Assembly: GCA_964473175.1 (NCBI GenBank) | Contig: CAYYNN010000001.1 | Coordinates: forward strand, 408-64,407 | Source of the DNA: an uncultured Candidatus Saccharibacteria bacterium | GTDB taxonomy: Bacteria; Patescibacteriota; Minisyncoccia; Phycocordibacterales; UBA9973 | Length of the DNA: 64,000 nt | Direction: 5' to 3' | Shown: positions 1-64,000 of the stretch, in pieces | Numbering within the stretch: the stretch's first letter is position 1 | Layout: every line of letters begins with the position of its first letter | Position numbers and translations under genes: made by a program | The notes under the pieces: model-generated | What the model saw: only the letters and a program-made list of their open reading frames with translations | Databases searched by the model: none | Told to the model about the DNA's origin: nothing

Positions 1-1
1 T

Positions 2-286
2 CCGATATTGATGCGGAAGCTCGAGATTGAAAACAGCAAAGCCCTCAAGAAGGAGTATCAAGCCAAAGTGGAGGACTTCCGCCAGATTATTGATAGCGTG
101 GCGATTGACGTGGACTACACGGGCGACCTGTTCAATGCCGAGATTATGGACCTCCCGACAAAGCGTGAGCTCATCAAGGCTGATTATGCATGGGAGTATG
201 GCAAGAAAGGCAAATACACGGTGGCGGTCAAAATCATTGATGTGCTTGGGGAAGAATACTTTGAGACGTTTGAAGTAACCGTATAG
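2..286 (+). CDS. 5'-truncated CDS; probable C-terminal end of a type III R-M methyltransferase (Mod) subunit
   Basis: The ORF runs off the window start in frame and is followed 4 nt later by a type III Res gene (mod-res operon order). No diagnostic methyltransferase motif lies in the visible 92 aa, so the call rests on context only. Confidence 0.35.
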   Translation, partial: PILMRKLEIENSKALKKEYQAKVEDFRQIIDSVAIDVDYTGDLFNAEIMDLPTKRELIKADYAWEYGKKGKYTVAVKIIDVLGEEYFETFEVTV

Positions 287-290
287 CCCT

Positions 291-2834
291 ATGGAGAATA
301 CATTTCTTGAAAATATAAAAACAAAGGTTGCCGATTGGCGAGAGAATGGGTATCAGGGGGTGTTCAAGGAGAGTGTGAACATTTTGAACTACGTGAAGCG
401 TATCGGTTTTCTGCATGAACCGCAGATAGAAGCTCTTGAGACCTATGTCTATATTAAGGAGATTTTGGATAACAAACCGACCAGTGAGATTTTCAAAGAT
501 ACTTTCACAAAGAAGTCGGACCTACTTCGCTCACTTGGTGTGTCAGACCGACAGATTTCTGACATCATGGAAGCCGATACGCGGGACGAACAAATCTTCG
601 AAATCATTAAGGAAAAGTTTGGTGCTCAAGACTATGCGAACCAAGTCTATGCACTCACCATGGGCTCTGGGAAGACGATTTTGATGGCGACATTTCTTAT
701 CTATGACTTCGTGCTCTCATACTCTCATCCAGAGGATGTTCGCTTTGCCAAGAATGCCCTTGTGTTTGCTCCAGACACGACCATCATTGAGAGCTTGAAG
801 GAAATCAAGACGTTTGACTACTCAAAAGTCCTGCCAAAGGAGTACCAAAACATTTTACTCAACATCAAGTATCACTATTTGGAGAGTACGGAAACAGGTC
901 TTTCTCCGATTGGTAACTACAATGTCATTGTCTCAAACTCACAGAAGATAATACTCAAGACAAGAAATAGTGATACGGATGGTGGGGTAAAAAGATTGTT
1001 TGGTGACAAGAATGAGCTTGCCAAAAGAGAAGTGGAGAATGCCCGTCTCCGAGCAATCCGTGAACTCAATAATCTCGTCATATTCGTGGACGAAGCCCAT
1101 CACTCATACGGGGTCAATCTTGAAGGTGCTTTGAAGAAGACGCGCCAGACGATTGACTACTTGCACGGCAACACACCGCTCGTAGGGGTCGTAAACCTCA
1201 CAGGAACGCCGTATATCAACAATAGGATGATAGATGACGTTGTGTACCATTTCGGGCTCAAACAAGGCATAGAGAAAGGCATCTTGAAGCAGGTAAAAAT
1301 ACTGGATTTCGGAGAGGTCCGTTCAGAAGTTTTTATTGAAGAGGTTCTTGGCACATTCTGGTCCGAGTATGGAGAAAACCGCCTCGAAGGTCGCCTTCCC
1401 AAAATGGCGTTCTATGCTCCGAGTATTGATAATTTACGAACCGAACTCAAGCCGCGCATTGAGCGGGTGCTTGCTGAAATGAATATCCCGCTTGATAAGG
1501 TCCTTGAATATCATACTGAAGCCGAAGGCAACAAGGATGAGTTTCGGATGCTTGATACTATCGACAGCACCAAGCAGTTTGTTCTGCTTGTGGGTAAAGG
1601 CACGGAAGGATGGAACTGTCGCTCATTGGTTGCTTGTGCACTCTATCGCAAGCCATCAAGCTCAATCTTCGTGCTCCAAGCGTCCACACGCTGTATGCGG
1701 TCCATCGGTGACAATTCCACACGAGCCCATATATTCCTTTCAAAAGAGAACTACAAGGTCCTCGACAAAGAGCTCAAGAACAACTTTGCCTCAAGTATCC
1801 AAGACATCAACAATCAGGAGCAAGAGAGTTTTGAGTTTGAAATCAAGGTTGAAAAGAAAAAGACCATCACCGTCAAAAAGCTCACCCGAGAAATAGTCGC
1901 AACCCAAGCTAGAGATACGAACGACATCAAAATAGATATTAAGAAATACAAGCCTGAAAAGTACGAGCATTATCTCTTGGGCTCCGAACTCGTTATAGAC
2001 GGTTCTGGAAAAGCAATTCTGAAGCACGACACGCTTGACTCAAAGAAACTCATCGAAAACAACACGTATACGTACTATGAAATAGTAGAGCTTATCAATC
2101 GCTACACGCACTTGCCATGCATGACGGTGGACAGCTTATTGGAAAATATAGGAGTATCGAGGGCTATATTGGTAGATAAAGTGAATACGAGTGTGGGGTT
2201 CTTGTCATTTATCATTCAAACTGTTCTTGATACTGTTTATCAGTATACGGAGACGGAAACAACGACAGAGGAGCAGATAGAGCTCACCAAAGAATACCCA
2301 TTCAAAATGAGCCGAGAGGAGGGTAAAAAAGCACTTGTTATATTCAAAGAAAAAGAAGAGACAGATGGTGCGTCGAGTCGTATCGGTTTCCATATCAATC
2401 CATACAATTTCGACAGTAGCGATGAGCGGGACCTGTTCCGACAATTCCGCCAATTTCTGACAATTAACGAAACCATCAAGGATGTCTACTTCACTGGAGG
2501 TGTGACGACTGATGCTCATAATGACTTCTATGTTGAGTACTGGAACCCAACAGAACTCCGTATATCGAAATACTTTCCAGACTTCCTGATAGAAACGGAT
2601 AAAGGACGGTTCTTGGTAGTGGAAGTAAAGTCAGGGTCCGAAAAAACGGAATATGAAGCAAACAAGAAACGGTACGATGGGACCACTACATCACTCTTCA
2701 ATGAGGTATACGCCAAAGAGCTCGGTTTCCTTGATTTCCAAAAGATAAATAAGGATTTTGAGTACAAAGTCATCTTTGATGCCCATCTCCAAGAACGACA
2801 GCGAGAGCTTTTTGAAATGATAAAAACCTTATAG
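291..2834 (+). CDS. res: Type III restriction endonuclease Res subunit (SF2 helicase plus C-terminal PD-ExK nuclease)
   Basis: Walker A-like MGSGKT, DEAH box VFVDEAHH, and a C-terminal PD..EVK motif (YFPDFLIETDKGRFLVVEVK) typical of type III Res. 847 aa. Confidence 0.8.
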   Translation: MENTFLENIKTKVADWRENGYQGVFKESVNILNYVKRIGFLHEPQIEALETYVYIKEILDNKPTSEIFKDTFTKKSDLLRSLGVSDRQISDIMEADTRDEQIFEIIKEKFGAQDYANQVYALTMGSGKTILMATFLIYDFVLSYSHPEDVRFAKNALVFAPDTTIIESLKEIKTFDYSKVLPKEYQNILLNIKYHYLESTETGLSPIGNYNVIVSNSQKIILKTRNSDTDGGVKRLFGDKNELAKREVENARLRAIRELNNLVIFVDEAHHSYGVNLEGALKKTRQTIDYLHGNTPLVGVVNLTGTPYINNRMIDDVVYHFGLKQGIEKGILKQVKILDFGEVRSEVFIEEVLGTFWSEYGENRLEGRLPKMAFYAPSIDNLRTELKPRIERVLAEMNIPLDKVLEYHTEAEGNKDEFRMLDTIDSTKQFVLLVGKGTEGWNCRSLVACALYRKPSSSIFVLQASTRCMRSIGDNSTRAHIFLSKENYKVLDKELKNNFASSIQDINNQEQESFEFEIKVEKKKTITVKKLTREIVATQARDTNDIKIDIKKYKPEKYEHYLLGSELVIDGSGKAILKHDTLDSKKLIENNTYTYYEIVELINRYTHLPCMTVDSLLENIGVSRAILVDKVNTSVGFLSFIIQTVLDTVYQYTETETTTEEQIELTKEYPFKMSREEGKKALVIFKEKEETDGASSRIGFHINPYNFDSSDERDLFRQFRQFLTINETIKDVYFTGGVTTDAHNDFYVEYWNPTELRISKYFPDFLIETDKGRFLVVEVKSGSEKTEYEANKKRYDGTTTSLFNEVYAKELGFLDFQKINKDFEYKVIFDAHLQERQRELFEMIKTL

Positions 2835-2836
2835 CT

Positions 2837-3022
2837 ATGCACATATCAAATAAACACTTCTTGAAGTTCAAGGAACTAATGAAAGAAAAGGTTGGAGAGG
2901 AAGAATACAACAAGCTGACCGAGCAAGAGCTTCTTAATAGTGCAATAGCGTTAGTAACTCTGGTGAAAGCTGTTTATCAACCGATAAAAAAGGAAGATTA
3001 TGAAAAGTATAAACTGGACTGA
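2837..3022 (+). CDS. hypothetical small protein (61 aa) directly after res
   Basis: ORF only. It abuts the res stop. No recognisable motif. Confidence 0.3.
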   Translation: MHISNKHFLKFKELMKEKVGEEEYNKLTEQELLNSAIALVTLVKAVYQPIKKEDYEKYKLD

Positions 3023-3224
3023 AGATGAGCGAAGAAATATCGTCGGTGCGTTTCAGATACTGCTCGATGTGGACAGGCGTATCAATCCTCATTTGTATAA
3101 GAAAATAAAAATACCTCCGAAATCAATAAGAAATGTGCCTGATAAACGGAGCGATAACAGGCATCTATAATGTCGGAAAACTCCGAAATATAGTGATGGA
3201 CGGTGTGGGTAAAGTATTTGACTC

Positions 3225-3241
3225 ATACCCCTAGGGGGTAT
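3225..3241. promoter_or_regulatory. CsoR-type operator: GC-tract palindrome ATACCCCTAGGGGGTAT, 5 nt upstream of the csoR ATG
   Basis: Near-perfect inverted repeat of TACCCC/GGGGTA arms. It matches the known architecture of CsoR operators (ATACCC-N-GGGTAT) and lies in the csoR-copA promoter region. Confidence 0.6.
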
Positions 3242-3246
3242 ACACT

Positions 3247-3528
3247 ATGAATATGAAATACATGGATGAGAAAGGTAAGGCAAATATAATTCGTCGTTTG
3301 AAGCTTATTGAAGGGCAGGTGCGAGGATTACAGAAGCTCATTGAGAATGATACTTATTGTATAGATGTAATTACTCAAACTTCTGCCGTGAAGTCTAGTC
3401 TTTCGAGCGTCGAAGATGCTCTCCTTGAAAATCACCTAGGGCATTGTGTTCATCACCAAATGTCTAACGGTCAAGTTGAAAAGGCACAAGAGGAAGTCTT
3501 GAAAGTTTATAAACTAAAGAGAAAATAA
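3247..3528 (+). CDS. csoR: CsoR family copper-sensing transcriptional repressor (DUF156)
   Basis: [18 protein letters not shown]-terminal helix. C...H-x3-C signature (YCIDV ... HLGHCVHH) characteristic of Cu(I)-sensing CsoR rather than RcnR. Immediately upstream of copA. Confidence 0.8.
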
Positions 3529-3529
3529 T

Positions 3530-5824
3530 ATGTCTACCTCAAACACATACAAAGTAAAAGGAATGCACTGTGCTTCATGTGCCAGCATTATTGAAAAGAC
3601 CTTCAAAAAGACAGATGGCGTACATTCTGTTGAAGTAAATTATGGAACAGAAACTGCTAAGGTTGCCTATGATGAGACAAAGACTAATCCGCACCATTTA
3701 TCTGAAAAAATAGAGAAGCTCGGCTATACCCTTGTGGTCCCAACAGCTGAAAGTATGGGAATGTCGGCAGATGAACATGCTGCACATCTTGGGATAAATC
3801 AATCAAAGAATGAAAAACTGAAAGAGGTTTCTGATATGAGAACGAAGGTCATATCTGTTATCCCACTCGCTATCTTTAGTATTTTTGTCATGGCATGGGA
3901 TATTCTTGCTCAATTTCACATTGTCGGAGGGATGTCGTACAACCTTAAAGAGTTCTTTCATCACCTCTTGCCAATATTCGCTACGTATACGCTGTTTGTC
4001 GTCGGTAAACCATACCTTATGGGATTTTATCGGTTTCTTCGCTATGGCAAGGCAAATATGGATACACTCATCGGTATTGGAACTTCAGTAGCATTTTTAT
4101 ACAGTTTCATAATTACTGCTTTTGAAGAACCGCTCCGTGCCTTTATCAATGTTGAGCATAGTTACTACGATGTAACCATAGTCGTCATTGCCTTTATCAC
4201 ACTCGGTAAATATCTCGAAGCTCGTTCAAAAATTAAAACAGGCGATGCTATTGAAAAACTCCTCAACCTCCAAGCTAAAACAGCTCTTGTTGTTCGAGAT
4301 GGAAAAGAAGTAGAAATACCAATCGACCAAGTGAAGCATGGCGATTTGATTATAGTAAAACCTGCAGGCAAGATACCTGTAGACGGAACACTAACCGAAG
4401 GAAGTTCCTTTGTTGATGAAGCAATGATAACAGGAGAGCCAATACCTGTTGAGAAACAAGTTGGAGATACCGTCATAGCGGGCACAATAAATACTTCAGG
4501 GTCGTTCACCTTCAAGGCGACGAAAGTAGGTTCGGAAACGATGCTTGCTCACATAGTGAAAATGGTTGAAGAAGCACAAGGAAGCAAGGCACCTATTCAA
4601 GCACTTGCCGATAAAATATCAGCAGTATTTGTGCCAATTGTGCTCGTGTTATCTTTTGTTTCTCTTGGACTCTGGCTTCTCGTAGGTACGCACTATCTTG
4701 GTTTCTCACAAGCTCTGTCGTACGGACTTGTCTCCTTTGTCGGTATCTTAGTTATTGCATGTCCTTGTGCTCTCGGTCTCGCTACGCCTACGGCTATCAT
4801 TGTTGGTGTTGGAAAGGGTGCTAGAGAAGGAATACTGATAAAAGACGCTGGAACACTTGAGAAGCTCCACAAAGTGAATGTCGTCGTCGTTGATAAAACG
4901 GGAACCATTACGAAAGGAAAACCTGAGCTTGTTTCCATTAAGAATTATTCGAGGATACAAGACCATGAGCTGATTTCGATACTTGCAACACTTGAAAACA
5001 AATCTGAACACCCCATTGCTCATGCCATTGTCTCGTATGCTACAGAGAAGAACATTACTCTTTCAGAGATAGCCAATTTTGAAGCGTTGAAAGGAAAGGG
5101 GTTGAAAGGGTTGATAAGCGGTACTGAATACTTTGCAGGAAATATAAAAATCATTGAAGACCTCAACCTGTCTTTTGATAGGCACTTGCTAGACATAGGG
5201 ACACTGGAAGGAAAAACACCAATTATCCTTGCGACAAAAAATGCTGTGCTAGGTATTGTCATGGTTGCAGATGCAATCAAACCTGAAGCAAAAGATGCGA
5301 TAACGAAGCTCCACTCACTTGGTATCAAAACCGTTATGCTCACAGGCGATAATCAAAACACAGCAAACTATATCGCAAAACAAGTAGGGATTGATGAGGT
5401 AGTAGCAGAAGTGCTGCCAGAAGATAAGCTCAATAAAATTAAACAGCTTCAATCAGAGGGTTACATTGTAGCCATGACAGGAGATGGTGTAAATGATGCT
5501 CCTGCACTTGCCCAAGCAGACGTTGGCATAGCAATGGCAACAGGGACGGATGTAGCGATTGAAAGTGCGGGTATTACACTTCTTCATGGTGATATTTCAA
5601 AACTTGTAAAAGCGATACGTCTTTCAAAAATTACTATGAGAGGTATTAAACAAAACCTATTCTGGGCGTTTTTCTACAACGTCATCGGTATTCCCTTGGC
5701 AGGAGGGTTGTTCTACCCATTCTTTGGGTGGCTACTGAACCCCATCTTTGCGGGGTTAGCAATGGCATTCTCAAGCGTATCAGTAGTCGGAAACTCACTT
5801 CGGCTAAAGACAAAGAAATTATAA
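3530..5824 (+). CDS. copA: Copper-translocating P1B-type ATPase
   Basis: N-terminal HMA domain with GMHCASC, CPC motif ([11 protein letters not shown]), DKTGTIT phosphorylation site, and [10 protein letters not shown] hinge. 764 aa. Confidence 0.95.
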
Positions 5825-5840
5825 TTTAATAAAAAATATT

Positions 5841-6485
5841 ATGAACAACAATCAAAATAACAAAATATTATATGGTATCGGCGGAATTGTGATAGGTCTC
5901 ATTCTTGCTGCAGTGTTTTACCCAATGATGGGGTATGGGAGGTACGGAATGATGAATTGGCGAAATAACTCGGTGTCGAATCAGAGAGTAAATGGAACTA
6001 CTCAAATTGCAAAAACTATTGATAAGCACTTCATTGAACAGATGGTTCCTCACCACGAGGGAGCAATCGCTATGTCCAAACTTGCACTCCAAAAAGCAAA
6101 GCACCCTGAGATTAAAACTTTGGCTACAGCAATCATTGCAGCTCAGACGACAGAAATTCAAAGTATGAATGGCTGGTATCAGGATTGGTTTGGTACCACT
6201 GTTCCAAAAGTAAGTACGGGAATGATGGGCGGAGGCATGATGTCTCAAAGCGGCATGCATATGGGTGGGCAGGAAGATATGACGGCATTAGAAAATGCGG
6301 CTGACTTCGACAAGGCATTCATCGAAGAAATGATACCGCACCACCAGTTGGCAATTATGATGGCGAACATGCTTCAATCAGGCACCAATCGTCCTGAAAT
6401 GCAGCAGCTCGCAAAAAATATAATCACTTCACAGTCAAAAGAAATTCAGCAGATGCAGACTTGGTATACGCAATGGTATAAGTAA
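5841..6485 (+). CDS. DUF305 family protein (metal-resistance associated), membrane anchored
   Basis: Two tandem DUF305 repeats, each with the PHHxxAIxM motif (MVPHHEGAIAM and MIPHHQLAIMM), plus an N-terminal TM helix. In operon context with copA. Confidence 0.75.
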   Translation: MNNNQNNKILYGIGGIVIGLILAAVFYPMMGYGRYGMMNWRNNSVSNQRVNGTTQIAKTIDKHFIEQMVPHHEGAIAMSKLALQKAKHPEIKTLATAIIAAQTTEIQSMNGWYQDWFGTTVPKVSTGMMGGGMMSQSGMHMGGQEDMTALENAADFDKAFIEEMIPHHQLAIMMANMLQSGTNRPEMQQLAKNIITSQSKEIQQMQTWYTQWYK

Positions 6486-6598
6486 CCTTATAAAAATTAA
6501 TCAATAAAAAATATGAAAAAATCATCACTAATGCACAAAGTTTCAATAGTTACTGCAATTTATCGTCGACAGCTAGAGAGCGAAACTCAAAAATAATT

Positions 6599-7234
6599 AT
6601 GAATACTCGGCATCATAAATTAACTTCAGGTAAATTATGGACTATCGGGGTAATAGTAGTTCTTGTAGGTTTGTCTTTATGGGCTTACCACCATTCTCGA
6701 AGACCCGTAGTACTACTCTCTAATCCTGAGGTATTAGCTGGTATGCAAAAGGGGCAAGCTCCATGGATTGCTGAAACTGATAACCTACGAGCCCGCCTCA
6801 GCGCAATTCACTTACCAGCCCTTACAGCAGAAGGTGCCGCACTTCATACTCACCAACACCTAGATATTTTTATTGACGGAAAATCAATTCCTATACCATC
6901 AGGAATTGGTACTAATCCATCAAAGGGTTTCATTTCTGACATTCATACCCACGATACTTCAGGAGTAATCCATGTTGAGTCACCTCGCGTTCAAATATTC
7001 ACACTAGGTCAGTTCTTCGATATTTGGGGTGTACAATTCACTGCTCAATCCATTGGAGGATATACAACACATGGCGATAAAAAACTTAAGGTATATGTGA
7101 ATGGAGTATTGTATCAAGGCAATCCTCGTGAGCTAGCACTGGAAACACACCAAGAAATCGTAGTTACTTATGGCACAGATTTAGAAGTGCCAAATCCTAT
7201 ACCAACAACTTATCAGTTTACTAAGGGCTTATAG
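6599..7234 (+). CDS. hypothetical membrane-anchored protein with His-rich motifs (HTHQH, HTHD), in the copper operon
   Basis: N-terminal TM helix and several His clusters. No family recognised. Confidence 0.45.
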   Translation: MNTRHHKLTSGKLWTIGVIVVLVGLSLWAYHHSRRPVVLLSNPEVLAGMQKGQAPWIAETDNLRARLSAIHLPALTAEGAALHTHQHLDIFIDGKSIPIPSGIGTNPSKGFISDIHTHDTSGVIHVESPRVQIFTLGQFFDIWGVQFTAQSIGGYTTHGDKKLKVYVNGVLYQGNPRELALETHQEIVVTYGTDLEVPNPIPTTYQFTKGL

Positions 7235-7241
7235 TTATTCT

Positions 7242-8276
7242 ATGAACAATCCAGAAACAAAAACACATACATTTCACATTCATGGTATGCACTGCAAAGC
7301 ATGTGTCTTTCTAACTGAAAGTGAATTGATGGATTTACCACATGTTACATCAGCGAAATCAAACCTTGCCACACATACTGTGGTTTTGACAGGTAATTTC
7401 GGTAGCCAGACGGAAGAAGAAATAGCCGCAGAGCTTACGGGGCTACTTGAAAAACACGGCTATACCGTTTCTACCGAAAAAAAAACTAAAAAAATAAACT
7501 GGTCTGATTTCAAAATTGCAGTGCCAATAGCCCTTGCCTTTGCAATACTCTTTGTTGTTTTGCAAAAGATTGGATTGGTAAATCTGGTGAATGCATCTAA
7601 GGTGAATTACGGTACAGCGTTTGTTATCGGCATCATTGCTTCTCTCTCAACCTGTATGGCAGTTGTAGGGGGTCTATTGCTCTCGATGTCAGCAACATTT
7701 GCAAAGGAAGGAGATAAGGTAAAACCACAACTGTTATTTCATGGAGGTCGTATCATATCGTTCTTTGTCCTCGGAGGTGTTATAGGAACAATCGGTTCAG
7801 CATTTACGCTCAATACTTCTGCAACCTTCATCCTCGGTCTCGTTATTGGATTGGTAATGCTTGTATTAGGTATTAACCTTTTGGATGTCTTTCCGTGGGC
7901 AAAGCGTCTTCAACCTTCTATGCCGAAGTTTGTTTCAAGGCGTGTGCACAGGGCGACCAAGCTCAACCACACCCTTACACCCCTTGTAGTAGGTGTGGTT
8001 ACATTCTTCTTACCCTGTGGCTTCACACAGTCCATGCAAATATATACCCTCTCTACTGGGTCGTTTCTCAAAGGAGGGCTTACAATGTTCGCATTCGCCC
8101 TTGGAACGCTTCCTGTGCTTGCTCTCATAAGTTTCAGCTCATTCAGTATTCATAAAAGCTCAAAGGCGGGCATCTTCTTCAAAACAGCGGGACTTATTGT
8201 CATTCTGTTCGCAATCTTCAACCTCCTCAACAGTCTGGTAGTCATCGGAGTTCTACCGCCATTATTCAATTTTTAG
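7242..8276 (+). CDS. Heavy-metal-associated (HMA) domain fused to a DsbD_2/CcdA-like polytopic membrane protein
   Basis: N-terminal GMHCKAC HMA motif. At least six TM helices with intramembrane cysteines (LSTCMAV, FFLPCGFTQ), like CcdA/DsbD-type thiol-disulfide transporters. Confidence 0.65.
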   Translation: MNNPETKTHTFHIHGMHCKACVFLTESELMDLPHVTSAKSNLATHTVVLTGNFGSQTEEEIAAELTGLLEKHGYTVSTEKKTKKINWSDFKIAVPIALAFAILFVVLQKIGLVNLVNASKVNYGTAFVIGIIASLSTCMAVVGGLLLSMSATFAKEGDKVKPQLLFHGGRIISFFVLGGVIGTIGSAFTLNTSATFILGLVIGLVMLVLGINLLDVFPWAKRLQPSMPKFVSRRVHRATKLNHTLTPLVVGVVTFFLPCGFTQSMQIYTLSTGSFLKGGLTMFAFALGTLPVLALISFSSFSIHKSSKAGIFFKTAGLIVILFAIFNLLNSLVVIGVLPPLFNF

Positions 8277-8288
8277 TATAATCACCAT

Positions 8289-8678
8289 ATGAACAAAACA
8301 GCACTCGCAATCGTTATAGGAGCAGTCATCATCGGAGGTGCTTTTTTCCTCATCAAACCATCAGCACCAAAAGTAGCTGATGCTCCTGCAAATAACGTAT
8401 CTATGGTAGATGGAAAGCAAATCATCGAAATAAGTGCTAAAGGTGGCTATCAACCACGCAAAAGTATTGCGAAAGCAGGTATTCCAACGATAATCCGTTT
8501 TGATACGAAAGGCACTTTTGACTGCTCGTCTTCGGTACGTATTCCAAGTATGAACATCAGCCAAGTGCTCCCACAGACAGGCAGTACCGATATAGATATT
8601 GGTACACAAAAAGTGGCAATTCTCCAAGGAACTTGTGGGATGGGTATGTATCCGTTTGAAGTAGATTTTCAGAGCTAG
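8289..8678 (+). CDS. small exported protein with Cys/Met cluster (FDC...GTCGMGM), possible Cu(I)-binding protein
   Basis: Signal or anchor helix. Contains no His, but has C79, C113, M115 and M117 in a beta-rich context. It is the last gene of the copper operon. Confidence 0.4.
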   Translation: MNKTALAIVIGAVIIGGAFFLIKPSAPKVADAPANNVSMVDGKQIIEISAKGGYQPRKSIAKAGIPTIIRFDTKGTFDCSSSVRIPSMNISQVLPQTGSTDIDIGTQKVAILQGTCGMGMYPFEVDFQS

Positions 8679-8804
8679 CTACCCATTGATTTTATCAGCG
8701 TTATACTCACGCATTACGTGGACGAGATAGTCACACTCAATCGCAAACCTGTTCCAGAAACCAACTCCCAAGTCCACACTTTTTAATGGTATACTTTCTT
8801 TATT

Positions 8805-9107
8805 ATGAAAGCATTATTTTCACTGATATTCGTAGGTCTCATCGTGTGTGCGTGGTCTCCATGGTTAAAACCAGAAGATGCAAAACAACTCATCTATAAC
8901 AAAGTCTATGAAAGCCAGAGTACGCTGCAGACAGGATGCAATCTCAGTATTGTTGAAGGGAGCTTTGAGAAGGTGCCATTTGGATACAGAGAAACAGTGA
9001 GTTATAACTGTACGTTTGTGACTGATTTTATTACAGAAGGGAAGAATAACGTGTTCCTAACCTTCTTTAAGGAAGTCCTCAACGTCCCACATCCGATCAT
9101 CAAATAG
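8805..9107 (+). CDS. hypothetical small secreted protein (100 aa)
   Basis: N-terminal hydrophobic signal-like segment. No motif. Confidence 0.35.
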   Translation: MKALFSLIFVGLIVCAWSPWLKPEDAKQLIYNKVYESQSTLQTGCNLSIVEGSFEKVPFGYRETVSYNCTFVTDFITEGKNNVFLTFFKEVLNVPHPIIK

Positions 9108-9188
9108 AACGGTAGCAAAGGTATTGACACAATAAAATAATATGATATTATAGAGGAAAATCATTTCTTTACTAAAAACCTCTATAAA

Positions 9189-10022
9189 ATGAAAAAAATC
9201 AACACAGTACTCGTAGCCATCGTAGTGATGGTGAGTATAACTTTGAGTGCCAGTGCGTACTCAGTAGGTGTCTGTCAAAGTGGTTGGTGTATTACCACAA
9301 CAGAAACAGTCACCCTTACTGCAACCGCATATGGCTACATACACCCGATGCATCAATGGCAATACAAAGATGACAACGGTGTGTGGCAACCTATCAATGG
9401 AGCAACCTTTGATCAATACCTGGTCTATGAACCCGGGACATATCGCGACCGAGTGCATGAAGCATCTGGCGGATATTGGTCTCACTCAGATCCTATATGT
9501 ATCGTTGAGTGTACTATCGTGCCACTGAACAACAACGTTGTGTTCAGAGGATCTGTCACACGAGCAGGTGCGGTGTTTGTGTACAATACAAGTATTGCAA
9601 GCAGGCTGTTTTTGGAATCATCATTTGATGGCAATACATTTTCTCAGGTATCTGAAGTGTACGGTACTACATACACTGATAGTACATTCTCCGGCAAGCG
9701 ACTGTATCGGCTGCGCGTTGTGGCATTGTCAGGCGCACACGTTGAAGAAATAACACACTCAAGAGTGGTTGTATTGGAACAGAAAAAAGAAACGACTATT
9801 TGTTTCTACCCTAACCCAACACAGGATCTGTTGTATGTACATGGGCTCAATGAAAATACAACAATCCGACTGTTCGCTATGAATGGACAGCAAGTACTTG
9901 TCTATCATGCGATTGGTAATGCGGCGCTTCCCATGAAGCAGTTGCCTGCGGGTGCATATGTATGTAAGATAATGACAGAGCGTGGAGATTTGGTATCAAG
10001 TAGTGTTATTATAAAAAAATAG
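9189..10022 (+). CDS. secreted protein with C-terminal T9SS (Por secretion) type A sorting domain
   Basis: Signal peptide. The C-terminal ~75 aa match the secretion_C consensus (YPNPTQDLLYV...IRLFAMNGQQV...LPAGAYVCKI...VIIKK). Confidence 0.65.
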   Translation: MKKINTVLVAIVVMVSITLSASAYSVGVCQSGWCITTTETVTLTATAYGYIHPMHQWQYKDDNGVWQPINGATFDQYLVYEPGTYRDRVHEASGGYWSHSDPICIVECTIVPLNNNVVFRGSVTRAGAVFVYNTSIASRLFLESSFDGNTFSQVSEVYGTTYTDSTFSGKRLYRLRVVALSGAHVEEITHSRVVVLEQKKETTICFYPNPTQDLLYVHGLNENTTIRLFAMNGQQVLVYHAIGNAALPMKQLPAGAYVCKIMTERGDLVSSSVIIKK

Positions 10023-10047
10023 TTTTAAGGGGTGGTTTTAAGTACAA

Positions 10048-10080
10048 GCCTGGTATCTTCGGATATCGGGCTTTTTTATT
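10048..10080 (+). terminator. rho-independent terminator (10-bp stem, UUCG tetraloop, T6)
   Basis: gcctggtatc-ttcg-gatatcgggc followed by tttttt. Confidence 0.6.
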
Positions 10081-10096
10081 TGATATACTAAGATGT

Positions 10097-10375
10097 ATGA
10101 AAGAAAAGCTGATCGATACGGTATTTGCACACACGGTGCGAGCTGTCGTACGCACTATCCCTAAAGGGAGTGTGATGACGTATAGTGGCGTTGCTGATAA
10201 AGCAGGATACTCAGGAGCAGCACGCGCTGTTGGTGCCATCATGAAAAATAACTATGACACCACAGTGCCATGTCATCGCGTGATCCGTAGTGACGGGAAC
10301 ATAGGTCAATACAATCGAGGGGGCTCTCGTGCCAAACGCGCATTGTTGATCAAAGAAGGTGTAGTACTTAAATAA
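10097..10375 (+). CDS. MGMT-family protein (O6-alkylguanine-DNA alkyltransferase DNA-binding domain)
   Basis: Conserved active-site PCHRV motif (VPCHRVIRSDGNIGQY). 92 aa, so it is the stand-alone C-terminal domain. Confidence 0.75.
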   Translation: MKEKLIDTVFAHTVRAVVRTIPKGSVMTYSGVADKAGYSGAARAVGAIMKNNYDTTVPCHRVIRSDGNIGQYNRGGSRAKRALLIKEGVVLK

Positions 10376-10402
10376 ACGTGATTATATTGCTATACTCCAC
10401 GT

Positions 10403-11140
10403 ATGAAAAAATTCTTCACCATACTACTTGTAGTGCTCACCTGTGTCGGTATCAACAGAGCCCACGCTATTGCTACTATTCCAGATCAAGCCGTATGGAT
10501 AACTCCGGCGGATGCAAAAATAGGAGACAGTATTGAGGTTAACGCGCTTGTGTATAACGATGCAGATGCAACAATAAGTGTCTTGGTTGGTTTTACAACA
10601 AATGATGCTGTTATCGGAAATACTTCAGAAATTATCATTCCTGCAAAAACTGCTAAAGTTGCTACAGTACAATGGAAACTGCCTGAAACAAGTACGGTTG
10701 TTACTGCAACCATTACAAAGGCTTCATCAACAAAAAAAGATGTTGTAGCACCAAAAGGATTGTTAGGAACCGTCACTATTGGAGGGACAGCACGAACTAC
10801 CGGATCGGGGATCCTTGCAAAGGTGACTGGCGCAATCGAGGGTTACCGTGAACACGAACTTCAGTATTTCACTGCACTTCTTGTAAAAAGTCAGGCAGTG
10901 TTGGGGGCAATGACTATCAAAGAAGTAGCTGTGTTGATCAAGGGTGGTACACCTACTACGTCAACGACTCATACAGAAAATGAAACAGATGTAAAGAAAT
11001 CTGCGCATACAATAGACTATGTGACCTTTGGCTATGCTTCAGCCGGTAAAGCCTTTTTCTCTCATAAAGCGTTGTACTATGTGGTACTTATTGTATTCGT
11101 ACTCTTCATTATCCGCTTTATCGTCAGCAGATTGCTCTAG
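10403..11140 (+). CDS. hypothetical secreted/anchored protein (signal peptide plus C-terminal TM)
   Basis: ORF with an N-terminal signal and a C-terminal hydrophobic helix. No family recognised. Confidence 0.45.
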   Translation: MKKFFTILLVVLTCVGINRAHAIATIPDQAVWITPADAKIGDSIEVNALVYNDADATISVLVGFTTNDAVIGNTSEIIIPAKTAKVATVQWKLPETSTVVTATITKASSTKKDVVAPKGLLGTVTIGGTARTTGSGILAKVTGAIEGYREHELQYFTALLVKSQAVLGAMTIKEVAVLIKGGTPTTSTTHTENETDVKKSAHTIDYVTFGYASAGKAFFSHKALYYVVLIVFVLFIIRFIVSRLL

Positions 11141-11175
11141 GTGCCAAGGCTATAGAAATTGTGATACCATAAGGC

Positions 11176-11469
11176 ATGATCAGGACTATTTTGTGGACTA
11201 TTCTTATAGGGGTATCTGTTCTTTGGATGCCTGTATGGTTTCAAATAACGCTGTTTATATTTGCTATTGTGTTCCTACCGTATCGTTTAGTATTACTTAT
11301 TCCTGCCATTTTTGCTGATGCGCTCTATGCAACCAATACATCACTTACTTTGGGGCATTTCAAAATGACCTTTCTCATTGGTGCCATGATAGTACTCTGG
11401 TATGTCATTGTGACGCAAACGAGATTAACAACTACGCATGTTCAACATTTTAAAAAGACATCGAAATAA
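11176..11469 (+). CDS. small polytopic membrane protein, possibly MreD-like (precedes PBP2)
   Basis: 97 aa with three hydrophobic helices, located directly upstream of the mrdA-like PBP. No mreB or mreC is present, so the assignment is tentative. Confidence 0.3.
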   Translation: MIRTILWTILIGVSVLWMPVWFQITLFIFAIVFLPYRLVLLIPAIFADALYATNTSLTLGHFKMTFLIGAMIVLWYVIVTQTRLTTTHVQHFKKTSK

Positions 11470-13114
11470 AAAAAGAAGAATAATGGAGCTCAATCCAGAT
11501 GAGATTTTGCTTGATGTTCATAACTTGCCGGCATTTGATCGGCAGCAGTTTGAAGGTCGCCTAGAAAAGCCTATTGCGAAACGATCACTTCGAGGATTGA
11601 TTGTTGTGATGATTATTGCCGCTGTCTTTTTCACTGGACGTCTTGGATATTTACAAATATCACGCGCTGTATATTACCAAACAAAAAGTGAGCAAAATAG
11701 TTTGGACCACACACCCATCATCGCAGATCGAGGTCTCGTATATGATCGAAATGGTGTTGAACTTGCATGGAACAGTATCAGTCCTACCGGGCCGACGATG
11801 CGTTCGTATATTCAAGCTCCTGGTTTTGCAAACTTGCTCGGCTATGTCTCGTACCCAACGAAAGATAAATCAGGAAAATACTGGCAGTCACAAACCGTTG
11901 GTAAGGATGGTATTGAACAACAGTTCAATACTGCGTTGGCTGGAATAAACGGTACAAAACTTATTGAAACAAATGTATCTGGAGACATTATTTCTGAAAA
12001 TACGATTGATGCGCCAACACAGGGAGATAACATTACGCTTACTATTGATGCGAAAGTTCAAGAAGTACTCGCAAATGGAATAAAAGATCTTGCACATCAG
12101 TCTGGGTATGTCGGTGGGGCAGGAGCCGTGATGGACTTGACAACTGGGCACTTGCTCGCAATGACAACGTACCCAGAATACAACCAGCAGATCATTTCAG
12201 AGGGCAGTGATGTCGCCACAATCAAAGGATATTTCAATGATGCAAGTCGACCATTTCTCAATCGAATGATCGATGGTCTTTATACGCCGGGATCTATCGT
12301 CAAACCGTTTCTCTTGCTTGCAGCCCTTAATGAAGGTATCATCACACCCAACAAGGTGATATACACAACAGGATCATTGAAAGTTCCAAACCCGTACAAC
12401 CCAAGCCAGCCAACCATTTTTAAGGACAATGCAAACCATGACGCTGTTGATATGAAAAAGGCGATTGCAGTATCATCTAACGTCTACTTTTATCAAATAG
12501 GTGGCGGATTTGGAGATCAAAAAGGGCTTGGAATCAACAACATTGAGAAGTATATGGGACTCTTTGGTATAGGAAAAAAAACTGGCTTTAGTTCAAAAGA
12601 ACTTGCCGGTACGGTGCCGAGTATTGCATGGAAAGCAAAAAACTTTCCTGGAGATGCCTGGCGTATCGGAGATACCTACAACACATCGATTGGGCAGTAT
12701 GGATTTCAGGTTACTCCCATACAGATGTTGCGGGCAGTTGCAGGTATTGCATCACGAGGCACAATGGTAACACCAACACTTGTTGCGGGTAAGATAGGCC
12801 CAACGGAGAAGTTGCCATTTAGTACTGACGAATACGATGCAGTCTATGAAGGTATGCGCATGGTGGTCACTGATGGGACTGCGCGCTCGTTGAACAACCC
12901 AAGCCTCCACGTCGCCGCAAAGACCGGTACGGCACAGATCAAAAAAAATACCCGCGTCAATACATGGGCTATCGGATTCTTTCCGTATGAAAACCCACGC
13001 TATGCATTCACTGTCCTCATGGAGAACGGCCCGTTGATTGAGAGTGGGGCCGCAAACGCATTCAAGCCGGTCGTGCAGCTGTTCGTAGATACTCCAGACC
13101 TTTTGACCCAATAG
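11438..13114 (+). CDS. mrdA: Penicillin-binding protein 2 / peptidoglycan D,D-transpeptidase
   Basis: N-terminal TM, PBP dimerisation and transpeptidase domains. SxxK-type active-site region and KTGTA motif (AAKTGTAQI). The start may be the internal Met at 11483 to avoid overlap with the upstream ORF. Confidence 0.85.
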   Translation: MFNILKRHRNKKRRIMELNPDEILLDVHNLPAFDRQQFEGRLEKPIAKRSLRGLIVVMIIAAVFFTGRLGYLQISRAVYYQTKSEQNSLDHTPIIADRGLVYDRNGVELAWNSISPTGPTMRSYIQAPGFANLLGYVSYPTKDKSGKYWQSQTVGKDGIEQQFNTALAGINGTKLIETNVSGDIISENTIDAPTQGDNITLTIDAKVQEVLANGIKDLAHQSGYVGGAGAVMDLTTGHLLAMTTYPEYNQQIISEGSDVATIKGYFNDASRPFLNRMIDGLYTPGSIVKPFLLLAALNEGIITPNKVIYTTGSLKVPNPYNPSQPTIFKDNANHDAVDMKKAIAVSSNVYFYQIGGGFGDQKGLGINNIEKYMGLFGIGKKTGFSSKELAGTVPSIAWKAKNFPGDAWRIGDTYNTSIGQYGFQVTPIQMLRAVAGIASRGTMVTPTLVAGKIGPTEKLPFSTDEYDAVYEGMRMVVTDGTARSLNNPSLHVAAKTGTAQIKKNTRVNTWAIGFFPYENPRYAFTVLMENGPLIESGAANAFKPVVQLFVDTPDLLTQ

Positions 13115-13140
13115 CTCGTTTGCTGTATAGTATCTGCTTT

Positions 13141-13599
13141 ATGAAGGAATATATAACACAAGCAAATAAAGACTCGCTCGAAGATGAGCTTATGTATCTC
13201 ACGACTATAAAAAGAAAGGAGATTATTACTGCGATTGAGTACGCTAAAAGTCTCGGAGACTTATCAGAAAATGCTGAGTATCATATCGCCCGCGAAGAAC
13301 AAGGCAAGCTCCAAGAACGTATCTCAGTGATCGAAGAAGTCCTCAGAAACAGTGTCGTGGTCAAACATACATCAAACGGTATTATAAATGTCGGATCAAA
13401 TGTCGTTATTAAAAAAAGTGGTGAATCACAAAATCGTACAATGACCATTGTTGGTAGTGAAGAGACTGATATGCTCTCAGGCAAGATATCCTACAAAAGT
13501 CCATTGGGGCAAGTACTCTATGGCAAAAAGGCAGGAGATACGGTCACTGTTATTACACCGAAAGGGGAAGTTGAGTACGAAATTATAAGCGTAAACTAG
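13141..13599 (+). CDS. greA: Transcription elongation factor GreA
   Basis: Coiled-coil N-terminus with LSENAEY motif and a C-terminal FKBP-like domain. The ORF track start at 13120 was trimmed to the MKEY Met. Confidence 0.85.
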   Translation: MKEYITQANKDSLEDELMYLTTIKRKEIITAIEYAKSLGDLSENAEYHIAREEQGKLQERISVIEEVLRNSVVVKHTSNGIINVGSNVVIKKSGESQNRTMTIVGSEETDMLSGKISYKSPLGQVLYGKKAGDTVTVITPKGEVEYEIISVN

Positions 13600-13610
13600 A
13601 CAAAGTAGCA

Positions 13611-13638
13611 AAAACCTTCTCAAATGAGAAGGTTTTTT
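13611..13638 (+). terminator. rho-independent terminator after greA
   Basis: aaccttctc-aaatg-agaaggtt followed by tttttt. Confidence 0.7.
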
Positions 13639-13657
13639 GTTATCCACACCTATCCAT

Positions 13658-13709
13658 TTGCAGCAGGGAAACACAGTGGGGTATAATGGTACTAAGTGGG
13701 AAGAAGTGG
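13658..13709 (+). promoter_or_regulatory. mraZ promoter (-35 TTGCAG, -10 TATAAT) with GTGGG direct repeats (putative MraZ boxes)
   Basis: TATAAT at 13682-13687 with an 18-nt spacer to TTGCAG. GTGGG at 13676, 13696 and 13706, spaced in multiples of 10 bp as described for MraZ operators. Confidence 0.5.
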
Positions 13710-13741
13710 TAAATGTAGTAAAAGGAGAGTAGAGTTACGAA

Positions 13742-14173
13742 ATGCTAATCGGCGAATATATCCATTCTATTGATGACAAAAACCGTCTATCCTTTCCCAT
13801 AAAGTTTCGCAAAGAAATGGGCAAGACGGTGGTGATAGCTCCAGGGATAGAAAAGTCTCTCTTTGTGTTCACACCATCTCAATGGCAAAAAATGGTAGAT
13901 AGGCTCGCTGAAGGATCTTTGCAAGAAGAAAACCGAAGCTTCAGCCGTTACCTCATCGGAGGAGCCTCTGAAGTAGACGTTGATGCTAATGGCCGTATTT
14001 TGATACCAGAAGTACTCAAAACAAAATTGGGTATCAAAGATAAAGTTGCGATAGTCGGATTGTATACACGTGTTGAACTGTGGGAAGAGACAACATGGAA
14101 GCGATACAAAAAAGACGTTGAGACCAAGGCAGACAAACTTGCAAACCATCTGGGTAATGTGGGAGTACTCTAA
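13742..14173 (+). CDS. mraZ: Division/cell wall cluster transcriptional regulator MraZ
   Basis: Two SpoVT/AbrB-like halves. DDKNR-type motif (SIDDKNRLSFP). Confidence 0.85.
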   Translation: MLIGEYIHSIDDKNRLSFPIKFRKEMGKTVVIAPGIEKSLFVFTPSQWQKMVDRLAEGSLQEENRSFSRYLIGGASEVDVDANGRILIPEVLKTKLGIKDKVAIVGLYTRVELWEETTWKRYKKDVETKADKLANHLGNVGVL

Positions 14174-14175
14174 TT

Positions 14176-15069
14176 ATGTCTCATACATCACTCCATATAC
14201 CAGTTCTTTTACAGGAAAGTATCGACGGTCTGTCCATTCAAAATGGTGACATTATTGTTGATGGTACATTTGGGGGTGGAGGACATTCATCAACAATACT
14301 CCAACAATATGGTGATACTATTTCACTGATCTGTGTTGATCTCGATGAAGCTGCAGCACTACGCTTCAAAGATATCATTGGTTCTCGAAAGAATACAACA
14401 TTTATTCATTCGAACTTCAAAAATGCAGATGCAATTTTGGATGAAGCTGGTATACACTCAGTAAATAAAGTATTACTTGATCTTGGCACAAGTACATTTC
14501 AACTACTCGCAGATACTCGCGGATTTTCATTTAACTCAGACACTCCACTTTCAATGGCATTTTCTGAAAATGGATCTCATACAGGATTTAATGCGTGGGA
14601 TATCGCCAATGAATGGAGCGAAAGTTCTATTGCAGACATTATTTATGCATATGGTGAAGATCGTGCAAGTCGCAAAATCGCTCGGGCTATTGTTGAAGCA
14701 AGAGCTTTGGGTCCTCTAAACACTGCCGTGCAGCTCGCAGAGGTTATCAAGGCAGCATTTAAAACACGAGGTCGTATACACCCGGCAACCAAAACATTTC
14801 AAGCATTCCGTATTGCTGTTAACGATGAGCTTGGAGTATTGCGAGAAGCATTGGATGCCTGGTGGGTCCGACTTGCACCAGGAGGTCGCATCGCCGTCAT
14901 TACTTTCCATAGTCTCGAAGATCGCATCGTAAAAGTTTGGATGAAGGCACAAACGAATGAACGCGTTATCACAAAAAAGCCCCTCATCGCACAGCAAGAA
15001 GAATTATTAGATAATCCTCGGTCACGGAGCGCTAAGCTACGAATCATCGAAAAAAACATAGAGCAATAA
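14176..15069 (+). CDS. rsmH: 16S rRNA (cytosine1402-N4)-methyltransferase RsmH
   Basis: HIPVL N-terminus and a SAM-binding GTFGGGGH motif. Sits at the mraZ-rsmH position of the dcw cluster. Confidence 0.9.
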   Translation: MSHTSLHIPVLLQESIDGLSIQNGDIIVDGTFGGGGHSSTILQQYGDTISLICVDLDEAAALRFKDIIGSRKNTTFIHSNFKNADAILDEAGIHSVNKVLLDLGTSTFQLLADTRGFSFNSDTPLSMAFSENGSHTGFNAWDIANEWSESSIADIIYAYGEDRASRKIARAIVEARALGPLNTAVQLAEVIKAAFKTRGRIHPATKTFQAFRIAVNDELGVLREALDAWWVRLAPGGRIAVITFHSLEDRIVKVWMKAQTNERVITKKPLIAQQEELLDNPRSRSAKLRIIEKNIEQ

Positions 15070-15072
15070 CCA

Positions 15073-15414
15073 ATGATCGCAAAACTTCAACACACATTAG
15101 GCAACAGAGGCACATTTGATGTTAACAAAACATTGAAATCGATAGCGTTTTACTCTTGGATAACGGCTGGTATTCTTTTTACTGCATACTTATATTTTGT
15201 TGGTGCGATAACCTTTTCAGTCATAAAAGAAAAAGGGTTGCAACAAGACACGAAAGCACTCATTTCAACTATGGGGCAACAAGAACTACAATATCTTTCA
15301 GCTCAAAAAATGCTTACCAAGGAATATGCCATTCAGGCAGGATTTATAACTGCAAATACAATATCATTTGCGCAACCTCAAAAGGCTTTTGCTTGGAATG
15401 TTGGACGCGAATAA
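15073..15414 (+). CDS. FtsL-like small bitopic membrane protein
   Basis: 113 aa with a single TM and a short extracytoplasmic region, at the ftsL position between rsmH and ftsI. Confidence 0.4.
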   Translation: MIAKLQHTLGNRGTFDVNKTLKSIAFYSWITAGILFTAYLYFVGAITFSVIKEKGLQQDTKALISTMGQQELQYLSAQKMLTKEYAIQAGFITANTISFAQPQKAFAWNVGRE

Positions 15415-17116
15415 ATTACATAGACAAAGAATACGCATCATCATTGGCATTGTTATGTTTGTGGGTGTTTTTGTTATTATTCGACTTTTTTCATTACAGA
15501 TTGTCCATTCTAATTTTTATAAAGACCGTGCTGAACGTCAATACATAACGCCATCCGGCGATAGTTTTGATCGAGGAAATATTTATTTCACATCCAAAGA
15601 TGGTACAACGGTTGCTGCTGCAACGGTTATAAATGGATTTAAGTTGGCGATTGCACCAAATATGGTCAAAGATCCAGATGCAACATATATGGCACTTAAC
15701 GATGTTGTAGTGATTGACCGAACGTCATTTATGGCAAGTGCATCCAAGAAAAATGATCCGTATGAAGAAATAGCGGATCATATAACGGCTGATAAAGCAG
15801 AGATAATAACCAAACTCGCATTACCAGGAGTATCGTTGTATCGGCAGAAGTGGCGTTTCTATCCAGGAGGTGATTTGGCTGCGAGAGTTGTGGGGTTTGT
15901 GTCATACAACAAAAATGACAAATTAACCGGAAACAATGGGCTTGAAGAATATTATAACGACGTACTCTCTAGAGATAGTGAGAACTTCTACGTTAACTTT
16001 TTTGCAGAAATTTTCTCAAATGTAAAATCGAGTGTTTTCAAAAACACTTCATCAACAGGAGATATCGTGACCACTATAGAACCGACAGTACAAGGTCAGT
16101 TACAACAAACGATAGATGCCATTCAGAAGAAATGGGGAAGCGATACTGTGGGGGGTGTCATAATGGATCCGTATACAGGAAACATTATTGCCATGTCGGG
16201 AATACCAACATTTGATCTCAATGCATATGGTTCAGTCAAAAATGCAAGTGTGTATACCAACCCTTTTGCACAAAGCAGGTTTGAAATGGGTTCTATCGTT
16301 AAGCCACTCATTATGGCCGCTGCTTTGGATAATGATATTGTCACACCTACCACGACATATAATGATTCCGGTTCAGTGACGATCAATGGCGCAACACTCA
16401 ATAACTTCGACAAAGTAGGTCGAGGAAACAATGTATCGATGCAGCGAGTACTTAACGAATCATTGAATACTGGAATGATTTATGTGGAGCAACATATGGG
16501 TAAACCACTATTCAAAGAGTATATTGTCAACAAATATAAGTTGGGAGAAAAAACGGGCATTGATTTACCAGGTGAGGTAAATGGATCAGTGGGTAGTCTC
16601 AAAGATAATAACGATATCAACTACGCAGCTGCATCATTTGGACAGGGCATTGCAACAAGCCCTATCAATATTGTTCGTGGTTTTGCAGCTCTTGCAAATG
16701 GAGGGACAATGGTGACACCGCATATTGCATCTAAAATCATCGAATCTAATGGTAAGACAACAGATATTGAGTACCCAGTCGGAGATCGGGTATTGAAGCC
16801 AGAAACTATCTCAACTATCACCAATATGCTTGTACACGTTGTTGATGACGGATATCACCGTGCGGTACCTCGGTATACTGTTGCGGCAAAAACAGGTACT
16901 GCTCAAATAGCGCGATCTGATGGAGGTGGATATTATACCGACCGCAATCTGCACTCACTCATTGGGTTTTTTCCAGCAAGTAAGCCTCGTTTTGTACTCT
17001 ATCTTTTTAACGTATATCCGAGGGGTGCGCTATACGCTATTCAGACACTAGGAGACCCTTTCTTTTCTATGGTAGACTTCATGAATAATTACTATGAAAT
17101 AACCCCAGACCGCTAA
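15368..17116 (+). CDS. ftsI: Penicillin-binding protein FtsI-like D,D-transpeptidase
   Basis: N-terminal TM plus PBP dimer and transpeptidase domains. KTGTAQI motif. In the dcw cluster context. The true start is possibly the Met at 15398. Confidence 0.85.
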   Translation: MRNLKRLLLGMLDANKLHRQRIRIIIGIVMFVGVFVIIRLFSLQIVHSNFYKDRAERQYITPSGDSFDRGNIYFTSKDGTTVAAATVINGFKLAIAPNMVKDPDATYMALNDVVVIDRTSFMASASKKNDPYEEIADHITADKAEIITKLALPGVSLYRQKWRFYPGGDLAARVVGFVSYNKNDKLTGNNGLEEYYNDVLSRDSENFYVNFFAEIFSNVKSSVFKNTSSTGDIVTTIEPTVQGQLQQTIDAIQKKWGSDTVGGVIMDPYTGNIIAMSGIPTFDLNAYGSVKNASVYTNPFAQSRFEMGSIVKPLIMAAALDNDIVTPTTTYNDSGSVTINGATLNNFDKVGRGNNVSMQRVLNESLNTGMIYVEQHMGKPLFKEYIVNKYKLGEKTGIDLPGEVNGSVGSLKDNNDINYAAASFGQGIATSPINIVRGFAALANGGTMVTPHIASKIIESNGKTTDIEYPVGDRVLKPETISTITNMLVHVVDDGYHRAVPRYTVAAKTGTAQIARSDGGGYYTDRNLHSLIGFFPASKPRFVLYLFNVYPRGALYAIQTLGDPFFSMVDFMNNYYEITPDR

Positions 17117-17119
17117 ACC

Positions 17120-17815
17120 ATGAACACTCCATTAAAACCATTCACTTTTTCTATTACTGACAACATCCGTACTGCATGGGCTACATTTAAACGTCATGCT
17201 TGGTTCTATGTTGGGATAACGATCATAATGGGACTATTAAACATCCCCGATTCATTAAAGGAAGAACAACATATAGTACTGACGATTGCGATATCTATTG
17301 TTTCTATTGTATTTTCATATATGTTGCTTTCTATATTCCTCAGGGCAGTCGATGGTAAGGATGAAGTGCTTCGTTTTAGTGCACTGCGAACGCATCTACC
17401 TACCTTTCATCAGTTCTTGATGATTATAGAAATTGGAATTCTCGTTGGACTGGCAGTACTTGGCGGACTAGTACTTCTTATTATTCCAGGAATATACATA
17501 CTCGTTCGTTTTTCACTTGCACAGTTTGCATATATTGATCGCAATGGGAGAGCGATTAACGCGCTCAGATATTCATGGAAACTGGTAACCAAAGATGTTT
17601 TTTGGACAGTACTTCTGACACTACTCACCGCTATTGTTCTGATTGTTGTTGGAGCAGTATTCTTTGGTATAGGATTGCTCGTTACATACCCGATAGCAAT
17701 GCTCTTGATCGCACAGCTCTATCGAGCGCTCACACTTCGCTCAGAGATTACAGAACCAGTTATTGTTGCAGGGGATGACATACCAGCAGATATCCCTGTT
17801 ATAGAGGTTGCATAA
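17120..17815 (+). CDS. hypothetical polytopic membrane protein
   Basis: 231 aa with about five TM helices. No motif recognised. Confidence 0.45.
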   Translation: MNTPLKPFTFSITDNIRTAWATFKRHAWFYVGITIIMGLLNIPDSLKEEQHIVLTIAISIVSIVFSYMLLSIFLRAVDGKDEVLRFSALRTHLPTFHQFLMIIEIGILVGLAVLGGLVLLIIPGIYILVRFSLAQFAYIDRNGRAINALRYSWKLVTKDVFWTVLLTLLTAIVLIVVGAVFFGIGLLVTYPIAMLLIAQLYRALTLRSEITEPVIVAGDDIPADIPVIEVA

Positions 17816-17817
17816 AT

Positions 17818-17846
17818 AAAAGCCACTTCTTGGAAGTGGCTTTTTA
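17818..17846. terminator. bidirectional rho-independent terminator between convergent genes
   Basis: gccacttc-ttgg-aagtggc flanked by A-run and T-run. Confidence 0.6.
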
Positions 17847-17852
17847 GTTTCA

Positions 17853-18371
17853 TTAAAAACTAATTTTTTCTCGAATTTGCATAACAATTTTACCGTGTTC
17901 AAGGGCGTACACCTCTTTAATCTCATCGATTTGAAAGCGTTGTAATCCATCTTCTAATGCATCAACTAGTTTTTTTGGGTGAGTGGCAAGTAATCTTTTG
18001 CCGAGCTCTGGGTTTTGTTTGAATTTCTTGTATGTATACACACGGAGCATTCCTAATATGAAATGTTTCGTCCAATACGATGGTGTGGGCATACTTCTTT
18101 CCAAATCCTTGAGATCTGCAGGAATAGTTGTCACCGCAACTTTCTTTTTAATTGCAACATCTTTTGTTTTGTAACTCAAGATTGCATTTCGTACTGAAGG
18201 AAATAGTACGTCTCCTATCTGCAGTTGACAGGCATAATCATCACAGAGAAAGTGATGTCCACTTCCTGAAAATGAAAGAATGTGTGTTTCTGTTACATAT
18301 GGGTTATCCATGTTAAAAGTTTTCCTTTTTGTACCATTCTGATGCTCTAAAGTAAAGGTTTTATTTTCCAC
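17853..18371 (-). CDS. NADAR-domain (YbiA/DUF1768-like) protein
   Basis: Motif pattern FPSVRNAILSYK ... LLATHPKKLVDALEDG resembles NADAR-family N-glycosidases. Confidence 0.5.
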   Translation of the reverse strand: MENKTFTLEHQNGTKRKTFNMDNPYVTETHILSFSGSGHHFLCDDYACQLQIGDVLFPSVRNAILSYKTKDVAIKKKVAVTTIPADLKDLERSMPTPSYWTKHFILGMLRVYTYKKFKQNPELGKRLLATHPKKLVDALEDGLQRFQIDEIKEVYALEHGKIVMQIREKISF

Positions 18372-18456
18372 ATATCAGTATTGCGCTATTTGATCAAGAC
18401 TGTAATGATATAGATATACAGGTCGATATCTTATCAGCCAAGAGAGGATACCACTC

Positions 18457-18618
18457 ATGTTCACCAATCAATACAAGTCACTCCAGCGCCGATGGATGAC
18501 AGGCAAACTCAATCTCATTGCAGTAGCACGTCGTATGGGGTACAAGAAAGGGTCTCTCAGGAAGAGAGTATCTAAAGTTCATAAGGTACTAGCAGATATG
18601 GGTATTACGGTTCTCTAG
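18457..18618 (+). CDS. small basic protein (53 aa), possible HTH regulator; not in the ORF track
   Basis: ATG preceded by AGAGAGGA RBS. Helix-turn-helix-like LIAVARRMGYKKGSLRKRV. Followed by a strong terminator. Confidence 0.35.
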   Translation: MFTNQYKSLQRRWMTGKLNLIAVARRMGYKKGSLRKRVSKVHKVLADMGITVL

Positions 18619-18625
18619 TACAGTC

Positions 18626-18651
18626 AAAAAGCACCATGGTGGTGCTTTTTT
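18626..18651 (+). terminator. rho-independent terminator
   Basis: aaaagcacca-tgg-tggtgctttttt. Confidence 0.7.
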
Positions 18652-18742
18652 GTGTACAGTAATATTGTATCTATCTGTCTATTGACATATTATTATAATA
18701 TGCTATTATATAGATAAACAATCAAAACAAAAACATTTACAA

Positions 18743-19168
18743 ATGAAAAAAAGAGATATCGAACTCATGCAGCCTACCAGACAATACATGCGTGCATCTA
18801 TGATCAGTACGTTCTATACAGTACTAGTATGGTTAATAATCAATAGTATGGTACAGGTTCAAGGTCGAATGGTTATCTTAGAAATAATTACATTGATCTT
18901 TTGCTATCTCGTTTGTGTTACGCTTGTAGCAGCGAGGGGAATCAAAAAGGCCCAAAGACTACCGTATCAGTTTTTCGACGAGGATCAGTCAGTGAAAAAA
19001 CAAAAATCTTTTGCCACTGCTGACACATTATTTAAAAACAAAACGATTTCAATCTATGAACGTGCCAGAATGTTCCAATACATTCATGCACTGCTTCGGG
19101 CACAGAACACGATCAGTATCTTTAAGGGGCATACTACCCAGCAGTCATTGGCCGCGACAGGGAGTTGA
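18743..19168 (+). CDS. hypothetical membrane protein (141 aa)
   Basis: Two TM helices. No motif. Confidence 0.4.
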   Translation: MKKRDIELMQPTRQYMRASMISTFYTVLVWLIINSMVQVQGRMVILEIITLIFCYLVCVTLVAARGIKKAQRLPYQFFDEDQSVKKQKSFATADTLFKNKTISIYERARMFQYIHALLRAQNTISIFKGHTTQQSLAATGS

Positions 19169-19186
19169 TACTAACAGACGAGACAA

Positions 19187-19218
19187 TACGCACTACAGAA
19201 ATGTGGTGCGTTTTTTTT
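19187..19218 (+). terminator. rho-independent terminator
   Basis: cgcacta-cagaaatg-tggtgcg followed by T8. Confidence 0.65.
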
Positions 19219-19252
19219 CTTTACTTACTAGATCAAAAAAATAACATACCCA

Positions 19253-19621
19253 CTACTCTTGAGGAGAAATATCGTATATTTCTGATGGTGTGATAATTAG
19301 AAGGCCTTTGAGCACTCTGTTCGGAACGTTGTCGATGACCCATTGTCGTGCATTTTCATATACGGCTCCTTCTGCGACATACTCAACAGTTCCTTTTATT
19401 TGATATCCCTTCAACCCCGTCCAGCATGATAGTGCTATATTTGGATTTTCGATAATATTATCAAGTGTTTTTCTTAGAAAATAGTTCATGAGCCATATTG
19501 TATTGTTCTCAACACGTATAGTTGAAACAGGTACTACGTTAATCCCTCCTTTTCCGATACTGGCAAGGGCTTTATTTTGCGACTGTAATACCGCTTCAAT
19601 GATATCTGTTGATAGTGTCAT
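19253..19621 (-). CDS. Pyridoxamine 5'-phosphate oxidase-like FMN-binding split-barrel protein
   Basis: PNPOx-like fold signature (GGINVVPVSTIRVENNTIWL ... ALSCWTGLKGYQIKGTVEY). Confidence 0.6.
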   Translation of the reverse strand: MTLSTDIIEAVLQSQNKALASIGKGGINVVPVSTIRVENNTIWLMNYFLRKTLDNIIENPNIALSCWTGLKGYQIKGTVEYVAEGAVYENARQWVIDNVPNRVLKGLLIITPSEIYDISPQE

Positions 19622-19700
19622 GATGTATGTATACACTCATTTGTTCGCATTCGCAAGCAGTATATATATGTCTGTTGCATAACAGTGTTGATGAAGTACA

Positions 19701-20345
19701 ATGTATGATATACATATGCGCCTTATGAATTCAAAACTTTCATTTAAGCTGTTATCAAAAAGAACAGCGCCATCTGACCTACCCAAGAAAACCGGTAGTA
19801 TTACAAAAAGCACTGCCTCAAAAAAAGGAACTGATAAACCGGTGGATAATAACCGACGCCTTTTTTTAAAAATCGCTGGTGTGGCAGGGCTTGGGGTAGC
19901 TGCATCTGCGCTTTTCCCTAAACAAGCAAACGCATATGTTGCCGGAAGCACACCGACGTCCAATGTTGTGGGTGTAAAGAATGCTGCTAATAGTCGTATC
20001 AACCCTGCAACTGAAGAAACACTTGCAACGATTATTGCTGGTCAAAATGTTAAAAAATTATCGATAAATCTTGCAGCTTCAGGTGTAGTGCGAACACCTG
20101 ATACCGGCAAGAAAATTCGAGTCTATGCATCCAGATTTTCTTTGACCTCAGACGCAACGTCTGTATCATTTCGATTTACTGCAGTAGGTACTGATCATGA
20201 AAAATACGTTTCGCCCAAGACAGGAGGTCTCTATGGGGCAAACAATCACCCCAACTATATCGAAGGGGGAGTTGATGATGTGTTATACTGTGTTATCAAT
20301 GGTACTACGACAGTTCAAATTAATATCGATTATTTAGAAATTTAA
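19701..20345 (+). CDS. Tat-signal (twin-arginine) secreted protein of unknown function
   Basis: NRRLFLKIAGVAGLGVAASALF is a canonical S/T-RRxFLK motif plus h-region, with an AxA site (ANAYV). It follows an unusually long Lys/Ser/Thr-rich n-region. The start may be the Met at 19716. Confidence 0.5.
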   Translation: MYDIHMRLMNSKLSFKLLSKRTAPSDLPKKTGSITKSTASKKGTDKPVDNNRRLFLKIAGVAGLGVAASALFPKQANAYVAGSTPTSNVVGVKNAANSRINPATEETLATIIAGQNVKKLSINLAASGVVRTPDTGKKIRVYASRFSLTSDATSVSFRFTAVGTDHEKYVSPKTGGLYGANNHPNYIEGGVDDVLYCVINGTTTVQINIDYLEI

Positions 20346-20354
20346 TTTTACATT

Positions 20355-22487
20355 ATGGCATTAAGAGCAGTTGAACATATCTTTACCGGAACTACTACGC
20401 CATATACGTCGTATGATTCTACAAAGACAAACCTCGGAGTACTGATTCAACAACGGACAGGTGCTAGTGCAACTGACAAATTTGCTGGACCAATGCCTAT
20501 TGCACTGGCTCGACCTATGGAAGCGAGTACTGCTATTACTGTCGCGTATCCCCATGTTATTGCATATAGCCCAGATGTTCATTGGGTGTTCCTGGCAGAA
20601 AACTCGACGGCTGCAGCAACTCGAAGAATAATTAAATACACGTATACAATATCTACAGGGGTGTTTAACTGGGATGGATTTATTACGCTCACTTTTCCTG
20701 CAGCGACAGTTGGTCACACAGTGCGAGGGTTCCGCATGACAAGAGATCTATACACTACTGGTGCTGCATCAGTAAGCGGAACTGCTGTAACCGGGTCAGG
20801 TACTGACTGGGCTACCTCTGGTCTTGCAGTGGGCTCGAGAATAGGTTTCGGTACTAGTGATCCTACTGCGGTAACGACATGGTATGAGATAAGTGCCGTC
20901 AATTCAAATACATCTATTACCCTTACTACTTCAGCAGGCACAGTGAGCAGTGGAGCATATGTTATTGAAGAGTTGCGAGCAATAGTTTCTACTTCTAACA
21001 CCACTACTACCAACGGAGGATTGTTTATTGCAAAAGGGCTTCGAGAAATTATTTTTTCTACTGCAGGTACAACAATCCCTGCAGCAACCACTGTTGATAA
21101 TATTCGTGCAGTATACTGGTGCGCTGATGCAAGTACTGTAACAAATACTATTGCTTGCGGAGTAGCTCTTGGTGCAAAAGATTCGTGGACACAACAATAT
21201 GCATATGTGATTGATGGTACTGCTGGTACCAACAGAGTGTACAAATATAACCTTCGCGCAGCACTTACTTCGATAGTTTCAGGAAAAACAACTTCCTCAT
21301 TTGTCCTTGTTACTGGTGCTCAAACACCTACAGGAACAGTCTCTCAGGCAAATAATGGGCGAGTGGGGACACTGGCGCACGGTCCAGGATCTGGAATAGA
21401 GTCTCTGTATTATGTAACAACAACTCGTGTGTATCGCGCATCGTTATCAAGTATCACATCGGGTAACATTGCATGGCAAAGTGATGCAATGCAAGAAATA
21501 CCACCTGGAGGTACATCAACATACCCTATAACTAGTGCATTAAACTCAGTCGAAATATCAGACGCTACTGACAGGCTGATAGTGATGAGTAGCGGTACTG
21601 CTGGTGCTCGTAGCTATGTAACACAATACAATACCGTAGGTAATCCATTCGACCACATTTTTCTTATCGATGACAAACAATATGATCAAAGTTCAACAGA
21701 TGCAGGTGCTGTGGCACATCCTGCTATATCCGCGCTACCTTTTTCTGTTTGGTCTGAGGCAGGCATATGTTACATGTGCAGAATTAGCACTGTAGCAACA
21801 ACCAATCAGCTCTACGCAGTACCACTTGGTGCTCATTGGACATACGCAGCATCAACTCCACAACAAAGACTCATTACACCTTCACTGAGTACAGTGAATG
21901 CTGTTACGTTTTCTCGAGTGTATATTAACTCATTAAACCAGCTTGGTTCTGGTACTTTGGGTCTTCCCCCCGAACCTTTCAGGCTTTTTTACCGAACATC
22001 TGGCATAGTCGACAATAGTGGAACATGGAACGCACTAGACGATGGAAGTGTTCTAAATGGAATAGCCCCTACTTCAGAAATACAGTTTATGTTTGAGTTC
22101 AAAATTTTGGGCGGGTCGTGTATTCCTTGTCGTATATATAGTCTGTCTCTAACATATCAAGACAATACTACTGATTCGCACTATCAACCGTCTGTAGGAA
22201 ATTCTTCAATCACCAGCAAGGTATTTTCATGGAGATTCTCGACAGCATTCGGAGGAACTGTTCCTACGTTGAAAATACAATTGTTCGACGCTGTTACTGG
22301 AGGGTCTTTGTTGAATGATACGACTACTGCGAGCGCTGCTGGAACATGGGAAAAATCTGTTGACGGTGGATCTATATGGTCTACATATAACACGTCTGAT
22401 AAAGCAAATGATCTGACCTATATTCGATATACACCAACAAGCCTCGCTGACAATATAAAGGTACGAGCATTGTTAACACAAAACTAA
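20355..22487 (+). CDS. large Ser/Thr/Gly-rich hypothetical protein (710 aa), no signal peptide
   Basis: Long ORF with strong coding character. Three Cys pairs (C-x13-C, CYMC, CIPC). No recognisable domain. Confidence 0.5.
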   Translation: MALRAVEHIFTGTTTPYTSYDSTKTNLGVLIQQRTGASATDKFAGPMPIALARPMEASTAITVAYPHVIAYSPDVHWVFLAENSTAAATRRIIKYTYTISTGVFNWDGFITLTFPAATVGHTVRGFRMTRDLYTTGAASVSGTAVTGSGTDWATSGLAVGSRIGFGTSDPTAVTTWYEISAVNSNTSITLTTSAGTVSSGAYVIEELRAIVSTSNTTTTNGGLFIAKGLREIIFSTAGTTIPAATTVDNIRAVYWCADASTVTNTIACGVALGAKDSWTQQYAYVIDGTAGTNRVYKYNLRAALTSIVSGKTTSSFVLVTGAQTPTGTVSQANNGRVGTLAHGPGSGIESLYYVTTTRVYRASLSSITSGNIAWQSDAMQEIPPGGTSTYPITSALNSVEISDATDRLIVMSSGTAGARSYVTQYNTVGNPFDHIFLIDDKQYDQSSTDAGAVAHPAISALPFSVWSEAGICYMCRISTVATTNQLYAVPLGAHWTYAASTPQQRLITPSLSTVNAVTFSRVYINSLNQLGSGTLGLPPEPFRLFYRTSGIVDNSGTWNALDDGSVLNGIAPTSEIQFMFEFKILGGSCIPCRIYSLSLTYQDNTTDSHYQPSVGNSSITSKVFSWRFSTAFGGTVPTLKIQLFDAVTGGSLLNDTTTASAAGTWEKSVDGGSIWSTYNTSDKANDLTYIRYTPTSLADNIKVRALLTQN

Positions 22488-22488
22488 T

Positions 22489-23040
22489 ATGATTCATATT
22501 GAAACAGAGCAGTATTTAGTAGACTCCACAAATCTCAAGGTCTCATCACCAACAGGTGATTACGAAGATCAGGATCTTATAGAGTGCGTGGATAGAGAAA
22601 ACTCAGTAACATCAGTGATTGCATATCAAGCACAGTACGTAAAATACGGTGGAATGGTGTACTCATTTGGAAGTTCTAAAGAATTGGGAGTTGAGATTTT
22701 GAAGGTTGATCCTCAGTCTACGCACGCGGCAGCTTCGTATGTCAGAATGATAGAAGAACTAGATACACAAATGAATCAAGGTGAGTTGGAGCCGAGTTCA
22801 CTAAAGAATGTTTTGTCAGATGAACAAGAAGTGATGGAAGAAAAAAGAGCTGAACCAGAAATTCAAGAAACTCCACAAATAAAAGAAGAGGTACTAGAGG
22901 ACACACCCGTAGAAGAAGTTGTTGTGCCTGAGATTATTCCGTCAGATACACTACTAGAAAATCCTGAGCCGGTACTCACTACAGAAGAAACCCTTTCAGT
23001 AGTAACAAATAAAAAGAGGAGACCCAGGAGATTAGGATAA
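22489..23040 (+). CDS. hypothetical acidic protein (183 aa, Glu/Pro-rich C-terminal tail ending KKRRPRRLG)
   Basis: ORF immediately after the 710-aa gene (1-nt gap). Confidence 0.45.
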   Translation: MIHIETEQYLVDSTNLKVSSPTGDYEDQDLIECVDRENSVTSVIAYQAQYVKYGGMVYSFGSSKELGVEILKVDPQSTHAAASYVRMIEELDTQMNQGELEPSSLKNVLSDEQEVMEEKRAEPEIQETPQIKEEVLEDTPVEEVVVPEIIPSDTLLENPEPVLTTEETLSVVTNKKRRPRRLG

Positions 23041-23043
23041 AAT

Positions 23044-23220
23044 ATGGCACTGACTGATATCAATTTTCAAGAAGGGGAAGGGCAGGATTTCATTACTGAA
23101 TTCCCGTCTGTTGGGTATGTTGGTGCAATGAGTGATATTGTTGTTGAATCAAATGGGTCTCAGTATCCAGTACTAGAGATTCCTGCAGGAGGAGGAAATA
23201 TTTTTATCATGTCAGAGTAA
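23044..23220 (+). CDS. small hypothetical protein (58 aa)
   Basis: ORF between the acidic protein and tatC. Not in the ORF track because it is under 60 aa. Confidence 0.25.
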   Translation: MALTDINFQEGEGQDFITEFPSVGYVGAMSDIVVESNGSQYPVLEIPAGGGNIFIMSE

Positions 23221-23226
23221 TCGCAC

Positions 23227-23955
23227 ATGAACTCTTTTCAGAAAACGATCAAAAAATACGCCGCATATTTTGAAGAATTGCGTCGCAGGTTGGTATTTGT
23301 CGTCAAGGTATTTGCGGTAGTTTTTGTTCTTGCTTTTGTTGGTACTCGACCTATTATTAAATTACTGCTTTCCTACGTGAGTATAGAGGGAGTAACAGTG
23401 GTGACGACCTCACCATTTCAACTTGTTGAACTCGCGATGAGTATTGGTTTTTTTGTAGCGTGTGTGGTGGTAGTACCACTGTGTATTTATTATCTGTATG
23501 TTTTTTTGAAGCCAGCACTTCTTTTAAAGGAACGCAAACTTTTTCTATTGTCGCTTCCACTAGGACTAGTGCTGTTTGTGGTAGGGTTTATGTATAGTTC
23601 AGTTATGCTCTACAACGCCATCCGCATTATTGCGGTACTGAACGTGCACCTCGGCGTTGCCAATTATTGGGATATTAGTACCTTTATGTATCAAATTATC
23701 TTGACATCAACCTTGCTCGGACTGCTATTCTTATTTCCTGTCGTTATTACATTCCTTGTTCGACTTGGTGTTACAAGCGTCGCATTTTTGCGTTCGAAAA
23801 GACGACATGCCATTGTAATTATATTCATCATTGTTGCTTTACTTCCCCCAACTGATGGTCTATCATTAGTGTTAATGGCAGTACCGTTAGTGCTGATTTT
23901 TGAACTTACGGTTTTGTTCAATAGAAGAAAAGTAACATCGATAATAGTAACCTAA
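23227..23955 (+). CDS. tatC: Sec-independent protein translocase TatC
   Basis: Six-TM topology with the conserved TatC N-terminal motif (FEELRRRL.....F). Confidence 0.85.
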   Translation: MNSFQKTIKKYAAYFEELRRRLVFVVKVFAVVFVLAFVGTRPIIKLLLSYVSIEGVTVVTTSPFQLVELAMSIGFFVACVVVVPLCIYYLYVFLKPALLLKERKLFLLSLPLGLVLFVVGFMYSSVMLYNAIRIIAVLNVHLGVANYWDISTFMYQIILTSTLLGLLFLFPVVITFLVRLGVTSVAFLRSKRRHAIVIIFIIVALLPPTDGLSLVLMAVPLVLIFELTVLFNRRKVTSIIVT

Positions 23956-23970
23956 TAATAGTATCGCACC

Positions 23971-24123
23971 ATGTTTGGACTCGGAACAAAAGAAATCATC
24001 ATTATCGCAGTCGTCATTGTGTTGTTGTTTGGATCAAAAAAGATACCTGAATTAACAAAATCAATTGCTGATGCAGTCAAACATCTTCTCGGTGCATTCA
24101 AAGACGCAGACCCTAAAAAATAA
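23971..24123 (+). CDS. tatA: Tat translocase TatA/E family protein (50 aa); not in the ORF track
   Basis: MFGLGTKEIIIIAVVIVLLFGSKKIPEL: TM helix, then the FG hinge and an amphipathic helix. Confidence 0.85.
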   Translation: MFGLGTKEIIIIAVVIVLLFGSKKIPELTKSIADAVKHLLGAFKDADPKK

Positions 24124-24163
24124 AGGACGCTTCAGTATTTTTATTATTTAATATATTAATCCC

Positions 24164-24322
24164 ATGTTTGGACTCGGAACAAAAGAAATCATCATTATCG
24201 CAGTCATCGTAGTTCTTCTATTTGGATCTAAGAAAATTCCAGAACTCGCTAAAAATCTTGTCGAAGCGTTCAAAAACTTAACTGGTGCATTTAAGTCTTC
24301 AGAAAATAAAAAAAATAAGTAG
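24164..24322 (+). CDS. tatA: second TatA/E paralog (52 aa); not in the ORF track
   Basis: MFGLGTKEIIIIAVIVVLLFGSKKIPEL. The 5' ~45 nt are near-identical to the first tatA, while the C-terminus differs. Confidence 0.85.
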   Translation: MFGLGTKEIIIIAVIVVLLFGSKKIPELAKNLVEAFKNLTGAFKSSENKKNK

Positions 24323-24381
24323 TGATTCGATATCGAGCATTACTACCGTTCGTATCTTTTGATTCTTTTTAAATATTATTT

Positions 24382-26814
24382 GTGACAACTTCATCTCTGA
24401 AAAAAAATACACTCTTGTGCGTGCTCTACGCAGGTATAGTTTTTTCTGTTGGGTTTTTTGTGTACACCACTGCGTTCGCCATTGATGTACATATGCCGGG
24501 TGAATCCATAACAATCGGAGAGTTTATATATAACGACGATTACTCGCCAACCACTGACGATTGTACGATATCCATATATTCACCAGCAGGAGCAACGCTT
24601 GTCAACGAAGCAACAATGACGGACGATAGTACTGGCTGGCATTACTATCCATACACGACACCAGTCACCGAAGGAAGTTACCCTGCGTTTATTACTTGCG
24701 GGGCTACTTTGACTGGAGACTTAATGAAGCTCGACAAGTCGTTTGTGGTAAAGGTCTCTAGTCTCGATACTGATGCAATCGCATCAGCTGTTTGGGCAAG
24801 TCCCTCTCGCAGTCTGACTTCATTTGGTTCACTTGTTTCAGATATTTGGAGCAACAGCTCGCGAACACTTTCAGCGTTCGGCTCTCTGGCTGCGGATATT
24901 TGGGATAACTCATTTGCGGTCAACAGACAGTTGACGACAAAAGATATCGCGGGCGGCGGGTCACTTGCAACCGAAAGTTATATCGATGCATCTCAGGCTA
25001 CTATTGTGGGTGAAATCGAAACAAACCGTACACTCATCAATGCGCTCAATAACATTTCAGCTGCCGACGTGTGGGCGTATGGAACACGGTCTACTAATGC
25101 GGGTAGTGTGAGTATCGATAGTAACTCTATTGCTGCTGTGTGGCAATCTGCTGCTTCTGGTTTAAATACGACAGGAAGTATTGGGAAGCTCATCGTCGAC
25201 AACCTCGATGCACAAGTGTCCAGTCGAGGGACAAGTACACTCACTGCAGGAGATGTATGGGCATCAACAACACGCACACTTTCAACCACTGGAGTTGATG
25301 CACTTTCAAGTGGAGTATGGTCAGCAGCAAGTAGGACACTCTCAAACTATGGTAACGACATCACCGCAGCAGATGTCTGGAACACATTGTCCTCATCACT
25401 GACAACGGTTGGTTCTATTGGAGAGCAACTTGCAAACAATGTTGATATAAAAAATTCAGATATTTTGACGGAAGTACAAGCTAACGCAACACTCATCAAT
25501 GCGCTCAATAATATTTCAGCTGCCGACGTGTGGGCGTATGGAACACGATCGGTAACTACTGATGTCACCATTTCAAATGCTTCATTACAGGCGCTATGGA
25601 ACACTGCAACAGTTGACCTCGCTACTACCGGGTCTGTCGGTAAGCTTATCGTTGATAACCTCAATGCCCAAGTGTCCAGTCGAGGGACGAGTAATCTTAC
25701 CGCCGCTGATGTATGGGCATCGGCAACGCGTACATTGACTGATTATTCTGATTCGACCATAGCAGCTGCGGTGTGGGCAAATGCAACGCGCACACTTTCA
25801 AATTACGGTAACGATATCACCGCAGCAGATGTGTGGAACACGCTATCTTCATCACTGACAACGGTTGGTTCTATTGGAGAGCAACTTGTAACAAATATTG
25901 ACGCCACTATATCGTCAAGAGCTTCTATGAGTGTAGGGGATTCATGGTCTGTAAAAATGGGAAATGTTGATCGTGTACAAACAGGTCAAGTCTACCGTAC
26001 CAAAGTATTTGTGTTAAACAATAGCGCACCTTCTGCACCATATGCGACACCCACCGTAACGCTCTATGATCCACAGCGCAACATATCAGTATCGGCAGTG
26101 TCGATGTCACTCATTAGTACTGGTGTGTATGAATACACATATACAGTCTCACCAAGTGCTGCCCAGGGACTTTGGGAAACCATCGCATCTACAGAAGTTG
26201 AAAGTGGTAAAACTGTACAGACCAATGATTACTGGGAAGTAGCAGGTTCTCCAGCTCAGGTCCTTATAAACTCAGTGAGTGCGACAGACCCTTCTACAAT
26301 ATTGGGTAATGTCACTGTAACTAACGAAGGTCTTACTGGATATGAGTATGACTATGAATGGTGTGTTGTCAGTGATCAGTCTAATGTGTGTGGAGGCAAC
26401 GATGACCTGTTCTATGCGTCTGCTGCAAAATTTATCAATCCTGGTGAAACCTGGAACACAACACTCTCAGCGGCGGTTACCTCTGCTGGCACCTATTACT
26501 TCAAACTCGTCGTTCACTTTGGTACCGATAATTCATCCGCATCGCGCGTGTTTACTGTAATAGGATCAACTCCTCCTGGAGGCGGAGGCGGTGGAGGAGG
26601 TACACCTCCACCAAATCAAGATACCTGTAACGGTGCTGATTTTAACAAAAATAGCGTAGTAGATTCGACTGATTTCTCTATCATGCTGTATTTCTGGAAG
26701 ACAGCATTTCCTTTCAAGAATCCATGCGTAGATATCAACGGAGATAAGAATGTAAATTCAATAGATTTCTCTATCATGCTTTTCCAGTGGGGTAAAAGGC
26801 CGTTATCAACATGA
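24382..26814 (+). CDS. large secreted repeat protein (810 aa) with C-terminal type I dockerin module; GTG start
   Basis: Signal peptide. Short repeats (SRxLSxFGSLxxDIW). Two ~150-aa tandem repeats. A Gly8 linker. The C-terminus has duplicated Ca-binding dockerin segments (DFNKNSVVDSTDFSIML and DINGDKNVNSIDFSIML). Confidence 0.7.
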   Translation: MTTSSLKKNTLLCVLYAGIVFSVGFFVYTTAFAIDVHMPGESITIGEFIYNDDYSPTTDDCTISIYSPAGATLVNEATMTDDSTGWHYYPYTTPVTEGSYPAFITCGATLTGDLMKLDKSFVVKVSSLDTDAIASAVWASPSRSLTSFGSLVSDIWSNSSRTLSAFGSLAADIWDNSFAVNRQLTTKDIAGGGSLATESYIDASQATIVGEIETNRTLINALNNISAADVWAYGTRSTNAGSVSIDSNSIAAVWQSAASGLNTTGSIGKLIVDNLDAQVSSRGTSTLTAGDVWASTTRTLSTTGVDALSSGVWSAASRTLSNYGNDITAADVWNTLSSSLTTVGSIGEQLANNVDIKNSDILTEVQANATLINALNNISAADVWAYGTRSVTTDVTISNASLQALWNTATVDLATTGSVGKLIVDNLNAQVSSRGTSNLTAADVWASATRTLTDYSDSTIAAAVWANATRTLSNYGNDITAADVWNTLSSSLTTVGSIGEQLVTNIDATISSRASMSVGDSWSVKMGNVDRVQTGQVYRTKVFVLNNSAPSAPYATPTVTLYDPQRNISVSAVSMSLISTGVYEYTYTVSPSAAQGLWETIASTEVESGKTVQTNDYWEVAGSPAQVLINSVSATDPSTILGNVTVTNEGLTGYEYDYEWCVVSDQSNVCGGNDDLFYASAAKFINPGETWNTTLSAAVTSAGTYYFKLVVHFGTDNSSASRVFTVIGSTPPGGGGGGGGTPPPNQDTCNGADFNKNSVVDSTDFSIMLYFWKTAFPFKNPCVDINGDKNVNSIDFSIMLFQWGKRPLST
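25031..25890 (+). repeat. intragenic tandem duplication, period ~460 nt, two copies with near-identical ends and a diverged centre
   Basis: A ~55-nt run at 25031-25087 recurs at 25491-25547 with one C/T difference inside acactcatcaatgcgctcaataa[c/t]atttcagctgccgacgtgtgggcgtatggaacacg. A ~90-nt block at 25341-25430 recurs at 25799-25890 at about 90% identity. Confidence 0.8.
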
Positions 26815-27710
26815 GATATTTAATGACACATATGACCTCTACAAAATACATCACATTATTTTTTATACTTACATTTTTTCTCTGTATTCCAGCGCAGAGT
26901 ATGGCAGCAACTATTCGAGCATCGAGCTCTACGGCACTCTCAGCAGGAGATACTGCTATCATCTCGGTATTTCTTGATACTGAAGGTGAAACCATCAACT
27001 CTATTGATGGCGCGGTGTTGCTGACAGACACTCATGGCGGGAACTTCACTATCAAAGATATCAGCGTGAGTAACTCAGTCTTTACCTTGTGGCCACGTAA
27101 ACCTTCTCTAGGAGAAGGCCACCGCATATCATTGATTGGCGGTATTCCCGGAGGAATAACAGGGGACTCACTCTTGCTTTTTAAAGCTATTGTTACCATC
27201 AACGAAGCTGGTACCTTTTCTATACGACCAGACACACTCGTAGCGTATCTTAATGACGGGCTAGGTACTACGCGGACAATCACCAAAGACACAAGTACTA
27301 TCACCGTAGGTCAGCGACGAGCAGCAACAAAGGATAACTGGCAAGAAATCATTTCAAACGACAACGTAGCTCCAGAAACGTTTGGTATCACCTTGGTACA
27401 AGACACTAATCTTTATGAAGGCAAAAAATTTCTTTCTTTTGAAACAACTGATACTGCTTCAGGAATTAGTTATTACACCGTAAAAGAAGGAGCATACCCG
27501 AGTGTTCGTACAGGGAATAGTTATATACTTATCGATCAAAATATACCTGAGGATGTTGTGGTGACCGCATATGATAAGGCGGGTAATTTCCAGGTATCGG
27601 TTTTCAAAAATAAGACACCAATACAGTGGGGTACCGTAGGCGTAGCACTTCTTGGGATAAGCGGTATCTATATCATCTACAAGAGATCTTGTAAAAAAAC
27701 AAATGCATAA
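26811..27710 (+). CDS. membrane-anchored surface protein with N-terminal cohesin-like domain
   Basis: Signal peptide. Cohesin-like beta-sandwich pattern (TAIISVFLDTEGETINSIDGAVLL ... LLLFKAIVTINEAGTFSI). C-terminal TM plus KRSCKK anchor. Confidence 0.55.
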   Translation: MRYLMTHMTSTKYITLFFILTFFLCIPAQSMAATIRASSSTALSAGDTAIISVFLDTEGETINSIDGAVLLTDTHGGNFTIKDISVSNSVFTLWPRKPSLGEGHRISLIGGIPGGITGDSLLLFKAIVTINEAGTFSIRPDTLVAYLNDGLGTTRTITKDTSTITVGQRRAATKDNWQEIISNDNVAPETFGITLVQDTNLYEGKKFLSFETTDTASGISYYTVKEGAYPSVRTGNSYILIDQNIPEDVVVTAYDKAGNFQVSVFKNKTPIQWGTVGVALLGISGIYIIYKRSCKKTNA

Positions 27711-29439
27711 CAATCAGTTTTTATATAAAAGTTATAGGGCATGGATCGGAACGGTATTGGCTGTAGCATTGGTTTTTGTTCCTGTGAATGCAGATGCTGC
27801 AACGCTTGCATTATCTCCAGCATCCACAAAAGTATCTGTAGGCAATATTGTTTCTGTGACACTCTCGCTCAATACAGCAGGTGTTGCTATCAATAACGCT
27901 GAAAGCGTTGTGCAGTTTCCTTCAGATTTATTGGAAGTAGTTTCGTTAAGTAAGAACTCATCTATCTTTTCATTATGGGTCGAAGAACCAACTTTTTCCA
28001 ATACTGCTGGTACGGTATCACTCAACGGTGGTGTTGCGAATCCTGGTTTCAATGGGAGTAGTGGTACACTTGCAACGATTATTTTTAAGGCAAAAAAGTC
28101 TGGCACCGCAACAGTTGTTTTTGCGGATGGCGCAGTACGAGCAAATGATGGTCTTGGTACCAATGTGTTAACTTCAAAAAGTGGGAGCACTATAGAGATA
28201 GCTCCACCCAAAGAGATAATGCCGGTTATGCCTGCTGTTCCTACTACCTCAGCTATCATCACGGTGCCTGCTGCGACAACATTAACACCTACGATCACTT
28301 CTGATACTCACCCAGAACAACATGTATGGTATTCAAATAGTACTGCGACATTTAGTTGGAAAGTTCCAAAGGGAGTGACTGGGCTACTCGCAGAGCTCAA
28401 TAAGACCGATGGTTCAACACCCAAAATTTCATATGATAGATCGGTTACCCAAAAAACACTCACAGGGCTCTCTGATGGAACATATTATTTTCATGTGAGA
28501 TACAAAGTAGGAACAGCGCTAGGTCCTGTAAATACATATAGAATTAATGTCGATACAACAGCACCGCCTTCCTTTGTTCCTACGCTTCGAACTGATGCTA
28601 AGCAGCAATACCTGTCACTGAATGCAGAGGATGCACTCTCAGGTATTAGTAGGTACACACTACGGATTGATGATAAGTCAGATATCGCGATAGATGTCAG
28701 TACACTCATAAATGGAGAATACCACCTTCCTGTACTAGTAGACGGTACACACAACATTGTGGTGACCGCATATGATAATGCTGGTAATAGTACCTCAGAA
28801 CATGTTGCGTACATAAGCCCGTATATCTCGAGCCCGGTATTTGAGTCAAGTGCTGACAATATTCATAAGGGGGAGCAAGTCACCATATCGGGCACAAGTG
28901 AGTATCCTGGCGCACAAGTAGCGATAGTTCTTGAAGTAAATGGTATAGAGATTAAAACATATCTTGAAACAGTCTCTGCTGATGGAACTTTCAGTATCAC
29001 CACTGATGCTTTGCAGAAAGTAGGGACAGTTACCGTGACTGCAAAAAATGTATTTTCTGAAAGTGTATACAGTCCCTTTTCAGAAAAGCTACAGTTCATT
29101 GTTCGAGAAACTGATGTTGCAAGAATAAGTATTGCTATTGTGTGGGTTATTGGAGCTGCGATCTCCGTCTTTATATTACTACTTCTGTTATATATCGGAT
29201 GGCGTAAGTTCTTATTATTACGTGCAAAAACAAAGCACGGACTCGAGCAAGCAATAGCTGATGCACACACTGCTACTACAATGTTGAAAGCAGAACTTGT
29301 TGATCAGTTAATGACTCTTGAGAAAAAACGCGTTGATCGTAATCTCAACAATGAAGAAGAGCGGATCTTTAAGGAAATAGAAAAAAATATCGACGATATC
29401 GACAAGTTTATTGAAAAGAAACTCAAGAAGATGTTGTAG
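27703..29439 (+). CDS. membrane-anchored surface protein with N-terminal cohesin-like domain, Ig-like domains and cytoplasmic coiled-coil tail
   Basis: Signal peptide. Cohesin consensus features (VSVGNIVSVTLSLN ... FPSDLLEVVSL ... GTLATIIFKAKKSGTATVVF). FN3/Ig-like region. TM helix. Charged coiled-coil C-terminus. Confidence 0.6.
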   Translation: MHNNQFLYKSYRAWIGTVLAVALVFVPVNADAATLALSPASTKVSVGNIVSVTLSLNTAGVAINNAESVVQFPSDLLEVVSLSKNSSIFSLWVEEPTFSNTAGTVSLNGGVANPGFNGSSGTLATIIFKAKKSGTATVVFADGAVRANDGLGTNVLTSKSGSTIEIAPPKEIMPVMPAVPTTSAIITVPAATTLTPTITSDTHPEQHVWYSNSTATFSWKVPKGVTGLLAELNKTDGSTPKISYDRSVTQKTLTGLSDGTYYFHVRYKVGTALGPVNTYRINVDTTAPPSFVPTLRTDAKQQYLSLNAEDALSGISRYTLRIDDKSDIAIDVSTLINGEYHLPVLVDGTHNIVVTAYDNAGNSTSEHVAYISPYISSPVFESSADNIHKGEQVTISGTSEYPGAQVAIVLEVNGIEIKTYLETVSADGTFSITTDALQKVGTVTVTAKNVFSESVYSPFSEKLQFIVRETDVARISIAIVWVIGAAISVFILLLLLYIGWRKFLLLRAKTKHGLEQAIADAHTATTMLKAELVDQLMTLEKKRVDRNLNNEEERIFKEIEKNIDDIDKFIEKKLKKML

Positions 29440-29445
29440 TATATA

Positions 29446-29742
29446 CTACTTGGTTGTTGATTTATTTCTGAACCATTTTTGTGTATCAGGTTTCCTGTGC
29501 GGGCAACCAGGCCAGCAACATGGACGTTTTTTCCCATCTTGTAATTGTGCGCAAAGTCGCTTGATATGCTCAGCTCGCGTATCGTCTTTTTTGACAATAG
29601 TGACCCAGCAAATCCATTCGTTACGTGCAAGTGGTGTCAACGTATCCCACAACCTCAAAGTATCTTTGTTCGAAGTTAGTGCTATCCGTAAGTCGTTTGG
29701 GGTTCGATGTATAAAAGTAGTGTTAGTTGTCTTGATACGCAT
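29446..29742 (-). CDS. YdeI/OmpD-associated family protein (DUF1801-like)
   Basis: W..LTP..R.E.I.WV...KK..TR..R pattern (LRLWDTLTPLARNEWICWVTIVKKDDTRAEHIKRL). Start trimmed to the internal Met. Confidence 0.6.
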   Translation of the reverse strand: MRIKTTNTTFIHRTPNDLRIALTSNKDTLRLWDTLTPLARNEWICWVTIVKKDDTRAEHIKRLCAQLQDGKKRPCCWPGCPHRKPDTQKWFRNKSTTK

Positions 29743-29819
29743 AGTAAAAGTATAGCAAAGTTTGGAACACCTTATTTGGTACAGCAAAATACCTTGATAA
29801 ATATAGCTTTTAAATTCTG

Positions 29820-29891
29820 TGACCCCACGGAGAGTCGAACTCCGCTTCTATCCTTGAGAAGGATATGTCCTAACCGATAGACGATGGGGCC
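29820..29891 (-). tRNA. tRNA-Glu (anticodon CTC)
   Basis: Reverse complement folds as a cloverleaf: GGCCCCA acceptor, GTCT/AGAC D-stem, TATCC-TTCTCAA-GGATA anticodon arm, GTTCGACTC T-arm. No encoded CCA. Confidence 0.85.
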
Positions 29892-29944
29892 AGTGTGTGT
29901 CGTGCTTGCATACTATAGCTTGCAAGGGTGTATAATTCAAGCAT

Positions 29945-30415
29945 ATGAAGAAACGATATTTATTACTGATACTAATACTAGGATTTGGGACCGTTTTTTG
30001 GCTTTTGGTCAGGAATGCTGCTGCGCCAATGACTTCTGTTGGGAAAAATGCAAACGACCCATCATTGGCTCCTGAAACACTTCCTGCACAAAAAGAAGGT
30101 TTGATTGTAGTCACGACTCCGTTACCGCAATCACAGGTGAGTTTACCGCTCATTATTAAAGGAAAGGCGAGAGGCAACTGGTATTTTGAAGGGTCGTTCT
30201 CGGTGACACTTGTTGATGGGCAGGGTACTGTCCTAGCCCAAGCGCCTGCCACTGCACAGGGTGATTGGATGACAACTGAGTATGTACCATTCACTCTTTC
30301 ATTGTCCTATACTGCTCCACTAAGTCCGACACAGGGATACGTGATACTCAAAAAGGATAACCCTAGCGGCGAGCCACAGTTCGACGATCAGCTTTCGATA
30401 CCCGTAACTATATAA
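29945..30415 (+). CDS. Gmad2 immunoglobulin-like domain secreted protein
   Basis: Signal peptide. Gmad2-like pattern (PLIIKGKARGNWYFEGSFSVTLVDGQG ... GYVILKKDNPSGE). Confidence 0.6.
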   Translation: MKKRYLLLILILGFGTVFWLLVRNAAAPMTSVGKNANDPSLAPETLPAQKEGLIVVTTPLPQSQVSLPLIIKGKARGNWYFEGSFSVTLVDGQGTVLAQAPATAQGDWMTTEYVPFTLSLSYTAPLSPTQGYVILKKDNPSGEPQFDDQLSIPVTI

Positions 30416-30419
30416 AACT

Positions 30420-31187
30420 ATGCAAACAAAACTTTCAGCAACACAAATTATCTTTAGCGTACTCGTCGTCATTGCGCTCGTCGGATGGTTTGTCATAAAT
30501 AGAACAAAGCATGTACCAGCACCTGTGGCGACCGCTCCTGAGACCATACTACCGACAGGAACACAGTGGCCATCTGTCGAAGTGAAAAAAGAGACATTCA
30601 GTGACTCCAATCAGTATTACACGATAGATGCAGCATATCCTTTGACTGCAGACCCACGCATTAGCGATGGATTGAAATCATTTATCGATGATCAGATTGC
30701 GCAATTCAAAAGCGATACGTCATGGGCGACTGATCCAAGTATTAGCTCTGCCTCTGAAGGGACATTGTCACTTTCTATAGATTATAAAGAACAAAAATCT
30801 AAAAATGCAGATGTCTACATATTTAGCATTTCAACATACACTGGTGGTGCTCACGGGCTGCAGTTCACTCGTACGTTTAACTATGATCAAAACGGCAAAG
30901 TAGTAGCACTCGCTGAGCTCTTTACTAATGGAGAGAAAGGATTGGAAACTATTGCTCCTTTTGTACAAAAAGCGATTACTGCCAAGAAAATATCTGACGC
31001 CGATTGGATAAAGGATGGAACAGCTCCAACACTTGAGAACTACCAATCATTTGTTATTTCAGATGAAGGAGTAACGTTTATCTTTGATGCATATCAAGTG
31101 GCTCCATATGCTGCGGGAACACAGAGTATCCTTGTGCCCATCACTGCGTTCAAATCAATAGCAAATCCACAAATATTTACGAAGTAA
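30420..31187 (+). CDS. DUF3298/DUF4163 (RsiV/PdaC-like) domain protein, membrane anchored
   Basis: N-terminal TM. YYTIDAAYPL followed by the DUF4163 and DUF3298 pattern. Confidence 0.65.
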   Translation: MQTKLSATQIIFSVLVVIALVGWFVINRTKHVPAPVATAPETILPTGTQWPSVEVKKETFSDSNQYYTIDAAYPLTADPRISDGLKSFIDDQIAQFKSDTSWATDPSISSASEGTLSLSIDYKEQKSKNADVYIFSISTYTGGAHGLQFTRTFNYDQNGKVVALAELFTNGEKGLETIAPFVQKAITAKKISDADWIKDGTAPTLENYQSFVISDEGVTFIFDAYQVAPYAAGTQSILVPITAFKSIANPQIFTK

Positions 31188-32246
31188 TTATTCTAGGGTA
31201 CGTTCTATATCACTGTCTCCAAGAACGAGGGGTTCGAGCGTGCTTTCACTTGCAGTAATCCGCATAACGTCTTTGTCTACTTTTTTGAGTTCTTTGGACG
31301 CGCTGTTGTAATGGTTCACAACAGTTTTTAGTGTCGTGCCAAGTTTGTTGTGATATTCCTCATACGCATATAAATGTTTGCCGAGTTCATCAACACGTTT
31401 GCGGATTTCTTTGGCACTTTCTTCTATTTGCATTGCTTTGAGGCCTTGTAATACTGTTTGCAAATAGGCGAGGAACGAAGTTGGGGAGACAATAATAACT
31501 CGGTACTTCGATGCTGCGCGTTGTATCAAGTTCTCTGCATCTTCTCCTGCGCCGACGGTGCCCACAAGGAGATCGTAATAAATAGCTTCATGGGGTATGA
31601 ACATAAAGGCAAAGTCCATGGTGTTGTTCTCGGGCTGGATATATTTGGACGTTTCAGCAATGCGGTTCTTGAGGTCGCTTTCAAAAAGCTTTGCGAGGTC
31701 ACGTTTACGCATTGGTTCTTTTTCCTCTACCATGCGGTTATAGTTTTCTAATGAAAATTTTGAATCAACAGGGATGACTTTGTCTTTCACAAAGACGGCA
31801 GCGTCCACGATCGTGCCATCAGGGAATCCATACTGCATAGCGTATCCAGAAGGCGGGAGTATGTTTTTTAAAAGTGTTTCAAGATAATATTCACCAAGTA
31901 CGCCGCGTTGTTTTGGGTTCTTCAAAATATCTTGGAGTTGTTGGAGTCCTTCAGCAAAACCGATAACTTGTTTGTTGCCTTCATCCAGGCGCGTGAGGCG
32001 TTCTGTAATATCTCCGATAATACGGACACTTTCAGAGCTTTGGTGGCGCATACTCTCACGCATACTTTTTTCGCTTTCAGAGAGTTTTGCGTCGACTGTT
32101 TTCTGGAGATCACCAACCTGCTGCATGAGAAGTTGAAATCCTGTCGCAGTATTGTCTTGCACAGGTTCGACTTTCTTTGATTTGGTTAAAAAATAGACAA
32201 CTCCGCCACCGAGAAGTATGCCAATAATAGTATAGATAGTTTGCAT
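31188..32246 (-). CDS. rmuC: DNA recombination protein RmuC
   Basis: N-terminal TM and long coiled coil. C-terminal RmuC nuclease-like region with the conserved GEYYLETLL-type motif. Confidence 0.85.
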   Translation of the reverse strand: MQTIYTIIGILLGGGVVYFLTKSKKVEPVQDNTATGFQLLMQQVGDLQKTVDAKLSESEKSMRESMRHQSSESVRIIGDITERLTRLDEGNKQVIGFAEGLQQLQDILKNPKQRGVLGEYYLETLLKNILPPSGYAMQYGFPDGTIVDAAVFVKDKVIPVDSKFSLENYNRMVEEKEPMRKRDLAKLFESDLKNRIAETSKYIQPENNTMDFAFMFIPHEAIYYDLLVGTVGAGEDAENLIQRAASKYRVIIVSPTSFLAYLQTVLQGLKAMQIEESAKEIRKRVDELGKHLYAYEEYHNKLGTTLKTVVNHYNSASKELKKVDKDVMRITASESTLEPLVLGDSDIERTLE

Positions 32247-32265
32247 AGAGGTATTGTAGCATGCG

Positions 32266-32294
32266 CAAAAAAAGCCGGACTGAGGTATCCGGCC
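32266..32294 (-). terminator. rho-independent terminator for the 32301-32744 minus-strand gene
   Basis: gccgga...tccggc hairpin. On the minus strand it is followed by a U-run (plus-strand A7). Confidence 0.6.
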
Positions 32295-32300
32295 AATTAT

Positions 32301-32744
32301 TTACACTTTACATTTTCTTGCGAGTTCACGAATGAGACCATAATACTGAACTTCCCAATCGAGGGACTCAGAAAATAACAAAGTACCTCTGAGAACATGT
32401 TTCATTTGTAGTTCAACTTGTGAAATTGCGTATACAACATCTTTAGGCTCCCATAACAAGAGGGAAGTGTATACGTTGTTGATATCAAATGGTCGAGTAT
32501 CTAAACGAAACTTTTCTCCAAGTAATGTCGTACTGTAATCACACGTAAGCACTACATGTATCCCGGCGAGATGTGCTGTTGCTTGTGTATCATACAGGTG
32601 ATATGCAATTTTTGGGGTAAAATCGTTTTTCACCGCACCGTCTCCTGGAACAAATTCAATCTTTAGTTCTTTGTGGTGTTCACCAAAACGTTTCGTCTTA
32701 AGAATAACGTTGGTATCAATTTTTGCAAAATAAAAGGTACTCAT
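32301..32744 (-). CDS. hypothetical protein (147 aa)
   Basis: ORF with a clean terminator. No motif recognised. Confidence 0.45.
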   Translation of the reverse strand: MSTFYFAKIDTNVILKTKRFGEHHKELKIEFVPGDGAVKNDFTPKIAYHLYDTQATAHLAGIHVVLTCDYSTTLLGEKFRLDTRPFDINNVYTSLLLWEPKDVVYAISQVELQMKHVLRGTLLFSESLDWEVQYYGLIRELARKCKV

Positions 32745-32793
32745 ATAATGTATATTTTTTTATACTATACATTATCTTTAATTAAAGTCAATT

Positions 32794-33513
32794 CTATGCG
32801 AGATACTTTTCTAATGTGAAAATCCAATCTTCTTCACCTTCAGGTTTTTTACGTTTCTCATCGAGGAGCCATTGGAGGTACCCCTTATCCGTCTTCGCGA
32901 CTTCTTCAATAGTTTTGCCTCGATGTTTACCGAACGGTATATCTTTCAAAATAGAAGGTTCAGCCGTAATCTGTTGCATGCGTAGCAGTGCTGTCGGTTG
33001 ATCGATATGTTCATCATGCATCATTTTGTTCAATAGATAATCAAAGAGTTGTTCGAGTACCATCACATCAGCAAGTGCGTCATGTGCGCCCACCTCAAGC
33101 TCCATACCAAGGGCATATCGTAAATATTGGAGTTTGTAATTAGTAAATCTTCGCTCTGTGTCGATACTTCGGATAACTTTGAGGGTACAAATAGTGTTCG
33201 TCGGTACAATAGCATCAACCTTGAGCATACCCACATCAAATGAACAGTTGTGCGCAACAAAAATATTGTCAGCACTTTCAAAAAGGTTTTTAGTACTCGC
33301 ATATTCGTTACTTTCTTTAAATAGTGGTTTATCAGCAACCATTTTGTTGGTGATGTGGTGCACTGCACTCGCTTCATGTGTTATGGGCACTGACGGTTTA
33401 TACATTTCATTGAGTATAGGAGAAGGGTTGGCACGCTGAGTAATCGCGAGCTGGACAAGCTGGTCAGTGGGCCCATTTCCTGTTGTTTCAGTGTCAAAAA
33501 AATAGATGTTCAT
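32794..33513 (-). CDS. DEDDh 3'-5' exonuclease (DnaQ-like) with C-terminal DUF3820-like domain
   Basis: Exo I FFDTETTG, Exo II VAHNCSFDVGML and Exo III GAHDALADV motifs. C-terminal FGKHRGKTIEEV...GYLQWLL. Confidence 0.75.
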   Translation of the reverse strand: MNIYFFDTETTGNGPTDQLVQLAITQRANPSPILNEMYKPSVPITHEASAVHHITNKMVADKPLFKESNEYASTKNLFESADNIFVAHNCSFDVGMLKVDAIVPTNTICTLKVIRSIDTERRFTNYKLQYLRYALGMELEVGAHDALADVMVLEQLFDYLLNKMMHDEHIDQPTALLRMQQITAEPSILKDIPFGKHRGKTIEEVAKTDKGYLQWLLDEKRKKPEGEEDWIFTLEKYLA

Positions 33514-33544
33514 ACCATATAGTGTAGCATGGTATAATAACGAT

Positions 33545-33997
33545 ATGATCTCAATAGATATCCGTGAAAAAATGAAGGACGCAATGCGTGCAAAGGATCA
33601 AGTAGCACTTGATACCTATCGAGGACTACTCTCTGCATTTACCAACGAGCTCGTTGCTGCAGGTAAAACTCCGCAAGACGAAATCACTGACGAAATAGCG
33701 CTGTCGGTTATCAAGCGAACAATCAAACAACGCAAAGATGCTATTGCGCAGTTTGAAGCAGGAGGCAGACAAGACCTCGCAGATGCAGACAAACGACAAC
33801 TTGCACTACTGGATATATTTCAGCCGGCACAGATGTCTGAAGAGAGTATTCGCGCTATCGCAAAAACAAAAAAAGCAGACCTCGCTATTACCGATAAAGC
33901 AAAAATAGGGATTCTTGTCGGAGCTGTGATGAAAGAAACTGCGGGCAACGCCGATGGGCAAGTGGTGAAAAAGATTGTAGAAGACCTATTTATTTAA
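33545..33997 (+). CDS. GatB/YqeY domain protein
   Basis: Full-length similarity to the YqeY pattern (DAMRAKDQVALDTYRGLLSAF ... GILVGAVMKETAGNADGQVVKKIVEDL). Confidence 0.8.
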   Translation: MISIDIREKMKDAMRAKDQVALDTYRGLLSAFTNELVAAGKTPQDEITDEIALSVIKRTIKQRKDAIAQFEAGGRQDLADADKRQLALLDIFQPAQMSEESIRAIAKTKKADLAITDKAKIGILVGAVMKETAGNADGQVVKKIVEDLFI

Positions 33998-34022
33998 CTA
34001 CTTATATATTATACTTATTCCT

Positions 34023-34358
34023 ATGATATTACTTCGCTGGTTCATCACGACGCTCGCAATATTTGCATTGCCATCATTTGTTCATGGGATTGCTGTCAAC
34101 TCACTTCTAACGGCACTTATCGTGTCAGTATGTCTCGTGTTCATCAACATGGTCATCAAGCCTATTGTGACATTGCTTACGCTACCAATTAACATTCTCA
34201 CTCTTGGATTGTTTTCCATAATTCTCAATGGCGCTTTCTTCTGGCTCGTCGCACAAATCATCTCAGGATTTACTGTTGCCTCGTTTACTGCCGCAGTTAT
34301 CGGCGCACTTGTTATCTCTGTAATCAACTGGATTATCAACCACTTCATCAAGGATTAA
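34023..34358 (+). CDS. YvlD-like phage holin family (PF04020-type) membrane protein
   Basis: 111 aa, four TM segments, with the characteristic N-terminal LLRWFITTLAI and IIS..INWIIN pattern. Confidence 0.6.
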   Translation: MILLRWFITTLAIFALPSFVHGIAVNSLLTALIVSVCLVFINMVIKPIVTLLTLPINILTLGLFSIILNGAFFWLVAQIISGFTVASFTAAVIGALVISVINWIINHFIKD

Positions 34359-34359
34359 T

Positions 34360-35244
34360 ATGGCAGTACTCACGATAGCGACGCATGATGGAACATTCCA
34401 CACGGATGATGTTTTTGCCTGCGCCACGCTTTCGCTTGCATTCAAAGATCAAGAAATAGAAATTGTGAGAACCCGTGATGGAGATACGATTAATAACGCA
34501 GATATTGTTTTTGATGTAGGAGATGTCTATGATAGCGCGCTTAAACGGTTTGATCATCATCAAAAGGGGGGTACAGAAGATAGAGAAAATGGTATCCCGT
34601 ATGCTTCTTTTGGATTAGTTTGGAAAGAATACGGCACGCTTCTTTGTGGAGATGCAATTGTTGCTGAACTTATCGATGAGCGACTAGTGCAGTGTATTGA
34701 TGGTCCAGACAACGGCATAGGACAAATCAACATGAACAACGGCTATTATCCATACGGTATCATTGACGTCATCATTGCAGAACGTCCAACCTGGCAAGAG
34801 TCGCTGAGCATGGATGAAGCATTTATGAGTGCAGTGAACATCGCAATGCATGTGTTAACGCGGTCTATTGCACACACACAAAGCTATATACAAGCAAAAG
34901 GATTATTACAAAATTCCTATGACGCAGCACCAGACAAACGCATCATTGAGATTGATCGAGAATATCCTGGAACGGTCGAATTTGCAGCAGAGCACTCCGA
35001 CATACTCTACGTCATATATAAACGTGAAAGTTCGGGGTGGAGCGTCAAAGCTGCAAGACTAGATGGCAGTCTTTTTGAGTCACGAAAACCGCTTCCTCTG
35101 TCATGGGCAGGACTTAGAGATACACAACTACAACGTGAGACAGGAGTATCAGACGCCATATTTTGCCACAAAGCGCGCTTCATGGCAGTAGCAGCAAGTA
35201 GAGAAGGGGCTTGGGCATTAGCTAAAAGTGCGCTACAGTCTTAA
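34360..35244 (+). CDS. MYG1/UPF0160 family metal-dependent hydrolase
   Basis: THDGTFHTDDVFA motif (HxGxFHxDE) and an HHQKGG downstream His cluster. Confidence 0.8.
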   Translation: MAVLTIATHDGTFHTDDVFACATLSLAFKDQEIEIVRTRDGDTINNADIVFDVGDVYDSALKRFDHHQKGGTEDRENGIPYASFGLVWKEYGTLLCGDAIVAELIDERLVQCIDGPDNGIGQINMNNGYYPYGIIDVIIAERPTWQESLSMDEAFMSAVNIAMHVLTRSIAHTQSYIQAKGLLQNSYDAAPDKRIIEIDREYPGTVEFAAEHSDILYVIYKRESSGWSVKAARLDGSLFESRKPLPLSWAGLRDTQLQRETGVSDAIFCHKARFMAVAASREGAWALAKSALQS

Positions 35245-35247
35245 CCT

Positions 35248-36219
35248 ATGGCATTTCTCGACGAAATTACAATTAGCGCAAAGGCAGGTAAAGGGGGCGA
35301 CGGCGTCGTTCGCTGGAGACATGAGAAGTTCATTGCTATGGGTGGACCAAACGGTGGGGATGGAGGACGAGGTGGAGATGTATTTATACGTGGAATACGA
35401 AGTTTGCGTGTTCTTGATACCTATAAAAGCAAGAAAGAATACTTTGGTCATGACGGAGAGGCTGGAGGTGGGCGCAGTTTCAAAGGGGCAAACGGTGCAG
35501 ACCTTTATCTCGAATTTCCACTTGGCTCAATGATTACCAATACAACGACTGGTGCAACGTATGAACTCATCAAAGAAGGTCAAGAAATTCAAATCTTGAC
35601 CGGAGGAGTTGGAGGTCACGGAAACGAACATTTCAAAAGCTCTACCAACCGATCACCGGATGCTGCAACACTCGGCAAGCCTGGTGAAGAAGCAGAGCTG
35701 CACATCGAAGTGACTCTCATCGCAGATGTTGGACTTATCGGGTTTCCTAACGCTGGGAAGTCGAGTCTGTTAAATGCTATGACCAATGCACAGGCAAAAA
35801 CTGGCGACTACCCATTCACCACGCTCGACCCAAACCTAGGTGACTTGTACGGGTTTATCATTGCCGACATCCCGGGACTGATCGAAGGAGCGAGCGATGG
35901 TAAAGGGCTTGGTCATAAGTTCTTGCGACATATTAACAAGACGAAAGTGTTGGTACATCTTGTCTCTTTTGAGCAACCCAATATGATGAAAAGCTATACA
36001 ACTATTCGTGAAGAGCTTTTGAAGTTCAGTGATGATTTGGATAAAAAAGATGAAATCATTTTGTTAACAAAAACTGATACAGTGCCGACTGAAGCAGTCA
36101 GTGATGCACTCGCGAAGTTTAAGAAACTCGGTAAGCCAGTGTTTGCAGTGACATTGTTTGATGAAGAAGGTGTAAAAGCATTTAAACACAAACTGATTGA
36201 TATATTAAAAGGAGAATAA
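35248..36219 (+). CDS. obg: GTPase Obg/CgtA
   Basis: Gly-rich Obg fold (GGDGGRGGDV). G1 GFPNAGKSSL, G3 DIPGLIEGA and G4 TKTD motifs. Confidence 0.9.
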   Translation: MAFLDEITISAKAGKGGDGVVRWRHEKFIAMGGPNGGDGGRGGDVFIRGIRSLRVLDTYKSKKEYFGHDGEAGGGRSFKGANGADLYLEFPLGSMITNTTTGATYELIKEGQEIQILTGGVGGHGNEHFKSSTNRSPDAATLGKPGEEAELHIEVTLIADVGLIGFPNAGKSSLLNAMTNAQAKTGDYPFTTLDPNLGDLYGFIIADIPGLIEGASDGKGLGHKFLRHINKTKVLVHLVSFEQPNMMKSYTTIREELLKFSDDLDKKDEIILLTKTDTVPTEAVSDALAKFKKLGKPVFAVTLFDEEGVKAFKHKLIDILKGE

Positions 36220-36223
36220 TTAA

Positions 36224-36256
36224 GCCCCGGCAATACCGGGGCTGAACTTTTGTTTG
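36224..36256 (+). terminator. rho-independent terminator after obg
   Basis: gccccgg-caata-ccggggc followed by a U-rich tract. Confidence 0.6.
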
Positions 36257-36569
36257 TTGGCTAATTTGTTAGTGTAGAGCGATTAATCGTAATCTTCCAG
36301 GTATAGGTTGAGCATACAAATTGTTCAAAGGATGAGTAATCGAATCAATGAAATTTTCAGTTGAGTTCGTTTGCATATGCCTTTGATCAAGTTGTCGTTC
36401 AATCTTTCTGAGAAAGATGGTACGTAATAATTCCCGACAGGTAGGGGCATGGGATTTGCTCTGTTTTGGTGATGAAGTTTCTTTAGCCATAAAGAATAAG
36501 GGTTTAAATTGTTATGGAAAGCTTTTTCTTAACTCTACTCCTCTTATTGCATGAGTCAAGAGTGGGTAA

Positions 36570-36599
36570 TAAAAAACCGACCATGATAACATGATCGGT
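36570..36599 (-). terminator. rho-independent terminator for the 36618-37451 minus-strand gene
   Basis: accgaccatg-ataa-catgatcggt hairpin. The minus strand is followed by T6. Confidence 0.6.
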
Positions 36600-36617
36600 T
36601 TGTACAATGAAGATTTC

Positions 36618-37451
36618 TCACAACCCAGAAATCTTCGCAGCTATTGATTCCTTAATTTTTTCGAAGGTACGCGGCAAGAATTTTGCAAACATACCATTCG
36701 ATTCTTCTGGACTTAATCCATCCAATTCTTCTTGTTCCTTAGCGTAATCCATAGCGATAGTATCTTTGCTATTTTCTAGGAATTTTTCAATCTGACTGTC
36801 AGTGCGTGATCCTGGATTGCCGAGGATTGTGGTTTGGTATGTTATTGCAGCAAGTAATGCGATACTAGATTCAATTGTCGACTCATTGCTTACGGAAAAT
36901 TTGGGCATACCAAAGAATTGTTTTCTGTATAGTATTTCCCATGATAAGGAGCGGATACTAGCAATTGATACCTGGTCAGTGATGCCTTGAGCGGCCAATA
37001 ATGGATTGAGAATTTTCTCAGAAAGTCCAAGATGGTGCTCAGCGATTTTGTCAAATACCAATTCTATTTTCATTGTCGGGTTAATAGACAATTTAAATCC
37101 TTTCGCGGCCAGCATTTTGATGAACCGGTTAAGCTGAAGTTTCATTACAGAAGTTTGAAATTGATCCTCCTCTTTCTGTCTTAATACAGCACCATCTTTT
37201 TCCGTTTTATCCAATTCATTTTTTTTGGCTGTATTGATGGGTTTCCATGCAGTGATTTTGCTGCGAACAGCACTGATACCTTCAATAAAAATTTCAGGAA
37301 GATTCCCGTTCGCCTGACCAGTCTCAAGTGCCCAGAAAACGTGCTTCCGTTCATCTTCATTAAGTTGTTTAAATACATTTGTCTGGTTCGTGCCAGAGAT
37401 CAAAGATTGAATTTTTTCGTCAACCTGTGTTGTTGTTGGATTGAGTGTCAT
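36618..37451 (-). CDS. hypothetical protein (277 aa)
   Basis: ORF with a clean terminator. No motif recognised. Confidence 0.45.
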   Translation of the reverse strand: MTLNPTTTQVDEKIQSLISGTNQTNVFKQLNEDERKHVFWALETGQANGNLPEIFIEGISAVRSKITAWKPINTAKKNELDKTEKDGAVLRQKEEDQFQTSVMKLQLNRFIKMLAAKGFKLSINPTMKIELVFDKIAEHHLGLSEKILNPLLAAQGITDQVSIASIRSLSWEILYRKQFFGMPKFSVSNESTIESSIALLAAITYQTTILGNPGSRTDSQIEKFLENSKDTIAMDYAKEQEELDGLSPEESNGMFAKFLPRTFEKIKESIAAKISGL

Positions 37452-37544
37452 TGTACGTTATTTAGTTGTTAATAATTTAAATGTATATTACATATATTAG
37501 TTAAATTGTCAAGCAACTCTATAGCTATGCTATACTGTCACTTT

Positions 37545-38951
37545 ATGAAGACATATTATCCAGTTATTGGCTTGGAAATACACGCTGAATTGGCAACAAA
37601 GTCCAAGATGTTTTGTGGATGCAAAAACGACCCCGACGAAGTGCATCCAAACGTCAACATTTGCCCGATATGTATGGCTCATCCTGGGACATTACCTGTG
37701 GCAAATAAGGCTGCGATAGAGAGTGTGATCAAGGTAGGCCTCGCGCTCGACTCGACCATTGCTGACTTCTCAGAATTTGACCGCAAGAACTACTTCTATC
37801 CCGACATCCCAAAGGGGTACCAGATCTCGCAGTACAAATACCCAATCGTATCTGGTGGCATGCTCAATGGTGTCGAGATTACGCGTATCCACCTCGAAGA
37901 AGACACGGGGATATCCAAGCACGACCGTGGAGACTTTACTCTAGTGGACTACAACCGAGCTGGGGTACCACTGATGGAGATGGTCACAGAGCCTGTGATA
38001 CACAGTGCCACTGACGCTGCCAACTTTGCTCGCGAACTCCAGCTATTGCTGCGCACACTCGGCGTATCCGAAGCTAACCTCGAGAAAGGGGAGATGCGTG
38101 TCGAGCCCAATATCTCGATCTCTGATGAACAAGGCAAATTTGGAACTAAAGTAGAAGTCAAGAACCTCAACTCATTCAAGAGTGTCGAAAAAGCGATCGA
38201 ATACGAACTCGCACGCATGCAAGCACTCTATGAAGCAGGGAGACAGGATGAAATAGTCCAAGAAACACGCGGATGGGACGAGAACAAGCAATCTACGTTT
38301 TCACAACGATCAAAAGAAAATGCGAACGACTACCGATACTTCCCAGATCCCGACTTGCCCAAGATGCAGTTACATCAAGCATTTGATCTCGCCACAATGA
38401 AAGGCGCGTTAGCAGAGCTACCGTGGGAGAAGCGCACACGATATACCACTATCTATGGGCTCAAGTCTCAAGATGCAGAAATACTCGTAGGAGATCATAC
38501 CCTTGCGACGTATTTTGAATCCATTATCCAAGGCAAAGACAAAGCATACGCGCAACTAACTGCCAACTATCTCATCTCTGATCTCCTCGGTCTCATGAAG
38601 AAAGATAGTGCAGCCAAGCTCCCGGACGCTGCGTACCTGACCGAGCTCATCGAGATGGTCACTGCGGGTGAAGTCACGTCTCGTGGCGCAAAGGATACTC
38701 TCGCACTCCTTGTGACCGCTCCAACTTCCCCGCGCAAGATCGCAACTGACCAAGGATTCCTCCAACAGAATGATCCCGAAGCCCTGAAGGAGATTGTGGC
38801 ACAAGTCATTGCAGAGAACGCAAAGATCGTCGCTGACTACAAAGCCGGCAAAGAAGCCGCAATCCAAGGCCTCGTCGGACAAGTGATGAAACTATCAAAA
38901 GGGTCTGCAAATCCGGCAGTGGCATTGCAATTGCTCAAAGAGATGGTATAG
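37545..38951 (+). CDS. gatB: Asp-tRNA(Asn)/Glu-tRNA(Gln) amidotransferase subunit B
   Basis: YYPVIGLEIHAEL, the FCGCKN Zn-finger-like motif and a C-terminal YqeY-like domain. Start trimmed to the MKTYYP Met. Confidence 0.9.
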   Translation: MKTYYPVIGLEIHAELATKSKMFCGCKNDPDEVHPNVNICPICMAHPGTLPVANKAAIESVIKVGLALDSTIADFSEFDRKNYFYPDIPKGYQISQYKYPIVSGGMLNGVEITRIHLEEDTGISKHDRGDFTLVDYNRAGVPLMEMVTEPVIHSATDAANFARELQLLLRTLGVSEANLEKGEMRVEPNISISDEQGKFGTKVEVKNLNSFKSVEKAIEYELARMQALYEAGRQDEIVQETRGWDENKQSTFSQRSKENANDYRYFPDPDLPKMQLHQAFDLATMKGALAELPWEKRTRYTTIYGLKSQDAEILVGDHTLATYFESIIQGKDKAYAQLTANYLISDLLGLMKKDSAAKLPDAAYLTELIEMVTAGEVTSRGAKDTLALLVTAPTSPRKIATDQGFLQQNDPEALKEIVAQVIAENAKIVADYKAGKEAAIQGLVGQVMKLSKGSANPAVALQLLKEMV

Positions 38952-39005
38952 TACGCACAGATTCACCAAATTTCATGTTGGTTGTTTTAAGGGTTAAAGA
39001 AAAAA

Positions 39006-39037
39006 GCACCGACTGTCTAGTCGGGGCTTTTATTTTT
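39006..39037 (+). terminator. rho-independent terminator after gatB
   Basis: gcaccgac-tgtcta-gtcggggc followed by tttatttttt. Confidence 0.6.
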
Positions 39038-39049
39038 TAGTATACTTAT

Positions 39050-42000
39050 ATGATGCGTACACTACACATCCGGCCTACTGCACGTATCAAAGCATTGGCA
39101 CAGGTATCTCGACTCATTGCAACAGCATTTCTCGCATTTTTAATTATCGGATTTACACAGACTGCTCATGCGGCGTTGACTGACAGTCTTGTCGGATTTT
39201 GGAACTTCAATGAAGAAAACGGTCTCCGAGCCGATACAGTAGGATCGAGCACGCTTACCGATATCAATGGGATGACTTCGACTGCGGGCAAAATGGACAA
39301 CGCAGCCGTACTCATCAGTCCAACATACCTCACCTCTCCTGATAGTGCGACACTCAGTACGGGTGATATTGACTTTACATTCGCGGGATGGATATACCTC
39401 AACTCAAAGACCCCGTTCCAAGGTATCGTCAGTAAATGGGATACGGCAACCACTCGAGAGTATTTAATAGCATATGACAACGCTGCGGACAGATTCATAT
39501 TTGATGTCAGCTCCAATGGGGTTGCACAGACTGTGATCAGCGGCACGAACTCTGGTGCGCTATCGACAGGGACTTATTATTTTGTGGTTGCATGGCATAA
39601 TTCTGTCAGCAACACTATCAATATTCAGGTCAATAACGGGACCGTAAATAGCACTGCTCATACTACAGGAGTCTATGATAGTCCTTCTGCGCTTGTCATC
39701 GGGCGATATCAGGGTGTTGGTTCATTCAACGGACGCATAGATGGATTGGGTATGTGGAAGCGAGTGTTGACTGCCCAAGAACGTACCGACCTCTACAACG
39801 CAGGTGCGGGACTGGATTACCCATTCATTACGACGACCCCAAGCGCCCCGACAGGGCTTACTGGTAAGTTTGTTTCATCTACGGATGCCAATCTCGCGTG
39901 GACCATTCCGTCATCGGGCAATTCCGTCATTACTGACTATGTGATCGAGTACAAACTCTCGAGTGATAGTACGTGGACGACCGCAAGTGATGGAGTCAGT
40001 GCTGTCCCGAGTGCAACTATTACGGGACTTACCAATGGCGTCAATTATGACTTCAGAGTATCGGGAGTTAATGCGATAGGTCAAGGTACTCCGAGCACCT
40101 CGACTATCATACGGAGTATTCTGCTCTACGATGAATTTGCTGGCACGACGATAGATACAACGAAATGGAACGAGATAGACTCTGAAGGCTCAGGAGGTAC
40201 AAGTGGCAAGGTGCAACAGAATGATACTCTCACCGTTGCAAACAGTAACGCATCGTCTGCTTGGGGACTCACTGCACTTGAATCTACTGCTATGTATTAT
40301 GCAGACGATTTGGAGATATCGGCAGTCATGACGCGCGGTTCAGACCAGCTCATCGTGTATGGAGATACGAGTTTCACCAGTCTCGGCACAAATGCGTACG
40401 TACTCGATCTCACCGCTACGAACGTCTTGGGGTTGGTATGGGGCAATGGCGCACTGCGCACCAGTGTTACCTGTGGCACGGTGACCAATGGTGCAACGTA
40501 CCGTATGAAGCTCACTGCTACGGGGTATCAAATATACAAAAACGACACCTTGGCGTGTACGGTGACCCCGAACGCAATTTATTTGGTTGATTACAAGCCG
40601 ATATCATTACAGTCCGCTACTACTGCAAGTACCTTTGACGATGTAACCGTTGTTGGTCCTGTACCCAATCCAGTAGCACCGGATGCCCCAATTATTGGTA
40701 CTGCAACTGCAGCGGACGGTGCAGCGATAGTTACCTTTTCTGCACCTGTTGATAATGGCAATTCTCCTATTACTTCATACACTGTTACGTCTACACCTGG
40801 CTCTGTGACTGCGACGGGGGCATCGTCACCTATTACCATAACGGGGCTCACCAATGGAGTAGAGTACACATTCACGGTGACAGCGACGAACATTGCGGGT
40901 ACGTCAGTAGCGTCGAGTGCGTCCAATGCAGTCACCCCAGTCGTTCCGCCAGCACCTGGACAAGTACTCGCGCTCACTGCTCAAGGTGTCAATCAACAAG
41001 CACTATTGAATTGGGATGCGTCTGTCACTGGAGGTGCAGCCAATGACTACATCGTTGAATATAAGCCAAGTGCGAGCGATACATGGCAAACCTTTGCTGA
41101 TGGTACCAATACACTCACAAAGGTCATAGTGGATGAACTTGAGAATGATCTCTCTTACGATTTCCGAGTGAGCGCAGTCAACAACGCAGGTACTGGTCAA
41201 GCGTCAGATACTGCGAGTGCTACTCCCGCTGCGATCGGAGCGCTCGCATTTGTATTCACTGGCGAGAGTAACTCTGGTGGTATCGGTCTCAACTCCGATG
41301 CGACTGCACCCGAACTCGCATCTCGTTCGTCTGTCCAGATCACCAACCTGACATCAGGAGCGTTTTTGTACGAAAATTTGGACATCGGTACCAACAACTT
41401 GCGCGATCATACTGGGCTCGAAGCGTATTATGCCAACTCACACGGCTTTGAATTGCAATTGGCAAATTCTACAGAAGCCAACGAATTCCCAGATCATTCG
41501 CAAGTCTATTTGACCAAGACTGGGCACGGTGGATCGGTTATCAGTCAGTGGAATGAGGGAGGCGCATACTGGACCAAGTTCTTGCAACGCACCACTGCCG
41601 CAAAGGCACAATTACCATCAGATCGACAGTGGGTAGTATGGCTGAGTCTCGGTATCAACGACGCAATTATTGCAACTCCTACATCTACCTGGAAGACCGC
41701 AATGGTCAGTCATATCAACAAGATCAAGGCGGACCTGCCCGGCACTATTATTATATTGACCCAGTTTCAATCAATGTCAGGAGGGTTGGGGTATCCCACG
41801 TTCAATGCCGTCATGGATGAGATCGCCGCAGAAGAAGCCAATGTCTATGTAGTGAGCTCAGCTGGTGCTGCGAGTCGTGACTCCAACCATTGGAGTTATA
41901 GCGGATTAAAGACCGTTGCATCACGCATGGTAGATATCACCAACAACACGCTCGGGCTAATCTATCCGGGTATGCCTACGAGTCTATCTGCAACTGCAGG

Positions 42001-42925
42001 TGTCGAAGAAGCAACACTCTCGTGGAATGCACCGATCGCTGATGGAGGTAATGCGATCAGTGATTACCGTATAGAGTACAAACTGAGCGCTGATGCTGGA
42101 TGGAACGTGTTTGCAGATGGGACTTCTACTGCGACATCCGCTACCGTCACTGGTCTCGATGGAGCCGCATACGATTTCCGAGTGAGTGCAGTCAGTAGCA
42201 GTGGTGTTGGTAATCCTTCCAACACTGCATCCGCGACACCGACCATTGCTCCTGATGTGACTGCACCACAGATATCTGCAGTTGACGCATCGATTTCTAA
42301 TACTTCAGCTATTATCACGTGGACTACTGACGAGCCGGCAGAATCTCTCGTAGAGTATGGCCTGACGACTTCGTATGGGCAGTCGAGTACAATCTCGAGT
42401 TCGCTTGTCACTTCTCATAGTGTGACACTGTCAGGATTATCTCCATCAACGCTTTATTATTATCGAGTGACGTCAGTTGATGATTCACTCAACTCTGCAA
42501 CGTCTACCATGGCGAGCTTCACAACCACTGCAACACCTTCGCCGACTCGTGTCACGACGACAGGGTACTATTCTCCAACAGTTGTATGTAAGCCTGGACA
42601 CCTCTTTAGTACGATCACAGGTCGTCCATGTACTGGCACTTCCATCCCTGTGTCTCCTATGCCGACGTCACCACGATACAACTTCAGCCGATCCCTCAGT
42701 ATAGGAATGACAGGTCCAGATGTTCGAGCATTGCAGATATTCCTCAACGCGCATGGCGCTCCAGTTGCTACTACCGGAGCAGGTTCACCGGGAGCCGAGA
42801 CCATGCTCTATGGATCTCTCACTCGTGCTGCAGTCGCAAAGTATCAAGCACTCAACAACATCAAACCCGCAGTTGGATTCTTTGGACCTATTACGAGGGC
42901 GTGGGTCAATACACACCAGCAATAG
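39050..42925 (+). CDS. giant secreted multidomain protein (1291 aa): LamG/ConA-like, multiple FN3, SGNH/DUF303-like esterase, C-terminal PG_binding_1
   Basis: Signal peptide. LamG-like N-terminus. At least four FN3 repeats (DYVIEYK...DFRVSAVN recurring). GESNSGG and GINDA SGNH-like motifs. C-terminal peptidoglycan-binding repeat (MTGPDVRALQIFLN ... TRAAVAKYQ). Confidence 0.7.
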   Translation: MMRTLHIRPTARIKALAQVSRLIATAFLAFLIIGFTQTAHAALTDSLVGFWNFNEENGLRADTVGSSTLTDINGMTSTAGKMDNAAVLISPTYLTSPDSATLSTGDIDFTFAGWIYLNSKTPFQGIVSKWDTATTREYLIAYDNAADRFIFDVSSNGVAQTVISGTNSGALSTGTYYFVVAWHNSVSNTINIQVNNGTVNSTAHTTGVYDSPSALVIGRYQGVGSFNGRIDGLGMWKRVLTAQERTDLYNAGAGLDYPFITTTPSAPTGLTGKFVSSTDANLAWTIPSSGNSVITDYVIEYKLSSDSTWTTASDGVSAVPSATITGLTNGVNYDFRVSGVNAIGQGTPSTSTIIRSILLYDEFAGTTIDTTKWNEIDSEGSGGTSGKVQQNDTLTVANSNASSAWGLTALESTAMYYADDLEISAVMTRGSDQLIVYGDTSFTSLGTNAYVLDLTATNVLGLVWGNGALRTSVTCGTVTNGATYRMKLTATGYQIYKNDTLACTVTPNAIYLVDYKPISLQSATTASTFDDVTVVGPVPNPVAPDAPIIGTATAADGAAIVTFSAPVDNGNSPITSYTVTSTPGSVTATGASSPITITGLTNGVEYTFTVTATNIAGTSVASSASNAVTPVVPPAPGQVLALTAQGVNQQALLNWDASVTGGAANDYIVEYKPSASDTWQTFADGTNTLTKVIVDELENDLSYDFRVSAVNNAGTGQASDTASATPAAIGALAFVFTGESNSGGIGLNSDATAPELASRSSVQITNLTSGAFLYENLDIGTNNLRDHTGLEAYYANSHGFELQLANSTEANEFPDHSQVYLTKTGHGGSVISQWNEGGAYWTKFLQRTTAAKAQLPSDRQWVVWLSLGINDAIIATPTSTWKTAMVSHINKIKADLPGTIIILTQFQSMSGGLGYPTFNAVMDEIAAEEANVYVVSSAGAASRDSNHWSYSGLKTVASRMVDITNNTLGLIYPGMPTSLSATAGVEEATLSWNAPIADGGNAISDYRIEYKLSADAGWNVFADGTSTATSATVTGLDGAAYDFRVSAVSSSGVGNPSNTASATPTIAPDVTAPQISAVDASISNTSAIITWTTDEPAESLVEYGLTTSYGQSSTISSSLVTSHSVTLSGLSPSTLYYYRVTSVDDSLNSATSTMASFTTTATPSPTRVTTTGYYSPTVVCKPGHLFSTITGRPCTGTSIPVSPMPTSPRYNFSRSLSIGMTGPDVRALQIFLNAHGAPVATTGAGSPGAETMLYGSLTRAAVAKYQALNNIKPAVGFFGPITRAWVNTHQQ

Positions 42926-42943
42926 TTTGGTATACTGGGCCCT

Positions 42944-43981
42944 ATGGATACAACAACACAAGTGACAATCAAAGTAGCTATCAATGGATTTGGCCGCATT
43001 GGACGAGCATTCCTCAAGGTAGCATGGATGCGACCCGAGATCGAGATCGTCGCAGTCAATGACCTCGGCAGTATCGAAAGCCTCGCGTACCTCCTCCGAC
43101 ACGATACGGTCTATCGAGACTGGGGACACGATGTAGTTGTATCTGGCACCGACCTCACTATCGACGGCAAACAGATAAAGTTTATATCCGAGAAAGACAC
43201 GACGAAGCTTCCATGGAAGGATCTCGGAATAGACGTCGTCGTCGAGTCCACTGGACTCTTTACTGCATACGAGAAGGCAAAGTTCCATCTCGATCAAGGT
43301 GCAAAGAAAGTAGTGATCTCTGCACCATCCAAAGGCGATGGATCTTTTCCAGGAGAAACAATATTGCTCGGCGTGAATGAAGAAAAGTTTGGTACGTGCG
43401 ATATCACAAGTAATGCATCATGCACAACAAACGCATCTTCTCCATTGATCGGTATTTTGAATGAAGCCTTCGGTATCGAAAAGGCGATCCTCAACACCGT
43501 CCACGGCTATACTGCATCACAGTCTCTCGTGGATGGTCCGAGTAAGAAAGATTTGCGTGAAGGTCGCGCTGCTGCACAAAACATTGTGCCATCATCTACT
43601 GGTGCAGCTATTGCGGTGACCTTGGCCTATCCAGAACTCAAAGGACTCTTTGACGGTATTTCTATCAGAGTACCAGTACCAGCAGGATCTATTGTCGATG
43701 TGACATTCATTTCAAAGAAAGATACAACTGCCGCAGAGGTAAATGATATTCTCACCAAGGCTGCATCTGACCCACGTTGGGCGGGAGTATTCACCGTAAC
43801 AAACGAACCGCTCGTCTCAAGTGATATCCTCGGCAACCGCCACGCCTCTATCGCAGATCTCGAAATGACTCGTGTCGTCGGCGGCAACCTTGTGAAGGTC
43901 ATGGGGTGGTACGACAACGAAATGGGGTATACGTATACACTTGTGGATCATGTGATCAAGACAGGGGAGACGATTAAATAA
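42944..43981 (+). CDS. gap: Glyceraldehyde-3-phosphate dehydrogenase (type I)
   Basis: NGFGRIGR NAD-binding motif and the ASCTTN catalytic Cys motif. Confidence 0.95.
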   Translation: MDTTTQVTIKVAINGFGRIGRAFLKVAWMRPEIEIVAVNDLGSIESLAYLLRHDTVYRDWGHDVVVSGTDLTIDGKQIKFISEKDTTKLPWKDLGIDVVVESTGLFTAYEKAKFHLDQGAKKVVISAPSKGDGSFPGETILLGVNEEKFGTCDITSNASCTTNASSPLIGILNEAFGIEKAILNTVHGYTASQSLVDGPSKKDLREGRAAAQNIVPSSTGAAIAVTLAYPELKGLFDGISIRVPVPAGSIVDVTFISKKDTTAAEVNDILTKAASDPRWAGVFTVTNEPLVSSDILGNRHASIADLEMTRVVGGNLVKVMGWYDNEMGYTYTLVDHVIKTGETIK

Positions 43982-43986
43982 TAATA

Positions 43987-44424
43987 ATGGAATCTGAGCA
44001 ATTTTTATTTAATAGACACGAAAATGCAGAACGGGAAATTCCTGATGAACTTAAAAATGCGCTTTCATACCTCAATAAAAACGGTGATTTTATAAAATTA
44101 AGAACATTTCTAAAAAACCAAGGGGTACAAGAGTCATATACTATAGATCAGGTAACGGAACATCGATTGGAAAAAGGTGTGAACCTCTGTCTTAGTGGAA
44201 TAAACAGTAGCGTTATGAAAAATAACATCAAAGGATTGGACATTGGGTTTTCTCAGTTGCGAGTATTGAAAGATACTGGCCTTTTGTCTGAAACTATTTT
44301 TCAAAAGGGATTTAAAAAATTTATTGATATTTTGAAATCAGAAGAGGGTATGGTGTTCACATCAGAACAATATGACACTATTCAGGAAAAAATGAAGGAA
44401 TATTTAGATTGGTGTATAGTATAG
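43987..44424 (+). CDS. hypothetical protein (145 aa)
   Basis: ORF in an operon-like array between gap and rpiB. No motif. Confidence 0.4.
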   Translation: MESEQFLFNRHENAEREIPDELKNALSYLNKNGDFIKLRTFLKNQGVQESYTIDQVTEHRLEKGVNLCLSGINSSVMKNNIKGLDIGFSQLRVLKDTGLLSETIFQKGFKKFIDILKSEEGMVFTSEQYDTIQEKMKEYLDWCIV

Positions 44425-44440
44425 ATACTTCAAAAAATCT

Positions 44441-44881
44441 ATGAAAATCCATCTCGCCACAGACCACACAGGTATTGCACACAAAGAGTTGCTCAAGGAG
44501 TTTTTGAGTGCGCAGGAGGGCATAGAAGTCGTCGATCATGGTGCGGTAGTTTTGGATCCTACCGATGACTATCCAGACTTTATATTGCCATGCGCGCAAG
44601 CTGTGGCAGCTGATCCGGACGATAGTATGGGAGTGATATTTGGCGGGTCAGGACAAGGCGAGGCAATGTGTGCGAACCGTATTGCAGGAATACGTGCATG
44701 TGTGTACTATGGTGGACCATCAGAGATAGTGACATTGCCGCGTGAGCACAATGCGTCAAACGTCCTCTCTATCGGTGCACGGTTTGTGACACCAGAGATA
44801 GCGCTCGATGCAGCAAAACTCTGGCTCGTGACGCCGTTTTCTGGAGACGAACGACACATACGACGTATTGCAAAATTTTAA
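44441..44881 (+). CDS. rpiB: Ribose-5-phosphate isomerase B (RpiB/LacAB family)
   Basis: MKIHLATDHTG N-terminus and the GGSGQGEAMCANR catalytic region. Confidence 0.85.
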   Translation: MKIHLATDHTGIAHKELLKEFLSAQEGIEVVDHGAVVLDPTDDYPDFILPCAQAVAADPDDSMGVIFGGSGQGEAMCANRIAGIRACVYYGGPSEIVTLPREHNASNVLSIGARFVTPEIALDAAKLWLVTPFSGDERHIRRIAKF

Positions 44882-44893
44882 TACTTACAATCT

Positions 44894-45607
44894 ATGAAAA
44901 TAATCCCCGCCATACTTCCACTTCGCTACTACGATATTCCAAACGGGATCGAGAAACTCGGAGGAGCAGTTGATACGGTACAAATTGATTTTGTTGACGG
45001 GAACTTTGCGACACAACGCACGTGGTGGTTCAATAACAAAAACGCCGACAAGCTCGCAGAACTTCTCGAACAAAAAGAAGGTCTTCCTGAATGGGAGTCC
45101 ATGAACTATGAATTTGATCTGATGATCAAAGATCCATTTGAATATATGGATATATTTTTAGCACTTGGTCCATCCAAAATAATTTTCCATGTTGAAGCCG
45201 TTGATCAAGAAAAAATGATCACGTATTTTGAAACGTTGCCAGTTATTATCAAAGATCTCATGACGTTTGGGATGGCCATCGGCATTGATACTGATCCGGA
45301 ACTCGTGCGACCGTACCTCGACCATATCGACACAGTACAATGTATGGGTATTGCAAACGTTGGATTTCAAGGACAACCCTTTGATATGCGAGCTATTGAG
45401 CAAGTGAAGAAAGCAAAAGAACTTTTCCCAGACAAAACGATATCAGTGGATGGTGGTGTTACGCGTGAAAGTGCAGCGTTACTCGCAGTGGCAGGAGCAC
45501 AGACGTTGGTTGTAGGTTCGACGGTGTTTCAATCCAATGACATACACGGTACAATAAAGGAACTCAAATCCATATGTCATCTGGCGACTTCACCACAAGA
45601 GAATTAG
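44894..45607 (+). CDS. ribulose-phosphate 3-epimerase-like TIM-barrel protein (divergent)
   Basis: IDFVDGNF resembles the IDxMDGHF motif of Rpe. Located between rpiB and the transketolase genes. Divergent, so the call is tentative. Confidence 0.5.
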   Translation: MKIIPAILPLRYYDIPNGIEKLGGAVDTVQIDFVDGNFATQRTWWFNNKNADKLAELLEQKEGLPEWESMNYEFDLMIKDPFEYMDIFLALGPSKIIFHVEAVDQEKMITYFETLPVIIKDLMTFGMAIGIDTDPELVRPYLDHIDTVQCMGIANVGFQGQPFDMRAIEQVKKAKELFPDKTISVDGGVTRESAALLAVAGAQTLVVGSTVFQSNDIHGTIKELKSICHLATSPQEN

Positions 45608-46440
45608 AAATCAAAGCAAACGATATTCGTGAGTCTATCATTGCGATGCTTTTGGAAGCGGGCAGTGGTCATACTGCGGGACCACTCGGTATGGCAGATG
45701 TGTTCACTGCGCTGTACTTTGAATTGCTTCGACACAAGCCCGAAGATCCAACATGGAAAGATCGCGATAGGCTTGTGCTTTCAAATGGGCATATCAACCC
45801 TGTATTGTACGCAGCGATGGCGCACGCAGGATATTTCCCATTAGACGAACTTATGACGCTACGTAAGTTTGGTTCACGCCTCCAAGGACATCCGCATCGT
45901 GAATGGTTGCCAATGCTCGAAAACTCTTCTGGACCTTTGGGGTCAGGCCTCTCGCAAGCTGTCGGCATGGCCATAGCAGACCGTATGGATTTTGGTATTA
46001 CCTCATCCAAATACATGTATTGCTTGTTAGGGGATGGTGAACTCAACGAAGGCAACAATTGGGAAGCAGTCATGCTTGCAGGCAAAGAAAAACTGCGCAA
46101 TCTCATCGCAATCGTCGATCGCAACAACATACAGATCGATGGCTATACCGAAGACGTCATGCCGCTCGATAGTCTGATAGCAAAATGGGAAGCATTCAAC
46201 TGGCATGTGCAGGAAATAGATGGCAACAACATGCATGCCATCATAGATGCAGTGAACAAAGCGAAGTCAGTATTTGAAAAGCCATCAGTCATCATCGCGC
46301 GCACTATCCCTGGTAAAGGTGTGCGAGAATTCGAACGTAAGTTTGAGTGGCATGGCAAGGCACCAAATAAAGAAGAGGCAAATATGGCACTGGATGAATT
46401 GCGGACGTTGGGAGGGAAGATTAAGAGTGAGCATACATAA
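45574..46440 (+). CDS. Transketolase, N-terminal (TPP-binding) subunit
   Basis: GHTAGPLGMADV, the GDGELNEG TPP motif, and 288 aa length typical of a split tkt. Confidence 0.9.
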   Translation: MSSGDFTTRELEIKANDIRESIIAMLLEAGSGHTAGPLGMADVFTALYFELLRHKPEDPTWKDRDRLVLSNGHINPVLYAAMAHAGYFPLDELMTLRKFGSRLQGHPHREWLPMLENSSGPLGSGLSQAVGMAIADRMDFGITSSKYMYCLLGDGELNEGNNWEAVMLAGKEKLRNLIAIVDRNNIQIDGYTEDVMPLDSLIAKWEAFNWHVQEIDGNNMHAIIDAVNKAKSVFEKPSVIIARTIPGKGVREFERKFEWHGKAPNKEEANMALDELRTLGGKIKSEHT

Positions 46441-46495
46441 TAAAAATATAGTTCCCAGATTTACATTTATTTCTGAGGGGGTGTAGAATAGAGGT

Positions 46496-46780
46496 ATGAA
46501 AAAAGAGATTATAAAACAACCAAAGTCTCTCGAAGGCAAAATAGATGATTTGGCACTGGTCGTAGACAACCTAGCTATTGCGATGGCAAATGGTTTTTCG
46601 TCACTAAAAACTTCATTTGAATCATCATTGCGACAAGAAATTGATTCTGTAAAGACAATATTGGCTACCAAAGCCGATAGATCAGATATTCTCGCATTCC
46701 ACGACAAATTTCCATCCAATGAAAAGTTCGATAAGCTCTCAGTTCGCGTGTCAGCATTAGAAGTAAAAAAGAATCGATAG
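46496..46780 (+). CDS. small coiled-coil hypothetical protein inserted between the transketolase halves
   Basis: 94-aa ORF with its own upstream spacer. No motif. Confidence 0.35.
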   Translation: MKKEIIKQPKSLEGKIDDLALVVDNLAIAMANGFSSLKTSFESSLRQEIDSVKTILATKADRSDILAFHDKFPSNEKFDKLSVRVSALEVKKNR

Positions 46781-46782
46781 TT

Positions 46783-47778
46783 GTGCTCAATCCTAACCTC
46801 AAACTCAATATAAAAATATTCAACGACGATGTTGAACAAGTGCCTATCCGCAAAGGGTTTGGGGAAGGGCTTGTTGCTGCAGCAGAAAAAGATGGGCGCA
46901 TAGTGGCATTGTGTGCAGACCTGACTGAGAGTACACAGATGCATTTCTTCAAAGATAAGTTCCCAGAACGGTTTGTGGAGATAGGTGTTGCCGAACAAAA
47001 CCTTGCTACGGTTGCATCAGGTATGAGTGCGATGGGCAAGTATCCATTCTTTTCTTCGTATGCAATGTTTAGTCCTGGTCGCAACTGGGAACAGATACGA
47101 ACTACTATTTGTTATAACGACCGTCCTGCAGTTGTTGTTGGCTCACATGCTGGTATCTCAGTGGGTCCAGACGGTGGTACTCACCAAGCCATCGAAGATA
47201 TTGCACTGATGCGTGTACTACCTCGAATGACCGTGATATCACCCTGTGATGCGATACAAGCGCGCCGTGCAACACTTGCGCTCGGTGCCAAGCCTCGCAT
47301 CGCATACTTGCGCCTCGCACGAGAAAAGACTCCGATCATTACGACAGAGGAGACTCCATTTGAAATTGGAAAAGGACAAGTACTCTATCGTCCTGAAGGT
47401 ATCGCTCACGTGACTATCGTAGCCACAGGTGGGCTTGTTGCGAATGCATTGCGAGTTGCCAAAGACCTATCAGAAAAACACATCAAAGTACTTGTGATAA
47501 ACATTCACACGATCAAACCGATAGATGTCGACTTACTCATTGCATCTGCCAAAGAAACAAAAGGTATTGTTACCGTAGAAGAACACCAAATCGCTGGAGG
47601 ACTCGGGAGTGCTGTTGCAGAAGTGTTGGCACAAGCGTTCCCTGTACCTATAGAGTTCATTGGAGTACGAGATCAGTATGGTCAATCAGGTACACCCAAC
47701 CAACTCATCGAGCACTATGGCATGGGACGAGATGCAATCACAGCTGCCGTGATGAAAGTAATGGAGCGGAAAGGTTAG
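46783..47778 (+). CDS. Transketolase, C-terminal (pyrimidine-binding) subunit; GTG start
   Basis: FVEIGVAEQNLATVASGMS and the C-terminal transketolase domain. Confidence 0.9.
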   Translation: MLNPNLKLNIKIFNDDVEQVPIRKGFGEGLVAAAEKDGRIVALCADLTESTQMHFFKDKFPERFVEIGVAEQNLATVASGMSAMGKYPFFSSYAMFSPGRNWEQIRTTICYNDRPAVVVGSHAGISVGPDGGTHQAIEDIALMRVLPRMTVISPCDAIQARRATLALGAKPRIAYLRLAREKTPIITTEETPFEIGKGQVLYRPEGIAHVTIVATGGLVANALRVAKDLSEKHIKVLVINIHTIKPIDVDLLIASAKETKGIVTVEEHQIAGGLGSAVAEVLAQAFPVPIEFIGVRDQYGQSGTPNQLIEHYGMGRDAITAAVMKVMERKG

Positions 47779-48239
47779 TTCTGGGAAGGATTTTGTTCTG
47801 CAATGATTTTGACTTTTGCATACGTATGCAATTTTTCTAGGAGACCACCTATTGTTTCTTTTGCTTCTTCGAGTATTTCTTCAGGAATATTGCCGGCTTC
47901 AAACATATTAATCTTTCGTTCGTACTCTTGGAGATCACGTATTTTTTGCTGTATAAGAAGCGGTTGTGCTGGTCGAGTGGTCTCTAGGTCCGAGAGTTCT
48001 GCAGCAATTTCTGGAATCTTATCTTTTGCCTCTAAGTACCTATTGATACGAGCAGTGATTGAATATAAACGAGAAATTTCTGTTTGATAGAAGTTAAGGA
48101 TTGATTCAGCAGTAAAATGAGTAGGGTCTTTTTTTATTTCTTCAGAATATTTTTCTGAAGTAATAATTCCTTTTTCAAAATCTGTAACTTCAGGTTTTAT
48201 TTCTTTTGAGGAGATACTATCTTTGTTAAATTTTTCCAT
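47775..48239 (-). CDS. hypothetical coiled-coil protein (154 aa)
   Basis: ORF only. Charged, heptad-like sequence. Confidence 0.4.
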   Translation of the reverse strand: MEKFNKDSISSKEIKPEVTDFEKGIITSEKYSEEIKKDPTHFTAESILNFYQTEISRLYSITARINRYLEAKDKIPEIAAELSDLETTRPAQPLLIQQKIRDLQEYERKINMFEAGNIPEEILEEAKETIGGLLEKLHTYAKVKIIAEQNPSQN

Positions 48240-48251
48240 AATTTTTTTTAA

Positions 48252-49241
48252 TTAAAACAACGGTCGCGGAGCATAGCTCGCAGGCGCTTCGTTGATATAT
48301 TTCTGTATTTTGTCGGCGGTAAGGAGTCCTTCTTGTGCACCAACATACTGTACGACTGACATAGAGTTGATTGGTCCCCATATGAGTGCTTCTGAAAGTG
48401 ACTTGCCCAGCAGTAGTGCCACAGACACAGTGGATGCAAATGCGTCTCCTGCACCAGTTCGTTCGTATGGATCATGTGGGTAGACCGGCATAAACCATGC
48501 TTCGACTCCATCAGACGCATATGCACCGTTGATACCATCGGTGATGACGACTATGTTTGGGCCGAGTGCATGGAGTGCTTTCATAAGCATCGGGATTTCT
48601 TTTTCATTAGTCTTGAGAATAAGCTTTGCTTCTTCGAGATTACAGAAAAATGCGTAACATTGTTGATAGATATCTTTGACAACCTCAGTACCAAGTTTGA
48701 TCTGGAATGTTCCTGGTTGGAATACCAACTTCATTTCGGGATGTGCACTACAATAGGCCGCAATTTCTTGGTGGTACTTTTCAGTGTGATCACCGAGGGA
48801 TGAGAGGTACATCATTTTTGGCGCAACGGGCACGTTGGGCATCAATACAGGAAATGCAGCATGTTTGACCAAGATAGTTCGTTCTACGCCATACCATAGG
48901 ACATAGTGGTAGTTCGTCGGGATACCTTCGTGTGCGTACACATAATGTGTGTCAACATTATTTCTCTGCAGCTCAACGATAGCTTCATCGCCATGCGTGT
49001 CCTTGCCGAGATGGGTGAGGAGAGATGCTTTGACACCGAGACGTGCAGCCGACACTGCAGCATTCGCAGAGTTGCCGACGGCGCGGATTTCTTGGACTGA
49101 TTCATAGGGAATTTTGTCGCCAAAAGAAATACAAAGTTCTTGACGCTCATGATTGATACATTCTTTAACTTCAGCTTCCTTTATGCGAATAAATGCGTCC
49201 GTCACAATGTCCCCGATGGCGAGGAAGTCAATTTGGTTTTC
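48252..49241 (-). CDS. PfkB family carbohydrate kinase (ribokinase-like)
   Basis: GG dipeptide region and the C-terminal TGAGDAF anion-hole motif. Start trimmed to MENQIDF. Confidence 0.8.
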   Translation of the reverse strand, partial: ENQIDFLAIGDIVTDAFIRIKEAEVKECINHERQELCISFGDKIPYESVQEIRAVGNSANAAVSAARLGVKASLLTHLGKDTHGDEAIVELQRNNVDTHYVYAHEGIPTNYHYVLWYGVERTILVKHAAFPVLMPNVPVAPKMMYLSSLGDHTEKYHQEIAAYCSAHPEMKLVFQPGTFQIKLGTEVVKDIYQQCYAFFCNLEEAKLILKTNEKEIPMLMKALHALGPNIVVITDGINGAYASDGVEAWFMPVYPHDPYERTGAGDAFASTVSVALLLGKSLSEALIWGPINSMSVVQYVGAQEGLLTADKIQKYINEAPASYAPRPLF

Positions 49242-49297
49242 CATATAGAGCGAATTATACATCATTTCAGAAAGTATATATATGCTACAATTGACCC

Positions 49298-50164
49298 ATG
49301 AAAACCCTCCGTGAGTACATCGCCGAAGCTCAAGAGAAAAAGGTCGCTATCGGTCACTTCAATTTCTCAAATATCGAAGGCCTCTATGCTATTGCGCGCG
49401 CTGCAAAAACGCTCGGAGTACCAGTAATTGCCGGACTTTCAGAAGGTGAACAAGAAGCAGTCGGTACACACCAAGCAGTTGCTCTCGTTCGTACTATCAG
49501 AGAACACTGGAACATTCCGATATTTCTAAACGCTGATCATCACTACTCATTTGCAACAGTTAAAGACGCTATTGATGCAGGGTTTGATAGTGTTATTTTT
49601 GACGGCGCAGCGCATCCTATCGAAGAAAATATTGCCATCTCAAAACAATGCGTAGAGTACGCACGACAAGTTACCTCGGAAACAGGTAGGGATGTATTTG
49701 TTGAAATCGAACTTGGATATATCGGAGAAGGCTCAAAAATGCGTGACAGTGCACCAGAAGGTGTTGCATATCTGACGAGTGCATCAGAGGCAAAGCATTT
49801 TATGGATACTACCGGCGCGGACGCGCTTGCTCCTGCAGTAGGGACATTTCACGGTATGTTGAAGACTGGACCAAAGCCACGACTCAACATCCAATGTATA
49901 CAAGACATAGGTACAGCGCTTGCTATACCACTCGTTCTCCATGGTGGAAGTGGGAACGAAGCAGATTTTGTAGCTGCAATAGATGCTGGTATCACTATTG
50001 TTCACGTCAACACCGAACTCCGTCGCGCATATACGCAAGCCCTCAAAGACTATTTGGTGAAAAACCCAGATGATATTGCTCCATACAAATATGGAAGCAA
50101 TGCATCTCTTGCGATGGAAGCAGTTGTAGCAGAGAAGCTCAAGATTTTTAATAAAATAGCATAA
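49298..50164 (+). CDS. fba: Class II fructose/ketose-bisphosphate aldolase
   Basis: HFNFSN N-terminus. His metal ligands (DHH, LHGGSG). Confidence 0.9.
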   Translation: MKTLREYIAEAQEKKVAIGHFNFSNIEGLYAIARAAKTLGVPVIAGLSEGEQEAVGTHQAVALVRTIREHWNIPIFLNADHHYSFATVKDAIDAGFDSVIFDGAAHPIEENIAISKQCVEYARQVTSETGRDVFVEIELGYIGEGSKMRDSAPEGVAYLTSASEAKHFMDTTGADALAPAVGTFHGMLKTGPKPRLNIQCIQDIGTALAIPLVLHGGSGNEADFVAAIDAGITIVHVNTELRRAYTQALKDYLVKNPDDIAPYKYGSNASLAMEAVVAEKLKIFNKIA

Positions 50165-50168
50165 TACT

Positions 50169-51848
50169 ATGGAACTATTTCTCGAAGAATTAAAAAAAAC
50201 ATTTAAGGGCGATATTGCAACAGACACTGCAAGTCTGGACAAGGCGTCACGCGACGCAAGTCTTTTTGAAATGAGACCAACTGTTGTTGTTTTCCCCAAA
50301 GACAGCGCTGATGTGCAGTCGCTCGTCAAACTCGTTGCTGAAAAAAAGATAACAGACCCTACACTTTCTGTGACTGTCCGTGCAGCAGGGACATGTATGA
50401 GCGGAGGACCACTCAATGAATCGATCATTATGGACACTACTCGATATATGGCAGGCACACTTGTAGTCAATGCATCTGAAAAATGGGCAAAAGTATTGCC
50501 AGGAACATACTATCGAGATTTTGATGTTGAAACCAAAAAAGCTGGACTCATCATGCCTGCATACACTGCCTCACGGGAACTCTGTACTGTCGGCGGTATG
50601 GTCGCAAACAATTCAGGAGGTGAGAAATCTATTCAATACGGTAAAACTGAGAATTATATACGAGAACTCAAGGTAGTGTTTCGTGATGGCTATGAGTACA
50701 CCGTGCGGCCAATGACACGCAAAGAACTCATGGTAAAGATAGCTGAGGTTGGGTTTGAAGCAGATATGTACAAGGCGCTCTACAAACTAATCACCGAAAA
50801 CACCAAGACGATCATGAGCGCAAAGCCTGATGTGAGCAAAAACTCAGCAGGGTATTATTTGTGGAATGTGTGGGATCCGGCAACAGAGATGTTTGATCTA
50901 TGTAAATTGATCGTGGGAAGTCAGGGGACACTTGGTATTGTTACTGAAATAACATTCAACCTTGTTCCGGTCAAAAAGTTCTCAACGCTGTGTGTTGTCT
51001 TTCTCAAAGATATGAGCAATATTGGCAAGATAGTAAACGTTGCACTCACGCAGCACCCAGAAAGTATTGAAAGTTATGATGACAACACATTAAAAGTTGC
51101 CGTAAAATTCTTTGGGGATTTTTTGAAAAAGAAAAAGATCATCGGTATGATCAAGTTTATGTTCTCGTTTCTTCCTGAGTTTTTCATGACGCTGGCTGGA
51201 GGAATCCCAAAGATGGTGTTACTGATTGAATTTGCGGGCAATGATTTTGATGAAATAGAAGCAAAAGCATTGTCGTTATCTCGAGTACTCAAGGATCAGT
51301 TCAAGGTCTTGACACATGTCACGCACTCAGAAGCTGAAGAAAGTAAATATTGGGATGTGCGACATGAAAGTTTCAATTTACTCCGCAAGCATGTCAGCGG
51401 CAAGCACACCGCCCCGTTCATCGATGACTTTGTTGTCAAACCAGAATTTCTGCCAGAGTTTTTACCAAAACTTGATACCATTTTGAAAAAATACGATCTG
51501 ACCTACACGATTGCAGGACATCCAGGAGATGGGAACTTCCACATTATTCCGTTGATGGATCTCAAGAATCCGAAGACTCGGGATATTATCCTCACACTTT
51601 CTGATGAAGTGTATGATCTTGTATTAGAATACCGAGGATCTATTACTGCCGAGCACAACGACGGCATTATCCGAAGTTCGTATCTCGAAAAACAATATGG
51701 GTCTATTGTTACTGATTTATTCAAAGAAACAAAAGATATATTTGACCCAAAAGGAATGTTTAATCCGCACAAAAAAGTAGGTGTCACCAAGGATGATATC
51801 GCCAAATATCTCAGCAAGGGGGATTATGGAGAGGCAACCAAGAAATAG
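50169..51848 (+). CDS. FAD-binding oxidoreductase (GlcD/D-lactate dehydrogenase-like FAD-linked oxidase)
   Basis: FAD_binding_4-type N-terminal domain (VVFPKDSADVQSLVKLV, GGGMVANNSGGEKS) and a C-terminal FAD-oxidase_C domain. Confidence 0.8.
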   Translation: MELFLEELKKTFKGDIATDTASLDKASRDASLFEMRPTVVVFPKDSADVQSLVKLVAEKKITDPTLSVTVRAAGTCMSGGPLNESIIMDTTRYMAGTLVVNASEKWAKVLPGTYYRDFDVETKKAGLIMPAYTASRELCTVGGMVANNSGGEKSIQYGKTENYIRELKVVFRDGYEYTVRPMTRKELMVKIAEVGFEADMYKALYKLITENTKTIMSAKPDVSKNSAGYYLWNVWDPATEMFDLCKLIVGSQGTLGIVTEITFNLVPVKKFSTLCVVFLKDMSNIGKIVNVALTQHPESIESYDDNTLKVAVKFFGDFLKKKKIIGMIKFMFSFLPEFFMTLAGGIPKMVLLIEFAGNDFDEIEAKALSLSRVLKDQFKVLTHVTHSEAEESKYWDVRHESFNLLRKHVSGKHTAPFIDDFVVKPEFLPEFLPKLDTILKKYDLTYTIAGHPGDGNFHIIPLMDLKNPKTRDIILTLSDEVYDLVLEYRGSITAEHNDGIIRSSYLEKQYGSIVTDLFKETKDIFDPKGMFNPHKKVGVTKDDIAKYLSKGDYGEATKK

Positions 51849-51920
51849 GACATTTATACATTTTGTCAATATATCCATATATTTTACAAAAACACACTTA
51901 TTGTGTATAGTATCCCCACT

Positions 51921-52559
51921 ATGATTACATTAGCTGCAACAAAAAGAGACGCGAGCAACACTACTGCTTTGCGAACAGAAGATAAAATAGCTGCCGTTTA
52001 CTACGGTATGGGCAATGACGCAGTGTCTATCGCGGTAAATATGAAAGAGTTTACAAAAGTGCTGAAAACAGCAGGAGAAACCACCGCTGTTACACTTGAT
52101 GTTGATGGTGAAAAAGTCACCACGATGATTCATGATATGCAGCATCATCCGATCACAGGGACAGTGACCCATGTAGATTTCCTTGTTATTGATATGAAAA
52201 AAGAGATCGAAGTGGCAATTCCTATTGAATTTACCGGTCTCGCTGAAGCTGAAAAAGGAAATCTTGGTACGCTTGTAAAAATGATGCATGAAGTAATGGT
52301 TCGGGCCCTCCCAAATGATCTACCAAATATGTTCACTGTTGATGTCACTACACTTGCAACACTAGATGCACAAATCCATGTAAGTGATATCGTACTTCCA
52401 AAAGGAGTGATTATGATTACCGATGGTGAAGAAGTTGTCGCTGGAATGGCTGCATTCGTAGAAGAAAAAGAAGAAGCGCCTACTGCAATCGACTTTGATG
52501 CTATCAAGGTAGAAGAAAAAGGTAAGAAAGAAGATGAGGGAGAAGCTGCAGCTGAATAA
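51921..52559 (+). CDS. rplY: 50S ribosomal protein L25 (general stress protein Ctc form) with acidic C-terminal tail
   Basis: L25 N-terminal beta-barrel (ATKRD ... AVYYG) and a Ctc C-domain. Start trimmed from the ORF-track 51903. Confidence 0.85.
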   Translation: MITLAATKRDASNTTALRTEDKIAAVYYGMGNDAVSIAVNMKEFTKVLKTAGETTAVTLDVDGEKVTTMIHDMQHHPITGTVTHVDFLVIDMKKEIEVAIPIEFTGLAEAEKGNLGTLVKMMHEVMVRALPNDLPNMFTVDVTTLATLDAQIHVSDIVLPKGVIMITDGEEVVAGMAAFVEEKEEAPTAIDFDAIKVEEKGKKEDEGEAAAE

Positions 52560-52608
52560 TATTCAGAAATACACAACACCCTTTTATAAAATCAATAGAT
52601 TTCAATGT

Positions 52609-52634
52609 AAGACTCCTGGTATACTAGGAGTCTT
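52609..52634 (+). promoter_or_regulatory. stable hairpin (9-11 bp) whose 3' arm contains the AGGAG Shine-Dalgarno of the downstream gene
   Basis: aagactcct-ggtatact-aggagtctt. The ATG lies at 52641. The hairpin may double as the rplY terminator. Confidence 0.5.
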
Positions 52635-52640
52635 ATTGTT

Positions 52641-54038
52641 ATGCAGAAGAAAACAAATTCGAAAATATTTCAAAAGATACTAGCCGCGACAATAGTAATG
52701 CTCACTGTCGCATCATGTTTTTTCTCCTATGTGCCAACTGTTACCGCAGCTGAGGCACAACCTGCAGTATGTGCGAACCCTACATCAGAAGATATTGCTC
52801 AAGCATGCCGGGATTTTGCGACTGAAAGTGTTAAACTCAAAGAACTACAAACACAACTCGCAACACAAAAATCAAAAAGTGGGGCACTTCAGACAAATGT
52901 AAATGCGATTATTTCTCAGATTAACTCAACTCAGAACAAGATTAAGGACAAAATCTCTTCTATTGGACTACTCTCTCAACAAATTGGCGAAAAGCAAAAA
53001 GCAATCACGAGCCTTTCGAGTGAGCTCGATCGTGAGCATGCATCAATGCAACAACTTATTAAACGAACAAATGAAATAGATCAAAAAGGTGCAGCGTTTG
53101 TTGTGTTGTCGGCCCAAACCGTTACTGATTTTTATCAAGATTTAGATGATTTCCTTGCTGTTAAAAAATCCTTGTATTCATCACTAGATAAAATAAAAAA
53201 TATACGCTCATCTACACAACTACAAAAGAACCAATTAGAAGATAAACAATCGCAAGCCAAAGATGCAAAAAATGCACTGGAGAGTGAGAAAAGTAAACTT
53301 GCAACAAATCAAAAAGATGCAAAAGTACTCCTTGATACGAGTAAAACAGAAGAGCAGCGTGTAGCATCTACTGTTGCCGAACAGCAAAAGAAAGTTGCAG
53401 CAATTCAAAGTAAACTCTTTAGTTTTGCTGGAGGAGCAACAAAAGCTATCCAGTTCAAGGATGCGTATGTGTACGCTCAAGAAGCGTCAGCAGCTACAGG
53501 TGTTCGTCCTGCACTTATATTGGCCATCTTGACCCAAGAATCAAACCTTGGAGCAAACGTCGGTACCTGTAATCGAGCGGGAGATCCACCATCAAAGAGT
53601 TGGGTAAATGTTATGCACCCTACGCGAGACCAACCGGCATTTAAGCGAATAACTAGTGCGCTTGGTATTGACCCAAACACAACACCAGTATCGTGTCCGT
53701 ACGGCGGAGGATATGGAGGAGCTATGGGGCCTTCACAGTTCATCCCTTCAACATGGGAAATGTATCAAGGGAAGGTTGCTGTAGCGCTTGGAAAACCATC
53801 GGCAAACCCCTGGATTGCACGAGATGCTATTATGGCTACAGGAATGCTTATGAAGGCAAATGGAGCTGTAGGAGGGGAGGCAGGTGAGCGTAATGCGGCT
53901 TGTCGATACTATTCGGGTCGGTCTTGTGACGGCAAGAAGCCTCTTAATAGTTTCTACGGAAACTCAGTTATGGCACTTGCTCGTACCGTGCAGTCAGATA
54001 TTGACTATCTCGTACAATATGGTGTTTCCAGAAGGTAG
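52641..54038 (+). CDS. secreted coiled-coil protein with C-terminal lytic transglycosylase (SLT/lysozyme-like) domain
   Basis: Signal peptide. About 250 aa of coiled coil, as in the EnvC or M23 N-terminal regions. C-terminal TQESNLG ... AMGPSQFIPSTW matches the SLT catalytic Glu and GxMQ..P.T motifs. Confidence 0.65.
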   Translation: MQKKTNSKIFQKILAATIVMLTVASCFFSYVPTVTAAEAQPAVCANPTSEDIAQACRDFATESVKLKELQTQLATQKSKSGALQTNVNAIISQINSTQNKIKDKISSIGLLSQQIGEKQKAITSLSSELDREHASMQQLIKRTNEIDQKGAAFVVLSAQTVTDFYQDLDDFLAVKKSLYSSLDKIKNIRSSTQLQKNQLEDKQSQAKDAKNALESEKSKLATNQKDAKVLLDTSKTEEQRVASTVAEQQKKVAAIQSKLFSFAGGATKAIQFKDAYVYAQEASAATGVRPALILAILTQESNLGANVGTCNRAGDPPSKSWVNVMHPTRDQPAFKRITSALGIDPNTTPVSCPYGGGYGGAMGPSQFIPSTWEMYQGKVAVALGKPSANPWIARDAIMATGMLMKANGAVGGEAGERNAACRYYSGRSCDGKKPLNSFYGNSVMALARTVQSDIDYLVQYGVSRR

Positions 54039-54103
54039 TATATCGAGAAAACCGATTGATTGGAGGGCTTGAGAAATAAAAAGCTTGTGCTATACTAACA
54101 GCC

Positions 54104-54355
54104 ATGAAAAAAGACATTCACCCAAAGAATTTCCGCGACGTCGTCTTTGTCGACAACTCTTCAGACGCACAGTTTTTGATCGGTTCTACAGTCAAAACTA
54201 CTGAAAAGACTACTTATAACGGCAAAGAGTACGATTTGTATCGTGTTGAAATCTCAAGCGCATCACATCCGTTTTATACCGGTAACGAAAAGGTTATCGA
54301 CACTGCTGGACGTGTAGATCGTTTCAAAAAGCGAGCTGCAGCTGCAAAAAAGTAA
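54104..54355 (+). CDS. rpmE: 50S ribosomal protein L31 (type B, no Zn-ribbon cysteines)
   Basis: MKKDIHPK N-terminus and the HPFYTG motif. No CxxC pairs. Confidence 0.9.
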
Positions 54356-54372
54356 TGCACAGTCGCCTTACC

Positions 54373-54440
54373 GGGCACAACTATTTTCTTCGAAAACTTG
54401 AGCAATGCTCTCAAACAGTTCTCCGAAAATAATTGTGCCC
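54373..54440. repeat. 68-nt imperfect palindromic element (16-bp outer stem, 1 mismatch) between rpmE and prfA
   Basis: gggcacaactattttc ... gaaaataattgtgccc. Its internal sequence ggagaactgtttgag (on the reverse strand here) is shared with a second element downstream of prfA. Confidence 0.7.
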
Positions 54441-54462
54441 GTTTCGGCGTGTAACTGATCAT

Positions 54463-55398
54463 ATGGATATAGAAACATTAAAAAAGAATCCAAAGACGCA
54501 ATACATCGCCTCAGAATACGAGCGTCTTTTGAAACAAGAAGATGAGGTCAATGCGATGATTGCCAGTGATGCATCAATGACCGATATCGCAGCCGAAGAA
54601 CTCGCATCTCTCGCTGTGCAAAAATCAGCACTTGAGGATCAAATCAAGGCAATAGAAGATGGTGAAAAAGAGGAGGAAGAGTTCCCCAATGAAATCATTC
54701 TCGAAGCTCGCGCAGGTGCAGGCGGAGATGAGGCATCACTTTTCGCCACAGAACTCATCGCTATGTATGAACGTTTTTCAGAAACACGTAAATGGTCCGC
54801 AAAACATCTTGATGAATACACACTTGAGATCAAAGGGAAAGATGTTTATAAGCTTATGCGTTTTGAGACAGGGGTCCATCGCGTGCAACGTGTGCCAGTA
54901 ACTGAAAAGAATGGGCGCATCCACACGTCGACTGCATCAATCGCAATTTTACCTATCCGCAAGAAAGTAAAGTTTGAGATCAACCCCGTTGATCTTGATA
55001 TGGAATACTCACGTTCAGGGGGAGCAGGAGGGCAGAACGTCAACAAAGTCGAGACCGCGGTACGACTAATCCATCGACCAACCGGTATCGATGTACGTTC
55101 CACGAGCGAGCGTAGTCAGCTCGCCAACCGCGAGAAGGCACTCATGATCCTCACCGCAAAACTCCAAGCGCTCAAAGAAGAAGAAGAAGCTCAGAAATAC
55201 TCCGGTGATCGCAAAAACCAGATCGGAACTGCAGATCGTAGTGAAAAGATCCGCACCTACAACTTCCCACAAGACCGCGTCACTGACCACCGCATCCGTC
55301 AGAACTTCTCTAACATCGAAGGTATTATGTTGGGCAAGATAGACAAGATCATTGATGCAATGCAGGTGGGAGAAGTCGGGGAGGCTGAAGAGGAATAA
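54463..55398 (+). CDS. prfA: Peptide chain release factor 1
   Basis: PVT tripeptide (RVQRVPVTE) and the GGQ motif ([14 protein letters not shown]). Start trimmed to MDIETL. Confidence 0.9.
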
Positions 55399-55411
55399 TC
55401 GAGCGAGAAGT

Positions 55412-55463
55412 AATTATTTTTGGAGAACTGTTTGAGCAAGGCGAGTTTTCGGAAAAAATAATT
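55412..55463. repeat. second copy of the palindromic element (related to 54373-54440) downstream of prfA
   Basis: aattattttt-ggagaactgtttgag ... ttttcggaaaaaataatt. Shares the 15-nt core ggagaactgtttgag and the aaaataattgt arm with the upstream element (reverse complement there). Confidence 0.6.
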
Positions 55464-55488
55464 GTTTCGAGTAAAGATTATTCCAAGC

Positions 55489-55516
55489 TTGAAAAACATT
55501 GAAAATTTGGTATAGT
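55489..55516 (+). promoter_or_regulatory. putative sigma70-type promoter for tRNA-Ile (-35 TTGAAA, 16-nt spacer, -10 TATAGT)
   Basis: Hexamers at 55489-55494 and 55511-55516. The tRNA starts at 55528. Confidence 0.45.
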
Positions 55517-55527
55517 AATGCCACCAC

Positions 55528-55599
55528 GCGTGTATAGTTCAGTGGTAGAACGCTGTCCTGATAAGACAGAGGTCCATGGTTCGATTCCATGTACACGCA
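55528..55599 (+). tRNA. tRNA-Ile (anticodon GAT)
   Basis: Cloverleaf: GCGTGTA acceptor, GTTC/GAAC D-stem, CTGTC-CTGATAA-GACAG anticodon arm, CATGG-TTCGATT-CCATG T-arm. No encoded CCA. Confidence 0.85.
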
Positions 55600-55601
55600 C
55601 T

Positions 55602-55871
55602 ATGAATATGGAAGGATTTCCACAACCACAGCCCATTGAAAAAGAACCACTTCATGTAGGTAACCTTTTAGAGGTCGGAAAAGCCTGGAAGATGGTGTTA
55701 CTTAACGAAGGAGAACCAGTATTACCAATAACAAAAGAAGCAGCAGCGTTTTATATTGAGAAGCTTGAAGAATTAAAAACTATCGCACAGAAAGAATTTG
55801 CTCCAGGAGAAAAAGAAGCATATGAAGAACGGTTGGGTGCGTATATTGAAAAGCTTAAACAGGTTGCATAG
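55602..55871 (+). CDS. small hypothetical protein (89 aa)
   Basis: ORF trimmed from track ORF 55518-55871, whose 5' part overlaps the tRNA. Met at 55602. Confidence 0.35.
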   Translation: MNMEGFPQPQPIEKEPLHVGNLLEVGKAWKMVLLNEGEPVLPITKEAAAFYIEKLEELKTIAQKEFAPGEKEAYEERLGAYIEKLKQVA

Positions 55872-55874
55872 CCT

Positions 55875-56570
55875 ATGATACTCAGCGTTGTCGCAACTCC
55901 TATAGGTAACCTCGCAGACTGCTCACCGCGCGCACGAGAGGTCCTTACACAGGCAACGCTCATAGTTGCAGAGGATACACGTACAACAGGGCAATTGCTC
56001 AAGCTTTTAGGGATTGGAGGAGAGAGAAAGGAGTATGTGTCCAGTCATGCACAATCGAGCGATACAGCACTTGCCAGGGCCCTGGAGCGCTGTAGTGAAC
56101 ACGAATACATCACACTGGTCACTGATGCGGGAACGCCAGCAATATCTGATCCCGGATCGCTGTTTATAGATCAATTTCGTACGATGTATCCAGATGCAAC
56201 TGTTGTGCCTATTCCAGGACCTGCTGCGGTGGTATCAGCATTATCAGTGAGCGGATTTCCAGGTAGTCATTTTGAATTCTTGGGATTTCTTCCTCATAAA
56301 AAAGGACGACAAACGCTGTTTGAGAAAATAAAAAGTACAGAACATACAGTCCTACTCTATGAATCTCCGCATCGTATACTCAAGACCTTGGAGTCACTCA
56401 AAGATTCCCTCGGTGAGCGCCAGATCATGGTTGGGCGTGAGATGACCAAAACGTTTGAGGAGTACCCCAGAGGTACGTCAGCTGAGATGCTTGAGTACTA
56501 TATGGCACACCCAGACAAGGTGCGAGGCGAGTTTGTGGTCGTTATCGCACCCCTCTATCATCGCGCGTAA
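55875..56570 (+). CDS. rsmI: 16S rRNA (cytidine1402-2'-O)-methyltransferase RsmI
   Basis: Tetrapyrrole-methylase fold motifs (VATPIGNLAD, EDTR, TDAGTPAISDPG). Confidence 0.9.
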   Translation: MILSVVATPIGNLADCSPRAREVLTQATLIVAEDTRTTGQLLKLLGIGGERKEYVSSHAQSSDTALARALERCSEHEYITLVTDAGTPAISDPGSLFIDQFRTMYPDATVVPIPGPAAVVSALSVSGFPGSHFEFLGFLPHKKGRQTLFEKIKSTEHTVLLYESPHRILKTLESLKDSLGERQIMVGREMTKTFEEYPRGTSAEMLEYYMAHPDKVRGEFVVVIAPLYHRA

Positions 56571-56590
56571 AAGTTTGGTAAAATAGGTCT

Positions 56591-56812
56591 ATGATAGCTA
56601 GACTTCGTGCAGTATTATGGATCGGAATTGTACTGTTGTTTGTGCCATTTTTAGGTGTACCAGATTGGCTCCGAACCATAGTAATAATAACGATTGGTGT
56701 CGTACTTATTTACATCTTTTATACACTTAGACGTTCCTATAAAAAACTGAAATTTGAACTTCGACAAGGCGTAAGTGCTCCAGTAGAAAACTCATCAATT
56801 ATTCATGGATAA
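56591..56812 (+). CDS. small membrane protein (73 aa)
   Basis: Two TM helices. ORF only. Confidence 0.3.
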   Translation: MIARLRAVLWIGIVLLFVPFLGVPDWLRTIVIITIGVVLIYIFYTLRRSYKKLKFELRQGVSAPVENSSIIHG

Positions 56813-58037
56813 CGATACTCATACAACCCCCGTTCATATTACAAAAGGGATAAGAATATTTATCGGACTTGTTTTTGTAACAGGTGTATTTTTTGGCGGT
56901 GTGTATGTCGGCTACGCCAATCGATCTGCTACAGATAAGGTTGTGAGCGTTATTAACAAAGAGGCAGCGGTTACTGATACCACAGATTTTAATACATTTT
57001 GGAAGGCATGGTCTATTCTTGATGAAAAATTTGCAGATGCAGATAAGACATCTGCCCAAGACCGCATGTACGGGGCGATCAAAGGAATGCTCGGTTCATT
57101 TAATGATCCTTATACAACCTTTTTCCCACCAGCTGAAAATAAGGTATTTCAAAGTGAAATTGCCGGTACCTTTGATGGTATCGGAATAGAAATTGGTGAA
57201 AAAGATGACGTACTAACGGTCATCGCTCCACTCAAAGATACACCTGCAGACAAGGCAGGCATCAAGGCCGGGGATAAAATCGTAGCCATAGGAGAAACTA
57301 CAACGAACAATTTAACTATTGATAAAGCTATTGATCTTATTCGCGGCAAGGCGGGTACAACGATTAATCTCACTATTTTCCGAGAAGGTTTTGCGGCACC
57401 CAAAGTAATCCCTGTAATACGTGGACATATTGATCTCCCGACAGTTAAAACAGAAGTACGTGCTGATCAAAAAACTTTTATTATTCATTTGTACAATTTT
57501 TCAGCAAATTCTCCACAACTTTTTCATGATGCACTACAAGAATATATCGGATCTGGTTACCCCAATCTATTACTTGATTTACGAGGTAATCCTGGAGGAT
57601 ATCTCGATGCTGCGGTAACTATCGGAAGTTGGTTTATCCCTGAAGGTAAGACAATAGTTAAAGAAATTGGTAAAACACCCGATGATACAAGTGTGCACAC
57701 CAGTAAAGGGCCGTTACTTTTCCCAAATAAATCAAAGCTCATTGTTCTGGTAGACAAGGGTTCTGCTTCTGCTTCTGAGATTTTGGCAGGAGCATTATCT
57801 GAACAAAGTATCGGGCTTTTGGTAGGTGAACAAACATATGGAAAAGGGTCAGTGCAAGAAGTAATTAAATTGACGCAAGACACTGCATTAAAAGTCACTG
57901 TCGCAAAATGGTATACACCAAACGGAATATCTATCTCAGAAAAAGGGTTAACACCAACTATAAAAATTCCGTATGTCGCAAGTAAAGATGATACCGACAC
58001 CCAACTTGAAAGTGCAGTAGCATTATTTAAGAAATAA
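56805..58037 (+). CDS. ctpA: Carboxyl-terminal processing protease (S41 family, CtpA-like)
   Basis: N-terminal TM, a PDZ domain (GIKAGDKIVAI), LDLRGNPGG, and the catalytic Ser/Lys region (DKGSASASEILAGAL). Confidence 0.85.
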   Translation: MDNDTHTTPVHITKGIRIFIGLVFVTGVFFGGVYVGYANRSATDKVVSVINKEAAVTDTTDFNTFWKAWSILDEKFADADKTSAQDRMYGAIKGMLGSFNDPYTTFFPPAENKVFQSEIAGTFDGIGIEIGEKDDVLTVIAPLKDTPADKAGIKAGDKIVAIGETTTNNLTIDKAIDLIRGKAGTTINLTIFREGFAAPKVIPVIRGHIDLPTVKTEVRADQKTFIIHLYNFSANSPQLFHDALQEYIGSGYPNLLLDLRGNPGGYLDAAVTIGSWFIPEGKTIVKEIGKTPDDTSVHTSKGPLLFPNKSKLIVLVDKGSASASEILAGALSEQSIGLLVGEQTYGKGSVQEVIKLTQDTALKVTVAKWYTPNGISISEKGLTPTIKIPYVASKDDTDTQLESAVALFKK

Positions 58038-58048
58038 ATCACCACTAT

Positions 58049-58483
58049 ATGAAAATAATCCTCCTCAAATCAGTCACCAAAGTCGGTCATAAAGATGACA
58101 TTATCGATGTCGCTGATGGGTTCGCACAGCACTCATTGTTTCCCAAAAAACTAGCTATCGCTGCAACACCAGCTGCTATTGCTCGCTTGAAACAACAGCA
58201 ACAAAACACACGTGTCGTTCGCGAAGTACGGCACAAACTACTCGATGCAGCCATACAAGAACTTAACGCAGTAACATTACGTATGAAAGTGAAAGCAAAT
58301 GACCAAGGTAGTTTATTTTCAAAAATTCATGCTTCTGATATTGTGAACTATTTGTCAAAAGAACATCATATTGATATTGATGAGTCAAATATACAAATCC
58401 CTGATATTAAAAAATTGGGATCATACAAAATAACTGTTTCGGATGAAGGATATACGGCTACAGTTACTATTGATGTTATATAA
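58049..58483 (+). CDS. rplI: 50S ribosomal protein L9
   Basis: MKIILLKSVTKVGHKDDIIDVADGFA N-domain. 144 aa. Confidence 0.9.
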   Translation: MKIILLKSVTKVGHKDDIIDVADGFAQHSLFPKKLAIAATPAAIARLKQQQQNTRVVREVRHKLLDAAIQELNAVTLRMKVKANDQGSLFSKIHASDIVNYLSKEHHIDIDESNIQIPDIKKLGSYKITVSDEGYTATVTIDVI

Positions 58484-58520
58484 ATAAAACCCCTCAGAGT
58501 AATGAGGGATTTTATTTATA
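58482..58520. terminator. bidirectional terminator between rplI (+) and rpmA (-)
   Basis: ccctca-gagtaa-tgaggg flanked symmetrically by A/T runs. Confidence 0.65.
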
Positions 58521-58791
58521 TAATGATATTTGCTGCCTTACGAACGGTGTGTGTTCCGTCAAAGTTTTGCTTGCGCTTATTGGTGAACTTCACTGTGCCA
58601 TCCTTGAGTGCATAGAGAGTATGGTCTTTACCAATACCAACTGATGTACCTGCAAGAATTTTGGTCCCACGCTGTCGAACGATAATAGATCCAGACGTAG
58701 CAAATTGCCCGTCATAAAGCTTGGTACCGAGATATTGTGGATTGGAATCCGTTAGGTTTTTTGCCGCTCCTTGGGCTTTCTTATGTGCCAT
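58516..58791 (-). CDS. rpmA: 50S ribosomal protein L27
   Basis: [12 protein letters not shown] ... the L27 signature throughout. Confidence 0.9.
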
Positions 58792-58841
58792 AGACGTACA
58801 TCTTACCTGGGGGAGGGTATTGTGTCAATCCTCTCTTAACA

Positions 58842-59246
58842 TTGCAAAATAGGGTATTATATAGGTATATGCAAAACCTTATAACCAAGCATTATCGCGT
58901 CATTTCAACACTGCTTATTCTTGCTATTGCCGGATTGTCATTTTATGTTGGAATGTTGCAGGGAAGTCAGGTAGCAGGGAAGTCGGTTGCCCTCAACTGT
59001 AGCCCAAATGTTCTATCTAAGCTCAATATACCTACACAAGCACTTGCAGAGGATATAAAGAATAGCCCAGAGAGTGCACCTACCTCTTTGAATGAATCAC
59101 AAGGAACGTTTGCTGGCTCAAAAAATGGCACAAAGTACTACGCGCCTGGTTGTGCTGGCCTTGAGCGTATTAAACCTGAAAATCGAGTATGGTTCCAGAC
59201 CGCAGAAGATGCTACGTTGCAAGGATATACTGCTGCGAGTTGTTAA
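58842..59246 (+). CDS. hypothetical anchored protein with C-terminal Ada-N-like motif (YYAPGC...ENRVWFQTAEDA..GY)
   Basis: TM helix. The C-terminal 40 aa resemble the fold motif of the Ada metal-binding domain or related small DNA/metal-binding domains, but only two Cys are present. Confidence 0.35.
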   Translation: MQNRVLYRYMQNLITKHYRVISTLLILAIAGLSFYVGMLQGSQVAGKSVALNCSPNVLSKLNIPTQALAEDIKNSPESAPTSLNESQGTFAGSKNGTKYYAPGCAGLERIKPENRVWFQTAEDATLQGYTAASC

Positions 59247-59264
59247 TTTATTCAGTAACAGTAC

Positions 59265-60182
59265 ATGAAAACTCTTGGTAACATCGCCATCACTATCGCT
59301 CTAACACTCCTCATTGTCGCAGTGGTAAAGCCTGATTTTGCCGATACTTTTGCGGATAGAGTACTCGGCTCACTCGAAAAATCTTCAGAAGTACTACCGG
59401 AGCGAATTTCTGAGAAGATTGAACCTTATGTGCCCGATGTATTGATCTCATATCTACATACTATTCGACCAGCTCCATCAACAACGACATCATCTGAGGT
59501 TTCAGTTGCGGCACTTTCAACGAATAATATTATCGACGCAACAAATGCTGAACGATTAAAGGCTGGACTTGAACCACTTGTCCTTAATCCAAAGCTTGTG
59601 CAATCTGCGACAGTAAAAACAAACGATATGATAACGAAACAATATTTTGAACATATTTCTCCGACAGGGGCTGGTGTGGCAGATCTGGGTAAGCAGGTAG
59701 GGTATGAGTATGTTATTTTAGGTGAAAACTTGGCTCTGGGAGACTTTGTGGATGGTAATGATGTAGTTGCAGCATGGATGAATAGTCCAGGCCATCGAGC
59801 AAATATTTTGAATCCGAACTATCAAGAGATTGGCGTATACGCCGGTAAAGCTATCTATCAAGGCCGAGATGTTTGGTTTGCTGTACAACATTTTGGTACC
59901 GCACGTAATGCATGCCCTATGATCAATACCGCACTCAAGAACTCCATCGATACTATCAATGCTGACCTGAAGGCTCGACAAGCCCAAATTGCGAATGATA
60001 AAGCCTCGCTTGAAGCTCCAGATCGTCCAGAAGGAGATGAGTACAAGGACCGTGTTACGGAGTTCAATAAACTGGTTGCTGAGTACAATACAGCGTTAGT
60101 AATTTCTCAAGAAAAAATTAAACTTTATAATATACAAGTTTCTTCGTTTAACGCGTGCCTTACGCAATACCAATCGAAATAA
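59265..60182 (+). CDS. CAP (SCP/PR-1-like, YkwD-type) domain extracellular protein
   Basis: Signal peptide. CAP motifs (HFTQVVW-like VGYEYVILGENLA, NSPGHRANIL, GRDVWFAVQHFG). Confidence 0.8.
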   Translation: MKTLGNIAITIALTLLIVAVVKPDFADTFADRVLGSLEKSSEVLPERISEKIEPYVPDVLISYLHTIRPAPSTTTSSEVSVAALSTNNIIDATNAERLKAGLEPLVLNPKLVQSATVKTNDMITKQYFEHISPTGAGVADLGKQVGYEYVILGENLALGDFVDGNDVVAAWMNSPGHRANILNPNYQEIGVYAGKAIYQGRDVWFAVQHFGTARNACPMINTALKNSIDTINADLKARQAQIANDKASLEAPDRPEGDEYKDRVTEFNKLVAEYNTALVISQEKIKLYNIQVSSFNACLTQYQSK

Positions 60183-60343
60183 AAGAGGTCTTTATTCTTA
60201 CTACTTAGGATAAAGAGGGGGTTTATATATTAACGTCGCACAATATATCTTTTACGACACTATATCCTATACATACAGTATTGAGATACGTTACAAAAAA
60301 AGACCCCTTACAAAAAGAGGCCTTTATTTGTGTCACCGAATAG

Positions 60344-60859
60344 TTATCTAGTGTTTAACATAATCGAACCGTAATAAGAATTATCAAATGGGTATGGTTC
60401 GTATGAGTACTGATATCCATAAGAAGTATTTGCAACAACGGGAATATTTGCACAATAAGATCCGTTAAACTGGTATCCTGGAGCACATTGGCATGACTGT
60501 GATACGTTATTAAAATATGACATGAGACCTATTTGATGTTCGCACACATATTTCTCTTGACGACAAAGTCCTGAACCTAATGCATATCCAGGGATACATA
60601 CACATCGTGATGTTCCATCAAAGTACGAATTCATAGGACATGTTGGTGGTTGGTTGTATGAAGACATATAGTATTGAGGGTATTGGTTACTAACCTGCAT
60701 TGCAGGATTGAAATATTGGATGTAGTTTTGTTGATACTGCGTATTGGATACGGTATACCCTTTCGCCACAACGTACTGATCGGGCCCATAGTATGACGCA
60801 GTCACGGGTGCAGGAATGCTTAGTACGAGGGTAATAAAAATAAATAAAAATGTTTTCAT
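60344..60859 (-). CDS. secreted Tyr/Cys-rich protein with three C-x-C-x-PGY...C repeats
   Basis: Signal peptide. Repeats CVCIPGYALGSGLC, CQCAPGYQFNGSYC and a Tyr/Gln-rich low-complexity N-half. Confidence 0.5.
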   Translation of the reverse strand: MKTFLFIFITLVLSIPAPVTASYYGPDQYVVAKGYTVSNTQYQQNYIQYFNPAMQVSNQYPQYYMSSYNQPPTCPMNSYFDGTSRCVCIPGYALGSGLCRQEKYVCEHQIGLMSYFNNVSQSCQCAPGYQFNGSYCANIPVVANTSYGYQYSYEPYPFDNSYYGSIMLNTR

Positions 60860-61156
60860 ATGTTTACCACTCTATCTATACAGGCCCTCTTTGTCAAATA
60901 ATAAGGTATATGGACAAGCTAATGCTGGGGAGTTAGATCAGTTGCTGCGAAATGTTTTTTGTAGTCATTTTTGGGAGCAGAAAAACGTATAATTTCATGA
61001 CAGTGCTTACATTTTATCTCAATAATTCCATGTACAAGAAAGCTTTTACACAGCAACTTCCCGCACAAACATCGATATTCTTCTAATTGTTTCATATCGT
61101 AGAGTATATGTACTAGATATTAAGAATAGATAAAATAAAAATAAAGATTCTCTAAA

Positions 61157-62548
61157 TTACTTAGGTATGACAATTAAAAAAGCTGTATAGGTATTTGGGA
61201 TACTTTTTACAGATACAGAACCCTTAAAATCTTTTTCGACTATTTGTCTTACTATCGACAATCCAAGGCCAGTCCCCTTCGTTAATTCCCCACTTTTTGT
61301 AGTGAAGAATGGATCAAATATTTTATTAATATTTTCTGTAAGGATACCTATGCCATGATCAATAATCTGACAATGCACTCGACTTCCCTTTACCCTCATT
61401 GTTATCACCACTTCCTTCTTTCTTGGTGTGTTTTTTACAAAATCGTATGCGTCTATGGCATTTGATAAGAGATTTAATATTACTTGATTCCACAGTATTG
61501 GATCACCATTAATTGCCATTGCACTGTCCCCTTTTAATGTAAGTACCACGGATGCAACGTGTGCCTTATACGAAAGTATTTCCATTACTTGTCGCGTTTC
61601 CTCGTATAGACAAAATATTTTCTTAGACCCTTTCTTTGTTATCTGACCTCGGACCGCTACTACAAAACGCTCCATTCTTTTTGTGGCGACAAAAGCTTGG
61701 TCAAGATATTGTTCAGCTTTTAATAGATTATGTGATAGCCCTTCATATTTTGCTTTCTCAACATTCAGAGATACTGCAGTTAATGGATTTATTAAATCAT
61801 GAAAAAGCCCTGATGAAAGGCGGCCAAATTCTGCAAAACTATAGAGTTGGGCAATCTTTTCTAATTGCATTTCTTTTATTTCTCGAGTGCGCTCTATGAT
61901 GGTTCCTTCGAGAGAGTCTCTTTCTTGACACAAAGCATCCTCCGATCTCCGTGCTCGAGCAAGGGAACATTCTATTTCTCGATTTGAAAGCCATGAAACC
62001 GTAGCGATAATTAAAAAAATAACTATCGTAATAAAAGTGTCTGAGAATTCCCACGTATCGTTTCTCCATTGATAGTTGGCAACAACAATATGCAATCTTT
62101 GAAAATGGCCAAGTAATATCAATATACTTGCAATAAGTCCCGTCATTAAAAACGCACAACGCGTATTGATTAATACGCCAGCCATCACAATAACAAGTGT
62201 GTATAGTAATAGAGAAGAAGTGACCTCAAGTCCCCATTTATATCCCATCCAGAACGCTATGAACATAAAAATCCCGATTAAAATATAGGATGAAAGTTGT
62301 GATAACCCATGAATCGAAAACCAATATAGTAAAAAAGAAAACAATGCTAATGCCACAATAAGCGTTGGTGGGATAAGTGTATGTGCTGTTCCTGTTTCAG
62401 AAATCCAAACAAAAAAACTTGTTATACTCGCAATAATAAAAAGTACCGTTGCGCTTAACAGTAATACATTAAGAATAAATTCTTTCCGTTGCCTATCTTC
62501 ATTAGAAGATCGGGGTCGAACAATATTTTTTATTATTGCCAGTATCAT
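61157..62548 (-). CDS. Sensor histidine kinase (polytopic membrane, HisKA plus HATPase_c)
   Basis: About six TM helices. H-box FHDLINPLT. N, G1 (DHGIGI) and G2 (GTGLGLSIV) boxes. Confidence 0.85.
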   Translation of the reverse strand: MILAIIKNIVRPRSSNEDRQRKEFILNVLLLSATVLFIIASITSFFVWISETGTAHTLIPPTLIVALALFSFLLYWFSIHGLSQLSSYILIGIFMFIAFWMGYKWGLEVTSSLLLYTLVIVMAGVLINTRCAFLMTGLIASILILLGHFQRLHIVVANYQWRNDTWEFSDTFITIVIFLIIATVSWLSNREIECSLARARRSEDALCQERDSLEGTIIERTREIKEMQLEKIAQLYSFAEFGRLSSGLFHDLINPLTAVSLNVEKAKYEGLSHNLLKAEQYLDQAFVATKRMERFVVAVRGQITKKGSKKIFCLYEETRQVMEILSYKAHVASVVLTLKGDSAMAINGDPILWNQVILNLLSNAIDAYDFVKNTPRKKEVVITMRVKGSRVHCQIIDHGIGILTENINKIFDPFFTTKSGELTKGTGLGLSIVRQIVEKDFKGSVSVKSIPNTYTAFLIVIPK

Positions 62549-62652
62549 ACCTACTTTTCCGTTACGGGATACTTATAACAATATTCATACAGATGAGTAC
62601 CTAGTGGTATATAGATGTCTAGCACCTTCTGCGCAAAGTATATAGTAAATTA

Positions 62653-63318
62653 CTAAAGCATTTTATATCCTACGCCAGAAATAGTGTGGATAAGTGCTTT
62701 GCTGTTTTTGTCTCCAAGTTTTGTACGAAGATTTAATACATGAGTTTCTATTGTGTTAGTAAATGGATCTGCGTTTACTCCCCACACGTGTTCCAAAATA
62801 GACATTCTACTCAGTATTCTGCCATGGTTATACATAAGGTATTCCAGTAAAGAAAATTCTTTCGGGGTCAATACTATTTCCTTATTATTATTTGTTACAA
62901 GATGTCTTGTAGTGTCGAGTACAAGTTCCCCTACATGGAGAATACATTCCTTAAGCTTCTCAGGTCTTCTAAGAAGCGCTCTTACTCGAGCGAGTAATTC
63001 ACTAAAAACAAATGGTTTAGTCATATAATCATCTGCTCCGATGTTGAGTAGTTCAACTTTCGTTAATACTTCTGTTGTTACTGAAAGCATAATTATTCGA
63101 GTAGTAACATTAGTCGTACGTAATTCGATACAAACTTGTCTACCATTAAGTATTGGTAAGTTGTAATCCAATAGTATCAAATCGTAGAGATGTATCTGTG
63201 CTTTTTGAAGACCTATTTTCCCATTTACGGCACTGTCGACGATAAATCCTTCCTCCCTGAAAGCTTGAATAAGAAATAATCGCATGTCATTATCATCTTC
63301 GATGATAAGAATATTCAT
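62653..63318 (-). CDS. OmpR-family response regulator
   Basis: Receiver domain (IIEDD, phospho-acceptor D in LILLDYNLP, K in MLSV) and a C-terminal winged-helix (LTPKEFSLLEYL). Confidence 0.9.
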   Translation of the reverse strand: MNILIIEDDNDMRLFLIQAFREEGFIVDSAVNGKIGLQKAQIHLYDLILLDYNLPILNGRQVCIELRTTNVTTRIIMLSVTTEVLTKVELLNIGADDYMTKPFVFSELLARVRALLRRPEKLKECILHVGELVLDTTRHLVTNNNKEIVLTPKEFSLLEYLMYNHGRILSRMSILEHVWGVNADPFTNTIETHVLNLRTKLGDKNSKALIHTISGVGYKML

Positions 63319-63480
63319 GTCGTCATTTTATCATGAAGGTATGTTAATTGCATTATTAAATACTATTCTTTGGTTAGAGATTTCAAACTTCAGCATGAAT
63401 GTTAGGTATAAAATTGACAAAGATAGGTATATACCGTATAGTTGAAATAAATATTTTTTCATTTTTAAATTGTATAGAAC

Positions 63481-63945
63481 ATGAAAAGTCTAGTGGTTAT
63501 TTTATTGCTCTCGATAAGTGGATTAACTTCCTGTGTTTCTTCTAAAATTACTACCGAGGATCCCTACTGCCCTACATATTACCCTGTGTGTTATTCAGAC
63601 AAGATCGGTGCAATGATTCATAACAGAAGTGATCTCTACCTCGATCGTGGTTTTCCTAACAAACCTTTCGAATACACTGATTTCTCTGATAGTTTCTTGC
63701 CTATACAAACAGAGTATAGTCAAACACAAGCAGTTCTGCTCTTTTGGTTTATGCAAGAAAAAGACATGAAACTAACAAAGAGTGGTATAAACGTGATTGG
63801 TACCAATACAGATACAAGTGTCACGCTTACCTTCAATGAAAAAAGGAAGGAATGGTGGATTACCATGGTACCCAATAAGCAGTTACAAATCTTAGTTCAG
63901 AAGAAAAATATCCGAAGGTGTACGTTCAAGGGCGCTACTGATTGA
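63481..63945 (+). CDS. putative lipoprotein (154 aa)
   Basis: Signal peptide with a lipobox-like LTSC. No other motif. Confidence 0.4.
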   Translation: MKSLVVILLLSISGLTSCVSSKITTEDPYCPTYYPVCYSDKIGAMIHNRSDLYLDRGFPNKPFEYTDFSDSFLPIQTEYSQTQAVLLFWFMQEKDMKLTKSGINVIGTNTDTSVTLTFNEKRKEWWITMVPNKQLQILVQKKNIRRCTFKGATD

Positions 63946-64000
63946 GTTACTACAGTTTGAGAGATTGCCCCTGTAATTCAGGGGCTTTTTTATGTATACT

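Follow-up and report, generated by a model that had tools for sequence, protein, structure and literature searches.

A phage-related gene cassette joined to tatC and tatA in Patescibacteria and its possible export in folded state through the Tat translocase

Introduction

What do the Tat translocases of Patescibacteria carry, if these bacteria have minimal genomes with few cofactor enzymes of the kind that usually justify the pathway? The accessible sections of a study of freshwater CPR bacteria (PMC9166423) record TatA and TatC in Paceibacteria and name no substrates. A locus raising this question lies in a 64-kb stretch of DNA (hereafter the window), where four genes directly precede tatC and two copies of tatA; the host chromosome is of Patescibacteria, Paceibacteria-type. 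The initial annotation of this DNA, made from its letters, proposed a twin-arginine protein accompanied by signal-less passengers and co-localised with its translocase. Full-text literature searches returned no earlier description of the cluster.

Results

All seven open reading frames reported at this place were found on the forward strand where they had been positioned, those of 214, 710, 183 and 58 amino acids (T214, 19701-20345; B710, 20355-22487; A183, 22489-23040; S58 or “Sm”, 23044-23220) being followed by tatC (23227-23955) and tatA copies 1 and 2 (23971-24123 and 24164-24322). The adjacency of the four-gene cassette to the tat genes thus stands, while the limits set to the unit do not: it runs further, to position 29439, and beyond the tat genes encodes a dockerin protein (S810, 24382-26814) and two membrane-anchored proteins (S299, 26811-27710; S578, 27703-29439), at least one of them with a cohesin domain. 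The segment 19701-29439 is a ten-gene operon with gaps of no more than 59 nt and two overlapping gene pairs, the cassette genes being separated by only 1-9 nt. Terminator-like hairpins proposed by a consensus scan only bracket the ten-gene unit at 19188-19211 upstream and, on the forward strand, at 29562-29584 behind the last gene. The operon is flanked by rsmH and genes for PBPs, GatB and GAPDH; a tRNA-Glu gene is located approximately 400 nt downstream of it.

The Tat signal ascribed to the first gene was borne out. T214 carries RRLFLK at residues 52-57 (19854-19871), followed by the h-region IAGVAGLGVAASALF, PKQ and ANA|Y, with ANA at 19926-19934 and predicted cleavage after A78, so that the predicted signal peptide spans 19701-19934. 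All parts of the usual layout are there, from an h-region of weak hydrophobicity through a basic c-region residue to an A-x-A site, and Patescibacteria homologues share it. With TIGR01409 the score is 19.7 bits (cut-off 16.7), Pfam TAT_signal (PF10518) stays under its cut-off (14.3 and 22.7, respectively), and T214 is the sole ORF of the 64-kb window matching a pattern of Tat motif plus h-region. The unusually long n-region was likewise confirmed as K/S/T-rich and 46-51 residues long, with a conserved SKxSFKL motif at the N-terminus. The length of 214 amino acids, in turn, has to be revised, since homologues and the database gene call (P0121) favour a start at Met6, nucleotide 19716, giving 209 amino acids. 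The mature protein consists of an “NPATEE” segment and a C-terminal beta domain of about 100 amino acids, and its AlphaFold2 monomer model is poor (pLDDT 49), too poor for a fold search.

T214 has 654 homologues, about 80% identical over the mature part. The strict pattern ([KR]R-x-F-x-K, h-region, A-x-A) is present in 55 of the 64 distinct homologues from the loci analysed (63 from Patescibacteria and the signal-less one of phage L097), with KR in 43 and RR in 12 of them, and seven further sequences have KR signals recognised by eye, with V/T/S-x-A sites or L replacing F. The signal is therefore present in 62 of 63 distinct Patescibacteria homologues (55 strict and seven by eye), the available N-terminus of the remaining one, L017, stopping short of the motif position. 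KR in place of RR is unusual among known Tat signals. Targeting of T214 to Tat is well supported. A second protein family has the same n-region and Tat signal joined to other C-terminal domains, and therefore Tat in these organisms is not dedicated to the cassette alone; in the divergent loci L019 and L022 a Tat-signal protein with a different C-terminal domain still has B710 adjoining.

TatC matches PF00902 at 3e-36 over 206 of 208 model positions, and its score with TIGR00945 (111.7 bits) lies under the equivalog cut-off of 132.7. The tatA copies (PF02416, 7.7e-11 and 1.8e-12) represent a tandem duplicate with 72% nucleotide identity (repeat family D1). Synteny with tat genes in relatives, set beforehand as a test of the proposed association, proved complete: TatC was found in 73 of 73 informative loci, that is, Patescibacteria loci with a contig extending far enough, among 85 non-viral ones. 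Of the other 12, which lack TatC, eight are on contigs that stop with B710 or no more than about 1 kb past it, and four are non-Patescibacteria. TatC is located downstream in 63 loci, upstream on the same strand in six, upstream and divergent in three and otherwise in one, with a median gap to B710 of 832 nt; none of the 80 viral loci inspected has it. Since TatC is always present in spite of four arrangements, the linkage with tat outlasts rearrangement.

B710 is the largest and most conserved protein of the cassette. It belongs to more than 1,800 cellular and phage homologues, none of them named or having a Pfam domain, and close homologues are 55-75% identical. As the initial annotation had it, B710, A183 and S58 bear no export signal, their N-termini lacking a hydrophobic segment (Kyte-Doolittle means over 15 residues peak at 1.27 or below, compared with 2.0 in the h-region of T214), and the larger proteins belong to no recognisable family: assignment of the four cassette proteins to known families by Pfam, NCBIfam, PHROGs, PADLOC and PDB sequence searches failed, the databases giving nothing past the Tat signal and one short segment of tail-fibre type. 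The latter is a small beta-rich domain of B710 (residues ~133-205, 20751-20969, forward strand; phrog_1591, 1.6e-6) with the motif “YTTGxxSVSGTAVTGSGTxW...”, resembling the N-terminus of phage tail-fibre families; homologues of 800 and 886 amino acids have two to three copies of it (extra copies seen in P0045 and P0090), and phrog_1980 matches the homologue from Rufibacter at 4e-9. Three Cys pairs assigned to B710 do exist (256/268, 472/475, 589/592), although only C589 is conserved at 90% or more, so that the pairs are no family feature and conserved disulphides can be dismissed.

The AlphaFold2 model of B710 is all-beta (pLDDT 85.7, pTM 0.78), and our own reading of its secondary structure gives about six propeller blades over residues ~60-510 plus two C-terminal beta-sandwich domains. 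Fold searches place it nearest to beta-propeller proteins of the phage virion surface, the K1F and phi92 endosialidase tailspikes (PDB 1v0e, 4hiz) and P22 gp10-like podovirus tail proteins, albeit with TM-scores of only 0.2-0.3 and about 10% identity, and B710 has no sequence match to sialidase, BNR or Peptidase_S74 domains in Pfam, NCBIfam or PDB chains. Like these proteins, B710 is encoded in phage structural gene modules, though usually in the head module (in the interval between portal and protease/capsid or just past capsid) and not among tail-spike genes.

Full-length homologues of B710 reside on at least 186 viral contigs (40-59% identity, contig GC 0.29-0.72) and in prophages, with N-termini that align with that of B710. 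In the prophage of Rufibacter ruber the homologue is surrounded by the genes of terminase, portal, protease, major head and baseplate. In the viral locus L097 it separates the portal gene from protease/major head; in L164 and L165 the major head gene immediately precedes it. The phage of L097 has all four cassette genes in the same order and with no Tat signal: first a protein whose long N-terminal part leads into a beta domain of T214 type, next the propeller protein and last the two small ones. The C-terminal domain of T214 is encoded directly upstream of B710 in both L097 (2e-16) and L165 (1.7e-32), again signal-less, and also ends many signal-less proteins of 300-620 amino acids; in the other viral loci bearing B710 a relaxed HMM search gave nothing credible past L097, L165 being added by a separate scan. 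Neither B710 nor T214 found a match by tblastn in 50,697 GenBank phage records, the phage side of the B710 family being known from prophages and uncultivated viral contigs alone. Tandem paralogues of B710 occur in cells and phages alike, and several loci have it duplicated or triplicated beside a single T214. In a quick neighbour-joining distance tree the Tat-linked B710 proteins do not form one clade and are interspersed among viral clades, which leaves a single capture from phage unsupported, the tree being too crude for the direction or number of transfers. Kinship of the cassette with phage genes is well supported; the cassette also occurs in phages and is probably phage-derived.

The initial annotation had named membership of the 710-aa protein in a phage structural family as evidence against its proposal. 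Formally, such a relation was found, with phage virion modules, and it reframes the idea without refuting it: a phage virion protein takes up its fold in the cytoplasm and has its work outside the cell, and Tat can carry cargo of this kind.

The two small products of the cassette have viral relatives as well. A183 (pI 4.3) begins with a conserved domain of about 55 amino acids (“An”), continues with an acidic linker of low complexity and ends in the basic tail KKRRPRRLG; the tail is basic in approximately 60% of homologues. Homologues of the An domain flank B710 in 35 viral loci, as ORFs of about 60 amino acids or parts of longer ones. S58 is a small acidic protein conserved behind A183 in Patescibacteria loci, and its homologues come right after B710 in 18 viral loci.

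Behind the tat genes, S810 combines a hydrophobic N-terminus, an internal 152-aa tandem repeat (repeat families D2-D5), an MG2-like domain (1e-6, under cut-off) and a C-terminal dockerin at residues 753-799, which is marginal by score (PF00404, 23.1 bits against a cut-off of 22.9) and has an internal duplication visible in DNA (family D5). S578 possesses a hydrophobic N-terminus, a cohesin at residues 37-150 (PF00963, 3.6e-7, 30.9 bits against a cut-off of 24.1, matched by 7 of 22 family members), Ig/FN3-like domains (Big_13) and a C-terminal transmembrane helix from approximately residue 477. S299 is hydrophobic at its N-terminus and anchored by a hydrophobic C-terminal segment; it matches nothing in Pfam, its N-terminal domain looks cohesin-like by eye only, and it has a 32-nt segment in common with S578 (family D7). 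S810 is syntenic in 72 of the 85 non-viral loci and S299 in 52. An anchored cohesin in S578 and a dockerin in S810 recall cellulosome-type assemblies, from which the operon differs in that neither a glycoside hydrolase nor a carbohydrate-binding module turned up; co-occurrence of the two domains suggests that S578 and S810 may pair.

Discussion

Taken together, these data suggest a phage-type surface module exported in folded state. In Patescibacteria, a twin-arginine signal takes the place of the long N-terminus of the phage protein, and the cassette is permanently joined to tatC and tatA. T214 and B710 would fold in the cytoplasm, A183 and S58 being possible helpers and candidate phage-type assembly factors. 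TatC would recognise T214 by its [KR]R-x-F-L-K signal, TatAC would translocate the folded protein with the signal-less 77-kDa B710 as a hitchhiker, and the signal would be cut after ANA. At the surface, the complex may act beside proteins with ordinary hydrophobic N-termini: S810 with its dockerin would be held there by the membrane-anchored cohesin protein S578 and possibly by S299. The likely task of the complex would be to bind or cut glycans of another cell, as might be expected for an episymbiont. B710 probably rides on the signal-bearing T214. Adjacency of the T214 domain and B710 in the phage loci L097 and L165 suggests that the two act jointly. A183 and S58 could equally be cytoplasmic assembly factors and not passengers. 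The T214-B710 complex, its co-export, signal cleavage, the role in attachment or glycan binding at the surface and which way the genes passed between phage and cell are what we infer from these data, and for the explanation as a whole, from phage-kin cassette to a surface role with the cohesin/dockerin proteins, we see about an even chance of being right. B710, at 77 kDa and possibly oligomeric, would be a large passenger for Tat, and its high conservation in phages of very different hosts fits poorly with a host-specific receptor-binding role. More tentatively, and well short of an even chance, a phage virion-surface cassette may have been captured by Patescibacteria, its proteins (a knob-like adaptor, a beta-propeller and two small partners) having evolved cytoplasmic folding and hence leaving folded through a dedicated TatAC, with the propeller as a non-redox hitchhiker that then forms an attachment or glycan-processing organelle together with a cohesin-dockerin scaffold, and with exchange with phages still ongoing.

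The signal being on T214 alone, export might be limited to this protein, small, knob-like, pre-folded and perhaps oligomeric, while B710, A183 and S58 stay in the cytoplasm as its assembly factors or in an unrelated intracellular role and the operon reflects inheritance as an ancestral block. Signal-less proteins with the T214 domain have long repeat-rich regions of coiled-coil-like periodicity, judged by eye, which suggest fibre-like oligomers needing Tat themselves, and the second Tat-signal family has no visible B710 partner in the loci examined. A purely cytoplasmic role is nonetheless hard to picture for the largest and most conserved protein of the cassette, whose fold matches are on virion surfaces, which neighbours the T214 domain also in the phages of L097 and L165 and which is multiplied beside one T214 in several loci; we regard export of T214 alone as rather unlikely.

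If the Tat-linked proteins reach the surface, they might also serve there as phage mimics, decoys or blockers directed against phages, with exchange reflecting an arms race and not host attachment. Interleaving of Tat-linked and viral B710 in the neighbour-joining tree and tandem paralogues in both cells and phages would agree with this, yet the tree is a quick distance one, no PADLOC defence model was matched, and the cassette differs from typical defence islands in its stability and high conservation (55-75% identity across close homologues), which makes such a function improbable. The presence of B710 and its partners in phage genomes, and of tRNA-Glu near the operon, could further be taken to indicate a prophage remnant or mobile island placed beside the tat genes by chance, their adjacency being meaningless. 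Synteny contradicts it, TatC being retained in all 73 loci despite four arrangements and varied flanking genes, and T214 has gained a conserved Tat signal absent from its phage homologues. No integrase, terminase, portal or capsid gene was detected among 18 neighbouring or larger ORFs scanned (housekeeping or unknown), a repeat scan found no att-like repeats around the cassette in the window, and the GC content is unremarkable, with no anomaly at the cassette. With housekeeping genes on its flanks and no hallmark genes, the prophage or island reading was rejected and appears scarcely credible.

Co-export of T214 and B710 would have precedents. Tat hitchhiker complexes include the small and large subunits of [NiFe] hydrogenases and DmsAB. 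PaoABC is presented as a natural three-component case in PMC4273604. The cassette resembles known hitchhikers in its single operon, where a twin-arginine subunit is followed by larger signal-less partners, and export of a pre-folded complex, as proposed here, would be a further likeness. Those systems, however, are cofactor-containing redox enzymes, whereas no cofactor or redox domain was detected in the cassette with Pfam and NCBIfam and its kinship is with phage virions; the translocase genes in the same operon, a family signal that is mostly KR and the very long n-region also set it apart. Tailocins, contractile injection systems and gene transfer agents are virion genes kept under purifying selection. 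The cassette would be similar to them in that phage virion genes are kept for a cellular function, but it comprises accessory virion genes only, with no tube, sheath, baseplate or capsid, and its proteins would leave via Tat, unlike those systems, which exit by lysis.

If this explanation is true, the range of Tat hitchhiking widens from redox enzymes to a large protein related to phage virions. B710 itself represents a very large, strongly conserved and unnamed family (more than 1,800 members, 40-75% identical, on phage contigs of 29-72% GC) that ties phage virion modules to the proposed surface apparatus of an episymbiont, both having to engage foreign cell surfaces; its role in phages may be studied in the cultivated Rufibacter ruber CCM 8646, which carries a suitable prophage. 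For Patescibacteria, the operon provides a concrete cargo of Tat, which may explain why the pathway is retained, and the cassette gives work on host attachment in Paceibacteria a specific candidate that can be tested.

Organization of the operon

The segment 19701-29439 is a ten-gene operon on a Patescibacteria chromosome, with all genes read from the + strand, intergenic gaps of at most 59 nt, two overlaps and terminator-like hairpins flanking the unit upstream (19188-19211) and downstream (29562-29584). ORF calls placed the cassette exactly where the initial annotation had put it: T214 (214 aa, 19701-20345), B710 (710 aa, 20355-22487), A183 (183 aa, 22489-23040; pI 4.3) and S58 (58 aa, 23044-23220) precede tatC (23227-23955; PF00902, 3e-36) and two tatA genes (23971-24123 and 24164-24322; PF02416). 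The tatA pair is a tandem duplication (23969-24313; 152 nt, 72% identity), and two tatA genes also occur in many related loci. The last three genes encode S810 (24382-26814), hydrophobic at its N-terminus, with an internal repeat of 152 aa and a dockerin at the C-terminus (PF00404, 23.1 bits vs cut-off 22.9); S299 (26811-27710), likewise hydrophobic at the N-terminus and with an anchor at the opposite end; and S578 (27703-29439) with an N-terminal cohesin (PF00963, 30.9 bits vs cut-off 24.1) and a transmembrane helix at the end; PF00963 matches 7 of the 22 S578 homologues. Encoding of a cohesin-dockerin pair within the operon is well supported. The tandem repeat of S810 (25002-25901; unit of ~456 nt, 152 aa) is rich in "...ADVW..G.R..." motifs, and the length of this protein ranges between genomes from ~650 to 2,300 aa.

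Elsewhere the window consists of ordinary cellular sequence, with genes for rsmH, two PBPs, a P-type ATPase, GatB and GAPDH, and the named homologues derive from Pacebacteria, Parcubacteria and Magasanikbacteria. Just 5′ of the operon lies a NADAR-domain ORF (17853-18371, - strand; PF08719, 2.6e-8, 34.8 bits vs cut-off 35.1; also phrog_1017). The GC content of the window peaks (0.48-0.50 vs ~0.41 elsewhere) at a 1,291-aa ORF (39050-42925) with five FN3, LamG-like, SASA sialate O-acetylesterase-type and C-terminal peptidoglycan-binding domains.

Tat signal of the first cassette protein

T214 is very likely a Tat-targeted protein. Its signal comprises RRLFLK at residues 52-57, the h-region IAGVAGLGVAASALF, a basic c-region PKQ and then ANA↓Y, so that the motif initially read on the first gene was confirmed; the NCBIfam Tat-signal model TIGR01409 scores 19.7 bits, above its cut-off of 16.7, and Pfam TAT_signal 14.3 bits, under its cut-off of 22.7. 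Homologues and the database gene call move the start to Met6 (209 aa). The other three cassette proteins, described from the outset as signal-less, indeed lack a hydrophobic segment at the N-terminus. When every non-nested ORF of the window was scanned for the pattern, no further Tat-like N-termini emerged.

Among 64 distinct T214 homologues from the fetched loci, 55 display the strict Tat pattern (43 KR and 12 RR) and 7 more carry KR signals recognized by eye, with V/T/S-x-A sites or L replacing F. One homologue (L017) is not scorable, its printed N-terminus stopping short of the motif position, and that of phage L097 has no signal. Residues 6-20 (19716-19760) are conserved in many homologues as M-x-x-x-x-S-K-Y/H-S-F-K/R-L/F-x-S, ~35-40 residues before the twin-arginine motif, a conserved element that is unusual inside a Tat n-region.

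A second family, encoded outside the window (P0336, P0346, P0347, P0355, P0406 and P0413), combines the T214-type "SKxSFKL" motif with a Tat signal and, as in T214, with "RINPATE(D/E)" segments that recur. It departs from T214 in its C-terminal part, where the domains are unrelated and marked by a conserved "...LRRxVKLMESQAxVD..." and, in long forms, by repeated units of ~70 aa. Counted by clusters, this family accounts for a large part of the 150 matches listed; it is absent from the fetched loci. Its existence implies that Tat is not dedicated solely to the cassette. In two divergent loci (L019:10297-11127, - strand; L022:4074-4877, + strand), the Tat-motif protein encoded beside B710 differs from T214 in its C-terminal domain and in that KR-x-F-x-K is preceded by several hydrophobic stretches that appear to span the membrane; in L019 a separate 138-aa beta-rich ORF lies immediately upstream of B710.

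Conservation and linkage to the translocase

Homologues number more than 1,800 for B710 (51-75% identity in the best 120) and 654 for T214, in which the mature part is ~80% identical; neither set carries a Pfam domain or a name beyond "hypothetical protein". As to the three Cys pairs noted in B710, homologues do not retain them, C589 alone being conserved. In A183 homologues a conserved domain of ~55 aa is joined to a low-complexity, strongly acidic linker, and about 60% of them also end in a short, very basic C-terminal tail (e.g. KKRRPRRLG).

Linkage was surveyed with the ten window proteins in 84 fetched non-viral loci and the window itself. TatC was found in 73 of these 85 loci, at a median distance of 832 nt from B710. 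In 63 loci it lies downstream in the same orientation; 6 have it co-oriented but upstream, 3 have it upstream and divergent, and 1 has another arrangement. The 12 loci without TatC comprise 8 contigs stopping at B710 or within ~1 kb past it and 4 of non-Patescibacteria. S810, S299 and S578 accompany the cluster in 72, 52 and 51 loci, respectively, at times inverted upstream, and the genes beyond the cluster vary from locus to locus. Synteny with tat genes, proposed initially as a check in relatives, therefore persists through rearranged gene orders, and a functional tie of the cassette to TatAC is well supported. Contigs with the Patescibacteria-type cluster are often titled "uncultured Gammaproteobacteria" or "uncultured Candidatus Saccharibacteria" (L014, L019, L022, L027, L031, L033 and many more), and these look like mislabelled MAGs.

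Phage counterparts of the cassette

The four non-Patescibacteria loci with B710 and without tat genes come from Rufibacter ruber CCM 8646 and from Roseomonas, "Dependentiae" and Leptospiraceae MAGs. The Rufibacter homologue (42% identity, full length) is bordered by terminase, portal and MuF-like genes on one side and by baseplate-wedge-like, protease and major head genes on the other; in the three MAGs the neighbours of B710 are phage-like by eye. Scanning IMG/VR revealed at least 186 viral contigs with full-length B710 homologues (40-59% identity; GC 0.29 to 0.72), and tatC, tatA, S810, S299 and S578 were found in none of the 80 viral loci inspected. PHROG searches confirmed contigs L097, L164 and L165 as real phages, with the gene orders terminase, portal, 351-aa protein, B710, 63-aa ORF, 61-aa ORF, protease and major head (L097); major head, 60-aa ORF, B710 and tail tubular proteins A and B (L164); and major head, 144-aa ORF, 219-aa protein, B710 and a small ORF (L165). 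The tblastn search of 50,697 deposited phage genomes returned no B710 or T214 homologues.

Homology links the last ~100 residues of T214 to the C-termini of the 351-aa protein of L097 (2e-16) and the 219-aa protein of L165 (1.7e-32), both signal-less and encoded immediately upstream of B710. Iterated HMMs detected homologues of the N-terminal ~55 residues of A183 (An) adjoining B710 in 35 viral loci and of S58 (Sm) in 18. Gene order and homologies in L097 thus indicate that the entire cassette is present there, arranged as in the window. What sets the Patescibacteria version apart from that of the phage is that its first protein bears a Tat signal, that A183 has an acidic tail and that the genes are linked to tat and to cohesin/dockerin genes. 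Kinship of the cassette with genes of phage virion modules is very well supported.

Searching 1.84 billion representative proteins with a profile yielded 309 T214 relatives, one class of which (300-620 aa) has a long repeat-rich N-terminal region and the T214 domain at the end; in phages L166 and L167 such a protein comes after the portal gene. Since T214-like proteins in L166 (8129-9357) and L168 (5848-7718) are followed not by B710 but by other beta-rich proteins with no assigned family, the T214-type domain may pair with different partners.

Predicted fold of B710

The AF2 model of B710 (40 homologues; pLDDT 85.7, pTM 0.78) is confident and all-beta, its strand pattern suggesting about six propeller blades (residues ~60-510) followed by two C-terminal beta-sandwich domains, with a small beta-rich domain (~133-205) predicted within the propeller region. 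Two PHROG tail-fibre families have N-termini that match this domain, which occurs two or three times in Patescibacteria variants of 800 and 886 aa. Foldseek gave as best matches in PDB the phage endosialidase tailspikes 4hiz, 1v0e and 3gvk (E ~5e-6), followed by generic propellers, and among viral models P22 gp10-like and other uncultured phage proteins (E ~1e-10). With TM-scores of only 0.2-0.3, the modelled resemblance is one of fold type, not membership. Three tandem B710 paralogues (~880, 810 and 945 aa) stand behind one T214 in L056, L060, L061, L065, L076, L079 and other Patescibacteria, and some viral contigs (L117, L119) have two or three tandem copies.

Discussion

In a neighbour-joining tree built quickly from 176 B710 sequences, which is not a tested phylogeny and was not relied on for direction, Tat-linked sequences form several groups interleaved with viral ones, suggesting repeated exchange between cells and phages. 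The breadth of phage hosts, judged by GC, makes phage origin of the cassette the simpler reading. As for the role of B710 in phages, its strong conservation across very different phages disfavors host-specific receptor binding, and the placement of its gene in head modules gives a hint that it may be an accessory protein of the head.

Full-text literature searches found no published description of this cluster; a freshwater CPR study records Tat (TatA, TatC) in Paceibacteria, the text available naming no substrates (PMC9166423). As proposed, the arrangement would be a variation on Tat hitchhiker-type export and phage-gene domestication, not a categorically new mechanism.

Adjacency of T214 and B710 in phages and cells alike suggests that the C-terminal domain of T214 may bind B710, in which case B710 would exit the cell as a hitchhiker. 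Small genes adjoining phage fibre or spike genes often encode assembly factors, and A183 and S58 could either leave the cell as co-passengers or act in the cytoplasm as assembly factors. Because phage virion proteins have evolved for cytoplasmic folding, placing them outside a cell would take an exporter of folded proteins. Against the complete scheme of a Tat-exported phage-type cassette with hitchhiking B710 and a surface role count the 77-kDa passenger, large for Tat, the prevalence of KR over RR among T214 homologues, the very long n-region, the second Tat-signal family, the deviating L019 and L022 proteins and the conservation of B710 across phages; as a monomer, T214 is modelled poorly (pLDDT 49). 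We consider the chances of this scheme about even. Were it correct, the exported complex would act at the surface of these Patescibacteria with S810, S578 and S299, binding or processing glycans of a partner cell.

Follow-up and report, generated by a model that had tools for sequence, protein, structure and literature searches.

Cohesin and dockerin modules have been described mainly from cellulosomes, where type I pairs are represented by Cel48S/CipA, OlpA and OlpC of C. thermocellum (structures 1ohz, 3ul4, 4dh2 and 2mte) and where anchoring scaffoldins hold dockerin-tailed proteins through a surface-anchored cohesin. Non-cellulosomal cohesin/dockerin modules have also been reported (Peer et al., 2009, cited in PMC9012536). 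Examples include a cohesin of Archaeoglobus fulgidus (2xdh), the toxin-complex cohesins of Clostridium perfringens (2vo8, 2w1n and 2o4e) and modules of ANME archaea and Omnitrophota. In Saccharibacteria, the dockerin-domain envelope protein SEML1_0315 is essential, and a role in host adhesion has been proposed for it (Wang et al., 2023; PMC10633639).

The locus described here lies in a 64-kb stretch of patescibacterial DNA (the window) and contains three genes, encoding a dockerin-tailed protein (P1) and two cohesin-bearing membrane proteins (P2 and P3). The P1 dockerin is built like those of the cellulosomal type I pairs, the best structural matches of the P2 and P3 cohesins are cellulosomal, and the predicted logic is that of the anchoring scaffoldins. 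However, the triad has two single-cohesin anchors per dockerin and lacks enzymes, a carbohydrate-binding module (CBM) and a multi-cohesin scaffoldin. Its anchor is a C-terminal transmembrane (TM) helix, with a cytoplasmic tail in P3, rather than an SLH or sortase attachment, and its genes are Tat-coupled and reside in an ultra-small Patescibacterium. Unlike the known non-cellulosomal modules, it forms a fixed three-gene overlapping unit across thousands of family representatives, its cohesin carriers span the membrane and a dedicated Tat module adjoins it. By its description, SEML1_0315 resembles P1 as a dockerin-bearing cell-envelope protein of Patescibacteria, but it belongs to another class, Saccharimonadia, and the words 'cohesin', 'twin-arginine' and 'Tat' do not occur in that report. 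The papers retrieved contain no description of such an arrangement. The domains are known, and the membrane-anchored, Tat-linked operon appears to be undescribed.

Organization of the locus

A first-pass annotation of the window had interpreted the three genes as a translationally coupled cohesin-dockerin set in a Tat-gene neighbourhood, and this interpretation of the triad as a whole is supported. The three ORFs lie where it had placed them (Table 1) and agree in length with proteins of 810, 299 and 578 aa called in an NCBI assembly. Both overlaps that it had reported can be read in the sequence, ATGA between P1 and P2 (26811-26814) and 8 nt between P2 and P3 (27703-27710), and the overlapping arrangement is likewise present in orthologous triads. 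One gene caller starts P2 at the alternative position, which gives a 295-aa protein and an 8-nt gap instead of the overlap. The overlapping reading frames point to co-expression of the triad. TatC and two TatA genes are indeed found directly upstream of P1.

Table 1. Features of the triad and of the adjoining Tat block (positions in the window)
Feature	Position	Strand	Description
g1	19701..20345	+	214 aa; Tat signal NNRRLFLK, hydrophobic region, ANA|Y
g2	20355..22487	+	710-aa all-beta protein without signal peptide; six-bladed beta-propeller between beta-sandwich domains
g3	22489..23040	+	183 aa; conserved ~100-aa N-terminal domain, acidic low-complexity tail, basic C-terminus
g4	23044..23220	+	conserved 58-aa ORF (MALTD...GGNIFIMSE) between g3 and tatC
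tatC	23227..23955	+	Pfam TatC, 125.6 bits
tatA copy 1	23971..24123	+	50 aa; Pfam TatA_B_E, 41.5 bits
tatA copy 2	24164..24322	+	52 aa; Pfam TatA_B_E, 46.7 bits
P1	24382..26814	+	810-aa secreted repeat protein; Sec-type signal aa 1-33, conserved N-terminal Ig-like domain, ~20-aa repeats 'aaDVWxxxxRTLt' (aa ~130-520), MG2-like and CARDB-like beta domains, Gly8 linker, dockerin
P1 Gly8 linker	26578..26601	+	P1 aa 733-740
P1 dockerin	26626..26796	+	type-I-like, P1 aa 749-805; PF00404
P2	26811..27710	+	299-aa type I membrane protein (alternative start 26823); signal aa 1-32, cohesin aa ~33-167 (nt 26907-27311), Ig-like domain aa ~185-265 with motif 'SGISYY...AYDKAGN', TM aa ~271-292, short basic tail
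P3	27703..29439	+	578-aa type I membrane protein; signal aa 1-32, cohesin aa ~33-170 (nt 27799-28212), FN3-like, Big_13/OmpL47-like and Big_6-like domains, TM aa ~484-508, 70-aa charged cytoplasmic tail

The dockerin of P1

The C-terminal module of P1 consists of two 22-residue loop-helix segments, DFNKNSVVDSTD (starting at D753) and DINGDKNVNSID (starting at D784), at a 31-residue spacing that is constant in all loci. The two 17-residue segments of the first-pass annotation start at these residues. Each segment has an EF-hand-like Ca loop of 12 residues with a helix behind it. In both segments D or N occupies loop positions 1, 3, 5, 9 and 12, and S-[TIV] is found at positions 10-11. A conserved Cys pair (aa 749 and 782) and the motif DFSI[LM]L, invariant in both helices, distinguish this module from cellulosomal dockerins. 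PF00404 is matched by the whole of P1 at 23.1 bits (gathering threshold 22.9) and by the tail alone at 32.9 bits, so that the duplicated dockerin first proposed behind the Gly8 linker passes the threshold in either form. All 21 orthologous tails match the same family (best E = 1.3e-10), and a profile of the 21 tails retrieved the CelS dockerin structures 2mte and 1daq (E = 5e-9 and 6e-9), with dockerin-bearing chains making up 12 of the 12 top matches. Evolution is slowest in the dockerin (mean p-distance 0.39 vs 0.50-0.61 for the cohesins), and the Gly-rich linker is kept in P1 orthologues, which range from 564 to 2,305 aa, mostly through differences in repeat number. Pfam domain scans revealed no enzymatic domain in P1.

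The cohesins and membrane anchors of P2 and P3

The N-terminal domains of P2 and P3 adopt a nine-stranded flattened beta-sandwich for which solved cohesins are the best structural matches, at a divergent 8-20% identity. Profile-versus-PDB sequence searches with the two cohesin families retrieved no cohesin. Pfam Cohesin (PF00963) was absent from the first Pfam scan of full-length P3; the isolated N-terminal 181 aa of P3 reached 31.4 bits against a cut-off of 24.1, and 12 of 21 homologues matched as well. P2 gave no match to this family, either in full length or as the N-terminus alone. The cohesin assignment of the first-pass annotation is supported by fold for both proteins; in Pfam, the isolated N-terminus of P3 passes, but neither full-length P3 nor P2 does. 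Residues conserved jointly in the P2 and P3 cohesins fall in strands 3, 5 and 6 and in the loop after strand 8; in solved complexes these parts make up the face that binds the dockerin.

All three triad proteins have a hydrophobic signal-like segment at the N-terminus, and the C-terminal TM anchors first proposed for P2 and P3 were located (hydrophobic stretches at aa 271-289 and aa 470-508, respectively), each followed by basic residues. The tail that had been assigned to P3 behind its TM segment is also present, with 43% of its residues charged, and the region between cohesin and membrane in P3 gives Pfam matches to FN3, Big_13 and Big_6. Family-profile scans yielded no SLH or LPXTG match, P2 and P3 ending in TM helices instead; general scans, not dedicated to anchors, detected neither a sortase nor an SLH domain nor a lipid anchor in the triad proteins.

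The adjoining Tat block

The product of g1 scores 19.7 bits against TIGR01409 (cut-off 16.7), and at least 20 of its orthologues keep the motif [KR]R-x-F-L-K together with the hydrophobic region and AxA. Apart from g1, no ORF of the window or of any locus has a convincing Tat signal. In the mature protein the first ~35 residues are conserved and the C-terminal domain differs by cassette type; the g1 C-terminus, g2 and g3 are exchanged together as a cassette behind the conserved g1 N-terminus. Neither g3 nor g4 has a Pfam match, g3 has no signal peptide and no hydrophobic segment was found in g2, g3 or g4. The sequence of g4 is conserved, with gene calls in L031, L032, L035 and L037. The g1-g2-g3-(g4)-TatC-TatA block adjoins the triad in all loci whose flanks are long enough, including four picked by g2 alone (L032, L033, L035 and L037). 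The full block is inverted in L023-L025 and still adjoins the triad, while in L020 and L021 an inverted g1, accompanied in L020 by g2, does so.

Export of signal-less partners by Tat hitchhiking occurs in Escherichia coli with hydrogenase-2 HybO/HybC and with DmsA/DmsB. The present block is similar in that a small Tat-signal protein, a large signal-less partner and small accessory proteins are encoded beside tatC and tatA. It differs in that the partner is a tailspike-like propeller and that neither a redox cofactor motif nor a known Tat-substrate family was found.

Conservation and exchange of the dockerin-bearing protein

In a survey of 35 related cellular loci of Paceibacteria, covering ~20 kb per genome, the dockerin motif pair was confined in 35 of 35 cases to one ORF, which lay directly upstream of exactly two cohesin ORFs, P2-type and then P3-type. 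No further dockerin or cohesin was found in any ~20-kb locus or in the 64-kb window. The pattern is far beyond chance, since the motif pair occurs in one ORF per locus and always directly before the cohesin genes. Between loci the dockerin protein changes its body, with FN3 or Ig arrays among the alternatives and total lengths from 307 to 3,334 aa. The dockerin and both cohesins are retained whether the body consists of 13 FN3 domains (3,334 aa), of Big_13/Big_6 (323 aa) or of an unrelated 307-aa protein. Divergent natural P2-P3 fusion proteins also exist. Mirror-tree correlations are r = 0.74 for P2 and 0.73 for P3, singling out no partner, and partial correlations given TatC are 0.21 and 0.46, respectively.

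Cellulosome membership was considered and rejected, P2 and P3 having one cohesin each, no CBM and no SLH or sortase attachment. Dockerin-borne carbohydrate-active enzymes were rejected likewise, as P1 and the alternative dockerin proteins have only MG2-like, FN3 or Big domains.

Proposed function

The triad is probably a conserved cell-envelope module of Paceibacteria (Patescibacteria/CPR), in which a variable, adhesin-like fibre is held at the membrane by a non-covalent, Ca-dependent anchor that is coupled to a dedicated Tat export module. From its sequence, P1 looks like an adhesin or fibre, being non-enzymatic, elongated and rich in repeats and Ig-like domains. It would be exported via Sec, and we infer that its dockerin, on the flexible poly-Gly linker, plugs non-covalently and in a Ca2+-dependent manner into the cohesin of P2 and/or P3. 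These two would be single-pass proteins with the N-terminus outside, whose Ig/FN3 stalks may keep the cohesins off the membrane; they probably operate as a 1:1 pair to which P3 contributes the cytoplasmic tail. In this way a large surface protein that can be exchanged would be fastened to the cytoplasmic membrane. The Tat translocase coupled genetically to the triad has g1 as its probable cargo, and the g1 Tat signal would carry the signal-less propeller g2 along as a hitchhiker, as suggested by gene order and by the lack of any signal in g2. This Tat cargo may join the same surface structure as P1, P2 and P3.

The Patescibacteria account for a large part of bacterial diversity, and for most of them a life attached to other cells is assumed. 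To our knowledge, almost none of their envelope and attachment molecules have been described. The triad offers a concrete, widely conserved candidate tether that may fasten large, fast-changing surface proteins to the membrane, and it is directly testable with the dockerin and the two cohesin domains, all of them small and easily expressed. Further, a probable purpose and substrate can be given to the Tat system, which in these reduced genomes otherwise lacks an explanation, and cohesin-dockerin biology gains a clade with transmembrane-anchored cohesins in pairs and with a cysteine-bracketed, highly symmetrical dockerin.

Alternative explanations

The same anchoring could serve a structural role, P1 being an S-layer or envelope lattice, or a major part of one, rather than a host-contact adhesin. 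The module is very widespread and syntenic, with 1,895 representatives of the P2 family at E <= 1e-30, as might fit a housekeeping envelope component; P1 is free of enzymatic domains, and the anchors cross the wall zone on their Ig/FN3 stalks. We nevertheless consider this unlikely, as the range of P1 length (307 to 3,334 aa) and the swapping of domain types in its body between close relatives are more adhesin- or variable-fibre-like, and family-profile scans gave no S-layer match. A very improbable reading accepts the domains but not a mutual binding of the three proteins, the dockerin being a Ca-stabilised tail or having its partner elsewhere, and the cohesin-like domains binding other things, for example wall polymers or Tat cargo. 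The low identity to solved cohesins and the failure of P2 in Pfam are in its favour, but an adjacency of one dockerin and two cohesins that survives both cargo replacement and inversion among the 35 loci is hard to explain without pairing, and the co-expression indicated by the overlapping frames also argues against it.

A minimal cellulosome-like system for polysaccharide degradation would accord with the families' best-known setting, with a propeller fold in g2 that is common to sialidases and lactonases, and with a SASA esterase protein encoded 10 kb downstream. However, the SASA protein lacks a dockerin, the similarity of the propeller is generic (5-16% identity) and no dockerin-bearing enzyme, CBM or multi-cohesin scaffoldin was found; this explanation is extremely improbable, and the module looks non-cellulosomal, as the first-pass annotation had suggested. 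Phages provide a further alternative, in which the locus would be a domesticated tail-fibre or receptor-binding module on show at the cell surface, or a decoy or receptor complex that phages exploit or that protects against them, with cohesin and dockerin as its mounting only. Homologues of g2 with ~58% identity lie beside virion structural genes in the phage-like contigs L034 and L036. The g2 model matches viral tailspike and endosialidase-type proteins (BFVD), albeit with low global TM-scores of ~0.2-0.3, and a segment of 77 aa has 39% identity to a domain of a phage tail fibre. Moreover, phage receptor-binding cassettes are swapped in the manner of the g1 C-terminus, g2 and g3. On the other hand, the cluster occupies core chromosomal contexts that differ by genome (dcw genes, RNA polymerase, ATP synthase) with no capsid, portal or terminase genes nearby, P1, P2 and P3 have no significant phage-family match, and Tat, g1, g3 and the triad are absent from the phage loci. 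A phage-related role is quite improbable.

Relatives of the propeller protein

In its propeller-plus-sandwich build and its tail-fibre-like segment, g2 resembles tailspikes such as the K1E/K1F endosialidase, but the cellular g2 is chromosomal and Tat-linked. A wider reading, which we regard as doubtful, takes the ten genes from g1 to P3 (19701-29439) as one surface organelle that would determine how Paceibacteria recognise and hold other cells. In such an organelle a heterodimeric P2/P3 cohesin anchor with the P3 cytoplasmic tail would carry the dockerin-tailed P1 fibre, and a pre-folded, tailspike-like propeller complex of g1 and g2, with or without g3 and g4, exported by its own dedicated translocase, would be mounted as an exchangeable recognition head. 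Phages of these bacteria might then share the propeller with them because the device is what they target or mimic. The g2 proteins form a large orphan family of at least 1,882 clusters that is common to Patescibacteria and their phages.

Identity of the dockerin and cohesin domains

The three open reading frames of the triad (P1, a dockerin-tailed repeat protein, followed by P2 and P3, two membrane-anchored cohesin proteins) were found where the first-pass annotation had placed them, and proteins of equal length are called on a 219-kb contig of an NCBI assembly. The ATGA overlap between P1 and P2 and the 8-nt overlap between P2 and P3 were also seen in the sequence. Overlapping frames at both junctions recur in orthologues, and one gene caller places the P2 start 12 bases downstream. 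A hydrophobicity scan detected the proposed signal-like N-terminal segments in P1, P2 and P3, together with the C-terminal transmembrane segments of P2 (aa 271-289) and P3 (aa 470-508), beyond which P3 continues in a tail of 70 residues, 43% of them charged. An AF2 model of P2 shows a long terminal helix (aa 273-298). The repeats of P1 are visible at the protein level only, no tandem repeats being found in its DNA.

The P1 tail reads PPGGGGGGGGTPPP, with the Gly8 linker at aa 733-740 and the two 17-residue segments beginning at aa 753 and 784. Its proposed identity as a dockerin was borne out by Pfam Dockerin_1, which full-length P1 barely passed (23.1 bits; threshold 22.9) and which the 83-aa tail scanned by itself matched at 32.9 bits. 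All 21 distinct orthologous tails matched the same model. A profile built from these tails retrieved solved type-I dockerins, including the CelS dockerin 2mte (E = 4.9e-9), and its best 12 matches were all dockerin-bearing chains. Loop positions 1, 3, 5, 9 and 12 are D or N in both P1 segments, while positions 10-11 are S-T or S-I, and the two helices share an invariant DFSI[LM]L. Conservation is highest in the dockerin, whose mean p-distance is 0.39, followed by the cohesins of P3 (0.50) and P2 (0.61). Two cysteines, Cys749 and Cys782, bracket the P1 dockerin, 4 residues ahead of loop 1 and 2 ahead of loop 2, respectively. The pair is kept in most orthologues and is missing in L018, L029, L032, L035 and L037, five of the related loci fetched for comparison. 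A disulfide between them was considered and no claim is made, as the canonical dockerin fold puts the two loops at opposite ends.

The cohesins were recognized only by fold comparison and by Pfam searches with the isolated domain, so that the absence of any cohesin match, named in the first-pass annotation as refuting its reading, was not what was seen. Full-length P3 gave no Cohesin match at E <= 1 in the first Pfam scan, whereas its N-terminal 181 aa alone scored 31.4 bits against a gathering threshold of 24.1 (E = 2.5e-7, aa 37-150), in agreement with the cohesin-like N-terminus proposed earlier. Thus, whole-protein scans can miss cohesins of the P3 type. The N-terminal parts of 12 of 21 P3 homologues passed the same threshold, and some P3 homologues are named 'cohesin domain-containing protein' by NCBI. 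Profiles of the P3 and P2 cohesin families retrieved no cohesin from PDB sequences. Residues kept in every P2 and P3 cohesin alike map to strands 3, 5 and 6 and to the loop after strand 8; in solved cohesin complexes, these elements form the dockerin-binding face. P2 and P3 also have in common a second Ig-like domain (motif 'SGISYY...VTAYDKAGN'), and P3 contains additional FN3-like and Big_6-like domains. The second Ig-like domain ('SGISYY...AYDKAGN') occurs in up to 31 copies in giant database proteins such as P0264 (4,269 aa), P0265, P0274 and P0299, which were found as matches to the P2 family.

Conservation of the triad

The triad was compared across 37 related loci (35 cellular and 2 phage-like) from Paceibacteria, Nomurabacteria and Parcubacteria MAGs. 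A genome-collection scan with a single P2 protein as query gave no match; a 12-sequence alignment was the seed that worked, a 39-sequence set being too diverse. The dockerin motif pair is present in exactly one ORF per cellular locus, directly upstream of the P2-type gene. By HMM, each complete locus has exactly two cohesin ORFs, P2-type and then P3-type, with no third one in any locus or in the rest of the 64-kb window. The dockerin protein itself may be a 3,334-aa protein with 13 FN3 domains (L028), a 323-aa protein with Big_13/Big_6 (L029), an unrelated 307-aa protein (L030) or a 2,305-aa protein (L032), each still ending in a Pfam-significant dockerin. The pairing of one dockerin with two cohesins is therefore one that outlasts exchange of the dockerin protein's body.

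The P2 family comprises 1,895 representatives at 50% identity (E <= 1e-30), mostly full-length and of about 300 aa. Among its divergent members are natural P2-P3 fusions (P0266, P0305 and P0385; 735-968 aa) with the order signal peptide, cohesin, Ig, transmembrane segment, basic loop, second hydrophobic helix, cohesin and, further on, transmembrane segment and tail, so that the P3 signal peptide persists inside the fused chain as a hydrophobic helix. Fusions of this Rosetta-stone kind argue for joint action of the P2 and P3 anchors. Mirror-tree comparison of the dockerin with each cohesin sets neither clearly apart as the partner, with at most a slight lean to P3.

The Tat block upstream of the triad

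The Tat-gene neighbourhood noted earlier proved to consist of tatC and two tatA directly upstream of the triad, preceded by g1 (a Tat-signal protein), g2 (a signal-less propeller protein) and two small ORFs, g3 and g4 (see table), with intergenic gaps of 1-59 nt. This block adjoins the triad in all loci with enough flank, including four that were picked via g2 alone (L032, L033, L035 and L037). In L023-L025, the whole block runs in the opposite orientation to the triad, and an inverted g1 lies beside the triad in L020 and L021, accompanied by g2 in L020. As inverted blocks still adjoin the triad, the linkage has been kept through rearrangement.

Apart from g1, no ORF in the window or in any of the loci has a convincing Tat signal, and a hydrophobicity scan found no hydrophobic segment in g2, g3 or g4. 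The order of a small signal-bearing protein, a large signal-less one, accessory proteins and an adjoining translocase is similar to that of Tat hitchhiker systems. We infer co-export here: g1 and g2 probably leave through the Tat module as a pre-folded complex. The C-terminal domain of g1 is swapped in L002, L003, L005, L016 and L021, with the signal and the first ~35 mature residues kept. In L002 and L003, whose downstream genes were examined, g2 and g3 are replaced along with it by a 949-aa protein showing hints of Kelch motifs and by another whose match to a glucosaminidase (peptidoglycan hydrolase) domain falls just short of the threshold (28.8 versus 30.2 bits). The g4 frame falls short of the default ORF cut-off and matched no family; counterparts occur in L032, L035 and L037. 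A 55-aa ORF of loosely similar pattern occupies the corresponding position behind the g2 homologue of the phage-like contigs, as in L034.

Coordinates of features in the window and, where a locus is named, in related loci
Feature	Position	Description
P1	24382-26814	810 aa, GTG start
P2	26811-27710	299 aa
P3	27703-29439	578 aa
g1	19701-20345	Tat signal, TIGR01409 above cut-off
g2	20355-22487	
g3	22489-23040	
g4	23044-23220	conserved 58-aa ORF MALTD...GGNIFIMSE, between g3 and tatC
tatC, then two tatA		after g4, 5' of P1
Swapped g1 cassette	L002:2460-6900	compare window 19701-23040
Swapped g1 cassette	L003:1392-5996	compare window 19701-23040
g1 with swapped C-terminal domain	L005:1861-2604	compare window 19701-23040
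g4 counterpart	L032:13085-13270	
g4 counterpart	L035:13277-13456	
g4 counterpart	L037:12753-12923	
g2 homologue	L034:10001-12115	phage-like
g2 homologue	L036:5703-7817	phage-like
g4-like ORF	L034:12112-12279	55 aa
Cys749 of P1	26626-26628	
Cys782 of P1	26725-26727	
Terminator-like hairpin	19188-19211	
Terminator-like hairpin	29562-29584	
tRNA-Glu	29819-29891 (-)	
SASA surface protein	39050-42925	1,291 aa
Por_Secre_tail protein	9189-10022	277 aa

Proposed function and alternatives

P1 is likely a Sec-exported, non-enzymatic fibre or adhesin whose dockerin would be held non-covalently and in a Ca-dependent manner by the predicted cohesin of P2 and/or P3, the two serving as paired single-pass membrane anchors. 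Inclusion of the g1-g2 complex in the same surface structure is speculation. A rather unlikely alternative is that P1 is a structural component of the S-layer type, and the prospect that P1, P2 and P3 do not bind each other at all is very slight. The central claim is that of binding, and three small recombinant domains would suffice to test it. A cellulosome-like degradative system is hardly credible and was rejected because enzymes, CBMs and scaffoldins are lacking, in line with the non-cellulosomal reading of the first-pass annotation; moreover, the sole carbohydrate-active protein of the window, an SASA esterase, has no dockerin.

A phage-derived or phage-targeted device, which we consider improbable, would draw its support from the record of g2. 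The protein belongs to a very large orphan family of at least 1,882 clusters, all 'hypothetical' and without a Pfam domain, and has a six-bladed propeller fold. A 704-aa subgroup, ~58% identical and present on at least 24 contigs, sits in phage-like contigs. L034 encodes a major head protein, peptidases and, directly upstream of the g2 homologue, a virion structural protein, and L036 has a faint portal match. As this subgroup adjoins virion structural genes, g2 is common to Paceibacteria and their putative phages. The g2 model matches viral tailspike and endosialidase-type proteins with low TM-scores, and one stretch of 77 aa shares 39% identity with a phage tail-fibre domain. The g1 and g2 profiles matched essentially nothing in PDB, Pfam and PHROGs, and g1 is unrelated to the protein upstream of the phage g2. 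Tat genes, g1, g3 and the triad are absent from L034 and L036. The view that the whole cluster is a prophage was rejected because the chromosomal flanks are variable and composed of core genes.

Cohesin-dockerin pairs outside cellulosomes are known, as PMC9012536 indicates in citing Peer et al. (2009), and further cases are established in A. fulgidus, C. perfringens, ANME and Omnitrophota. In a cultivated Saccharibacterium, an envelope protein with a dockerin domain is essential (PMC10633639), and Tat genes have been recorded in Paceibacteria with their substrates unnamed. The open-access papers and preprints searched contained no description of cohesin or dockerin in Parcubacteria/Paceibacteria, nor of the triad, its transmembrane cohesin anchors or its Tat coupling. 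The domains are familiar and the interpretation given in the first-pass annotation is supported; their conserved operon architecture and context appear to be undescribed.

Other features of the window

The ten genes from g1 to P3 lie between two terminator-like hairpins and are followed by a tRNA-Glu on the opposite strand. This layout is consistent with a single transcription unit, but the scan gave no more sites than expected by chance, promoter-like sites being no commoner than in shuffled sequence. The SASA protein is a surface protein with Laminin_G_3, five FN3, SASA (sialate O-acetylesterase type) and a C-terminal peptidoglycan-binding domain. The G+C content of its region is 0.48-0.50 against ~0.41, and the stretch was possibly acquired horizontally. 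Another protein has a significant Por_Secre_tail match (35.1 versus 27 bits); this domain, the C-terminal sorting domain of type IX secretion, is unexpected in a Patescibacterium.
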